Shown: one piece after another, positions 1 through 64,000 of the stretch | Numbering within the stretch: position 1 is the stretch's first letter | Layout of the letters: each line of letters begins with the position of its first letter | DNA from: Callorhinchus milii | Lineage: Eukaryota | Assembly: GCF_018977255.1 (NCBI RefSeq) | Contig: NW_024704742.1 | Location: 27,344,001-27,408,000 of the forward strand | Length of the DNA: 64,000 bases | Direction of reading: 5' to 3' | The notes under the pieces: model-generated | Seen by the model: only the letters and a program-made list of their open reading frames with translations | Told to the model about the DNA's origin: nothing | The model's database searches: none | Translations under genes and position numbers: made by a program

Positions 1-876
1 TGCAACGGGATATAGATAGGCTGGGGGAGTGGGCGAGTAGGTGGCAGATGGAATTAAATGTGGGGAAGTGTGAAGTTATTCACCTAGGTAGAAAAAATAG
101 AAAAACAGATTATTTTCTAGAGGGGAGAGATTAGATAGTGTTAGTGTTCAGAGGGATTTGGGTGTCCTTGTACACCAGTCTCAAAAAGTTAGTTTGCAGG
201 TGCAGCAAACAACTAAGAAGGCGAACGGCATGTTAGCGTTCATTGCAAAAGGTTTAGAATATAAGAATAGGGAAATCTTGCTGCAACTGTATAGGGCCTT
301 GAGACCGCACCTAGAGTATTGTGTACAGTTTTGGTCTCCTTATTTAAAAAAGGACATACTTGCCCGAGAGGGAGTGCAGCGTAGATTCACTAGGTTAGTT
401 CCTGGGATGAGGGGACTGACCTATGAGGATAGGCTGAATAAACTAGGGCTATATTCTCTAGAGTGCAGAAGAATTAGGGGAGATCTTATTGAAACATGTA
501 AGATTATTAAAGTAGATTAAAGTGGATAAAGTAGACACTGAGGGTCTGTTTCCCCTGTTAGGAGAATCTATAACCAGGGGTCACAGTCTTAAAATTAAGG
601 GTCAGCCTTTTAGAACAGAGTTGAGGAAACATTTCTTCACTCAGAGGGTGGTGAATTTATGGAATTCACTACCCCAGAAGACGGTAGATGCTCAGTCCTT
701 GAACATCTTCAAGGCTGAGATTGATAGATTTTTTAAAAATAGAGTGATTGGGGTATGGGGATAGGGCAGGTAATTAGAGTTAGGTCAGAAGATCAGCCAT
801 GATCTTATCGAATGGCAGGGCAGGCTCGAGGGGCCGAATGGCCTACTCCTGCTCCTAATTCTTATGTTCTTATGTT
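1..876 (+). mobile_element. CR1-clade LINE 3' fragment (RT C-terminus plus 3' UTR), decayed
   Basis: ORFs 158-520 and 522-764 give typical CR1 ORF2 C-terminal motifs (RPHLEYCVQFWSP, VQRRFTR, LGLYSLE.RR.RGDLIE, FFTQRVVNLWNSLP). They are broken by a stop at 518-520. The element ends in a (TTCTTATG)2 tail at about 859-874. Confidence 0.95.
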
Positions 877-1620
877 TCCTGGTGGTGCTAGTCATCCATT
901 CCCCAGATAAAATTGCTCATTCACTTCATGGCTGTTTATGGGTTAAAACAGTGTTCAAATTGGCTATTGCATTCACCTGCAAAAGATGCTTCAGAGTATA
1001 TGCTGTGAAATTTTTTGAGATATCCTCCTGACTTGAAAGGTGCTGTATCAAATGTAAGATTTTTTTAAATGATATTCTTTTTGCTGCGGAGGAGGTTCAA
1101 GGAAACACTTGACAAGAAGCGTTCATGTTGTGTGCACTTGAATATTTTTGCTACCATGTTGCCTTGAGCACATAAACAGATGTACGCTTTTCATTACCAG
1201 GAATAAATTGGATGCTAATGTAGTGCTTTTGCTTATAGAAGCCAAGGTGAAACATTAACTCTTCTTACTAAGGTGCAGAGTGGGTTTCTTGCATTGTGAA
1301 ACATATTTAAGTTTTATTTACTGCTTCTACGATGGCAGAACAAATTTTATATCAACACAGCTACATTAAGTTGGAGAAAGGTTCATTCATCCTTTACAAA
1401 AGCTTGAGAATTTTAATTCTGGTCTTTATGCTCTTTGGAGAGTGTTATTTTAAGATAAAAAGATGCCAACGTGCAATATTTTACTCCCAATGTTCAAGCT
1501 CTTGGACAGTGTGGCATATATTAATGAACATGAATGGGATTCATAACATGGTTTCTTTTTGCAGAGGCTCTGCAGTCATTACAGAATTTTTTTCATTGAT
1601 CTCTTGTATTTACCCAACAG

Positions 1621-1725
1621 GAAGATATGAACCTCAATGAAGCACACAAGGCACCACTGAGAGACAAAGACTTAGCCACTAAACGGGAAATGGTCTTCCA
1701 GTACATCTGCACTGCTTCGAAGTCG
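1621..1725 (+). CDS. DIAPH3: Internal coding exon of a Diaphanous-related formin (GBD region): EDMNLNEAHKAPLRDKDLATKREMVFQYICTASKS
   Basis: Pyrimidine-rich acceptor ending CCCAACAG at 1620, donor TCG|GTAAGT at 1726, 105 nt, phase 0/0, no stops. The peptide matches the DIAPH GBD segment EDMNLNE..KAPLR.KD...K.EMV.QYI. The TASK ending resembles DIAPH3 (TASKT) more than DIAPH2 (ATAKS), from memory. The family call is strong; the paralog call is about 0.65. Confidence 0.88.
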
Positions 1726-2639
1726 GTAAGTGAGGCATGAATTTAAATCCAGCACATGTTAATAAACAAATTGTTTGAACACTGGAAATCTCATTTGTTA
1801 GACAGATTTATCTGCCTCTTCAGGTGGATGTTAAAGATCCCATTCAACTATTCGAGAAGAGAAAGGAACTTCTCCTGGTGCCCTGCCCAACAATCCCCTC
1901 ATTAAAATTGCTTTGTGGCTGTTTGCTAATTGGTTGCCACATTTGTCTATAAAATACCCAGTCACAACTTGTTACAGTCAATCCTGTGAGGCATTTTGAA
2001 TGCCTTCCCAACATGAAAGACACTGTATCAAATGCAAAGATTATTATTCTAAGATTAAGACTTTGGTTCGTGATGCTTTACCTGTGTGGCAACTGCAGTT
2101 CAGTGTGTTAGAGCGATAGGAAATGCAAGAGGGTACAGAACCACTCATTCATCTCTCTTGTGTGCAGCAATTTCGAGCCTTCCTTAGATTGCTTTCACAG
2201 CCCTCTGCTTAGCCTGCCAAAGGGATATGGGGAAAGAGCAGGGAAACGCAATTGAAAGGATTGTTCCTAAGTGCCAGCACAGACATGATGGGGCTGAATC
2301 GCCACCTTCTGTATTGTAAATCTCTGTAGTTCTACGACTTGTGCAGACTCCATTTTCTTCAGCGGATCCTGGTTTGGCTTTTGTGCTGTGAGACGCGTTT
2401 CCTCCTTCTCACGTTGGTCGATCCTTTCATACAACATTTCTGCTTCCACCTCATGTTTCCTCATTGAGTTGAGGTTGTCCTTGCTCAGTATACACGTGCT
2501 CAGTATATTTGTGCAGTAGCTCTGGCTTTTATTTAGCTGAAATCTTTTCTCCTTCCTTCGGCTGGTAATTTGACTCATTTCCCTGTGCCAAATAGAGTTC
2601 TATTTCTTTCTCTGAGTTGAAATGACAGAACGAACATAT

Positions 2640-3665
2640 GCAAAACAACAATAACAACAATAAATTACACTTGTATAATGCCCTTCACGTTGGAAAGTCA
2701 TCTCACGGTGCTGGACAATCAGGGGGTTTAGACTCGAGTTGGGCTCAGAAGGTGAGGAGGGCAGTCGGGGTGGGAGAGTGGTCGAAGGCACAATCAAACT
2801 GTAAGGTCTTCAGATGGGGGTGAGGCGGAGGGTTTGTGGCATAGAGTTCCAGAGTGTGGGGCCAGAGATCCTGAATGCCCGACCACCAATGGTGGGCGGG
2901 AAGTGCGGGCGACCTGAAGCAGGCTGGTTGTCTGCCGAGCAGAGGGAGCGGACAGGCTGATATAGGGTTATGAGGTCGGAGAGGTAGGGAGGAGCAAGAC
3001 CCTGGAGGGGTCTTGAAGGCTTTTGTACTCAATTCTCTGAGGAATGGGGAGCCAGTGAAGTCGGGCAAGAACGTGCCTGATAGGTTCCAGGAGCCTGGTG
3101 TGGGAGAGGACACGAGCTGCAGAGTTTTGAATAATCTGCAGCTTGTGGAGGGAAGAGTTGGGAAGTCCAGTGAGCAGGCAGTTGGCGTAGACAGGCAAGG
3201 CTATAATGAACGTGTGGATCAGGGTGTCGGCTGCCTGCGGAGAGAGGCAGTGGTGGAGGTTGACAATGTTGCGGGGTGTGGAAAAGTGGATTGGGTCACG
3301 GCACAAATGTGGGGTTTGAAGGATAACTGAGGGTCGAAAAGGACACTGAGTTTTCGGATTGACTCGGTGAGGTGAAGAGTGCAGCCATGAATGGTGATAG
3401 TGTCAGGGGCTGAGGTGAGGAGGCGCTGCCGGGAGCCAAGCAGGGCCTCTGTCTTGCCAACATTGAGCTGGAGAATGTTCGCTCTCTTCCAGGATTTAAT
3501 AGAATAATCCTTGCATTTGATTTGATATTAGACAGACAATTTGCCAGGACATCAATGGTCCTGGAGTCAAGGGTGGAGGCGACAAGATAGAGTTGAGTGT
3601 CATCCGCGTACATGTGAAAACTGATCCCAAGCTTGTGGATAACATCGTCGAGCGGTATCATGTAT
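2640..3665 (-). mobile_element. L2-clade LINE 3' fragment (RT C-terminus plus tail), decayed
   Basis: Minus-strand ORFs give FHMYADDTQLY, LQIIQNSAARVL and LARLHWLPIPQRIEYK. An (AAC)n-like tail lies at about 2644-2660. Frameshifted, with a short SINE-tail insertion at about 3497-3522. Confidence 0.92.
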
Positions 3666-3699
3666 AAATTGAAGAGAAATAACATGTATTAACTTCAAG

Positions 3700-3788
3700 T
3701 GTGTCAGCCAAAGCCCGGATGTGGAGCTTGAACCCACAAACTTCTGACTTAGAAGCAAGAGTGCAACCAACTGAGCCAGGCTGATGCA
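3700..3788 (-). mobile_element. 5' tRNA-like head fragment of old Deu-type SINE
   Basis: Reverse complement reads CAGCCTGGCTCAGTTGGTTGCACTCTTGCTTCTAAGTCAGAAG..GGGTTCAAG, matching the heads at 12319, 31698 and 53499. Confidence 0.7.
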
Positions 3789-4789
3789 CAGGAGACACAG
3801 AATGATATGTAGAAGAAGAGGACACAGGTTTAGAGTTGCCAAGGTTGAGGCCAGGATATTGGACTTATTCAAATAACAGTTGGTTGCTGTGATAGCAACA
3901 CAGGAGGGTGGGTGTCTGGGAAGGATGAGATCAAATGGACCAAACGATTTTCTTTATCCAAACTGATCTTGTGAACCCACAGAAAACTGACTTCAAAGTT
4001 AAGACTACATTTAAGAAATTGTGAAATTGCAAACGCTTTGAAATGCTGAGAAAATAGTGTAAGTTTAGACCCAGTTGGAATTTTTCCCTGGCTGTGCCAC
4101 CGTTAAATTCAGCCAATATTTTTTTTACTGCTTTTGCCAATGACATTTTCATTTCTACTTTGAGCTCCATTATTAAGATTTGTTTCTAAAACCTCTCAAA
4201 CATAATGAACTGCAGGACAGCAAAGACTTTTTGAATCTGGCCAGTGCTGTTTGATTAGTGGATAGCAAAATGTAATTACGATTGGCAAAGAGACCTTGAG
4301 CGACACTTCAAATCTCTTTCTGCAGCTCATACCCCAAAGGAAGGATTGTAAAGCATGTGCTCCCAATCAAGCGAATGTCCCATTTTGCAGATAGAGGAGA
4401 CGCTTGTCAAGAGTATTTCCATTACTTTCAGGATGTTATTCGCTGCTATCCATTGCTAACACTGCGCTTATTCTTCTGGGAGAAAATGCAAAGCTCTCGA
4501 CAGTGCTGGTGTTTGGAGTGTGCAGTTATATGCTCACTCTACATTACTTTTTGTTGGGATCAGATAAACCTTGAATGCCCAAAAAGTTTTTTTCTGCTGA
4601 TGTAGTCTGAATTAAGTCAGTTACACAATTGGCTGTTTAATAACATTACAAATGCTCTGCTGTAAGGTTTGGGACACGAGGGCTTTGAATGGACCATGGA
4701 CGCATTGACCTAAGCGTGAATTTCCACCAAACATAGCACCAAACAGCTGTACCATTTGAAGAGCGGACTCACATTTGAAGAGCCGACGT

Positions 4790-5077
4790 GGAGTTCTGTA
4801 GCTCAGTGGTTAGAGCATTCGCCTGGCAAGCGAGACACCTGGGTTCAATTCCAGGCAGGGTGAAACCTTGGGCAAGTTTCCTTACTCCACACGCCTAATA
4901 ATAATCCCTCCAAAAAAACAAAACAATAATAAATTGGTCATTTTCGATCCACGACTGTTTGTGGGACACTGCTGTGTGCAATTGGCTGCTGCTTTTTGCC
5001 CACAAATATACAGTCAATTCACTTTACAGCATATTCTGTGAAGCGCTTTGAGACATCTAGAAGACGTGAAAAGCGCT
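4790..5077 (+). mobile_element. Young tRNA-headed SINE, near full length (subfamily with GAGACATCTAGAAGACGTG tail)
   Basis: A-box TAGCTCAGTGG and B-box GGTTCAATTCC; body nearly identical to the copies at 14023, 28388 and 33085. Confidence 0.92.
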
Positions 5078-7120
5078 TAGCCCCAAAGAGACCTGTAAAA
5101 GTCCAGGATGCTTCTTGTTCATAATGGTTGCAATGAACCTCAGTGAACAAGTGAAAGCATCATCCTCCTCTCGAAATGCAGCCAATTCTTTTAATTGCTC
5201 TGAGATCACTACCCCGTGTGAAGTGTGCTACATAAATGCAAGTTGTTGTTGAATATGAATTCTCTTCTAGAAAAATGCTCAGAGTTCTCTTTAGCTTGAC
5301 CTCTTCAGATTGTTGCAAATACCACTCGTGTTCAATGAGTCACTCATAACCATTTTAGTCATGGTTAATGCCATTTGCTTTAGGAGAGAAATAGAGTTGG
5401 ATGTCTGTGACTCTAGTAATTTGAGAACATTGAAGTACCCTGCAGGTGTGCAAAGATTTCTGTTCACTTTCTGTCACACTTGAATCCCCCAAAAAGGCTG
5501 AGGTTAAGATGTAGCACTCTGCACCACTGTGTGACTGGTTGATTTTACCTTTGTAATGGCTAATTACTTCTGTGCCACCATTTGGTATCTAATAGGTTTC
5601 CCTCTGCACGCGGGTTTTGATATATTCCTGACTATGGAAATTTCCAGCACTCCCTCTAAGCTTTGAGGGAGCCGAAGGGTTGTATCTAGTTATTGCCTCA
5701 AATCTTCTGTTTGTGTTGGAGTCAGAAGTTTCAATATGTTTGTACTGTTGCAGCAGGGCAAAATTGTAGCCTGTAGTTGTTCAGGAACTCATTGCTAATG
5801 CTGTCAATAATTAACACATGTTTTCTCAGCAGACTGTTAAGCCATCCTAATAATTATTGCTATTTCACCAAACTATAAATCTTTGATAACATTGTGCAAC
5901 GTGTATTATTAATTTATTATCAACACTGGTGATAAAACAATAAAAAAAATGTTGCCATAACATTGGTTGGAGCCATTCTAACATTCTCATTTAAATTGTT
6001 AATTTAAAATGGAGAACCATTATCATGTAATGGACATGTACACAGGGGATGGATTAGTGTTTCCATATCCTTTTAGAAGAACGCTACCATTTCAACTGCC
6101 TGTATTTTGCCTAATCACTCTATTTGTTTAAAACAATATGATTAGATTTTACTCCAGCAATTCACTTTGTCAGCTCTGGTGAGAAGAGCAATTTGTTGCA
6201 CTCTGGTGCTAAAAAATAGATTGTAGTTGGCAGTGGCAATTGAAAGTTTGTGTTGCTGTGTCAATATTGAAATGAACCTTTGCAGCACTGCTAAAATCTG
6301 TCTGGTGCCCTGGGAAAAAGTGACTGTAATCACCAGTGAGTGCTGAAGTGGTTTATACCATCCAGGCTGAGAGAAAGTCAAACTGCATAACAGGCAATAA
6401 AGCTCCTTTGCTCATTGAAAGTAGGAATTATTACAAATTGCTGTTGAGTGGTGTGTTTTTATTCCTGCTGCAAATTCTTGGAATGGTTGAAACTCTTTCT
6501 TGAATTGGACGTGCTAAGTGTAGCAATGTTGTTGCTGGCTATTAAAGAGCCTGTGATGACTCGGCTGGCAAATTCATCATCCAATGTGGAGCCAAGTCAG
6601 AACTCTGTTTTGTTCTCTGTTCTGTGGGGTGTGCCCACCTTTACTTTCCACTGATGCTGCTTGAAAGTGCACGTGTGTGTGTGTATATTGTGTGTGCGCG
6701 TGGGCAGGATGGGGCTTGGCTCTGGTGCCCACGCAAGCAAATTGCCTGCTGATATTCAATGTTTGAAGAACAGATTTGGTGAAGTACCATCCAGCACCCA
6801 CAAAGCTGTAAATCAGCATGAATGAATAGCTCAATAGATTAGGGGTGAAAATTGTAGGTAAAAAAGGAAGTCAGTTATTCTTGCTCTTAAATTGGTTATT
6901 CCATTAAAGACTGAGGTGCTGTCAAGCAATACAGTAATACCAATTGCCACATTTATAACTTGTTTCAGAGGTATATTTATCAATGAAAGGGAAGAACAAT
7001 TTCTCTATATTTGGGAATCTAAAAAGTGATGCTTTAAACAATTTGCATTTATACAGCGCGCTTCACGTGAGTCAGTGTCTAGGAGCGCTTTTCAAATCAC
7101 GCTTGTTGTGTTAAATGCTT

Positions 7121-7281
7121 TATTGCAAATATCGAATTGCAAAATTTGCTCGCAGCAAATTCTACAAACATCTCGGGTGGGAATTGGCCTATCTTTTGGT
7201 TGCTGGCCCCTTTTCGGACTTTACCTGCTTGACATTTTGCAATTTGGCAACTATGAATTTTGCAATCCAAGATTTGCAAAG
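7121..7281. repeat. Degenerate inverted repeat, MITE-like hairpin
   Basis: TTGCAAATATCGAATTGCAAAATT (about 7122-7145) is the reverse complement of AATTTTGCAATCCAAGATTTGCAA (about 7256-7279) at 21/24 positions, with weaker pairing further inward. Confidence 0.55.
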
Positions 7282-10200
7282 TGAGGTCTCTATTGAGGCA
7301 GATTTGTAAATATTCTTTTTTAGATCCCTGACGTCTACTGAAACTCAGGAACTTGTGTTCCATGGGATGGTGAGATGTATGTCTTCTGCTGTAATTCTCC
7401 CCCAGGCAAGGCTCCTGATCTCAGATCTCAACATCGGAGTAATGTAGAACAGCAGCCAATTTGAATGAGGGAAAGACTAAAGGGAGAGTCACCCTTGACA
7501 GCTCTCATTGTTTCGTCCACAAAATATACACTTTACAGTACATTCTGTGAAGCACTTTAAGACATTATGAAGATGTGATAAGGCGCTATATCAAATGCAA
7601 GGATTATTATTTTCCTTGTGACTGTTTTCAGAATACCATTGACACAGTTAATGGTAGTAATGTTGTTGTTGTTCTGTGCAAGTAGGGATGAAAACAGCAA
7701 ATGAAAACAGTTGTAACTGGCTATTAAAGAGCCTGTGATGACTGCTGGCAAAGTCACAAGGCACTAAACACAAATAAATGTAAAAATCAAACAATTCTGT
7801 GATTGTTTGCAAAATCATACAATCATAAACAAACGCTGACCCCCTATAATTGTACACTGATTGTAAAATCATACGCAATCACTGACTCTCAGTACTTCAT
7901 TCATGCCTGTGCTGTACCTAGCCAACACTGTTGCCGCTTATTCTAATTCATTTCTTTGTTCTTTCTCTGTAGGCTTTCAAATTAAGTGTCTGACTAGCTC
8001 ACATTTAAATAACAGAGTTGAGTCAGATTCTATTGGGTAATGCATTCCACATCCTGATTAAAAACCTTTATGCAAAATAATTTTCTGCTGACTTTCTTCT
8101 TTTATGCTTCCAGTAATAATCTTGAGTTCATCATCGGAGCAGAAATAGACAATTTGGCGTCAAGTCCATTCTATCGTTTTGTTCTCTAATCTTGCATTTA
8201 AATTACCAAATGCCAAAAGTAATTTGCTTGTTTTTTACCTAAGGACATTAATGTAAGTGCTGAGCAGCAAACCGAGTTATTGGGGCATCTTGATGAAAGA
8301 ACTGTCTTTAAAAAGTAATCAATGGCTTAACTGCAAGCAGCCCATCTTAGTAAATGTCTCAGGAGACGTTTATCATGTGGCAGGGTTTTCCACATTCTGC
8401 TATCCTAGGATTTCACTGCACATCTTCAGGTGTGAACACATTGTTGTCAGTAATTGCTGATGTGCCATTACTCCTGTACAAAAACATCAGAAGCCCTGAA
8501 AAACAGAGTAATCACAAGGTGCAAAACTAATGGAGGAAACCAGGCAATGTAGTTTGTAAACCATGAAAACATAGTTTGTGAGGATTAATAAGGTCACAGA
8601 CTTCCACCCACCCTGCTTTGTTGCATCGTGAGACTGTCTCCTAATCACTTTGTGGGAACTTTGTGTTATTGTTTATAGTTTTGTTTGTGGGAGGATGATT
8701 TTGATCAGTTTCAGTGCCAGCAATGGATGACAGAGCGGATCGAAAGTGTCAGTGTTCTCTGTGCCCATGATGTGTAATAACCTTCACGTGAGAGGATTCA
8801 TGAATGGGAATATTATTGCTGCAAGTTTATTGAGAAAAATCTGCAGTTTACATGGCTTATGCATATTTTTCTATATACATTTTATATATATATACACACA
8901 AACATTTACCAAGTAATTAACTTGATGTGAAAAACGCCTAATTGTACCTGTCTATTACAGTAGCATGAGAAACCCTGTCTTATATTTTAAATTCTGTATG
9001 CTATGTGACTTGATCCTTGATTCTGAACTATGTGAAACCTCATGGAAGTTGCAATAATGCTGTGTAATGTGCACTAGTCATTGTTCATCCTGAGCCTAAC
9101 CAGCTTCCAGTAATAACAGGCATGATAGAGTCCCAAGAAGCTTTGTGAAATTCTCCAGCTATCTTCATGACATTAATTCCAAGCTAACATTGCTCTCTGG
9201 CTGTTTGTGCGAAGTGCAATGTTCCCCTCACTCACTAAGGAGGAAAACGGTGTCAAAACTGAACTGGGGGGGTTAGGAATTGTTCAGGTCACTAATGTTA
9301 AGTCTGTGTTGATGATAAAAATAATAATCCTTACATTTGACATAGCACTTTTCACATCTTCTAGACGTCTCAAAGCGCTTCACAGAATATGCTGTAAAGT
9401 GAATATTGTGGGCGAATGATGTATGTTGTAAACCATAGAATAGGCGGCAATAGGCGGTAAACCGGGATGTATGTTGGCATGAGTGGAATGTTGAGGGATC
9501 GCATTACAATGTGTGTTGCTTCCCCTGATATTGGTTCCTCTGCAAATTTGGAGTAAAATAATGGAAAACAAACCAAGTTACTACTTAAGGCCATTAAGGA
9601 GTCAGTCAGCCAGCTTTACTCAACCGAGCAGACACATTGACAGGGTGTTAGTAACGCCAGGTCAGAGCTGGTGCTTGAAAGCTTATCATCAGTGGACAGA
9701 TGTAAAGCAGCAATACCATGAACAGTGCCTGATGTGAAGTGCTTAGATGAATTTAGTGTCAAACAGGGATGCAGTGGCATTGATGTGAGCTGTAAATAGG
9801 GGCAAAGTAGTGCAAAACAGTTATTTTCCAGGATTGCTTTGGAACTCCCTCCTGCAGCTTCCCCCCCACCCCTTCCCATCTTGTTCAGGTTCCTAGTCAA
9901 TCTCCTTAAAGTGCTTTGAGATGTAATGCAACGTGAAAAGCATTAAATAAGTTCAACTTGTTGAATTTACATTTCCCGCATCAATTCACCCACTTGCATT
10001 CAAACTACCCTTTCTGGTCAATAGTTAAGTTTGAGATTTAATTAGTCGTCTGGTTTCCTGTGAGTTGATTCATTTTTAATACATTATCCTTCGTGGTTCT
10101 GGTGTTTAATTATTTTCAATGTAAAATATTCAAACGTGTCACAAGTCTGAGTGGAAAATGAGTTTAAAATTCTGTCACTCTCAACCTTAATTACAAGTCC

Positions 10201-10414
10201 AATATGCATCCATTGGGAATCTGACCTCTCAGTCTGAAGAATTTGATGTGCTGTAATTTTGGACTGCATCAAATATCTACAGTAATTGCCACTGGTGGAG
10301 ACCATTGGTGCAAACCTAGAACACCGGGCAATACTGCTGCCATCTCATTTTGCTTGTCTTCTCCTGCATGCGTTTCCTGAGGTCATATGATACGCAAAGG
10401 TTAATCGTAAATCA

Positions 10415-11055
10415 TAACAACAACAAATTACATTTGTATTGCCCTGTCACATTGGGAGGAGGTCCTAAAGTGCTGGACAGTCAAGTATGTGCATCCTAGC
10501 TGGGTTCAGGAGTGGTGGAGGGTAGAGAGGGTGGGGGTAGGAGGGTGACCGAAGGTGCGGTCGAAGAGGAGGGTCTTGAGATGGGCCTTGAAGGAGGCAA
10601 GGGAGGAGGCGAGGTGGAGGGATTGTGGAATGGAGTTCCAAAGGGAAGGACAGAAAGGTTGAAGGCCCGACCGATGATGGTGGGGCAAGCTGGAGTCCGT
10701 CGAGCAAAGGGAGCGGACAGGCTGGTATGCGGTTAGCAGATCACATAGGTAGGGAGTAATAATAATAATAATCCTTGCATTTGATATCGAGCTTTTCACG
10801 TCTTCTAGACATCTCAAAGCACTTCACAGAATATGCTGTAAAGTGAATTGACCGTATATTTGTGGGCAAAACATGACAGCCAATTGCACACAGCAGTGTC
10901 CCACAAACCCAGTCGTGGATTGAAAATGACCAATTTGCCATTATTTTGGAGGGATTATTATCTAAGCAAAGCCTTGGAGGGCTTTGAAAGGAAGAATGAG
11001 GAAGATATTGAAATGGATCTTGAAGTGGGGGTTGGAGGCGATAACACATCATTGA
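10415..11055 (-). mobile_element. L2 LINE 3' fragment interrupted by a nested SINE
   Basis: Homologous to 2640-3050 (ORF text LWNSIP..LHLASSLASFKAHLKTLLF); (AAC)n tail at about 10416. L2 homology resumes at about 10965, after the insertion. Confidence 0.85.
10757..10961 (-). mobile_element. 5'-truncated young SINE nested in L2
   Basis: Starts with (TAA)n-TCCTTGCATTTGATA; reverse complement of the 3' two-thirds of the 4790/33085 copies. Confidence 0.9.
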
Positions 11056-11824
11056 GGCATTTAAGCCAGCTCTCTGATCTGCTTAGGCGATCACCTCTTA
11101 TCACCTCTTGGTTGATCTCTAGTCACCTCTATATTTTGGGACATCAGTCTGCTCCACCACAAACCTACTTTCACCGCTCCAGTCCTAACTGCACGGCATG
11201 ATCTGAGAGCTAGGCTTTCCATCTTTGTATGGTCGTGCAGCTTCATTAACATTCCAATCACATATAGAAGCCTAAAAGGGATCTTTAAGGCAGTTTGAAA
11301 TATCATCATTCGCTGTGGCACTGCTGTTAAGTTTAATGACGTTGCATTGCTCTCGCTCTGAGTTTTAGAAAGTCTTTCAATCGTAGAAGACGATAAAATG
11401 GGCTTCATGTCTTTTTTAACTGATCAGAGCAATTCCTGGCGTATGTCCTTTTGGGTTAGAAATAGAACACAAAGTTGACTAATCAGTTTGCTTTCTTCTG
11501 TCTGGGTCTGGACAAATCAATTTACTTTGTCTTCAAACAAACAAGTGTAAAACAGACCAGTCTCAGCAGACTGATGGCCACCAGTGTTAAACTTTTATTT
11601 TCACAGCAGCACTGACCTCACCATTTGAAAACACCAAAGTTGTGAAGAATGATACTCAGAACACTGAGTGAATTTCAGATTTATATTTCTTCATCATTTA
11701 TGTTTCCAGTACTTTGCTTGCATGTTTAGGCAGAAAAACCTTGGAAGTGGATACATGTCTGAAGTTTGAGCAGTCTTTTAAGGTTTGACCACCATTAATA
11801 GAAAACATATGCAATATTTACACA

Positions 11825-12165
11825 TGGATTTACATTAGAATACATAACATTTGGCCCAACTGGTCTATGCCGGTGTTCATGCTCCCCATGAGCCTCCTCC
11901 TGCCCTTCTGTACTAAGCCTTCAAACATAACCTTCTATTCCTTTCTCCCTCATGTACCTATCTAGCTTCTCCTTAAATACATCTATGCTATTTGCCTCAA
12001 CAACACCTTGTGGTAGCACATTCCACATTCCCACTACTCTCTGTGTAAAGACATTTCTTCTAACTTCCATATTTGATCTCTTTGTGACTATTTTATATTG
12101 ATGGCCCCTGATTTTGATCTCCCCCACAAGTGGAAACATCTTCCCTATGTCTACCCTTTCAAGGT
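11825..12165 (-). mobile_element. CR1 LINE 3' fragment
   Basis: ORF 11921-12139 (-) reads MFPLVGE..RGHQYKI..FTQRVVGMWNVLP; highly similar to 48460-48810. Confidence 0.92.
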
Positions 12166-12318
12166 ACTAATTTAGGCTGAGATGTGTAAAATAAGTATTT
12201 GGTATTATCAATGTTTTCATCCACCATTACAAATGTGGAAACGTGTTGGAATATATGAATAATCCTTACATATAAGCACACTGGGATGCCTTTCACATCA
12301 GCAGAACAACTCCGATCA

Positions 12319-12650
12319 GGTGTCAACCTGGCTCAATTGCTGGCATTCTCACATCTGAATCAGAAGGTTGTTGGGTTCAAGTCCCACATTGGGACTTGAT
12401 ATTTGATCTCATAATATTGGCTGATACTCCATTGCAGTGCTGGGGGTGTGCTGCATTGTTGCAGGTGCAGTTTTTTGGATGAGATATTAAACCTGAGGTC
12501 CTGTCTGCTTGTTCGGGTGGTCGATAACGATCCCATGGCACTGTTCAAAAAGAGAAGGGAGTTTCTTCCAGTGTCCTGGCCAACCATACTCCAAATACAA
12601 TTGGTCACTCACCATGGCTATTTATGAGACATTGCTGTATTCAATAGGCT
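12319..12650 (+). mobile_element. Old Deu-domain SINE (SacSINE1/AmnSINE-like)
   Basis: tRNA-like head GTGTCAACCTGGCTCAATTG..TCAGAAGGTT..GGGTTCAAGTCCC and central GATCCCATGGCACTGTTC..GGGAGTTTC..GTGTCCTGGCCAA; shared with 31698, 53499 and 60216. Confidence 0.8.
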
Positions 12651-14022
12651 GAGGTCTGCACTGGAATGTCAATCTATACTGTGAGCTCCAGTGCCAACAT
12701 TTTGTATGTCAAATAATTGGATCTGGAAAGGTATAATATGTTAATATTATTGTGAAAGTGAAAACTTGGCTATTTCTCCACTTGCAACATGTGCCATATT
12801 TCTCCTTCTGATTGCTTTGCAGAACAGGTTTAGAACTTACTGATTAAAATATTCAGAGTATGTTAGCCTGAGTAATGAAACTTGTCTTTGTATTTTCATA
12901 ACATTTCAGCAAATGTTTCAGATGGATCACACAAACACAAATTAGCATGAGACCAGACTCTACCCCAAGCAAGCACAGTAATATCAATAATTAAGTATCA
13001 CTTCATGCAGTCCTAAAAGCTAACCATGATATAAACAGCTGTGTGCAGAAACCAATATAAAGTAGACTTGAGTTCTAGTGTCAAACACCAGCCTTAATGT
13101 CCCAAACATGATGTTGCAAGGAATAGCAATCTAAGGTCTTGTGTTCAAAATTGATGCATTTGGAGGTTATTTGATGTTTCAGGGAAAGAGACTGAAATTG
13201 AGTTCAAGAAAGATGGTTTTATTGGAAAAGCAAACACCACCATTAGTCTAATAGCCTTCTACTGTGACACAGTGGAGGTTATTCAACCCATTATATTAGA
13301 TGCTCACAAAATACACAGTTACACCACTTTATGGGAGATGGGGTGTTGGTGACGGATGGGGGTAGGGGTACAAATCCCCTCATGATTTTGAAGACCTCTA
13401 TGAGGTCTCCTCGTAACCTTCTCTGTTCCAACAAAGAGACTTTTTCTCAATTGCAACACAGGGCAAAACTGCTGTTGATTTTTCCCTGCTGTAAGGGTCG
13501 TGGTATTAAAAGTTCAAAGAGTTTCTTGTATCATTATTAAATATGTGGAGCACTGAATCTTTTCCAAATATCAATTACCACATGAAGTACACAGAAGGAG
13601 AAAAATTGGTTTGTTCATCCTGTAGGGAGACAGGTGTCTCTCAAAATTCACATCTCACATATTAAGTTAGCATCATATGTTGCTGTAGTTTAAGTAATTC
13701 AGTAATAACTTGATTGCAGATGATTTAATTAAAATGAAACCCTTTCATTTTGCTGGAAAAATTAAAATGAAACGTATTTCAGGTGTGTAATAAATGATGG
13801 TCGAGTTGACATTTGAACTACAATTTCAGTATTTTGCTCCTTTCATGGCGGCAAAGCATCCACGATTTGTGGGACATTGATGTGCACAACATGGTTTCTG
13901 TGTTCTCTGCCTATAAGTACACAGTCACTGTACTTTACAGGAATTCCTGTGAGGCACTCTGAGATACCCTCCCGATGTGAAAGGCACTATGTGAAATGCA
14001 AGGAAGATTTACTATTTGGAGT

Positions 14023-14347
14023 GGAGTCCTGTAGCTCAGTGGTTAGAGCACTCGCTTTGCAAGCGAGAGACCTGAGTTCAATTCCAGGCAGAGGGCGAAA
14101 CCTTGGGCAAGTTTCCTTACTCCACACAGAGCCTAATAATAATCCCTCCAAAACCAAAAACAATAATAAATTGGTCATTTTCAATCTACGACTGTTTGTG
14201 GGACATTGCTGTGCGCAATTGGCTGCCGCGTTCGCCCACAAATATACAGTCAATTCACTTTACAGTATATTCTGTGAAGCGCTTTGGGACGTCCTCCCGA
14301 CGTGAAAAGCGCTATATCAAATGCAAGGATTATTATTATTATTATCA
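14023..14347 (+). mobile_element. Young tRNA(Ala-like)-headed SINE, full length (GGGACGTCCTCCCGACGTG tail subfamily)
   Basis: A and B boxes, anticodon arm CTCGC-TTTGCAA-GCGAG, intact CpGs and a (TTA)n tail. It sits just after an older SINE tail (about 13860-14010). Confidence 0.95.
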
Positions 14348-14522
14348 TTTATGCCTATGATCACCACGCTCCTCCCTGCTTGGTGTTTGTCACTGTCTCT
14401 GTAAAGCACTTCTACATGGTAACCCTGCAAGCCAAAGCCCTAATGGGTAGGATGATTCCAGCTGGACAAGCAGCGGGAAAGCTTGCCTGGCAAGCTATAC
14501 AGTTTTAGCTGGTTAGACTCCA

Positions 14523-14770
14523 GCTGTACCCCAACACACACTCCGGGGTCCCCAAGCCTTGGCTCTTGCCAACCTGAGCCTAATACTTTCCAGAATTAGA
14601 TAAGCAGAATGTGTCCCTCCAGGGAGAGATTGCGCATTTCAACAATCTATCTATGGGAGTTCCATGTGTTGGTGGGATGCATGGAAATCTCAACTGGGTT
14701 TGGATATTCTTAAGCATGACAATGGGTTTCTGCACGTGTCAGATGCTTGGCTGACAAAACAAAGCATTCT
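14523..14770 (+). repeat. Unclassified interspersed repeat (family X), longest copy
   Basis: The 5' half aligns by eye with 61007-61148 (CCAAGCCTTGGCTCT.GCCAA.CTG..CCTAATA..AGATAAGC..ATGTGTCCCT). The 3' half aligns with 29120-29240 (GGATGCATGGAA.TCTCA..CTTAAGCA..ATGGGTTTCTGCA). Confidence 0.75.
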
Positions 14771-15437
14771 GTATAAATGTAAGTTATTGTTCAGCTGTTT
14801 CTTAGTTTGATTCTGAGTACAGAATGCTTTTTCATTCAGTTACACAGATATGGTTTAGTTAGGTGTCTCAAGAATTCACATAGAGAGAGATTAGACTAGG
14901 CTGGTGATTAATGGATAGCACAGGCTTGACTGGCCAGGAAAGATCAAGCTTCTACTAACTCTGAATTGAAGAAATGCTGTAACAATGAGAATTGTAATGG
15001 TGGTTAAATGTGACCTGCTTTTTGCACTCTCTGGAGCTTGTTGGTAACATTGTGAAGATTTTCAAAGGGAGTACTTAGTATTTCCATATTTTTCTGTTGG
15101 GGTTGAGCTGGGCGGCAAAAGGCGGCAATCCAAAAAATGAAATTACACTTATAAAAATACAAAGTCACTGCACTTGATAGTGAAGTGCTTTGAGATGTCC
15201 TCCTGAAGTGAGAGGTGCTGTATCCAATATAAGGAATATTATCCTTTGCAAACAACTTGCAACAAATTCAGGTACGGTAAAGACTCCAGTCTTAAAGCAT
15301 ATTTGAATTTTGATAGGTTTGCTCTCTCATTAAAATAAAGTGGACTAATCTACAAATTCACCTGAATTGAGACTTCTATAGCCTCAAACATAGTTGTCAA
15401 ATATAATATAATTGTCCTCCCTCTTGATTATTTACTT

Positions 15438-15680
15438 CTCAACAACAACAACTTGGATTTATATAGTGCCCTTCGTGCAGGATAGCGTCCTAGAGCATTA
15501 AACAGTGGCAGAGCATGATGCCCAGCCGGCGGGAGGAAGCGGGTGACTGTCAGCACAGTGTCGAAGAGGAAGGTTTTCAGCCGCGACCTGAAGGAGGGGA
15601 CAAGGCGGAGAAATAGAGGAGATTGTTCCAGAGTTTCGGGGCACAGTGACTGAAAGTGTGACCACCGATGGTGAAATGGA
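15438..15680 (-). mobile_element. L2 LINE 3' tail fragment
   Basis: (CAA)n tail followed by TTTATATAGTGCCCTTC; minus-strand text SFRSRLKTFLF resembles the L2 C-terminus. Confidence 0.75.
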
Positions 15681-18600
15681 GAGAAAATCAGACTTGGTTC
15701 ATGCCAATGAGGTTTCCTATTCCTGTTTGCTATCGAGAAACCTCTTCTGCAAGGCACTTTGTTGTGACCATCTAGTGAGGACAGGATTGGACTTCACTAT
15801 GACCTCCTGCAGTTACATAACTTGCTGGCACTCACTCTCAAGGCTGAAACATGAATAATGGTCTCTAGGGTGAGTTCCTGGAGGGTAATTGGCACCCCTG
15901 GGACCAGTGGATAGGAACCTCAGGAATCAAAACGCCTTGAACAGGAAGAAAAATTGTCTGGGTGTAGAAAAATGAAGGCTGCCAGCTCATACACTGTTAA
16001 TGTGCAAGTACTGTTCGTAACAGTATCCCATTATCGTCACGTTCAATTTACCAGCCAAAAGAAGCGACAATAACAAGGCTTCAATCTAATATAATTCAGG
16101 TTTCTTTAGAGAAACATTCAAGATATTAACTGCTTTGCAATACAATGGGTCTGAAATAAGTCAGATCTTTGAGCCATCACTCCTGCTGTGATTTTATGAT
16201 TTGTTTTACTATTAACTTCAAACAAATTTTTATTAGCTTGAGCTGAGATCAGCCTGACTGATGAAACGAGAACATGCCAGTGCCTGAGATTTTAAGTGTT
16301 AAAAAAAATGGATGTCAATAAGCCAGAGATGTAAAATAAGGACTCTGACATACTGAATGTGAGCGTCTTGTCTTGGGCTCTTATTCTGTCTTTGCAAACC
16401 ATTTTGAGATTTCTCACAAAGTGAAAAGCACGATATCAATTGTTGTGGATTGTGTCTATCCAGGAAATTGTGCCATTGTCCGCAGTAACAGAGACTGCTG
16501 CTTTTATGCAAGAACCTTGGTGCTCCGAGTTTTCATTCCTTTGAGGATGCTGGGTATTTTATTATACTTTGCCCTATTATTTCATTTGTAGAATGAGTGA
16601 TGTTTTTGAATGGGAAGGCAGCAAAAAAGGTTTTGCTGTGGCATAAAATTCACAAAGCACCTTGGAAGCGATTCTCTGAGTATCAGTACATTTCCAGACC
16701 TTGACAAGCCAGCAAGGCTCATTCTCCACCAGGTTTGGTAAAACTGCCAACCTTATGAATGTGAGTTGATAATGGCATTTTTCCCTTTAGGAGTTTGTGC
16801 TGTCAAGGTCTGTAAACTTGCCGACCAGAGAGAAACAAGTGTGATCTGTCTGCCAAGGTCAGTAAATGCACTGATGGTTGGAGAATCGACCCTCCTATGT
16901 TGAAAAATATTTCCGAGGTCACTGTAAAAATAAAAGAGCATGAAGTTTCAATTTCAAGGGTGGTGGGTTTTGTCCACTGATGAGTTTGTCAACTAACAGA
17001 GGTTTCTTTTACTATACAATACAATTTACATTTATATAGCACATTTCATGTCGGGAGGACGTCTCAAAGCACTTAATGTTCTTTATGACGTCACAGCTGA
17101 CTAGGCATCCGTGTGTGGGGTGGGGGAGATGACTGAAAGTACGGTCAATGAGGTAAATCTTAATGCAGCCTTTAAAAATGTATTCACAAAGCAAACAGTC
17201 TAAGTAAAATTGTTGATGTTCAATTATGCCTTATTGAGCTGCAATTCAGACAGTTTTAACAATAGTGTTAATATGGCCATTAAACTGTTTTGCCTATGTA
17301 AACACAACTAGAAAATTCAAGGAGGTAGGACACTGGCAAAGTTAAGAGATTAATGCTTTGACCTGAGAATAATCTGCAGTTTAGTCTTGCTGGTGCTTGG
17401 ATGCAAACCATGCATTTAACTTTAACAACAACTCACCTAGGGCTAAACCAGAAGCTATAAACAACTGCTTAAGTGAAAAGTACACACTTTTGCAATGTAT
17501 TATGCAAGGAAGTATTATTATTATTAACAGGGAAGAGAGAAGAGTCTAATGCTCAACATTTGCTAACACAAGGAAACCTTTCATTTGCACTTATATAAGC
17601 ATTTCCCTTTAAAAACAATAAAGTAAGTTTGTTACCATTAGCAGATGGCACATGTAAGACCCCAGAGTGACCAACATGCGTTTTGTGCAATTGGCTGCCT
17701 CCTTTCACCCATAAAATATACAGTCAATTCACCTTACAGTACATTCTATGAAGCACTTTGAGACATCTTGAAGATGTGATAAGGCGCTATATCAAATGCA
17801 AGGATTATTATTCTTGAACATGTAGGAAAATGTGAGAGACAATGCAACGACCCAAAGAGAAATTGAAAGAGAATTTCTTTGGGACTTTGCTTGATATCCT
17901 AATGGTAATAATTTTAGAAAGGATTTCAGCAAAGTCCAAAATTTCAGCTAACTTTCGCATTTCTCTCCAACATCAAAGCTCTCACCAGAGTTTTACTGGA
18001 AGAATTGAGAAGACGAGTGGAACACTTAAGTTTTAAGAAGTAACACATAAGGTAACTAATCTCCTAGGCTTTGATCCTTTGGACCTGATGCATTAAATAA
18101 AAAGCCTTACTAAAAGGATCTCGAGTGGGACAGCTCCAAAATTTTTAAATTTTATTTTTGTTTATGGACTACAAGATGTGTATTCTGACATCTGCATAAT
18201 CCTGCACGGCTTCCTGACTGACTCATCAACTGTAGCTACAGTGATACACAACCTTTTGAAGCCAAGATGATGAAGGTCTGACTGTTGTCACCACAGGAGC
18301 ATTGAACAATTGCAAAACTGAAGAATTATTCAACAAATTAGAATTGTGTCTCTGAAGTACTGACCACATTAAACATCTAGTAGAACCGTGGATTCAAAAT
18401 AAATTTATAGCACAGAAGCAGGCCGTTTGGTCCATTGGTGCCTGTCCCATTTTCTTGCCTTTTGGTGAAAATAAAACTTGTGTAACGGTAGGTTTGATGT
18501 AATTAACAACCAACATGAAGGATTCCAGAATGTCCTGTCATCCCTTTGATTGATTGATTGGTTATTATGGTACTAAAGGCGTTTGTACTGTAATTCCCTG

Positions 18601-21110
18601 TGTACCATGTACATTTGCACAGTTACACCAACCCACCAATTTGACCTGAGGTGATACTTGCTGCACTGCTGCACTAAACGAGAGAGAACATATTGAGCCT
18701 GGAAAACTCCAGGGCAGTGTACATGACAGAGACCAGCTTCTCAATCTGCTGAGATGCAGCAAAGACAGGTGTCCGTCTGGTTCAGTTGGTACACTCTTGC
18801 CTCAGAGTCGGAAAGCTGTGAGTTCAAACTCATTTTGGGACTTGGAACTCAAAGTCTAGACTGACATTGAGATGCAGTGTTGAGGGAGCATTGCATTTTC
18901 ACTACACTTCAGTAAAATCCTGCAAAGCACTTTGAGATGTCTTGATGATGTGATAAGAAGCTATATCAATTGCAAGGATTATTAAAGACCAGCTGGTCAT
19001 ACTAATAAAGGCAAAGATTTGCACCATGAATCTCACCCTGTGATCGCTAACTATCTAACATGTCAACTCCTTTGAACCACGGTGCTATCTTTCTAGCAGT
19101 AAAATGGGGGTACAGACTCAGGCTTGTAATTGTCTTGAGCTTCATCTACTCACTAATCTGTACAAGTGTGGGGGTGGAAAAAAAGCAAAGCAATAGATTC
19201 CCTCTGAGATGAGTCCTGGTTTTCTTTCCAAGTAAATGGAAAAAGTTATAGTTCAGTAATATTTCAGGTCACTTTTATGTGCTGTCAAAAAAACTAGCGA
19301 GTCTCAGATAGTTCAATGAGTCATTTTCATATTTCAAAGCCTTTCATCTATAGGCTGTCGTTAGAGCAGAAATCACTATCTTTAAGCTGACTGATGCCCC
19401 CAAGTGACTTCTGTTTCACTGCCAGTCTGGTATCTACCAAGCAAGTTTGAAAGCAGTCGAGATGCTGGTCGAGTAAATCTGAGCAACAGCACTGATGGGA
19501 TCAGCAGTGCAGACATGCATTTGATATTTTTCCTTATCATATTGTCGAAATGTCTCTAAGAGCTTTATTATATTTAACTGTGAAGTGTAGTGACTGTATT
19601 TTGTAGGAAGTCATGTGAAGCAGCACTCAAATGCTGGTTCTGGAATAGGGAAAATATTCTTTTTTTGCCTTCTATAGGGGCGTCAAAGTGAGAATGCTCA
19701 GGTCCACAGCATGTATTTGATGGAGCAATGTGGTGCTTGGTAACAGATCTGATGTGATTGCATGATATGATCTGATAAAGCAGGGAAAGGAATAACTAAA
19801 CTACATCAACAGCTAAAATATCTCAACTTCTCAGCTGTCAAACATGCAATGTTGCTAATATTTGAGTAGGCACAGCGTACTACCAATTCAGAATAAATTG
19901 TGAGATATATTTGACATCTGAAGTTAGTTTGCTGGAAATATCAACTTAAGCGTTTTTTAGGAAAAGCTGTAAATGCTTTGTTTCTCATAGGCCTGACACA
20001 ATGGACTTTCCTGCCAGATTCAATGTTTAGATCTTATCTCTGTTCACTCTCTTGTTGCTAACTAGTAAAGATTTCAAGATTTTCCTCCAGTCTTTTGCGT
20101 CAAACGCATTTGGATTGAGGCGAGTCCTGAAATTTCACTGCGTACAAAAAAGAGCACTTGTGATTTTTTTTAAAAAAAAGGACACACTTTTGTCGCCTTT
20201 AGTACAGGTGACATAAGCACCATCTGAAGGGACAAAAAGCATAGACCTGTACTGCCAATCTCATTTACTGTGTTGCAATCCTTGTTGTAATGCAACACGA
20301 ACAAGCAGATGAAGTCTGGAGCTCGCTAGTGTTTAGATGCTGCCAGCAATGTTCTTTCATGCAGATTGAGTGCAGACAAAAGCAGCTTTTCCTCCAACCC
20401 CGATTTTCTGACATCCTTTCTCCCCTGGAGCTGATGTCTGTTGATCTCTGGATAAGTGCCTCTTAACAAATGTTCACGTCTGAAGTGGGGGACAGCGCAG
20501 TAGAATCTCTGAGGGTGGATCTGGCCCAGGCTAACGGTATGAAACTCCTGTCTCTTTGCTAGCCGTGAAGATGTTAGATGAAACGCATCTGGATAATCTT
20601 AGATTGCAAGATCACAAGCGAGGTTCAGATGAAGAAAGATGTTTGATCTCAGCCTTTCAAAAGAAACATTCTATAACCTTTCCAAGATAGCATCAAGCTG
20701 TTTCTTAAATGGGTTCAGTGTCTTGGCCATTACCGCTCTTCCTGGTAATGTGATCAAGATACTTCCTGAGAACTGCCCTCAAATTCCCCTTCAGCCATTT
20801 TAGTGAGGTAACACACACTGCTCAAGGCATAGCTCCCACACAGGGGTCAGGGTCGAGTGACTGCTCTTTCTGACCTGTTGGATTATTTCGTCCACCCTTG
20901 ATGTGCTCTGAGATGTCTTATTTGGGAATGCTGACACCGAGTGACTAATGGGGAAGTGATACATTCCCCCAACCTCCCCCCACCCTGCAACATTCCTCCT
21001 TCAATAACCAGAATGGCTAAACAAAAAAATCAAGTCTCAATGGTGATTTATTGTTGGGAATCTGGCGTGGGTTGATACAGTATAATAAACAGATGGTCTT
21101 TCTCTACAGA

Positions 21111-21446
21111 TAATAATAATTATCCATGCATCTGATATAGCACTTTATCATGTCTTCTAGACTTTTCAAAGTGAATTGACTGTATATTTTGTGGCCAAAA
21201 CTCTACAGCCAATTGCTCACAACAGTGTCCCACAAACAGTGGTGAATTGAGTGACCACTTTTTTTTAAGGGATTAATATCCCTGCAAAAATGAACCACCA
21301 ATTGACTGACAACCAGGTTCCTACATTCTGCTATGTAAAGACTTAGGGAGTAAGGAAACTTGCCCAACGGTTTGCTCTGCTTGGGAATTGGACTCAGGTG
21401 CTCTCATTTGTGAGGCATGTGCTCTAACCACTGAGCCACAGGACTC
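21111..21446 (-). mobile_element. tRNA-headed SINE, older diverged full-length copy
   Basis: Reverse complement begins GAGTCCTGTGGCTCAGTGGTTAGAGC and ends in (TTA)n. Confidence 0.85.
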
Positions 21447-24059
21447 TTTAAATGGGCTTTAAGACATCCACATTCAGTGTAGGGTTTGGAAAATTGATGA
21501 GCTTAAACAAATTTGGCTGAACAAAAACTGCACAGCCTAAGGGTGCTGCCCTAAAATTATTGAATTGATTTTCTTCAAGTAATAGTAATTATGTTTGTTC
21601 CCCCTGGGGCTGACATTTTAAAATTATTTACTTCAAGTCCACTTTCAATGAGGGCACGCCATTTGGCAGTAGCTTACTGGCCTTAGTGATTCAGGGGCAG
21701 GTGGAATGACAAATTAGATAGTTAGCCTATGGTAGTTCCCTCTGTATTGCACACTGCCATGGAAACCAGGTCAGGCAGCAGGAAGAGGAATGTGGAGCCA
21801 GAGCTCCCTGCGATTGTGCTCATCAAATGTGTTGGCTCAAAGATATATTGGTGGTGAAAAATGCGATGTGCATTGTAAGTGACGGTTGTAATGGGCCTGA
21901 AAATTGAGATCCAAAATAGTCTACAACTATCGACTGTTTTGGATGTGGACATCTCCCCACATCAGCACGATAGCTTAGTCTGAAAGCAGCTGCAGCCTCT
22001 GATTGTCATGGTTATTCCTGGTGCTTGTGGGAGAGCAGGATTTGCGTGTTGCTGATGGGATATTAGCCAGCCTGAGTCATGTGTAATAGCAGTCCATCAC
22101 CAGTGATAATTATCACATCAATTGTTGCCTCAAATTTCTATTCGACAGTAGAGGTCATCACAGTTTAGCCTGAAACTGCTTTCGTCCAACATTGCATATA
22201 TGCAGGAGTCACTGGATAGTGGTCGAGGGGGAGGAATTCTCGCTGATCGTTTCCCTTCTATGGCCCAGGGAGTGTTTAAAGCCCATTGAAGGGGCTCTAA
22301 CTGAGGTCGGAAAAAATGCAGTATTTAAATCAAATGTACGTATTATTAGTGCTTATAATCAAACTGTCTAACACCCGAAGCTAATAAATAAACAAACTCA
22401 CCGTAGCTCCTAAAGAAAGTGTTAGTGACCTATTATCTCTCTCCATTACAAGGCTTTCCTTCCTGGATCCCATAGGGATACATCTGTCAACATTGATCCC
22501 ACTTCACATGTTCTTGCCAATCCCACGCCATTATGAACTGTGGCTATGTATGAGTTTCAGTGCTTAAAATCTTATCGGCATTATTTTTATTTTAAGATCG
22601 CTAATTTATTATTATGAGCTTTTTTTGTACTGTTCATTGTTTGCGTTGAAAGGCAAATCTTTGCAAGTAAACTGTGAAAATATATTTCCTGCAAACAGAT
22701 GGTCTCTGCACCCTCCATACGGCTGACATTGTCACAGTTAGGGAATGTGGCAGCTGGTTTCAGGAAAGGTTTAGAGACCAGCATCCTGAGAAGCCAAAGC
22801 AGCGTATTGCAGAAAAAAGAAAATGTTTGCAAGAAAAGAAAACTTCATGATTTATTTCTATTTTTAATAATACTTTAGAATTTTGCTTATTCACCCACAA
22901 AGTACATTCAGCCATATCACTTTATAACCTGTGAGTGCATTGAGATACCTTGACCATGTGATAAGATGCTATGCCAAATTCAAGGATGATTATTATTAAT
23001 ACTGTCGTTCAGCTATTTGTGAAGTACATTTTGTTTGAACATAATGCAGAAGTCTACCAACTTAATTAAATATTGATACAGTTTTATACATGGGTACAGC
23101 AGTGTTGTAAGTTTCAGATATTTGGTGTTGGGGTTGCAGGGTTGGAGTGAGAGTGCACAGTGAATGAAGAGAAAGCTCAGTATAATTGTACTGCGAAAAG
23201 CAGAGGATGAGCTCTCTTTCCCATTGTGTCAATTAATCATCCCTATCCCTTTGAGGAATATACTCCAGTCTTTGCAAAGAGGAGAGGTCTTGCTGTGTAG
23301 TCACAACATGTTCCATTACTTTACTAGATCACCAGGAAGATCACAGCATTATTTGGTTCAATTAGGTTTTTAAGCATAGAACAGAAGAGGCTGTTTTATC
23401 ATGAGCCTTTTACATGCAGCTGAAGGGATCTGCACTCCGTATAGGTGGTTTGAAAATATCTTATCTTGACAACAATTGATAATGAAATACCTTGGAGGTA
23501 TTTTCACTTTTGGTGCATAAATCAATTTGACTAGCTGCTTTAGACATTGTGATACAATTCCGTACATTATTTAACCTAAGGATATATAAACAAACTAAGA
23601 AGGAACAAACGGGGAAAAAAATCAGTGCAATCCATCCAGCTCACCTTGTTGTAGGTCCAACTTTCAATTTCCTTCTTCCTTCTTCAGTTATTTCCTGTGA
23701 TCATGATCAAATGCTACGACAATCATGACTAGTCAGCAGCATGATTACATTAAAGTGGCACAAGTTGAAAGCTTAAGAAAGTAGAGTTAGAGTTGAGGAT
23801 TTGTTACATTAGAGATTTGTCTGTGATAAAATGCCAAAACACTTGTTATCAAGTAGTTCTTTGCTTTGTCCATATTGAGGGGTCTCTGCCTATTTGTTCC
23901 ACTCACCTACATTTCAGAACATTACTGTAAATTACTGTAATTTCTGTTTTTGTCTTTGAAGCTGACATATGGCCTGTGTTAGCCATATGGTTACAGATGA
24001 GTAAACATATGAGGATGAATAAGATGATGTGAGGTTGCCTTGAATCTGTTGAGGAATAA

Positions 24060-24320
24060 TCATAATGTGGCCGATAATTATGTATTATAATTATAATATA
24101 TTAAAGCAATTATGTAATAATAAGTATGATTCTTCATTACAGCATTATGATAATTATGACAACATATATAACATAATTATGATTACTACACCAAATTGCA
24201 GCATCCTTCACATCTCGATAGCGTCTCGGAATATTTAATTTATAATATATTATAGTAACATGTAATAATATATTATAATTATTATTACGTGTTGTAACAA
24301 TTATAGTTAATAAATATAAT
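24060..24320. repeat. AT-rich low-complexity (TAA/TAT) tract
   Basis: Dense ATAATT/TATTAT repeats flank a GC-richer core (about 24195-24230). Confidence 0.8.
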
Positions 24321-27300
24321 GTTGGAACGACACAGCCTTTGTTCCCACCACCAGTAGCCACCATTGTTACTTTTTCCAATGATGGAGAACAGTGTTTCTC
24401 TGCTGCATCACAGAGTCCTTGTCTAACTCAATCCAGATTTGGTCGCTGTGAGCAGAAAGCAGTCCTAGAATTCCAGTCTCCAATCAACAAAAGCAATAGT
24501 ACTGCTGGAATCTTCATATCCAATCACTGTGCCAAAGCTATGGGTGTTCACAACGTGAAACAGGCTGAAATTTATCAACTGAAATTCCCTTGATTTCTGA
24601 CAGAATCTCAGTTGGAACAATTCCACCTGGCTCTACGTTTACTCTATTTTCATCGTTCTTCAGTGTTTGTAGAGTTGAGCAAATCATTGAACTCTTTGTG
24701 AATTTTGAAGCTGTTTTCTTCTGCAGTCCTTAAAAGAAAGTATAATATACTAATAATGATCCTTGCATTTGATAACGTCTTTCGTGTCATGATAGCATCT
24801 CAAAACGCTTCACATGATTAACATGCATTTCTAAAGTTATCTTGCAAAGAGCTAGAGATCATGCACATGGTTTTAACATGGGTGGAACTGTCTAGAATTG
24901 CACCACTTGACTCAGTCAAAAAAATAAATATTAAAAGATTGGTCACTCAATCCACGATGATGTGTGGGACACTGCTGTGTGCAATTGGCTGCTGGATTTC
25001 GTCCACAAAATATACAGTCAATTCACATAACAGTATATTCTGTGAAGCATTGTGTGACTTTTCGAAAACGTGATGAGCTGCTGTATTAAATGAAAGGATT
25101 ATTATTTACAGTATTGAGCAGTTGAGAGCAGATCATCTATATATGTCAGGGTGGTCCATCCTTTTGGTTACTGAGGGCTGGATTTGAGAAAGGCCACCAG
25201 CAATATTTTGTCCTCATTGTCCAATCCCATTGGCAGGCAAAGCCTGAGCCCCTGGTAGTTGTCTCCTGTTTGGCCAGTCCAGTTGCCGGCCAGAGCTTGA
25301 GGCCCCAGTGAACGACTAGGTACAGAGCCTGCATGTCGCCTGTATTAGCTCGTTGGCCAATGAAGTTGGCAATAGTTCATGGACTGGATTAAATCATCCC
25401 TGAGGCCGGAAAGCGGGCAGCCAGTTGGACCACACTGATGTATGTGAAGGTGATAGGAAGGGTTGGCTTGTGAAAGGCAATTTCAGTAAAGACACCAGGA
25501 AGTACCTAGGGGGTTATTCATGACTCAAACAGGTTGCCATGGAGGATGGTTGAGGTCAGGCAACAGTTTGATTCTATGATGGGAGGATGAGATCAGGTGG
25601 GTTGAAGGGCTTCTTCATTCCAAACTGCTCTTGCTAATTTGTGATCTTGTGACTTGGGTCTCACTCCTCAGATAGTCTTAACTTTCATCTGTTTCTTGGC
25701 ACTGTACAATCTGCTTGTATAATAAGACCATAACATTAGCAAGATTGCTAAATGAGCGATGCACTTTGAAACATTTGTCTGCCTGCTCTGTATTGCTTTG
25801 AAATTTCCTACCCAGGGACAAATACATGAAATACCTTAAGGCACAGTGGATGATGACAGTTTTAATGCATTTTATGTACTGTAATAAAAACTGAGGACAT
25901 TATCTGGAATATCTCTTTTATATGAAATAAACAAAAATAAATTATTAAAACCTGTATTCTGAATGCTTTTGTGTCAGATGTGAACTTACCAATCCTTTTG
26001 GGACTGATAATATTTGAAAGTAGTGTTTTATTTTTTGATCTTTATAGATCTGTCATAACAAATGTAATCTGTTTGCAGATGTAATTTATTCATATTTAAA
26101 ACATTTATTCCACTGTTTTTTTCTACATTAAGCTATCTCACATGAAATCATTGTGACATAAACAGTAACATATTGCTTTCATTATTTTTAGTCTGGATCA
26201 CTTACATTGTGTATTTTCAATAGACAAATAGGAACAATACAGTACTTTGATTTGAAAAATGCAATTTCAATTGAAAGAAAGGTTTTTCATTTTATAGCAC
26301 CATATTGCTTTGAAAAGTCTCATAATGAGTCTCATAGTCATACATTGCATCATAGACAAATGTGCGGCAGTGATTTTGCATATTCACAGCATCTCTTCAC
26401 GTATCATCTTGGAGCGCTTTACTCCAAGCCAGTGAGAGGGGAAATGTCGAAGACTTGGCCATAGGCATGTAAGTGGTAGGATTTGAGGCAGGACTTAAAG
26501 ATAGAACGAGAGAGGGCAAAATGGAGAGGTGGAGGAGGAGTGTATCACAGGTTGAGGTGTAGGAATTGAAGGCACGTCACCGAAGGTGGTGTAAGCCTTC
26601 AGTAAGGTCCTACAAACTACTGTGTGATGAATGTACCAGGCAATCTGAAGGATTATAGACCAGGAGATATTAGAATAAAACACTGGCACGTGCACTCTCT
26701 CCGGAAGGGTGTGCTCCTTTGCTCTGGGATGCTACCCTGTGTGAGGGGAGCCATATAAATGCAACTGGTTGTTTTTGTTGAGGGCCACATCTTCACTGGA
26801 GCTGAAATGTTGTGCGATTTCTCTCCTTTCCCCCTTCCTGGAAGCCAAATAAAAAAACCTCTAGATATGGATTCAGTTTCATGTCAGCTGCTGTCGCCTA
26901 CCCAGACAGACACTGAACATGGGAACTTGTTGGTTTGTACAACTCAATAAGCAGTGGATTTACCAACTGAATCAACAGTGGAGCTGACAAGTATCAGGTT
27001 ACACATTTGAATGATTCTCTAAAAAGGTGACACCCAGGTATCAGAATGAAAAGACCTGTTACAGTTCAATGGTTGAATTGAATCCATGGGTAGTGCATTT
27101 TACTTTGATGACACAATATTTTTTCACTTTAATACTAATGTTTTTGCTCTGACAAACTGTTACTGGGGTATTTACTTATGATTCAAGTTGAATCTTCTCC
27201 GAGGGTATTGCTCTGTCTGTTCTGCTGGAGGTATTAATCTGTCTGCCCTATCAACCATCAGTAACCTGACTTTGGATCATTTTTATTTAGCTGAAAAAAG

Positions 27301-28139
27301 AACAAGAACCAGTTCCGACTGTTCCTGAGAGAATTCCCATTTTGCTGCGTTTGATAGATTGCTCATTCCTGCGACTCAGGCCGTTACTTCTGAGACTCAG
27401 GCTTGCTAATCCCCCTTGTGTGGGCAGAGCATTGCTGCACGATGATTCACTTGATCGAGTGCTCAAGACGTACATCAATCATACATACTTATGGATTGAC
27501 ATTCGCACAGTCTTAACAGAAACGTTCCCTTAAATGAGTCTGCATTAAGTGAGACTGGAAAGGGTGGATTTTTTTTATATTGTAATCACACAGGGTAGCA
27601 ATTCATAGATTACGATCTCTTCACCACAACCATCACCACCACATTCTCACCACCATCTGCGTTGCTGAACAAATTGCCGCATTGTGGGTGCTGTGCCAGC
27701 TCTGCGGTTATTCTTCATCATTCGGTTTAGTTGGCAGCAGCCTTTCCCTCGAGTAAGAAATGTACGGGTTCAAGGATGTGAAGCAAGATTGCCAGTACAG
27801 TATTGCACTAGATTGTTGAATTACAGCATCTCTTCAGTTGAGATTGATAAGTATCTGCTCGACGGCATTGTGTACAAGGCATCAGTACCGTGGTTGTATT
27901 TGATGCTCATATTAGGTAGAAAATATTTGCTTTTCCCAAAGGTGAAACAAGAATAGTTGTGAGCATGTATAGGAATAATCTTCACCTGTGTGTAGATAAA
28001 GTTTTCTCTTGTGACAAGCCTGTAAGCTCACTTGAGGGATCTTATGTTTTCTGGACTCAGTTGCAGTGTTCAAAATGTATTGTGATGGAAAATGTGACTT
28101 TTGACAACAGAATTCAAGTCAAAGTGATTTACAAAGGCG

Positions 28140-28382
28140 AAATATTTAATATTTTCACACAGAGAGTTGTTGGGACATGGAATGCCCTGCCAAGTAAGGT
28201 GGTCGAGGCAGAGTCCACAGTAGGTTTCAAGAGGAAGTGAATAGGTATATGAAAGACAGAAGCTTGAAGGGGTACGGGGATAAGACAGGGCAGTGGGATT
28301 GAATGAGCAGCTTGCTCTGATAGGCTGTGAAGTCTCAATGGGTCAAATGGTTGCCTTCTGCTCCTTCTTTGAATCTATGTCT
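28140..28382 (+). mobile_element. CR1 LINE 3' fragment
   Basis: Text FTQRVVGTWNALPSKVVEAES..FKRK followed by a CR1-type 3' UTR. Confidence 0.85.
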
Positions 28383-28387
28383 ATTGT

Positions 28388-28723
28388 GGAGTCCTGTAGC
28401 TCAGTGGTTAGAGCACTCGCTTTGCAAGCAAGAGACCTGAGTTCAATCCCCAGCAGGTCAGGGCGAAACCTTGGGCAGGTTTCCTTACTCCACACAGAGC
28501 CTAATAATAATCCCGCCAAAAAAAAAACACAATAATAAAAAATTGGTCACTTTCAATCCATGACTGTTTGTGGGACATTGCTGTGCGCAATTGGCTGCCG
28601 CGTTCGCCTACAAATATACAGTCAATTCACTTTACAGTATATTCTGTGAAGCGCTTTGGGACGTCCTCCCGACGTGAAAAGCGCTATATCAAATGCAAGG
28701 ATTATTATTATTATTATTATTAT
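28388..28723 (+). mobile_element. Young SINE, full length (first unit of a tandem pair)
   Basis: Near-identical to 14023-14347; long (TTA)n tail. Confidence 0.95.
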
Positions 28724-29011
28724 TTGCAAGCGAGAGACCCGAGTTCAATTCCAGGCAGAGGGCGAAACCTTGGGCAAGTTTCCTTACTTCACACACCTAA
28801 TAATAATCCCTCCAAAAACCAAAAACAATAATAAATTGGTCATTTTCAATCTACGACTGTTTGTGGGACATTGCTGTGCGCAATTGGCTGCCGCGTTCGC
28901 CCACAAATATACAGCCAATTCACTTTACAGTGTGTTCTGTGAAGCGCTTTGGGACATCCTCCCGACGTGAAAAGCGCTATATCAAAATGCAAGGGTTATT
29001 ATTATTATTAT
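28724..29011 (+). mobile_element. Young SINE, 5'-truncated at the anticodon loop (second unit of the tandem pair)
   Basis: Begins TTGCAAGCGAGAGACC directly after the first unit's tail and has its own (TTA)n tail. Confidence 0.93.
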
Positions 29012-31119
29012 GTCAAACCTGTTTTGAAATGTGGCACTTTTCATTATGTATTTCCCCATGTGTTCAATAGTGTAACTTCTATTGAGAGGTTAAAGGTATC
29101 CTTCATTGATTCAGTTTCTAAACATGGGGATTTCCACGTGTAGGTTGGATGCATGGAATTCTCAGTCAGGGTTTGATACTCTTAAGCACAGTGATGGGTT
29201 TCTGCATGTATTAGACACCTAATGCATCAAAACAAACGTTTAAGTTATTTGGTCAGACAATTTCATTAAAGTAATAATGGAAACTGACAGAATAAGAAAT
29301 GGTTTCTTATTCACAACCTAACATTAAGGTATGTTCTATTCTTTTTATGAACTTACCCCTATAGTAATTACTCTTGACTCAATTTGTCCAAATCAACCCT
29401 TATATTTATCTGATGCATTATTGCAGTTTCTGAATTAAACTGCAGGTGTGTTGATTAAGTTTCTCTGGTCAATGAAGATTTCGCATTGAGATGCATTAAT
29501 AAGATAGATACACATCAACAACAAACAACAACTTGCATTTATACAGTGCCCTTCACACAGGGTAATGTCCCGGAGCGCTATCATTGGCCTTATTGTTACG
29601 AGTTTCACGAGGAGTTGAAACTGTAATGTTTTCCCTTGTCTGAATCATTACTCAATCTATCATAGATGTAACATATGTATATCTTATTTAATGTAAATAT
29701 ATAGGAGACCAAAATGCACAAATTTTTAATGGAATTCCTGAATTAAAAAACAGCGAAGCATCACACCAGCACACAGGAATTCAGCTGTGGCACTGTCTAG
29801 TTCTGAACCAGAGATTGGTGTTTTGCACTTTTGGGAACCAGAAGGAGTCCCCTTTGTGACTAAGCGTAGCTATTAAGGAATACTTTTAGAAATTGTCATA
29901 TTTTACACCTCTTTGTTTGTGGCAATGCAGTGAGGAACGCATTGGCTTTGTCAGAAGGATATGATTGGGGTATGGTCTGATCCCATCAGTGTTAATAACT
30001 ACCATTGACTAAATTATGTATCCGATTTAAATCCAGCCTACTTAACTTGTGTCTCACAATCCCATGTGGGTTTCCTGATCTCCAATACGTTCTTTGACAC
30101 AGATTTGGAAATGGGTTAGGAAGGTGCTTTCAATATAAATAAACCCAATTCATTCCTGGAGGAAAATTCTTCAAGGGTCTCTTTGGCTTCCCCTCCAAAG
30201 AGATGCAACGAATCAACAATGCAATGGTGGGCAAACAAACTGAGGGTGGAAGTGTAATAACTTTATAGTGAATGTTTACACTTGAAATCCCATTATAGTT
30301 GTTTATTAGAAGAGGTGAGACATGTAGCAGCAAGAGGCGCTATTGCCTTCCGTTTACCAGGACTGTTCTAACATGACAGGTAGCAGGACCTTTGAGGAAG
30401 CCCTTATATAGGCAATCAGGCTCCAGTCCAAGTTTCAGTCTTTCCTGCTGGTTACTGCACAGCAGGAAAGACTGTGGCTTTGGATTAGGGCCCACCAGCA
30501 ATCTGTAATAGCTGTCTTTTTAACCCTGCTTAGAATTTTCAGAGTGCAGTAGAGATCAGGCTACTGCTGGGTTACACTGGTTGAATTACTGAACACTGTA
30601 AATCACACCATAATCTCTTTAAAAAAGAATCCTGGGAGGAGATAGCATTTTTCTATGTGTTTGAACCTATCTGCAATTACTTAAAAGGCATGCAAATTAG
30701 CACGCATATCAATATTAACAGTTTGTTATCAACTGGGTGCTCTGGAACTCTACCTGCGTGAAGGGCGCTGTATAAATGCAAGTAGCTGTTGTTCTGCAGA
30801 GGAGGAGGACTAAAAAAAATGGTCCAGGGAAGGAGTGATCAAAGCTGGAACTGACTATGGAATGATTGCACCTAAATTTAAGAAAATATAGTCCCCCCTG
30901 AAGAGACACACTGGCAATGCAAGGCAGGTCCATTATCATCCAGGGTGTTCGAGGAGGTGGACACTTGTTTGTAACCAAGGCTGGCCTGCAGATCGTAGCA
31001 TTTGAATGGCAGTGCTGGCTTGTCTCAACAGATAAATCAGACTTAAGCTAGAATCCAGAGAACTAATAGGGTAGCAACTCCAATGGTAGGTGCTGACCGC
31101 CTTCTGTTTTTGTTAATTC

Positions 31120-31360
31120 ATAGAATCATACAGCACTGAATGAGGCCATTCAGCCCATCGTGCCTGTGCCAGTTTTTTGGAAGAACTATCCAATCAGTCC
31201 CACTCCCCCGCTCTTTCCCCATTCCCCTGCATATTTTGCCTTCACAAGTATCTATCTGATTCCCTTTTGAAAGTTGTTATTGAATCTGTTTCCATCACCC
31301 TTTCAGCCACTACATTCTAGACCGTAACAACTCTCTGTGTAAAAAAAAATTCTCATCTCC
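31120..31360 (-). mobile_element. CR1 LINE 3' fragment
   Basis: CATAGAATCATACAGCAC..GGCCATTCAGCCCATCG tail; reverse-strand FFTQRVV-like sequence at about 31320-31350. A CT-rich tract follows to about 31445. Confidence 0.85.
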
Positions 31361-31697
31361 CCTCTTTGTTTCTCTTTGTTTGTTTCTTTGTCTTCTCTCC
31401 ATCTCTTTCTTTTTCCTTTTCTTTTTCTTTTTCCTGTTTCTCCTTACATTTGTGTTTTTCTCTATGTAAAGAGTTTTCCTGTATCCAAACAAGGAGATGT
31501 TTTCTGGTACCTCAACCTCAGGAGAATCCACAGTGCAGAACACAATATTGGCAGATTCTCTGAGAGAATAAAATCGCAAGAATGATTTCAATGAAGAAGG
31601 CTTATCTGATCTCATCCCTTAAGAATACCTACCCTACCACCCACCCCCATTCACAGCAGAATGTCCTATACCAATTGTTAATTACACTTGATTTTTT

Positions 31698-32155
31698 GTG
31701 ACAGCCTGGCTCAGTTGGTAGTACTCTCGCCTCCAAATCAGAAGGTTATAGGTTCAAGCCCCACGTTGGGACATGGACTCACATTATTTAAGTTAATATT
31801 ATAATGCGGTGCTGGGGGTGTGTTTCATTGTCAGAGATGCTGTCCTTCAGCTGAGACGTTAAACTGAGGTCTTGTCTGCCTATTCAGGTGGACATTAAAG
31901 AACCCATGGCACTATTCAAAAAGAGAAGTCTGTCTGTTCAGGTGAATATTAAAGACACTATTCGAAGGGAGAAGAGAGATTTTCTCAATATCCTGTCCAA
32001 TAATCCCCTAAATAAATTGGTCATTCGCCAATTGGGACATTGTTTTGTACAAATTTGCTGGTACATTTACTTACAAAATGCAGTCACTGCATTTTTCAGC
32101 AGATCCTGTGAAAGGCTTTGAGATGCCCTCCTGAGATGCAATGTGCTATGTCAAT
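31698..32155 (+). mobile_element. Old Deu-domain SINE, near full length
   Basis: Head GCCTGGCTCAGTTGGTAG..TCAGAAGGTT..GGTTCAAGCCCCAC, Deu core with a local internal duplication (about 31870-31970), and an L2-like tail. Confidence 0.82.
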
Positions 32156-32159
32156 AACA

Positions 32160-32312
32160 ATATAATAATAATCCTTGCATTTGATATAGCACCTTATCGT
32201 GTTGTTAAGACATTTCAAAGCGCTTCACAGAATAAACTGTAAAGTGAATTGTGACTGTATGCTTTGCGAAACCGGCAGCCAATTGTACACTGCAGTGTCC
32301 CACAAACAGTCA
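32160..32312 (-). mobile_element. SINE 3' fragment
   Basis: (TAA)n-TCCTTGCATTTGATATAGC..CAGTGTCCCACAAACAGTC. Confidence 0.85.
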
Positions 32313-33084
32313 TGGAAAATGGGAGGACTGATGTGCTTTTAAAATAAATTAACCTTTGGCAAATGAGCTTGAAGTGTTGATTTAAAAGAAAATCCATCAT
32401 GCGCTTGTACTGTTAATCCATGGGACAATGAGAACTGAGAACAAGTTACAAGGCTATAACCTTGTCAGACTTGACTCATGTGGGGTATGAGACCATCTGA
32501 ACCTGGGCTGGATCACAGGCTTTTAATATTCCCTGGACTATATTATATAATGTGAGTAAGTGTTTGTACAGCTCCTGTGCAAGTTCCAAGGTTTCTCTCT
32601 GTTGTCTGGAGCATTTCAGGGTCTCGATACAGTGCAGCCAAATAACGTGCTTGGAAGATTGTTACGTTCCTTTGGGATGTCATTACTACAAGTCTGTTTG
32701 AAGATCATTTGCAGTAGATTACGGTGGGATTCCACACATTATATATTATGAATGCTCTATGGTTTGTTTGCAAACTGTTAATTAAAAAGAGTAACATTTT
32801 TAAACAAATGATCTCCATTGTCACCTTGGCTGTGTTAAGCAAATACGCATTAACACTGGGAGACCTGAAGCATTTTAGTTTTGAGTGAAGCAATGGAATC
32901 TTGGGTGAAAAATGTGACATTTGATAACGGATTCAACAATTATTGAACATGCTGTCTAATCTGTTTGGAAAGGTTGCATTTTTCAGCCCATTATATTAAA
33001 TGGAGAATGGTGACTCTTTGTTTTTAAATAATAACACAACGGAAAATAAAATAGTCATCTCATGCAGTCTTCTATTGAGACATT

Positions 33085-33398
33085 GAGTCCTGTAGCTCAG
33101 TGGTTAGAGCACTCGCCTCGCAAGCGAGAGACCTGGGTTTGATTCCCGGCAGGGTGAAACCTTGGGCAAGTTTCCTTACTCCACATGCCTGATAATAATC
33201 CCTCAAGAAAAAAAAACAATGATAAATTGGTCGCTTCAATCCAAGACTGTTTGTGGGACACTGCTGTGCGCAATTGGCTGCCATGTTTCGCCCACAAATA
33301 TACTGTCAATTCACTTTACAGTACATTCTGTGAAGCACTTTGACACGTCTAGAAGATGTGAAAAAGCGCCATATCAAATGTAAGGATTATTATTATTG
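33085..33398 (+). mobile_element. Young SINE, full length (TCTAGAAGA tail subfamily)
   Basis: A and B boxes, anticodon arm CTCGC-CTCGCAA-GCGAG, (TTA)n tail. Confidence 0.93.
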
Positions 33399-35449
33399 AT
33401 TTTATGGGAAAAATCCTAAACTATAGACTTGGTACCCTCCAAGATTCAACGAATCGGCCACATCAACAGGATGTTAAAGTTGCAGCTGCTCAAAACGCAG
33501 TGCGTTTCATTTTTAAAACGTCAAGCATTCATAATTGCCCGTATGTGCTCTAAATAACACTGACTGCCTGACAGTGAATCCTGACAGGAATACAATCTCA
33601 GAAGGGGTCGGTAGAGGTTGACGGACAAACCTCTCAAGATTCGATCTTGCAGTTTGTTGATACCATCTGAACTTCTTGATTGGATTACTGTTTTGTAATC
33701 CACGTTGGCAGCCTCCGACATCCGTCACCTTCCTACAGTATTTCTCACTTATGGGATATCAGTAAGTTTCCAATCTGATCTGACAATGGCACAGCAGTCT
33801 ACCATTGCCTTTCAGCCCTGTCATCTCTGGTTATTTGGCTCACCGAGGAGATCAGAAGTTTATACGTCAGCTTCTACCTACCACCTTCCGAGATTGAATT
33901 CCTGTCTTTCGAATGAGGCATTAAACCTCATCTGCATGTTCAGGTGGATGCTAAAGATCCTATGACACTATTTGAAAAAGGGTAGGGAGTTTCTCCAAGT
34001 TTCCTGGCCAAAATTTCCCCAAAACTAGGTTAGTTCAAGACCTAATGCAGGCCTTGAAGTATTTTGTGCTGACTTGGAGTGCCTTGTGTGAAATATGCTT
34101 GGGAAGAGGGAAATTCATGTGAGAGAAAATGGGTAAGGTAAAAAAAATTAAAAAAAAAATTAAAGTACTACATTCTCAGAAATGTAAGCGGAAAGGGTCA
34201 TTGTCATTGTTTATGAGCATTGTTTTCCTGGTATTTTCTTCTTGAACTAATGGAAAGTGAACGACTTTACATGGGTCACAATAAAGCTGCGTGAAAATCC
34301 ATTTATGAACACAAAACCTGATTTTGAAAACCTATCAGTGGTATATTATAGAAAAGGTACCCAGCCATGCTATGAGTCAGTATGGCAATGCTGTATGATT
34401 TTCAGGGGTGAAGTGTTCAGGGCTCAGCAAGCTAAGGGAGGAATATATCAGAGTAATTTGTCTCCAGTCAGTGAGGTATGCTGGGATTGTAATTCATTGC
34501 TGGAGCTTTAATGTACTATCCTGACAATCTGTATTCTTAACAATTGGCTGGGATCTTCTTTTATGCAGCTAAGACACTATGACTTTGCTTGTTCCAAGTT
34601 GCTCAGTAGAATAAATATCGTGCGTTGTAAATGACATTTCGCAGCAGTAAAAGCACCTCAGGGTGTGAAGTGAGTCTTGCCTGGGAACCCCCATGTTTGC
34701 CACTCAGACCTGTGAGAATTTTTCTCAGCCTCAGATTGTGTTAGAATGGAATGCGAGCGATTCGGTGGGAAGTACCTGGGGGTTTTCTGTACGTGGCCCA
34801 GTTTATACTCCTGAGGTACTATTTCCGACTCTTGCGCTGAGCTTTTCCTGCTCGAGTCTATTTTTCAAATCCAGGTGTCCGTCACTTCTTGACAGATTCT
34901 TGAGGCAGGCAACCCAGCCCATGAACGCCCCAAAATAATGTGGTAGGACAGAGTTTCTGAGCCCGTGGTTTGCTGTACGGTTCAGTCTGAACTTCTGCAC
35001 TCTCAGGGAGGCATGTCCTAACAGACGGTGAGCCATTCTGGATCTCTCCTGTGCACATCATTCTATCCAGTAGTATTGGCAGCTGGCCTCCTTGTCAGGG
35101 AATGTGCAAGCATGGGAGCGGACTAATGAGAGGAACACAATAATAAGAAGAATCTGGGTTAAAATCTAGGCCCAACGAATGGAATGCATTCCTTCTCTAT
35201 ATGACTATGTAAATACCTTGTGTGAAACACATTTAGATCGTTTAATTTGTGCCTAAATGGATGTAGATCCTCAGCACAAAACTCCTAAACTTAATAATCC
35301 TCAGATTTAATACAGTTCCTGCTCGTAGAGTCGACACTTCTTTAAGCTCTTTATATGATATACTGTAGAGTACAGTAATTCTGTATTTTACAGACAAAAT
35401 ACATTACAAATATTATGTAATTTTTATTTCCAGTTAGACAAAATCACTG

Positions 35450-35481
35450 AGGGAGGGAGAGAGAGAGAAAGAGAGAGAGAA
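35450..35481. repeat. (GA)n microsatellite
   Basis: GGGAGGGAGAGAGAGAGAAAGAGAGAGAGA read directly. Confidence 0.85.
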
Positions 35482-36004
35482 GGATGGCTAGAGTTTGGAT
35501 TGGATGTGTCACACTGGTTGGGTTGGGGCCACATCTGTGGATGACCATTGAGTTCTTAATGCTGACATTGAGAGCTTACAATGGAAAAAGCGTCCTTTGC
35601 CTCAGTGCTGAATAGCCTTCATCTTGCTAGGCACAAAAATGCACTTAAGAAAGGAAGGTGAGATGTGCACAATAAGAAGACATCAAATGATGCACAAACC
35701 CGAGGCCTTGCAGGCCTATATATTTGATACTTGATTTGTGGAGCACAGAGGATTCATTTCCTTGTTAAATCAGCCGTCTAATGTTCAAGCAAGTCATTCT
35801 TCCGCTTTGTTTGTTCTTTGTGCTCAAAAGCAGCAATGAAACACACCTGAAATGACAGTTAATAACTTTCTGGATTGCTTCAAAGTGGACTGGAATTCTT
35901 AATACTGTAAATGTATGTGGAACGTCAAAAGCAGTCATGTTAACTGCATGTATAACTGCTTATGTGTTTTTGACCTTGCAAAACATTTGCTAATAAAAAG
36001 AAAA

Positions 36005-36250
36005 CAAGCCATTCAGTTCACCTCATCTGTTCTGGGGTTATATTCTACGTGAACTCCTCCCTCTCCTAAACACCTCTATTTCCTTTTTCCTCATGTGTAC
36101 ATCAAGATTCCTCTTAAACACGTTGATGCTTTTTGCTTCAATCACAGCTTCTGGTAATGACTTCGACATTCTCACCACCCTCTGTGTAAAGAAGGTTCTC
36201 CTAAACTGCCTTTTAGATTTGCCAACAGCTATCTGATATTTATGCCCCTT
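36005..36250 (-). mobile_element. CR1 LINE 3' fragment
   Basis: ORF 36038-36262 (-) reads KGHKYQI..FFTQRVVRM..LPEAVIEAKSINVFKRNLD. Confidence 0.88.
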
Positions 36251-39200
36251 TGAGACATTCAAGAGAGAATTAGATAGCTATTAGGGGAAATGATTGATTG
36301 AAGGGTATGAGAGATAAGAGTAGTACAGTGCAAGTTTTTTTTGCTTTGATGGCAGATAGATCGAAATGGTCTTTTTCAGGCCTCTGTTTTCCTTCATAAC
36401 TTGGCGTTAAAATGTAGATGGTGAAAGACTAAGTGACAGAAAGGGTTACACCCTCCGAGGGTGGAATGGAGATTAGATTGCAAAGAGCTCACTGGGGTGC
36501 CAGTTGCTGGCAGTACTAATTTACTCAGGTGCTGTCTGCATTGTCACCAGGAGTGGGGAGACAATCATTTCTGTCTCATGTAATGTAGTACTCGAAACTG
36601 AAAAGTATTCAAATGATTAGTTTGAAAGGGAATGGGCCTTTCAACTCCACTAGAATAAGAGTATGACTTGTCACACAATGCCGCTGCGCCTGACTAAATA
36701 ATGAAAGAAGAAAGCGAATACGTTTGCCAAAAACTTTACTAAACGTGACATAAGAAAAGCCCCAAAATAGCTGTCACCTTCATCCTTGTCACTTTCTGTC
36801 TTTTCAGTAAAGAATTCCTCACATATCTTGTATCTATTTCATCCAATTCATATGACACCAAAGGCAGGAAAAGATCTTCATTATGTTAAATTTATGGACT
36901 TGGTTACATTTTTTTCAATGGAGGTTATTATTTAAATGATGCTATGATGGGAAGACTATAGGTTGGGTGTTCTGGGAGGATGAGATCAAACGAGCCTTCT
37001 TTATTCTGAACCAATCTTGTGATCCTGTGATTTGCGGTCTCTTTTGCTATGTTATAATAATGCAATAATAATCCTTGCATTTGATATAGTACCTTATCAC
37101 ACCTTCAAAACGTCTTGAATCGCTTCACAGAATATACTGTAAAGTGAATTGTATGTTGTGTAGGGTTACCCTTTCCTAGGGACGAATTAACCTCTCAATC
37201 CTCACCCAAGAGTCTGTTCTTTGTGTGTGAGCCTGGAGATGGGATATCGGGCAGGTTATTCATTTGTGAGGCTTTAACAGCCCAATACTCTGGCTAACAT
37301 TTGTTTTCTAGCTCTGGAGGAACCCTGGCTAAAAATTTTGTTCCCCCATCACTCTTCCAAGCCCAGGGTTCTAAGGCAATCTGAATGATTGAAGGCAATC
37401 TGACTCGTGCTCTGAAATGCTGTCTGGTGTGAAGCACTCTATATAAATGCAAGTTGTAGATGTTGTTGTTGATTGTTCATCATGTATCGAGCCTTTTGGG
37501 CTTGATCAGCCAAAGAGAGGGAGAAGACAACGGAGCCAAGCTGACACACATAAATAGTGCAAAAATAGAATAAATCTAGACCTGGGTGAAATTTCTACAC
37601 ATAAGAGAGCAGGGATTCCCTATAGGAAAAGGAGTAATAATAAATGACTTGTCTCAATATGCATCCTATGCTATTATGAAGCTACATTATCACTTCAAAA
37701 GAAACTTCTCTCTCAGGGTAGCTTATCCTTTGCATGTAAATCCATTCACGAGAGATGTCTATTCTTCCTGCCATTCCATGGATCTATCTGTCTGTTGGGT
37801 TACTGCAAGCTTCTCTATTTGACCATTCTGTCTTCATATTTATCCTTCAGTTTGGCTAATCCATCTATTCACATGTTCGTTCATTGCTTTGCCTGCCCTA
37901 TTTATTATACAGCATCTGACAAACCTAAGTGTCCCTAATTATTGAGAACTCAACAATGTTTAGTTGTTGACTACTTATTTATTTGGTAACCTTGCTTATC
38001 TGCCCATATTTGTATCTGTGTCGAATGTCTGTGAATCTGTCCCTGCGTGTGGCCTAACAATTAAGGACCCCTTAAAGGTCAATTATCGACACCTTAAAGG
38101 TCTCCATTATTGATGCATGAATCCTGAGACCAGTGTTGACCACTGTTAAGGTATGATTGTGATGCATATTTATACTTTTTAAAAAAAATGCATCAGAAAA
38201 CATTCATCACAAATGACTTATTTCACTGTAAAATTATTGCTGGAATAAAAAATTTAAACAGTCCCCAGGCAAAAGAGTGTATAGTGTAAGAAGTTGTTAG
38301 GATTTTAAATATTCACCCGTCTACTGGATGATTCCTTCAGGTGGTGCGACTTTGATGCTTTGTTTCAAATGTAAAATTACTCTCAGCGAAAATTGATGGT
38401 TTGGAATATCTTTAGTTAATAATTTACAAATAGTTCCAGTGTTTAGAAAGAGCTGCAAGTGATTTTCATGCAGTAATGTGCCAGAAGCCTTCAATCACTG
38501 CTATTTATTACATATGTTAATAGCATATTTGTATGCACACAAAATCTCTTAGTGACTCATTTTCTTATCAGAATTTTCTTGGGGGAAAAAGAGAAATTTT
38601 ATATTGAACTGTCATGTCTCTGTATCTCCAAAAGTAAATGTAAGGCTTAGCGGACTCTGAATTTGCATCTTCAATGTTTCTCTGTAGAGGCTGTTTTTAG
38701 TAATATATAATTAAGTGTAGAGTTCTCTATGTTCTTTACAACACAGATTTTTTGAATGAAGTGATAGCAACATTTTAACCAAGTCTTTTTGTGCCAGTTT
38801 TCCTCTGTTTGAAAAACTGACACAAGCATCCATGAAGGTTAGGACACCCAGGCAAGGGAAGACTGACAGAGATGTTCTGGGGGAGCACCTCATGTAGTTG
38901 ACTCCAGCAATTGAATGAAACAATTTAACAAGCGGTGATGTTGTTCAACAACAACTTGCATTTACATAGCACCCTTCAGACCGCACGGCATCTCGGAGCG
39001 CTGTTCCTTGTGAGCTCACAAGGTGTGCTTTTGGAATGTATTTATCTTACTGATAGTTACCGGGGAATATCTGAGGTCAATCTCATCAAGTGGTCCATTG
39101 ACTGGAAAGATGGTTCCTTTCTAATCACACAAAGCTCTGCATTATTCTTACATAATGTATTCAGCAGGGTTGCCAGGTGGGTGGGGTGGGGGGGAGGGGA

Positions 39201-41805
39201 TAGATTTGCCATGATTCTGTGACCAACGGTGGGTGTCATGATGGACACTGACAACCTGAGTGATCCGGGCAGTTAATGCAGGATGACATTCCCACTGGAG
39301 GATTAATGATTAATGAGACAGTCACGACAAGTTTCTTGAGCAGTGATCCGTGATTATTAACAGTAGGTAACCCACTCAGTATATATTGTCAAGAGAATAA
39401 TGATTTACCTGTGAGTCATTACTAGGTGGCAGACTTACTGGTGATTTCAGATGAGGTCAAAGCAGTCCATTTTGGTGGGGGGGGAGGCGTGGCTGGATTA
39501 GGATTTGAGTGTGTTTTGCACCAGGTTGGGGTTGGCTGCGGGGGGACAGGTTGGAAATGCAAAAGACAGGCTGCAGCATGGTCCAGGGTCTTAGGCTGGC
39601 TCTCGCCTCAGGGCTCATCAGTCTCTGCACCATTCAGTGGCAGTTCTTTGATAGCATAAGTTACTCTATTATTCACAAAATACATCCCAGGCATTCTTTG
39701 GTGGTGGGGGGAAGATGGAATCTATTGCTTGTGTCAAAAAATCAGAGGACAGAATTGAAGGGGACAAATATTGCCACATACCTCCCTTCCCCAGCCGCCC
39801 CCCACCTCCACACACACGCAAGTCAATTTGATGCAAATTGCTAAAAGTCGGGATATTTTTGGAACATTAAAATAAGCCCTCAAGTGTTTTCTGCTCAAAT
39901 GAATGATGATCTGAACGCACCTCGACATTGTTCACAGCACAACAAACTGTAAACAGTGAGCTATTCTGGCTCCAGGTAAGGCACTTGGCAGATGAATGAG
40001 TCCTGACGCACCTTACATCTGTACAGAGCTGCTCTAAGCTCATCTGTCCGCTGTTGTAAATTTCAGAGGTCATCTCAGAGCATGAGATCCGTGTGTCAAT
40101 CGGCAGGAATCGGCATCCAAAACCTATACCTTAGATGCTAAGAAAGTCAGGTAATTTAGGGTTTTTCTGAGAAGAAAGTTTTTTTTAATCAAAAAAAGGT
40201 ATTTTATGGTGAAAAACTATTGAACTCAAGGACATTGTTCTTGAACACAATGTTTGTGTTGACATCACAGTGTGATTCAGATTTATATTATTATTTTATT
40301 TTGTTAAAGTGCAGGAAATTTACTATTTATGTTTCAATACAAAGGCAGCCCTTTGAATTAAGATCTTCAGAGAATTAGTACCTTATTTATTTGCTTTGCG
40401 TGAATAAATTGGTTATTTGGCTCCGAGAGAATTGAAGGGAGGGAGTGGATGTATTTAGGAAGCCATAGCTGGAAGCTTATAACAGTAATAATTCTTGCAT
40501 TTGATAGAGAGCCTTAGTACATTGTTGACATCTCAAAGCACTTCACAAGATTTTATTGTGAAGTGACTGTGTATTTTGTAGGAAGCCAATTTGTACACAG
40601 AAATGTTCCACAAACAACTATGAAGTGAGTGACTGGGCGATTGTTGGCCAGGACACCGGGAGAAACTCTCATCTCTTTTTGAATAGTGCCAGGGGGTCTT
40701 TAATGTCCACCTGAATAGGCAGCACTCCCTCAACCTTCAGGTTGGTGGGTATTCAGATGGACAGTTGGGTTAAAGGGAACACATTTTTTTGGCTGGTTTG
40801 AAGACTTTAGCCTTATTTGGAGGCTTTTGTGTTTGCAGATTGAATACCAAATCTGTGGTGGTTCCCTATAACCATATCGTGTGTGTGGGATTGGTGTTAT
40901 TGTCTGTGATTTAGAGCCACAGAAATGTATGACATAGTAGGAAGCCATTCAACCCAGTTTTTGTGATTATGTTTGCTCCACCAAGAAGCCATCCATCCTA
41001 ATCCAAATTCCCCTTAACCTCTAACATTCTTCCTCTGCCTGCTCTTGTCTGATTCACTCGTACATAAATCAAGCAAAGCAGTTTTGAAACAAATCTCCAC
41101 CGATGAAATACATGAGACTTACAACATATTCACATCAGTGAATTTTCTTGTGGTCTCAAATAATCTGCTAATAGAGTAGGTACAGTCTTATAATCAAAAA
41201 CTCTGCAGGACCCATGTCAGAAAGTTGAAATGCTCTGTATCCTGTGTCATGCTCCTGTGCTTTCACTTAAAAAAAACAATTTAAAAGTAAATGAAATCAC
41301 TATTTGTATAACCATTTAGAAATGATGCGATCTTATGTTTTTATGGTGCTTTCTTACATTGAAACATCGCATAGGCAATGTCTAGTAAAGTGATTGCTTT
41401 TTGTAGACAAATGTGCAGCCATTTTGTGCACAAGGAAAGGACCCACAAACAGCTGTCAAGAGAGTGATCATTTAATCTGAAGGATTTGGCCATGACACTG
41501 GGAGAAGCTCCCTTCTCTTTTTCAATGGTGCAATGGGATCCTTAACATACATCACAACAAGCAGGTGGACTTCTTGGTTTAACGTCTAATCCAAAATGTG
41601 CTGCCGTATATTTTGCATGTATTTTGCATGTCTGCTCTCATAACAAATGGACCTAACATGGGTTTAAAGCCTTGTTGGGTATTATTTGGGTAAACTATTG
41701 TTGTGGATTTTTTTTTCTTTTGTAGTTAACATGTTTTGTTTCTCTCTCTCTTTCTTTGGTTTGATGCGGTGGATTTCCTGTTCTTTTGTCCACTTGGGAA
41801 ACAAG

Positions 41806-41811
41806 GTGCTG
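41806..41811 (+). CDS. Candidate 6-nt microexon GTGCTG (Val-Leu) of the DIAPH gene
   Basis: AAG acceptor at 41803-41805 and strong donor CTG|GTAAGT at 41812. A long AG-free pyrimidine tract runs 41726-41802, with a TTAAC branch-like motif and a TGC. Frame-preserving for a phase-0 intron. Confidence 0.5.
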
Positions 41812-42272
41812 GTAAGTGAGGATTTTCATTCTTAGCCTTCATATTACTGAGCTGAAGTAATGGTGATCCTTGTTGTTTTCTTGGTTTCCATTACGTTTCC
41901 AACCATCCATTCAGCATTTAGGCTGAGTGCAATAGAGCAGTTTGATATGGGAATCAGGAAATGTTTCAGTGATGTATTACATTACTGAATATTGCTTATT
42001 TGAAATGTTTCTACCACTTCCTTTCTGCCTGTAATTGCAGTGTATAGATTGAACGACTGGAAGATTGCATAAGTTTTCCTTGATGCATTTTGCAATGTTT
42101 GTTTTAATACTCGGCATACTTTTGCGCTGTGTGCTTCACCTCTGGCAATGAAACTTCATTTTATTATTGAACGACTGGAAGTCTACCAAAGGTGTCATGC
42201 TCCAGACTGCTGATTAATAGTGCCCCCCGATTTGTCCACCACAGCAGCTCTATTGTGAAGTACTAGCTAGAA

Positions 42273-42291
42273 TGACCACAAGAGGGCGAAG
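42273..42291 (+). promoter_or_regulatory. CTCF-like motif TGACCACAAGAGGGCGAAG
   Basis: Close match to the CTCF core CCASYAGRKGGCRS (mismatches at the Y position and the last base). Confidence 0.55.
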
Positions 42292-45200
42292 TTGGCCCCA
42301 GTAAGGATTCACTGTTGTAGTGTTTGTTTCTTCAGTGTCAGAAGATGGCAGTGCAGCCCTTTTGATTGTCCTACCTGACCACTGTATGCAAGAGGCACAT
42401 TGTGAAGCAATTACATCGAAATGCCTGGGGCTAATTTGTGTTATTTCTTAACACATGGGCAATTACTGAAATTCTAAACCATCAAATGTATTAAAGAACC
42501 ATATTTATGCTATGTTTTAGAAATTCAATAATTACACATTTCTTATAAAGAAATACATATTAGATCCTGTTGTTATCATAGTATTGCCAGGCTCTGAGAG
42601 AAACAGCTACTTTGAAATGATAGACCCTCAGGGATTTTTTTTGAGGGGTGACAATGCATGACACATAATGTGAAAGTAGCAGTGACGAGCACAGTTTGTG
42701 AGGTAAGATAGTGTACATATGAGACACTCTTCACATTGCAAATAAAATGTCTTATTGCTGCAGACGTGTTTGAAGTATTGATGACCATGGTCTGTTACTG
42801 TGCTATATTACTATGCCTCAGTCTTGGGTGGTAAATGTGATGAGCCCTTGCCCTTTTTTTGGTTGCTTTGCACAGGCGATGTCCTCAGGTAGGATGAACA
42901 GAGGTCAGCAGCATGGCAGTTTTAGTTTACAACATTGTGAATGTTTCGAGTGAATTTTTTTTGCTCATGGAAGTGTGGGATCTTTGCCCTAGAAAACACT
43001 ACCTTTCCTAAATAGACATCCAGCTAAAACTCTCATTCACATCAAACTTTTATAGCCAGCAGAGAACTGAGACTTTAATTGTATCAATCTGTGCTCAATT
43101 CAAACATGGGTTCCAGATGTAGAAGGAGAGCATGCACACTGACCAATCCACTCCAACAATACAATATACATATATAAAGCAACACTTACGTCATAAGGAT
43201 GTGCCAAAGCACTTGACCCCAGTGACAAAATAGTGCACTTCGGTAGATTGTGGAGTGAAAAAATGAAATCCATTTTCACAAGTTGTAATTTAAGATAATT
43301 TAAGATTAACATGACCATAATGTGCAATTTATGTTCTGTGCAAAACATTACGTAGTTCAAATGTGCTGTCATGTCCTGCCATAAATAATGGGTAGAACGT
43401 GGCATGCTATAACTGCCGATTTGCTTGCTTTATTCTTAGTGTTGTGATTTTTAACAGTGATGGCATCTTCTATTCCTGGCTAGCATTCATTACAGATGGC
43501 GATAAATGTGACTGCGTCATGATTATTTATGCACTTTTATTTTTTGGGGTAATTTTACTAATCTGTTAAACTTTCTCTCAGTCAGAGTACATATGATAAG
43601 TGAGAACAGCTGGCGGTAAAGAGAACAATAAACCATAATTTCCAGCCAATTACTTGGAGGCCTTGGATGCCACATTTGCAGATTATGTAATGTGGGTGTG
43701 GAATATTAGTAACACAGCTCATCATGATACAAAATAATATGAAAAATTCCAGTGAAATATTTGGAATATTTCAATCCCAGAAACGGCAGATTTTAGCAAT
43801 ATTAATTATTGAAGATAGAGGCTATATTGTTGTGAAATTGTACAATCTGTACATAGTGAAAATCAGTTATCCAATGTAAGTTTACTGACTTTGTACATTT
43901 CAATGTTGTCGGGGCCCTCCCGCCCAGTATTGTATACTTTAAAAAAAGGTGTCTTGCGAATGACAGGACAGAAGGACATAGCCTCTGATATACTGATGAG
44001 GGTTTTTTTCCAGTGTCCAACTCAACGTGTTGTGTCAAGTTGGTAAAAATTACATTCCATCAAAAAGATGATAAAGTTCATAGTTAGCTCGAACATAACG
44101 GGACCATCGTGGAACTGACAGAGCCTGTGGGGCGTTGTTCGATGTTCTGTTAAGGGAACTGTAGAATTTTTGCAGTCACTTTGCTTTCACACATTCTGTT
44201 CCCCCGCCTGTGTTCACAGCACAGTTATTGCATCTCAAGGCTTTCGGGAGACAGTCCAGACAGCGTTTGTCAAACCACGATAGGATGTGTTATTTTATGT
44301 GAAATGACTTGTAATGAACCTTGCATCCATGAGAGTTATAAGAACTAATTTAAATTCTTCTGCTGCTGGAAAGTGAGATAACAAGTACTGAGGGTGAAAA
44401 AAAAAGTCAATTCCTTTCAGAATTGTTGTAAATCAAACGTTGCAACTTCCTTTCCCAAGCAAACTGAATGTTGTTTCACTGAGGACACAATAGTAATAGC
44501 CTTGTGAGTATACTTATTCCTGTATTGTACATGTTTTGCATCTGGTGAAAACACCACAATCTAGGTAATTTACAATGACTTTACTACAATTCGGTGAAGG
44601 CCTGGAAACTTGATAATAGATCTCAATAACCCCACAGTTATTGTTACTCTGAACTTTAATCAATACTTTTCTCGCAAATCTCACACATTCTTTCTCATCC
44701 CTGCAATCCTTACAGTGTTCAAATGGAAATTCTTTACCTGCTGTATCTTATTTTTCCCCATAGACCATGGAACTCCTTACCTCCCACCAGCCTTTCCCTT
44801 CTCTTACAATCTACAGGCTTTTAAGGCTCAAGCTTGGCCTCACCTAATCACTAGTTCTTGATTTCTTTCTGCCTACACCCTACTCTTTTCAGCCTTTTTG
44901 ATATCCTGTACTATGGGCCTCAGTCCTTCACTAGGTTTTTAATATAAAAGCCCTATTACTCGCTGCTTTTCCATTTTGGCACTCAATCGGTCTGGCATCC
45001 AACGTGTTTTATAAAATAGCTCTCAGAATTCGCTTGCTGATTGGAAACATTCTAGCGTGCGAAACCCTGTCAGATTGGCAGTAATGTCCTTTTACAGCAT
45101 TGTTGTATGAATACTTGAGCATCAGATTTCACTGAGAACCTATAATATATTTCTGGAGATGGCATTCCTGAAGCACTCTCAGCACACTGCATTGTATGGA

Positions 45201-47466
45201 ACTTGGCTGAATAGTTACACCGGGAACATCCCACTGTCCACTCACATTTCATTTTATGGCAGCAATTTCAATTTATTATTGCTGAATTCCTTGCTTATAA
45301 AACATGTGCAGTCTTTCTTTTCCTGAAATCCATTTGCCTTATTTTTGGAGTCGGAAAATGTTTTGTGGTTTCTTTTCCTAGTTTTTGATGTACAAAGTTA
45401 GAAACCCTGGGAATTGGAACTTCTAACTTTGATTCAAGGAATGCTCAGCGAATGCTGGCTTGCTTCATGTCCCCCGCTTTATCCACCCCACCTTCGGCCA
45501 GTGAGCTTTCTATCATTCTGGTCCTGCTCTCTGGAACTCCATCCCAGAGTCCCTCCGACTCGCTCCCTTCCTCCCCTCATTCCAAGTACATCTCAAATTA
45601 TACCTGTATGACCGTACGTTCGGTCATTTTTCCCCTTCCCACTCCCAACAGTAACACCCCTAGTTCAGGTGCCCAGCCAGAACTGTGAAGTGGTTTGAGA
45701 TGACCTCCCGATATAATGGCTGTTTACAAGTGTGACTTGTGTGTACTGTAGTTGGGTGAGATTCTGGACTATAATCGGGCAGGTGTAGCAATGATACAAC
45801 ACCAGGACCCAAATATTATAGCAGATAATTACTTTAGAAACTAAATGACTAAAAGTAATATAATAATTAATCAAAAGGGCTTGGAGATGTCAGTCGCCTG
45901 GCTGTGGTCTGCTCATCTTCTCATCTGGCACAGATTGGCCAGTCACTGTTAGACTAATGTTGACAGCTTAATCCTGCATCAAGAGACTGTTTGCCCAGAT
46001 AATCTTCTGCAAACGGCCGGATTAGGATGTCCTGTTTGTGGCTTTGGGCCACTGAAGCAATTAGCTGAAAACTGTCTGTGTGTTTCATGATCTTCTTATA
46101 CGGTAAATCTGATTTGTTTCAACAGTTATTCAGGACCGCTGGGCAATTTGGAGACTAAGATTCATCATCGGATTCTCTTTCAAAAGTGTCATATGGTCAC
46201 GAAGAATGGCTTCAACATTTTGTTTGGGGGTAAAGGATAAGTGCCCGTGACGTTGCTGAGGGTAGTGGCTCAGAGGAGTTAGTAGGGCAGCTCAGCCAAC
46301 ACGCACATTTGAAATGTCATCATTGCTGCAGCCACGTGTGTAATTGTGCTCTTGTGTCGCTATCCTGCGTGAAGGATGCTATATAAATACAGGTTGTTGA
46401 TGTAATCGGCACTGGTGATTATTGTCAAATTGTGGGACAATCTACTCCAGGAGATATAACAGTCAGTAACTGTTGTGGGGGAACAACACTCTGCCTGCAA
46501 CCATTGAACAAACAATTTTTCACAAAAGCTGGTCGCTACGGTTATTGAGCCAACCACCAGTGCCCATGAACTTGTCTCCATGTCGATCCCAGCATTTCAG
46601 TGACGTTCTGGGGAACATTTCACTTTCAAAGAATTCCTGTCTCTTTTATTTGTGCCGTAGGACGTTTCCAGTGATGCAATGTCCCCTAATTACCTCCAGT
46701 GATAACTATTGTATCCCACAGCTCATTTTGCACCATATGATTCCTGTTAGCTTTAGATTTGAAATTAACAGGTAGAATTTAGCTCCATTTGAGTGTCTTT
46801 GTGTGTTTGCTTCAAGATTGTCAGTGAGAGTTCAGCAGAACTCAATGAAAGTATGAGGGCTGAAAATGAGCAGCTACATCATTGCTTTATGGGTTTCAGG
46901 TCACCCAACACTGTGGCCAAATTGTTGGCGATTCTTCTCTTTATAAAAGAGAGAATTTTTTCAAGAAAAAAAAATTGCCAAACTTCTTTTTGAATGGGGG
47001 AAGACTGAATCGAATTAATAAATTAACTTGGATTTTTTTTTACAGTCTTTACCATCAAAATATCTCGAAGGGCTTTGCAGTAATTACTGTGATGTGTAGT
47101 GGCTATGTATTTGAGCTAGACACTGGTGACAGCCACTTTGCACATAGCAAAAAGTCCCACAAACAGCCATAAGATAAATGACTAATTTAATTTAATTTAG
47201 ATTGTTAGCCAGGACGCTGGGAAAAATTTGCTTCTCTTTTCAAATATGTAGTGCATAGGATAACATAGGATAAGGTAACAGAGGATCATTGACATCCATC
47301 TGAAGAAGACAGGCAGAACCTCGGGTTAATGTCTCATTCGAAGGATGACATTTCCAATAATACAATGCACCCCAAACACTGGTATTGGTGTGTCTGTCTC
47401 GACTGTGAGCTCAAATCCTGACCTGGGCTGTCATGTTTGACCCTATGCAAGTGACCCCTACAATTT

Positions 47467-47633
47467 AGAAACAAAAGCAGAAGTCGCTGGGAACAATCGG
47501 CAGGTCAGGCAGCATCTATGGAGAAAGGAAAGTGAGTTAACGTTTTGGGTCCACGACCCTTCATCAGAACAACGTCCCAGCGACTTCTATTTTTTATTTT
47601 AGATTTCCAGCATCTGCAGTATTTTGTGTTTTT
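47467..47633. mobile_element. Palindromic non-autonomous element, Penelope-like terminal-repeat derivative with hammerhead-like motif
   Basis: Perfect 14-bp inverted repeat AGAAGTCGCTGGGA (47479-47492 / 47575-47588). The right arm is complementary to the left arm of the sister copy at 62155-62310. The minus strand carries CTGATGA-hairpin-(A)AAACGTT. Confidence 0.7.
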
Positions 47634-48459
47634 TGGAACTTGATAATAATTGTTTGATAAACAATTTCCAAGGCTGTATCCTTCCAAGCACACTTTTCCG
47701 CGGATGTGCTGCCTTCAGTTTGTTTTGATGTAGAATAGTTGAACCAGAAACATTTCTGGTATATCCAAGAGATAATCACACTCAATTAGGTTGAGATATT
47801 ATTTTCTTTCAAGCTAAATTTAGCCCAGTGGAATAGTGTGTATTTTAAGAATTTATTTCAGTAAAGCAGACCTCTTTATTGGAGAATTTTCCTCAACTCA
47901 ACAGTGCTGATCTGTTTACTGCAGGATTTTTCGATTTCAAATGTATTTCAGAAAATGGATTGTGCAGGAAATGACTTTGTGGTTCTATTTCAGTTACCTT
48001 GGTGCTTTCTGAATGTATTCCCACGTATCATGATATTCCTTAGCACACAGTATCAAGTAAAGTGAACATATTCATCTTATTTTTCAATGTTCCAAACCTA
48101 AGAACTAGCACTGACTTCATTGCGTAGTCGTATCAAAATTATGCTAACAGGAGGGAAGTTGAATACTCACTCTTAAAGGACCAATATACCTGAAGGTGTT
48201 TATCTATGAAACATAAAGTCAACAGGATCGATGCTCTGTGGAATTTTGAAAACTTGATGGATTGAGGAACTGAGGAATATAAAGCTTGCTATTTCACCAA
48301 ACACACAATACCTTTGGATATTTTCTTCAACCGATCAATACAATTAACTGCAACAAAACTGGGTGACTCCTTTTCTTATTTTGTGTCATGCTCTTGTTTC
48401 CAATTTTCCTATCATGTTTTGTTCAATCGATGATACCCGTCCTTCTTGTCCAATATCTT

Positions 48460-48995
48460 TAGAATACATTAGAATATACAGCACAGAAACAGGCCATTTG
48501 GCCCAACTGGTCTATGTCGGTGTTTATGCTCCACATGAGCCTCCTCCTGCCCTTCCTCAACTAAGCCTTCAAGCATAACCTTGTATTCTTTTCTCCCTCA
48601 TGTACCTATCTAGCTTCCCCTAAAATACATCTATGCTATTTGCCTCAACAACTCCTTGTGGTAACATGTTCCACATTCCCACTACTCTCTGTGTGAAGAA
48701 ATTTCTTCTAACTTCCCTGTTTGATCTATCTGACTATTTTATATTGATGGCCCCTCGTTTTGGTCTCCCCTACAAGTGGAAACATCTTCCCTATGTCTAC
48801 CCTATCAAAGCCTTTCATAATTTTAAAGACCTCTATCAGGTCACCCCTTACCCTCCTCTTTTCAAGAGGAAAGAGTCCAAGCATGTTTAGCCTTTCCTGA
48901 TAGGTATAACCTCTCAGTTCTGGGATCATTCTTGTGAATCTCCTTTGCACCTCTCCAGTGCCTCTACATCCCTTCTATAATGTGGGAACCAGAAC
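48460..48995 (-). mobile_element. CR1 LINE 3' fragment
   Basis: ORF 48726-48950 (-) reads QRRFTRMIPELRG..YQERL..LGLFPLEKRRVRGDLIEVFKIMKGFDRVD; 3' UTR shared with 11825. Confidence 0.95.
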
Positions 48996-49439
48996 TTTGT
49001 GACATGTGGCACCCATAAAAATGGGTCAAATGTGTGTTGTGATTTTTCTCTCTAGCTCGGAGTCCCTAAGACCCAAATGTTACTTTCCCAGATTGAGTAG
49101 TGTTTGTGCATGCAGCTGGGTGTATAGGAAATTGTTCCAACGTCTAGGGATAAAGGATGGGGTTACTCTGCTTAATACTTCTGTGGTGGTATGGTGGTTC
49201 CAGTTGCATCTGGATCGAATTAGCAGTTTCAGTGAGATTTCCTCTCTAACTCCTCCTCCACCGCCGCCCCCCCCCCCCCCCCACACCCAGCACTCCCACC
49301 CCCACTTTCCCTGTTTGTGGTTCTTTGATTTTCTTCTTTTGACCTCTGATTTTAGTTATGTCTCTAATTCTCCTCACTCTGATTTTCCTCTCTACCACAT
49401 TAAGTTAGCTTTAGAAGAATTGAGCAATGGTCAGACAAG

Positions 49440-49790
49440 CCATGGTCAGACAAGACTCTTCAGTCTTGAGTCTTGAGGTGTGTAAAATTTTAAATGGGTT
49501 TGAAAACGTAAACCCAGATCATTACTTTAGGAGTATCATGACAGTAGAACAAGAGGTTTAGTGTTGTAAAGGGCAAGTTCAGGACAGATACCAGGAAGAT
49601 TTTCTTTACATAGATGGTAATCAACGATTGGAACAGGTTGCCAGGAAAGGTGGTTCAGGTTTGGACACTGGACTCATTTAAAAAAAAAAGCTTGATGCAG
49701 TGATGTGGGGCCAGTAGGATGGGTGATCTGGAAGAATGAGATTAAATGGACTGAAGGGCCTTCTTCATCCAGACAAATTTTGTGATCCTG
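49440..49790 (+). mobile_element. Older CR1 LINE 3' fragment
   Basis: Degenerate TTCAGTCTTGA..TTCAGGACAGATACCAGGAAG.TTTTCTTTACA..TGGAACAGGTTGCC and a CR1-like 3' end. Confidence 0.7.
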
Positions 49791-52700
49791 GGGAAAAAAA
49801 GTACAAAAGCCAGACCAGGCCACCTTTATAAGACTCACTGTGATTTTTGCAAAGGAAAACATTTTAAATTTTACTGAAGATACAGAGAAAGAGGGTAGTA
49901 TAGTGCTCGGAGGAAGTTCTAGGTCCTATTGTATTATTTACAAACAAGCTGTAATTGAACGGGTTAAGTGTGAATAACATTGCGGTGTTGGTCAGTGCAT
50001 TGAATTTCAACATGACTTCCGGCAGTCTTGCACATATTCTATAAATGGAATTGGCATTTCAGTTGCAGAGTGGTTGTGATACTCCACGACTGTAAATACA
50101 AAGCAGTGCTGCAGCTTGACTGAGCAGATGAACTGTGTTTGGTCTTCTGCTGACTGGAGTTAGATAATACCCTACCCTGCTTGTTGAGTAGAAATTTCTG
50201 AAGCTTGTCACTTATCACAGATACAATAACGTATACTATAATGACTCCCCCCCACCCCCACCCCCCACAAGCCGTTTTGGGAGGCATTGTGCGGTTAAGC
50301 AACTGCATTGTTCTAAAAAGTCAGTGTTTCCTGGAGTGTTAACACATTGTAGACTCGAGGGAAGAAACTGCTGGTGTTTCACCATAGTCGAGTCCTGTTG
50401 GGATGTTTGCTCAGCAGTGAGTTTATATATAAAAAAGGTAACGGAGATCTGACATTGAATGAGAATAGTTACATTATTGACAATAATGCATTTGGTACAG
50501 TACATTTCACGTCAGGAGGATGTTCAAAAGTGACTGTGTTTGGTGAGCACACATTAGTCTGAAGCATGTCTTCAAATGCATTTCCTTGAAGAAGGAATCC
50601 AGGAGTGTGTCACATTGACTGGTGGGATTGCCCTTTGATCCAATCTATTTTGGTTGAGGCATTCCAAGAGTCACCGTGACTTGTGTGATGTAATTCCAGC
50701 TGCCAGGAGTTGCCGTCTGGAGAAGTAACAAATCCCTTATGAAGTCGTCCCATTTTAGACCCCATTATTGTTATTGCTTTACTTATATTGGTATCTTCCC
50801 CGCTGGCTAACCCGGCTTGAAAAATTGCTGCACGTCCCTGCTGTGCTGTGGAAAACAAAGAGAAAATAGCCCTCAATGTGTTTCTTTCTCCCTTTCTCTT
50901 CCTTCTGTCATCTAATGTAACACACATATGCAAAGCACAGTAGGTTCAGCACGTCTCTGCTGTATTTTTTTAAAAACAAATTCCAATTTCTACATTTTAA
51001 CTTGCCTCTCCTGCTGGTTTCCTAGACACTCTTCATAAATGATGGTGCGAAACCAATTACTTCACCGTGCACCACAGGTCGACCGATCAAATGATAAGGT
51101 CCACTGTTGGCTGAACTATTATTGCAATGTAACATTATTTATAATTCGCATTGAACCACCAGCCAAACCAGACTAAATCCTTGGTTTTTCATTGAGGCTT
51201 CTCGTGGTGGAGGAAAGCAGTTTGCCAGGTGCAAATTATACAGACTAATGCTGACATTTGAACACTTCACCATCAGTCCTCACTGATAACTCAGAGAATG
51301 TATTTCAAAGAAAAAGAGTGCACTGTTTTTGTAAGTGTCTTTAAAATGTTGGACTGACCGTCCATCCTTCACTGCTGTATTCAGCTTCCTCTAACGTGGC
51401 AGTCTCATACCTCCTATATCATCTCTTCCAGCCCTATTCTCCAATTTATACCTTCTGCTCTTCTGACGCTGCTTCACTACTCGTTCATCATTCCCTCTGA
51501 CCCTGCATTAGCCTACATCCACTATGCTTCCAATCCCTGGGACTCTCTTATAAATCCCTTCACCTCACACCCTCTGTCCCTGCCTTCAAAGCTCTCGTAA
51601 AATACAATACAGTATACATTTATCCAGCGCCTTTTAAGTCGGGAGAATGTCTCACAGGGCTTAACAGTGCTAGATACGCCCCTGGTTTGGGGGGTGGGAA
51701 CTGGGGGTGTGGGAGGGGAAGGTGAGCGAGGCAGGAGGACTCTGACAAAGAAATCTACATCTTTGATTATGCCTTCTGTCAACATCCTCAAATTCTCCTT
51801 TCTCCTTCTTGCTTGGTACCTCTATTACATAGAATTATGGTCTTTGCAACAATGGAAACAGGCCATTCAGCCCAACTAGTCCATTGCTGGTGTTTAATAA
51901 TAATAATAGTAATCCTTGCATTTCTTACAGTGCTTTTCACATCTTCTAGACGTCTCAAAACACCTCACAGAATGTTTTGTAAAGTGAATTGACTATATAT
52001 TTGTGGGCGAAACAAATGAGCCTTGCCACTACACTATACATGTGTCTGTGAAGCACTTTATATGAAAGAATTATACAATTGGGAGTTGTTGCACCGAGTT
52101 TTCTTGGTAGGGTTGCAGAAATAAACTGGAAAGTGATTTTGCTGGAAATCCAATGCTTTGCTGGAAATCTGCAATGTGCCAATAAACATCTGAAAGAGAG
52201 AGAAAAGCTAACATTTTGGACTTAATCCTCTGTCAGATTTGTTATATATTTTATTTCAGTTTGTAGGTTCATTGCCAGGGTGAAACTGAACTGTGCAGAG
52301 CAGAGAGGTCCAGGGTGCATGTCCCAGCTTGTGCTGAATTAACTGATTTCAGTGGCTTGGGTACTTCAGTTTTCATCAATGCCTTCCAGGCTGGAGGGGG
52401 TGAAAGGGGAGATTTCAGACAAGGTTACACTTTTGATCACTGTTCACTGACCCATCCCACAGTCGTTTGAAATTGCTTACTAAAACTCACTTTTTGAGTT
52501 TGCATGTAGAGAATGGTTGCTTGCAGTAAAGTACTGGAGGGTGATAATAATAATAAGCTTTGCATTTGATAATAGTGCCTTATCACCTTGTTGAGACGCC
52601 TCAAAGTGCTCAAAGTGAATGTACTATAGATTTTGCGGGCGAAATGCAGCAACCAATGGCGCACAGCAGTTTTGTACCACAAACAGTCGTGGATTGCGTG

Positions 52701-53498
52701 ACCAAATTATTATTCATTGCCAGTGTCAATCGGTTCTTTTTCTTTTTTAATTGGACGCAAAAGCCAGAAAAATGTCAAGAGCTCTATTTTGTTTTTGCCG
52801 ATTAATGAATAGGGGAGAGAGGTGGAAAGGGGTTATTGTAGGTTAATTTGAAGTTCTGTCCGCTTTGCATTGTGTTCATTTTTTAAAAAAAACATATGAA
52901 ATTACTGAAAGCAGGTTATCGAAAGGATGTGGTACACTTTTTCTTAATCTGTTCTTGAACTTTATTTATTTATTCATTCAAGTTTATAGATTTTCTTAAA
53001 AATTCAATATTTGTTTCAGGGAAGCTTTTCACTGCCTGATTTCAAAGTCAAAGAGTTCCTGTCGAGAATGTTAATGGTAAATCCTGGCCTTTGGGTTGAA
53101 TGATGGTGTTTGCTGTAAGAGGAAAGCTTAATTTTGAAAAACTTGTGTGAGATTAAGTTAATACATGTGTTACGTTTTGTTCAAAAAATGGTTGAGCTAA
53201 TTAATGATTTTCCCCCAAATACCCAGTGACATTATTTTGTATGATTATTAACACCTTTACCATGTTATTTCAGCTAGACATTGGGATTCATCGCTCAAAT
53301 GATGGCCAAGCACTGTGGGGTGGGGATTGACCTTATAATCATTGCAAAGATCTAATGATGAAAAATTATATTAGATGCTAAGGAGAAAGAGCAGGGAAAT
53401 AGGATTGCTGTATATACTTCCAGTGAGGGAACTGTCACCAATGGGCCAAATGGTCTCTTTTCATGCTGCAAGCTTTCTTTGAGTCTCCAAAAATTCTA

Positions 53499-53945
53499 GG
53501 TGTCAGCCTGGTTCAGTTGTTAGCACTCTCGCCACTGAGTCAGAAGATTGCGGGTTCAAGCACCACTCGGGACTTTGAGCTCACAATCTGTGCTGAGACT
53601 CCAGGGTTGACACTGGGCTGGGGGTGTGCTGCATTGTCAGAGATGCTATCCGTTTGATGGGATACTAAACCAAGGCCCCGTCTGCCTGTTCAGGTGGACG
53701 TTAAAGACCCCTTGGCACTATTGGAAAAGTGGACGGAGTGTCTCCTGGTGGCCTACCAACAATCTCCCGATAAACTCAGTTAGTTATTCACTTCATGGCT
53801 GTTAGTGAGACATTGCTGTGCAAATTGACTGCCAAGTTTGCGTATAAATTATACAGTCACTCTATTTCACAATAAAATATTGTGAGCACTTTGAGAAATT
53901 TCCATGATGTTACAAGGCACAAAATAAAATGCTACGATCGTTATT
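53499..53945 (+). mobile_element. Old Deu-domain SINE, full length (best-preserved copy)
   Basis: Head GGTGTCAGCCTGGTTCAGTTG..GAGTCAGAAG..GGGTTCAAG, core CCGTCTGCCTGTTCAGGTGGACGTTAAAGACCC.TGGCACTATT, and an L2-like tail. Confidence 0.85.
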
Positions 53946-54650
53946 GAAAAGGACACTATTTTTAGCGATTGCCGTAAGGTACCATTGTGTCAGATAGTTT
54001 CACTATGAACTGGGAACTTGAGTGATGAGTTCAGATTTATTCAGGAAAATCCAAACGCTCTGAGCGCACTCCCAAGAGATTTGGATTCCTGCGGAAGTCT
54101 CACAGAACAGCAAGTATGCGGAGGGTGGCTTCTCTGTTTGTTCCCAGTTAAAGACCCACCAACCTCCTTCTGTGTTTGAGTTCTAGTTTATAGAATCTTA
54201 TAAACTGTGCTGAATATTTTTCATTTTTAAGTCTCGTAACTGACATCGCACCCATGATGCTTGTACTTTGTGTTTTATTTTGCCTGTTAGTCACACTTTA
54301 TTGGGATGACTAAAGTCTGGAAATATTTTTTTCTTCTGTTGAAGCCTGCAGCACCCAGAGCTACCCTGTAATTATTTTTTTTATGATGTATAGGTAGCAG
54401 GTAAAAAAAGTCTACCTGTTAAAACATTTCCCTTCAAACACCATCTGTCTTTATTTTTGTTTTCAGTGAATTTTTGTGCTCATCAATGTGATGGATGTCA
54501 GTATTAGGAAATGGAACATTTTTCTACTTGACGCCCAGTCTCAGCGTCAAATGCTACCAGGTCAAGTATAGCAAAGGCAGATGCAGAGTGGAGCTTCTTC
54601 TACTGCGCCCCAGTAATGTGTCTTAACCCTACATTTGTAGCTGTACCTTC

Positions 54651-54998
54651 ATAATAGTAATCGTTGCATTTGATACACCTCCTTATCACATTGTTACGAT
54701 GTTTCAAAGTGCTTCACAGAATATACTGTGAAGCTGATCGACTATATTTTGTGAGCAAAATGCGGCAGCCAATTGCGCACAGCAGTGTCCCATAAACTGT
54801 TGTGGATTGAGTGACCAAATTATTNAAAAAAATTTGAGGGATTATTACTCCCGGGAAGTGATCCACCAATCGACTAACAACTGGGTTCCTACTTACTGCT
54901 AGGTAAACAGAGGCGTGTGGAATAAGGAAACTTGCCTAAGTTTTCGCCCTGCCTGGGAATCGAACCTACGTCCTCTCGCTTGTCAGGCCAGCGCACTA
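54651..54998 (-). mobile_element. tRNA-headed SINE, diverged copy (contains an ambiguous base n at 54825)
   Basis: Reverse complement contains GGTTCGATTCCCAGGCAGGGCGAAAAC..GCAAGTTTCCTTATTCCACAC and the shared 3' body. Confidence 0.85.
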
Positions 54999-57599
54999 AA
55001 ACCAAAAGAGAAGGGCGATCCTCCTGAAGTCCTGGCCAACAAGAAGAAAATAAGAAAATAAGAATTGCTGGATGAAAAAAGATCAAGGTCCATCTAGTTC
55101 ACCTTCCATCTTCCTGGCTGTCGCATGCATATATGGATGCATACACAACAATCCTCCAGAAAAAAATTGGCTGCCGCTGTGGATATGCACTCACCACAAG
55201 GCTGACTAACTCACTTCACTTCAGAGATTGCTAAGAGACAAGACATGTGTGACCTGAATTCAAACCCAGGTTTTAATAGGTAAAATAAATTGTTTACCAT
55301 CCCTTGAGCCACCTGAACTTAGGCTTAGTCAGTAGGGATCAAAGTTTCTGCCTAACTGCAGAATTCTCTTGTAACGACTGGCCTCCCAGGTTAAGGAGCA
55401 CAAAGCAGCAGTTTTAGGCAATGAACTGCATATTGCTGAAAGTGTCTTTCTGCCATTCTAAAATATCTCCCATGCGCGTGACACTTTAAATCTATCTTAT
55501 GTCTTAAACAGGTCAATTCTTTACTTCTAAGTTAAATGTCATTCAAAGAACATTGAGCTGCAACAGCCTCAATTTACCAAAAAAGTTATGCCACTTTAAT
55601 TGTAAATCAAAGGATGTGTGAACTTAATTTGAAATGGCTATACAACATCAGTAGGTAATTGGGGCAACTCACATTTAATTGTAATAACAAGAACCATAAA
55701 ATCAATTGGTTATCATTTTCATAATCCTGTAGGCTTCATCACTGACATGTGAGTTTTTTTGCACCAGTTTTAATCTCCACACTGCAATTTTGCTTCTGTT
55801 GACTTTTAAGTGCTTGACATTGTGCTACTCTGTCTGAAATTAAAATCCTACAACAAAAGGAAATGACTGGACTGCATGTCTGCATGCTTCCTATAGTGAA
55901 ATGAAGTTAAATTGAAAGAAAGGGTAGTAATGGGGATTCTCTTCAGCACGATAACCTGCCTTTTGTTGCAATTTGTAATCGTTGCCAAGGAAACATTTTA
56001 TCTTTGTAAAAATAGTTAATTTTTTCCCCCCCAAAACCCCTCTTGATATATAATAGGGACAGGATTTTATTCCTTTTTCTAATATTCCTGCTACTACAGG
56101 CTGTTGGCATGACAAATGATTAATGTCTGAACCGTGAAGTATTGTAAAAACTTTACACGTACAGTAAATAATGTGCAAGGGAAGCGATTTTTACTTGAGG
56201 TTCAGAGAGCATGAATCCATCGGGGTAATGTGGGTTTGATTGACATAGCATGCTAAAGATGTAATGCAACTCCCACAAGGATCTCTGCAGCGTTTTAGAG
56301 GACTTTTACAAAATCTAATAAGTTTCCCTTTGTTTCTAATAATTACTTCCCCAATGTGGAAGGCAGTCTTTGTTATTTGCTACACAGTTTTTCACCACAT
56401 TATACTGTATTATCATGAGTGGTTTGCTTGTTGCTAATGTTGATATTGAAGAGCTTTTTTTTCCCCCCTTTCATTTGCTTCTCTGCTTCCCTTAATTGTA
56501 TAGCATATAACATGATTCCTTTCGATCAAAGTCACAACATTTCAGTTGCGGGACATGGCATTGGACACGAAACACAGTCACTTCACTTTATCGCATATCC
56601 TGTGAGACACTTTGGGACGTCCTCCCAGTGCGAAAGGCGCGATACCAAACGCAAGGATTACTATTATTATTTTGTAAAGAAGGCGTTCTATCTGTCCATT
56701 GATGTCTGTGATAATACAGAACCTAGATTTTGATCCTTGTGGTGGTGTCTATTGTCAGCTTGGCAGATGTGACCTAGATGTTGGTCCTCAGCATATAGGC
56801 CCAGTGATTTAATCAGCTCAATACCTTCACCCTATAGGGGCTCACGTGGAAGGCAGCAGTCTATATTTTCCAGCCAGGTGAGGACTCACAGTTTCACACC
56901 AGCACAAATCCTACATGGAGTCTCGTGGACCAAACTTGCTTCATTTCCAAAGGCGCATCAGAATTTTACCTTGAGGTCTGCTTGCTAAGCATATAAGTGT
57001 CAGGAAAACCTTTTGTTGTAAAAAAAAGGAAAGAAATAATGTAATTAATAGTGTTGAGTTACTTTATGGCATATGGCGACGTGACACAAATATATCGGCC
57101 TCACCTTTTCCAGCACCATCACCCTGACTTGAAACCCACTTGCAAAACATTAACTGTTTGCTGCAAACTCAGTCTTAATGAAAGACCATGTCTGTTGCTC
57201 ATCCATTGAGATGTGACAGGGAGAATTGGCGAACTATGACAACAAATATTTGCACTTATGTAGCGCATTCATGTAGAGTGACATCTTGAAGCACTTTACA
57301 GTGATGGACTGGAAACCCAGCCAAGATGGGAATACTGAGAGTAAGGAGGCAGATGTCTAAAGTTTGAAGAGTTATGTTTTAAAGGATTTTGAAAATAGAA
57401 AGGGAGGGTGCAAGGGAGAAGGTTCCTGAGAGCAAGGGCACAGTGGCTGAAAGCTCAGACACCAGTGGTGGGGTGGAAAGGGGTACAGCCCACCAGAGTT
57501 TGTGTAGCAGAGGGACTGGGGGGAGAATAGAGCAGGAAGAGGGTGCAGAAGCTTGATTGCTATTTGTCTGTCAAGGGGAGAAGGAGATTACAAAGCTCA

Positions 57600-57845
57600 A
57601 AATTATCCTCCCTGATATCCACATACTGTACGTGCACTTTCCAGAAGGGGTCTCTAAATAGCAACGGGAACAGGAACCCTGGCTAATTTCTCACCCTACT
57701 CTTCCTTCTCTCCCTCCCTGCCCAGCAGTGCTCAGGCCATTTGTACCTGAGTTGCTGCCCTGGTGGAGACTGGTTGACCTGCCTTCAGACCAGGATTGGA
57801 ACCAGCAATCCTGTGTCTGACTTGATGCCTTTACTCACCAGACCA
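57600..57845 (-). mobile_element. Ancient unclassified SINE-like repeat (related fragments near 15770-15935, 22120-22310, 37190-37385, 52270-52445)
   Basis: Shared blocks such as GGAACCCTGGCTAA and CCCAG..GTGCT.AGGC recur in these segments; all are heavily diverged. Confidence 0.45.
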
Positions 57846-59057
57846 ACAGGGAATGTAAATGTATTTATATTAGCTGCCTCAGCAATCTTGTCACTGAGAG
57901 ATCCCTGGAAACTTCCCCTAACCTGGGTCTCGACCTCCATTGCTGCTCTCTTTATATTACAGCACTGAATGCAAAGTGGACCAACCACAAGACTGACTTA
58001 AAGGAACACTGGTGCTGAGAGTCGAGGAATCCTTTCTCCTGTTTTGTGCAGTTGAAACGTAATGCAATTTGAGCACTTGGTCATTAGGCTCAGGCCAGCT
58101 TTGCCCTGCTGGAGAAGCAATCTGGTCACTTGACTTGCTCGGGTGGTCGTGAATAAAGCCCTCGTTCCCTAAGTGGGTTGAATCAGGTCTAATTTGGCTA
58201 TTGGGATTGAGCAGACCTAACCTCGCTCATTTGTTTTACAATAAGTAATGAAATTTGAAACGTTGTCGCTTTTACATAGCATTTGCCCATCCCATCACTG
58301 TGAATGACTTCAAAATAATGTGCTGCTCTTTTTCTCCTAACAATTTCCTCTTTAAGTTTTGTTTTATAGCAGATCTGGAATAATAAACTACTATAAAACA
58401 TTAAAGAGACAAGAGGATTTAAAGGTTAACATAATATTTCATATTTGTCGTCACAAATATTAAAATCAAACCTTTGGGAAGGAATTAATGTCCTATCTGT
58501 TGCAAAATCTCAGTTTACAACGTAGGAAAGGCTTTATATTTTATTATTATAATTAAGTATTTCTCCATAGTGCACACAAAGATACATGGCTGGCATTTTA
58601 TTTAAAATGAGTTGCTCTATTTCAAGATGAAGAATTCATAGCTGCGTCTGGAAATATGTTGTGTGCTTCTAAGGCATTTGCCTCCTTCAAAGCCCGTCTC
58701 AAGACCATGCCTCTGATCACCCTGCTAACCCCGCCGTTCCTACCCTCCATCCTCCTGATCCTAACCTCCATCTCAGGTATACATCTTTGACTGTCCAGCA
58801 CTTTGGAATATCCTCCTGACATGAAAAGCTATACAAATGTAATTTGTTGTTTGTTGTTCTTTGCCGACAACACAAAGTCCTGTGCCAGCAATGGTAGGTT
58901 TCACAATGATAGACCAAGTTTCCTCCATCTATTCCCCAGCAAGCATCGCTTCCTTAGACACAGTCTGCTCTTGCTTTGGTCTCCTTTTGTCAAAGAGTGG
59001 CTTTGGTGGATGGATTGGTGGATGCAGACACCTCAGATAGTATTATGGGCATTTAAG

Positions 59058-59244
59058 GCCCTGAAATGTCTCAACATAAGACCACATCATTCCTCTCCAG
59101 AATTTTGGGAGACAGTCCCCAATTCAGTATTAATTTGGAAGTCATTCTTTTTGGAATTGTGGAAAATTGGCTTCCAAAATTCTGCACCACCTTAAAATTT
59201 TGAGACAATACTGTTAGGCTTAAGAACTTGAGACATTTTAGGGC
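59058..59244. mobile_element. MITE-like palindromic element
   Basis: Terminal inverted repeat GCCCTGAAATGTCTCAA / TTGAGACATTTTAGGGC (16/17) plus an inner perfect CAGAATTTTGG / CCAAAATTCTG pair (59098-59108 / 59174-59184). Confidence 0.65.
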
Positions 59245-59373
59245 ACTGATGCACAGATTTTCTACCCTGCATCCCTGCTGCGAGCAGCCTTATGTGATAC
59301 CCTGTGTACCTTACACATTTAGATGTGCAAAAATGCTCACAGCATTGCTTGTGTTACTTCATGCTGGTGTAAA

Positions 59374-59392
59374 TGACCACCAGATGGCAGCA
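59374..59392 (+). promoter_or_regulatory. CTCF-like motif TGACCACCAGATGGCAGCA
   Basis: Exact fit to the CTCF core consensus CCASYAGRKGGCRS. Confidence 0.65.
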
Positions 59393-60215
59393 CACGCCTC
59401 CAGGACATTTCATGAGCTTGAAATAGCCAGGCACCTAAGTTTTTAATGCTTTGAGTTGTTGTCATTCAGACTACCTTGCTCCAGTTTAGTGTTGGCTTTT
59501 CAGCTAAACTGCTCAGTGTCATTTCTCTACAGAAGGTGAAGAGACAGTTCGCTAAAAATGGACTGCCTGAACATTCACACTTTCATAGGGAGTTGGATTT
59601 GGATATGTGATGGCGTGGGGAGGGGGGACATCTAGAAAGAGGCGAGAGAAAGCTCAAATATAAACGTTGAGTTCTTCAATCATTTGTATATCCACAATCC
59701 TCAGCAATGAATCATCGACCACCCTTCAGTACTGTCCTGTGGACATCTGCCCTGAATAAATTCTAGAGATATACAGTACTTACTCTCACTCTGTTTCACG
59801 TGCAAAGCCAGTCTAGCATCTGTCTGATCTACATTCTCTCTCTCTTCTCTCTTGAGTAGTTTGTGTCTCTTCTGCACAATTCAAAGGAAATCTTTCAAGA
59901 AAGTTGTTGAATATGTTATTCATTTTTCAATTAAAAGAATTGTTTTAAAAATTGGGGTCTGACCTCAGCTCTGTAAATTTGGTAATGGTCGGAATCACTC
60001 TCCAGGTTTGCTAAAATGCTCCGTTTTCCAAAACCTTGACGATTTCAAAAGACCTGGGTTTATGTCACATTTAGGTGTGGGTTGATTTGGACCTTTTTGA
60101 AAATCACTTTGTGCAAATTACAATATGCAGCAGCGTGTAATAGTAAGGAATCAGATTGCATGATAAACAGAAGTATGTCATTCTGACCGATGAGAAATGT
60201 GCTGTGAAAGTAGAT

Positions 60216-60567
60216 GTCTGAGTCAGAAGGTTGTGGATTCTAGCTCCATGTTGGGATTTAGCACTCACACAGTTTAGGCTCTCACACCAAAATACTGGTG
60301 GGAAGCTGTATTGTCGGTTGTGCCGTGCTTCAGAAGAGGTGTTAAACCGGGTTCCGTTTGCCTGTTCAGGCGGGCGTGAAAGATCCCAAAACACTATTCA
60401 AAAAGCGCAAGAAGTTTCTCCTGGATCCTGACCAACATTCTCTGGAATAAAATTGGTCACTCAATTCATGGCTGTTTGTTGGCCAATGCTGTATGCAATT
60501 TGCTCCTGGGTTTGCCTACCAAATACACAGTCACTACACTTTACAGTGAATGCTGTGAAGTGCTTAG
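60216..60567 (+). mobile_element. Old Deu-domain SINE
   Basis: TCTGAGTCAGAAGGTTGTGG head remnant and Deu core GTTAAACCG..TGCCTGTTCAGG..AAAGATCCC. Confidence 0.78.
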
Positions 60568-61154
60568 GATTGGATTGGAACACTTCACATTGCGTGTTCA
60601 CCCTGCTTGTAGTCTCTTTGAATGAGGCTAATCTTAATCGAAATTGAACGGTTATTGAAATGTCCATCACATTGTGTCTGTAAAACTATTGGGATGTGAA
60701 ACTATTGGGCTGTGATCTCTATATGAGAGAGTACAGTCTGATGAGTGGGCAGTAAACACACTCCAATTTATAGAATTACGTTTTTCCCTCCCTACATGCA
60801 GTGTACAAATGTAATTTTGTTGTTGTTATTGCTCTTTGCAGAAATTTTATTTATTTTTATTTTTAAAAGAACTATTTGGCTGATACATTTATGCTACATG
60901 GATTGGAAAAAGAAATGGGTCAAATTCTATAGCTGTGACTAATGTGTATCAACACGAGTGCTCACCACAATTTATTGTGCTTTTTTGACATAATGCTTCT
61001 CCAGCAGTACCTCAAGGCACACTATGAGGTCTCCAAGCCTTGGCTCTCGCCAATCTGTACCTAATATTCTCCAAAATCAGATAAGCGGGATGTGTCCCTT
61101 CGAAGAGACAGTCCACATTCCATTCCAGAAATTTTCATGTGTCAGTGGCAATTC

Positions 61155-61635
61155 ATTACAATACAAAATTACATTTGTAGAGCGCCTTTCCCGTCAGGAG
61201 GATGTCTGTTACAAGGCGCTGGACTGTCAAGGATTTCGACCCAAGCAGGGGATTGAGGAGGGTGAACGGCAGGGAGAGTAGGAGGGTGATCGAAGGCATG
61301 GTCAAAGAGGAAGGTCTTGAGATGAGTCTTGAAGGAGGCAAGGGAGGAGGTGAGGTGGAGGGGCTGTGGGTTCCAGAAGGTGGGGGCCGAGAGGTTTAAG
61401 GCCCCCCTGCCAATGGCAGGGGACATGAAGCAGGCTGGAGGCTGCTGAGTGGAAGGACCAGACAGGTTGGTAGGTGGGATGTCCTCCCGACGTGAAAGGT
61501 GCTACACAAATGTAATTTTGTTGCTGTAGTAAGGGTTTGGGAGGTCACAGAGCCAGTGGAGCTGGGCGAGGATGGGGGTTGATAGGGTCACGGAGCCTGG
61601 TGTGGGAGAGGACACGAGCTGCAGAGTTCTGGATG
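61155..61635 (-). mobile_element. L2 LINE 3' fragment with an opposite-strand L2 tail inserted at about 61478-61525
   Basis: ORF text LHLTSSLASFKTHLKTFLFDHAF; shares GGAGCCTGGTGTGGGAGAGGACACGAGCTGCAGAGTT with 3090-3127. Confidence 0.88.
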
Positions 61636-62154
61636 ATATAATAATAATCCTTGCCTTTGATATAGAGCTTTATCACGTCTTCAAGACATCTCAAAGCGCT
61701 TCACAGAATATACTGTAAATATTGCAGTATATTTTTACAGAATATATAATGACGCCACAGCCTGTCTGATCTGCACCCTGTGGAGGGAGGAGTTGGGGAG
61801 GCCGACAAGCAGGGGGTTTGCGTAGTCGAGCCTGGATGTGATCAATACATGAAAAACATGAAACTCTCAGTCTAGTTTGGATTCGCTCAAGCATACTGAT
61901 GGTTTTCTGCTTGTGTGAACCCCCAAAGAAGTTGTAGAATGAAAAATCTAGTATAATGGGATGTTTAGCAAAATGATTTGGGAACCAAATAGCACTGGAG
62001 ACTGCCCGCCTAAACTATTTGAGGTTACTGTCTTGTTCCCTCGGTACAAAACATTTCGGTATTGCAGTGGGAATAAAGTGTGTCAGTCGATGTTGCCTCT
62101 GTTGTCAATTGGTCCTGTAAAAGGTTTTGGGCAGTTGGTGAACGAACACTCCAA

Positions 62155-62310
62155 AATGCAAAATACCTCAGATGCTGGAAATATACCTCAGATGCTGGAA
62201 ATACACCTCAGATGCTGGAAATCTGAAACAAAAACAGTCATCGCTGGAAACACTCAGCAGGTCAGGCAGCATCTATGGAGAAAGGAAAGTGAGTCAACAT
62301 TTCGGGTCCA
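62155..62310 (+). mobile_element. Left arm of the Penelope-like palindromic element, with a triplicated 20-bp unit
   Basis: GCAGGTCAGGCAGCATCTATGGAGAAAGGAAAGTGAGT is identical to about 47500-47537. A 20-bp unit containing ACCTCAGATGCTGGAAAT occurs three times at 62161-62222. Confidence 0.8.
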
Positions 62311-64000
62311 ATTAAACTCCAGTTGTGAAGAGCAGCAAACTCAGCACAGTTTGGGATTAGGAACCTGTGACTTCTGGTCTGCTCAGATTCATGCTTGGCC
62401 ATGCAGGACCTGTACCCAGGACATCTTTGACAGAAGAAGAGATTTTTTTTTTTTAAAAAAAAGGATATTTAGCAGGATATATAAATAGGGCTGACCGTCC
62501 CACATTGCTGTACTGCTGGAAATTGTTAACAGGTATCCAGAGCTTTAAAATAAATATCTCATCTCGGTTTGGACCCCTGCAGGCAATTTGATTATTTTTA
62601 GGTAGATCTCTCGTGCATTACAATTGTGCTAATGTGGTGGCTGTCTTGTGGTAGCATTCCTGTGTGTGTCTTTAAAACTGTGCCACCAAATGAAGATGAT
62701 GTGGAAAAAAACTATTGGCAGGAATGCACAATTGCACTTTTGGCTTCTGCTCATCCATTTGGCTGTGACGTCGTGACATTGTTAACAATAGGAATAGAGA
62801 TTATTTATTCTTGTTTTGTGGAATCTTTATCCATCGTCAATCCCTTCCTGTGTTTGAGTGGAATAAAGTGCTGCCCCTTATAACGATTCTGCCAGATGCA
62901 CACTGGATGACTTTCATAGACGTGTGGAATAGCTGAGGTTTCAAACAAAATTTATGAATCTGACATTCAAAGAGATTTAGATGTGAAATAATTAAGACCA
63001 ACTTGACAGGTTAAAAACCATTGAAAAAAATTGCAGGTAGGATTTTCATGCAAATGGGATGGAAAACTACAAAGACAAATGACGAGGTGGCGATAACACA
63101 AGTGCAGAAGTAAAAGAATTTGCTGCGAGAGCATTGAATCATAGAATATTGACTGACTGAAAAGATCCAATCAATTTAATGATGTTATTTACAAAACTCA
63201 TCAAATATCAGATTATGCCTCAAAGGCATTTGACTTTCAGTTAAAAGAAGTTATTCAAACCTTGAATAGGTCACTGGTGAATGCCACAATTGGAATATTG
63301 AAATAAAATATGTGGTGTGCTTTAAACTAGAGCTGTGCTCAATTAATGTTGTTGGCAATTTAAGGAAAAGCATAAACATTACCATACAGAGTGCATCGTG
63401 CCGTGCAAAGGAGAGAGTGGGGGAGAAGAAGAGTAATAAGGATTAGTTTGAAGAGATAGGCTCAGTGCTGAACTTGTTTTTTTTAAAAAAAAGTAAATGG
63501 GACCGAAGGATGAGACGAACAAGGGAAGGAACACAACTCAAAATATTTGGAGAAGCATAGATGATATAGATGCAGGCTATTTGTCTTCTGTTCTGAGCAC
63601 AGAGAAGGTACAGATTCAACTTAGGAAAGCATTAAGTTAGACTTGACGTCCGAAGAATTGTTGTTTGGAGTTCTGGGTATGAGTGAATATCATATGTCTT
63701 CATATATGTCAATAGGGCAACATATGGAGTGATTTCTAGGAATGTTTAATCAGCATGGCACGCTGACCAAACTTCGCTCAGTTGGTACCACTTTCACCTC
63801 TGGGTCAGAAGCTTGTGAGCTTAAGTCCCAATTCAAACTCCCAGACGAGGCTGATTCCCTCAATTCGGCATCACATGTTTGAGGTGTTTACAACCGTTGG
63901 ACCTTCTACTTTGATTCTTTATTAATGAATTCTGTCAGAAATTTGCAAATTATTAGAACCCAGAGCTGGGAAACTAAGTTTCTCGGTTCAATTTTGGTGG

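Follow-up and report, generated by a model that had tools for sequence, protein, structure and literature searches.

The locus considered here raises the question of whether six bases, GTGCTG, lying deep within a long intron of a formin gene of Callorhinchus milii, are spliced into the mRNA as a microexon, act as a recursive splice site that leaves nothing behind, or are inert. The window, the whole stretch of 64,000 nucleotides that was analysed, derives from contig NW_024704742.1, and positions are those of the window unless another contig is named. Our preferred reading, to which we assign a probability of about 0.88, is that GTGCTG at 41806–41811 is a genuine cassette microexon, 6 nt long, belonging to a diaphanous-related formin gene. 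The evidence that carries this reading is a spliced RNA contig in which the six bases stand between the two neighbouring exons.

The host intron and its splice signals

The coding exon upstream of the site was recognised by its match to diaphanous proteins (tblastn E = 4.7e-13) and is covered by spliced RNA contigs from two sequencing runs, X1 and X2. The exon and its donor are as follows.

1621..1725, + strand: upstream formin coding exon (EDMNLNEAHKAPLRDKDLATKREMVFQYICTASKS) within the GTPase-binding domain, with phase 0 on either side, found by tblastn and in RNA contigs
1726..1735, + strand: upstream-exon donor GTAAGTGAGG, opening an intron of 275,565 nt

The next exon begins GGGCAGAAGAGCACCAGTGATTGTGT at L015:1516 (C1:27621291), 275,565 nt downstream of exon 1621–1725, and matches a C. 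milii UniRef fragment at 100% identity; within the window itself, neither tblastn nor a motif scan detected a further formin exon. The assembly contains each of the flanking exons only once, which argues against a retrocopy, and since the intron starts GTAAGT past 1725 and the six nucleotides ahead of the next exon are TTTCAG, GTGCTG does not derive from an adjacent splice site. The microexon is located 40,080 nt into this phase-0 intron, in agreement with the 40 kb originally estimated, and divides it into parts of 40,080 and 235,479 nt. The signals around it are listed below.

41614..41630, + strand: two TGCATG hexamers, 11 nt apart, RBFOX-like and putative, 174–190 nt upstream of the acceptor
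41726..41730, + strand: TTAAC, a putative distal branch point located where the AG exclusion zone starts
41726..41803, + strand: AG-free zone of 78 nt, with a (TC)n-rich core, TCTCTC and a single TGC inside
41804..41805, + strand: microexon acceptor AG, the first AG past the AG-free zone
41806..41811, + strand: the 6-nt microexon GTGCTG, coding Val-Leu in frame, between both flanking exons in the X2 RNA contig
41812..41821, + strand: microexon donor GTAAGTGAGG, strong, opening the remaining 235,479 nt of the intron

Read directly from the window, and with slashes for splice boundaries, 41804–41821 is AAG/GTGCTG/GTAAGTGAGG, a short internal segment bounded by AG and GT (AAG/GTGCTG/GTAAGT at 41804–41817). 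This motif, the TGCATG copies at 41614 and 41625 and TTAAC at 41726 all stand where the original prediction had placed them. The donor CTG/GTAAGT matches 8 of the 9 consensus positions from -3 to +6 (counted by hand), and the identity claimed between its ten intronic bases and those of the upstream-exon donor is exact: GTAAGTGAGG occurs twice in the window, at 1726 and 41812, against an expectation of 0.12, and none of 100 shuffles reached two.

The acceptor side is less conventional. A U/C-rich tract of 77 nt lacking AG had been described; the tract is present and 68% pyrimidine overall, with 83% in its core at 41731–41760, but it measures 78 nt from the last preceding AG (41724–41725) to the acceptor. 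TCTCTC is located within it at 41741–41750, and its single TGC at 41765–41767 lies 36 nt ahead of the acceptor AG. Pyrimidine content falls to only 53–55% in the last 17–20 nt before the acceptor ('cttgggaaaca'), with 9/17 pyrimidines at positions -4 to -20, and the acceptor itself therefore looks weak; our own filter, set at 70% pyrimidine or more over the 40 nt upstream, missed the site. Further upstream, the hexamers at 41614–41619 and 41625–41630 represent two copies of an 11-nt tandem unit, tattttgcatg.

AG-free gaps of at least 78 nt are common, numbering 160 in 264 kb and covering 6.1% of the sequence, and the + strand of the window contains 20 copies of TGCATG, about 15.6 being expected under uniform composition. 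Pairs of TGCATG within 20 nt occur twice in 264 kb, the pair upstream of the microexon being one of them, and local RNA folding around the microexon revealed nothing unusual (z = +0.67). The combination AG/GTGCTG/GT (AGGTGCTGGT) was found at one site, 41804, in the 263,790 of 275,565 intron bases (95.7%) that were scanned, while the remaining 11,775 nt (4.3%; C1:27608001-27619775) were covered only by a stricter genome-wide pattern. The sequence AGGTGCTGGTRAGT occurs 22 times genome-wide, and the microexon site is the only occurrence in the whole intron. The motif layout alone is unconvincing, and it is the RNA evidence that lifts the microexon above chance.

Inclusion in RNA and the splicing route

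Record 9 of the X2 assembly, a contig of 325 nt at a depth of 28.7, runs through the previous exon, exon 1621–1725, GTGCTG and the next exon. It aligns to 1620–1727 of the window, and the 30 listed letters ahead of 1620 code for ...EVMALFEKML, which belongs to the previous exon. Past 1727 it continues GCTGGGGCAGAAGAGCACCAGTGATTGTGT, where GCTG is the remainder of GTGCTG and the GGGCAGAAGAGCACCAGTGATTGTGT that follows constitutes the first 26 bases of the next exon. The microexon is thus present between both flanking exons in spliced RNA, and the contig is the AAGTCG-GTGCTG-next-exon molecule for which the original prediction had proposed a search. It also bears out the claim that the insertion is limited to Val-Leu, since it carries only GTGCTG between the exons.

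A shorter contig from X1 (151 nt, depth 4.1) ends ...TCGGT, where the skipped form would read ...TCGGG, and so disagrees with skipping and is compatible with inclusion, though truncated. In both runs the depth over exon 1621–1725 equals the depth of these single contigs, with no other contig there, and the two runs with cover of the exon yielded assemblies of the included form alone. No contig of the skipped form was present in X1 or X2; contigs drop rare variants, so that a skipped isoform may exist. The RNA support consists of one full contig from one run (X2) and one truncated, compatible contig (X1), both from the same study, P1. The two runs were guessed to be RNA, and this call rests on the spliced structure of the contigs; moreover, the share of sampled words present in them, 0.29 for X1 and 0.24 for X2, is about the exonic share, as against 1.00 for X3–X6, and they therefore behave as RNA. 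Runs X7 and X8 lack cover of exon 1621–1725 and are thus uninformative on inclusion. Aligners and gene predictors usually overlook exons of six bases, and GTGCTG provides a case in which such an exon could be predicted from sequence alone and was then confirmed.

As to how so short an exon might be spliced, we propose that a distal branch point in the TTAAC region, followed by the 78-nt AG-free UC-rich tract, would lead the spliceosome to take the first AG downstream (41804–41805), despite its purine-rich immediate context. The near-consensus donor CTG/GTAAGT would recruit U1, and the UCUCUC...UGC element, of the SRRM3/4-type-factor kind, may help the exon to be recognised, its length being insufficient for ordinary exon definition. 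Joining to the upstream exon would re-create only a poor donor (TCG/GTGCTG), and for this reason the microexon would be kept rather than removed recursively. These roles of branch point, AG scanning and splicing factors are what we infer from the signals listed above.

The identical mRNA could also arise by a two-step route of recursive type, in which a longer exon starting at 41806 is joined first by means of a downstream cryptic donor and the donor at 41812 is used afterwards, leaving six nucleotides. We regard this as unlikely, although it deserves serious consideration: direct definition of a 6-nt exon is difficult when its neighbouring introns measure 40 kb and 235 kb, the first two bases of the exon are GT, which gives the site the AG/GT form, and Blazquez et al. 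2018 (PMC6224609) showed by experiment that transcripts already spliced in part use a donor located 6 nt past an exon-exon junction, with a 6-nt microexon as the outcome. On the other hand, inspection of 41822–42000 by eye revealed no convincing donor (AA/GTAATG near 41858 is an example of those present), and the exon junction complex is described in the same article as repressing such internal donors in human cells. The two-step route concerns how the microexon is made and not its existence.

A pure recursive splice site, or ratchet point, was the alternative raised in the original prediction. Here AG/GT at 41805/41806 would allow the 275-kb intron to be removed in two pieces, with nothing kept in the mRNA. 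The juxtaposition of AG and GT (41804–41807) does lie deep in an intron of 275,565 nt, and recursive splicing is known in long vertebrate genes (PMC6224609; Sibley et al. 2015 as cited there). However, the only contig crossing the junction retains GTGCTG, which contradicts a site that leaves nothing, and whereas, according to PMC6224609, the donor re-created in recursion must be strong and prevail over the one downstream, TCG/GTGCTG matches 4 of 9 consensus positions and the donor six nucleotides downstream 8 of 9. Pure recursion as the main outcome is largely refuted, and we consider it very improbable. That the six RNA bases came from elsewhere (another intron site, an allele or an assembly artefact), with 41806–41811 inert, is scarcely credible, for although each motif alone is common and 4.3% of the intron was unscanned for weak-donor variants, only about 0.01 chance copies of AGGTGCTGGT are expected in those 11,775 nt (11,775/4^10), the prediction of the site preceded inspection of the RNA, and all six insert bases match, with flanks that match both exons exactly.

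Identity of the formin gene and position of the insert

The sequences of its GTPase-binding and FH3 domains identify the host gene as a diaphanous-related formin. For this region of the gene a single public protein model was found, P0229 (103 aa), in which the two flanking exons are not joined; it contains PF06371, and mDia1 structures match it at E = 3.8e-31. In the mRNA the Val-Leu insert falls between ...ICTASKS and GQKSTSD..., and the junction aligns to chain positions of about 55–58 in 1z2c_B and 3eg5_B. Judged by this alignment to mDia1 structures, the insertion point is at the end of the GTPase-binding subdomain, just ahead of the diaphanous inhibitory/armadillo domain.

Assignment of the gene as the DIAPH2 orthologue, which the original prediction would imply, was rejected on two grounds. 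In the tree it is sister to the DIAPH1 group with support of 99/99, and a locus on contig C15 falls within DIAPH2; moreover, identity to carp DIAPH2 is 82.8% for the C15 locus and 55.3% for the host gene. The true DIAPH2 of this genome is therefore the C15 gene, which has its own 21-nt insert exon coding ITGSKVS, and the gene that hosts the microexon seems to represent a fourth paralogue within the diaphanous family, the sister of the DIAPH1 group. Among the longer proteins searched, none exceeded 70% identity to it, searches for close relatives of the gene yielded no chondrichthyan orthologue, and a literature search turned up no paper on a fourth DIAPH paralogue and whole genome duplication. 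A fourth paralogue bears on the evolution of the diaphanous family after the vertebrate genome duplications.

Comparison with the DIAPH2 exon and with other microexons

A 7-aa insert of human DIAPH2, IVGSKVT, had been put forward for this junction, and database proteins do carry it, in 36 clusters, together with IVGSKVP in 22, IVGSKVM in 8 and IIGSRVP in 1; ITGSKVA and related forms occur in fishes and frogs. For human DIAPH2, a 3–6 bp in-frame exon is mentioned in the main text of PMC8632122, with reference to a supplementary table. Literature on DIAPH2 microexons yielded none describing a 6-nt exon GTGCTG.

The vertebrate DIAPH2 exon of 21 nt (I-[V/T/I]-G-S-[K/R]-[V/A]-x) and the 6-nt microexon share an exon-exon junction of the GTPase-binding domain, after ...AKS or ...SKS and before GGLK... 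or GQKS... (G-x-K), in the same phase 0. Both lie deep in a long intron, both inserts end Val-x, and AAG/GT is found inside the 21-nt exon. The AG-free zone upstream is 85 nt in the C15 copy and 78 nt at GTGCTG. They differ in that six nucleotides are included instead of 21 and in that the host genes are different paralogues, the C15 exon reading AG/ATAACTGGTAGCAAGGTCTCG/GT. Moreover, UGC precedes the AG by 4 and 16 nt in the C15 exon, as compared with 36 nt in the microexon. A longer reading that ends at the microexon donor is relevant here.

41791..41811, + strand: the 21 nt up to the donor, CAC TTG GGA AAC AAG GTG CTG, coding HLGNKVL, which may be what remains of a longer ancestral microexon

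This translation was given correctly in the original prediction, as was the lack of an AG in front of it ('tc' precedes). Of the accompanying proposal, a homologous ancestral microexon whose acceptor differs, the insertion of Val-Leu only has held, while for homology with the DIAPH2 exon the similarity is weak: the C15 exon agrees at 10 of 21 bases, and the peptide score of 3/6 is reached by 3 of the 116 GTRAGT (strong donor) sites. A 160-nt alignment of the flanks with those of the C15 exon fell short of significance, its score being equalled in 25 of 300 shuffles, and the motif G-[SNT]-[KR]-V-x followed by GT occurs twice in 264 kb, about 1.5 occurrences being expected, which is not significant by itself. 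Descent of the microexon from a 21-nt exon of DIAPH2 type is possible but weakly supported. A second GSKV-like site, at 8731–8751 (QSGSKVS/GTGTTC), was rejected; it has a poor donor and no pyrimidine tract, and its sequence is absent from the RNA contig.

We tentatively suggest, as a scenario that may well prove wrong, that an insert exon at the boundary of the GTPase-binding and inhibitory domains predates the vertebrate genome duplications and survives in two paralogues, as the 21-nt exon of DIAPH2 and, after loss of the original acceptor, as a 6-nt in-frame remnant in the fourth paralogue of the chimaera. A third trace would then be found in hagfish, where a gene model has two additional amino acids, VR, at the same junction. 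The remnant would have shrunk to the last six nucleotides (AAG/GTGCTG) because the spliceosome takes the first AG past a long AG-free zone.

Among other known systems, the SRRM3/4-dependent (neural/endocrine) microexons of 3–27 nt resemble the present one in being very short, in-frame exons with a strong donor, a pyrimidine tract and candidate branch point both distant from the AG, a weak immediate acceptor and UCUCUC...UGC upstream, and the locus agrees with their architecture as described in 10.1101/2024.09.17.613571. On purely sequence grounds, UGC between branch point and AG, a UC-rich tract and a strong donor are all found, although, unlike in typical SRRM3/4 microexons, the UGC is relatively far from the AG (36 nt). 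With RS-exons and the internal-donor microexons repressed by the exon junction complex, as presented in PMC6224609, GTGCTG shares a GT start that re-creates GT at the junction, and its strong donor 6 nt past the junction is placed as in the 6-nt reporter of Blazquez et al. 2018 (PMC6224609). It differs from RS-exons in its poor re-created donor and in being retained.

The insert sits in the linker that joins the Rho-binding subdomain of the formin to its autoinhibitory domain, and at the equivalent spot a conserved 7-aa insert is optionally present in the DIAPH2 of mammals, birds, reptiles, frogs and fishes. With inserts at equivalent spots in DIAPH2 and in the fourth paralogue, this linker looks like a recurrent point for the splicing-based tuning of protein. 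Polinski and colleagues reportedly described a neuronal DAAM1 microexon in 2025, which would also lie in a formin of diaphanous-related type, although in a different gene.

Transcript evidence for a six-base exon

The exon at 1621-1725 encodes EDMNLNEAHKAPLRDKDLATKREMVFQYICTASKS, identified by protein similarity searches as the GTPase-binding region of diaphanous-related formins, and it is the only formin exon located by tblastn in the window. The following exon lies far downstream on C1, the contig on which the window occupies 27344001-27408000.

C1:27621291-27621424, + strand: next exon, beginning GGGCAGAAGAGCACC and encoding GQKSTSDCVKSPQIYIYELKSG

The two exons are thus separated by an intron of 275,565 nt, in an assembly of 991.5 Mb, and the candidate GTGCTG sits 40,080 nt into that intron.

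Public sequencing runs were queried with 1540-1800. In two runs from one study the fraction of sampled words present was 0.29 (X1) and 0.24 (X2), approximately the exonic share; in four further runs every word was present, and these runs are presumably DNA. Contigs of X1, X2, X7 and X8 were aligned on 1300-2000. One X2 contig (record 9; 325 nt, depth 28.7) aligned on 1620-1727; its letters 5' of 1620 encode ...EVMALFEKML, a previous exon, and past 1727 it runs on as GCTGGGGCAGAAGAGCACCAGTGATTGTGT, where the aligned GT (1726-1727) and GCTG together make GTGCTG and the other 26 letters are the exact start of the next exon. The molecule therefore joins the previous exon, 1621-1725, GTGCTG and the next exon in that order, and exon-GTGCTG-next-exon molecules, which the original prediction had proposed searching for, were thus found. 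Since this contig joins three exons by splicing, and each of the two flanking exons has only one copy genome-wide, it derives from RNA and not from a retrocopy. The X1 contig (151 nt, depth 4.1) ends ...TCGGT, which fits the included form or unspliced RNA and conflicts with the skipped form (...TCGGG). The depth over exon 1621-1725 matches the depth of the one contig in X1 and likewise in X2, which leaves no room for another contig there; in X7 and X8 the exon was without coverage.

The neighbouring splice sites cannot supply the six bases, because GTAAGT opens the intron and TTTCAG closes it ahead of the next exon. A scan of 95.7% of the intron (up to C1:27608000 plus the last 1,515 nt, with 11,775 nt outside) yielded exactly one AG/GTGCTG/GT, at 41804, and of the 22 places matching AGGTGCTGGTRAGT genome-wide, only the site in the 41804 region lies within the intron. 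GTGCTG at 41806-41811 is a real six-base microexon, on the thin basis of one full and one compatible RNA contig from one study, and its prediction from sequence alone was correct. The microexon class itself is already known.

Splice-site layout and mode of splicing

The following elements all occur where they had been described.

41614 and 41625, + strand: two TGCATG hexamers, within tandem tattttgcatg
41726, + strand: TTAAC, immediately 3' of the last AG (41724-41725)
Between AG 41724-41725 and AG 41804-41805, + strand: AG-free zone of 78 bases, read from the sequence
41804-41805, + strand: acceptor AG, the first past the AG-free zone, read from the sequence
41806-41811, + strand: putative exon GTGCTG, in the context AAG/GTGCTG/GTAAGTGAGG

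The first 10 intronic bases are, as also described, identical at both donors: GTAAGTGAGG has two copies in the window, at 1726 and 41812, where 0.12 were expected, and none of 100 shuffles reached two. None of the motifs is rare by itself: the 264 kb read contain 160 AG-free gaps of at least 78 nt, and TGCATG has about its expected density. The pyrimidine share in the last 17-20 nt upstream of AG 41804-41805 is only 53-55%, a simple sequence filter for candidate sites did not pick 41806-41811, and local RNA structure around the microexon showed nothing remarkable. SRRM3/4-sensitive microexons are described (10.1101/2024.09.17.613571) as combining a strong donor with an acceptor that is weak in its immediate context, a UCUCUC...UGC element, and a branch point and pyrimidine tract that lie far from the AG. 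The layout of the 41806-41811 site fits this class.

Because its first bases are GT, the microexon is formally an RS-exon. Blazquez et al. 2018 (PMC6224609) show that when splicing proceeds in two steps, a donor 6 nt past a junction can yield a microexon of 6 nt, and this is a plausible alternative route to the present exon. The donor re-created at the junction, TCG/GTGCTG, is poor and the donor six bases further is near-consensus, which by the rules in the same paper favours retention of the exon; the alternative originally raised, that the site acts as a recursive splice site, is not supported as the main outcome, given this poor donor and the retention of GTGCTG in the X2 contig.

Diaphanous paralogues and the DIAPH2 insert

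A protein-to-genome search detected four diaphanous-formin loci (identities are means over tblastn pieces).

C1, 27.345-27.724 Mb, + strand: the window's gene, 55-59% to all queries
C4, 29.148-29.253 Mb, - strand: best named match a Varanus DIAPH3-like protein, 71.4%
C13, 18.303-18.314 Mb, + strand: best named match a shark DIAPH1-like protein, 68.2%
C15, 6.082-6.147 Mb, - strand: best named match carp DIAPH2, 82.8%

A maximum-likelihood tree was computed from 20 rows, the four loci being entered as query-anchored pieces, and was rooted by midpoint only. It places the C1 gene as the sister of the DIAPH1 group with support 99/99; C13 lies within DIAPH1, C4 beside DIAPH3-like rows and C15 within DIAPH2. 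By these sequence criteria C15 behaves as DIAPH2, C4 as DIAPH3 and C13 as DIAPH1, and the C1 gene is, judged likewise, a previously unremarked fourth diaphanous paralogue and not DIAPH2. Its next exon is 100% identical to P0229, a 103-aa UniRef fragment of Callorhinchus milii, for which no relatives more than 70% identical occurred among the longer proteins searched.

The optional 7-aa DIAPH2 insert named in the original prediction is real and lies at the same junction, as was seen when 216 proteins (P0110-P0325) were counted by pattern.

Junction states among 216 protein clusters
No insert: 134
IVGSKVT: 36
IVGSKVP: 22
IVGSKVM: 8
IIGSRVP: 1
Other inserts: 2
Unmatched by the pattern used: 13

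Additional to this survey, ITGSKVA was present in 5 of 109 representatives, and named DIAPH2 proteins of fish and frog carry ITGSKVA, ITGSKVP, ITGSKAM, ITGSKAA or ITGSKAL. A genome-wide search with a degenerate form of the 21-nt exon sequence gave 29 matches, one of them (C15:6140625-6140649, - strand) in the corresponding DIAPH2 intron.

C15:6140627-6140647, - strand: canonical 21-nt DIAPH2 insert exon (region L050), cag/ATAACTGGTAGCAAGGTCTCG/gtgagt, encoding ITGSKVS, from genome sequence only

This exon lies about 6.1 kb past the upstream DIAPH2 exon, behind an 85-nt AG-free zone, with UGC lying 4 and 16 nt 5' of the AG. According to the Discussion of PMC8632122, which concerns a human melanoma cell model, DIAPH2 contains a small in-frame exon of 3-6 bp, given in Supplementary Table 1C of that paper.

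That the 6-nt exon is a shrunken copy of a DIAPH2-type 21-nt exon is possible but doubtful. Both occupy the same junction in the same phase, the retained codons are Val-x as at the insert's end, the 21 nt up to the donor after 41811 read HLGNKVL, with G, K and V in common, and a long AG-free zone precedes both exons. However, only 10 of 21 bases agree with the C15 exon, 25 of 300 shuffles score as well as the 160-nt alignment of the two exon regions, and of 116 intronic sites with a strong donor, 3 reach the HLGNKVL peptide score. The tree also counts against descent, since it demands either that the DIAPH1 and DIAPH3 lines lost the exon or that it was gained twice independently. The similarity behind the homology originally proposed is weak. 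Had an earlier acceptor some codons 5' been lost, use of the next AG, 41804-41805, would have shortened the exon in frame. A second in-frame GSKV-like string, QSGSKVS (8731-8751, then GT), was judged a chance occurrence; its donor, GTGTTC, is poor, and it lacks a pyrimidine tract.

Inserts of 2 aa at this junction are found in two gene models, P0394 of the hagfish Eptatretus burgeri (KS-VR-GLKN) and P0328 of the cyprinid Sinocyclocheilus (KS-VS-GGLR). A six-base read-in of a GTAAGT or GTAAGR intron yields V-S or V-R, which renders the hagfish insert ambiguous; each of the two inserts may be an artefact of its gene model or the trace of a microexon that is not placed.

Protein context and neighbouring sequences

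The junction aligns at about residues 55-58 of mDia1 chains 1z2c_B and 3eg5_B (fragments solved with RhoC and Cdc42), and the shorter constructs 2f31, 2bap and 3obv start aligning just after it. Val-Leu is therefore placed in the linker from the GTPase-binding subdomain to the inhibitory/armadillo domain; an insert of Val-Leu only, in the Rho-binding region, had been predicted, and GTGCTG in the X2 contig and this placing at the end of the GTPase-binding subdomain bear it out.

P0229 begins with SIKTSPS fused to the next exon. The seven codons are encoded in the same intron at C1:27606014-27606034, about 15 kb 5' of that exon, with a stop codon before and GTGAGT after, and may represent an alternative first exon or a feature of the P0229 gene model.

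Just 3' of exon 1621-1725, within 1804-1851, a stretch of about 35 nt lies under hundreds of short RNA contigs from all four runs (X1, X2, X7, X8), with summed contig depth up to 19,512. It belongs to a repeat with conceptual peptide ..VD[VI]KDP..L[FL][EK]K.., which turns up again near 12568 (+), 40659 (-), 41501 (-) and 53667 (+) and looks like an abundant SINE-like element. Open frames at 101-764 resemble reverse-transcriptase tails of a LINE-type retroelement (..FTQRVV..WN.LP..), and similar fragments occur at 11921-12166 (-), 28100-28240 (+), 36038-36277 (-) and 48726-48974 (-).
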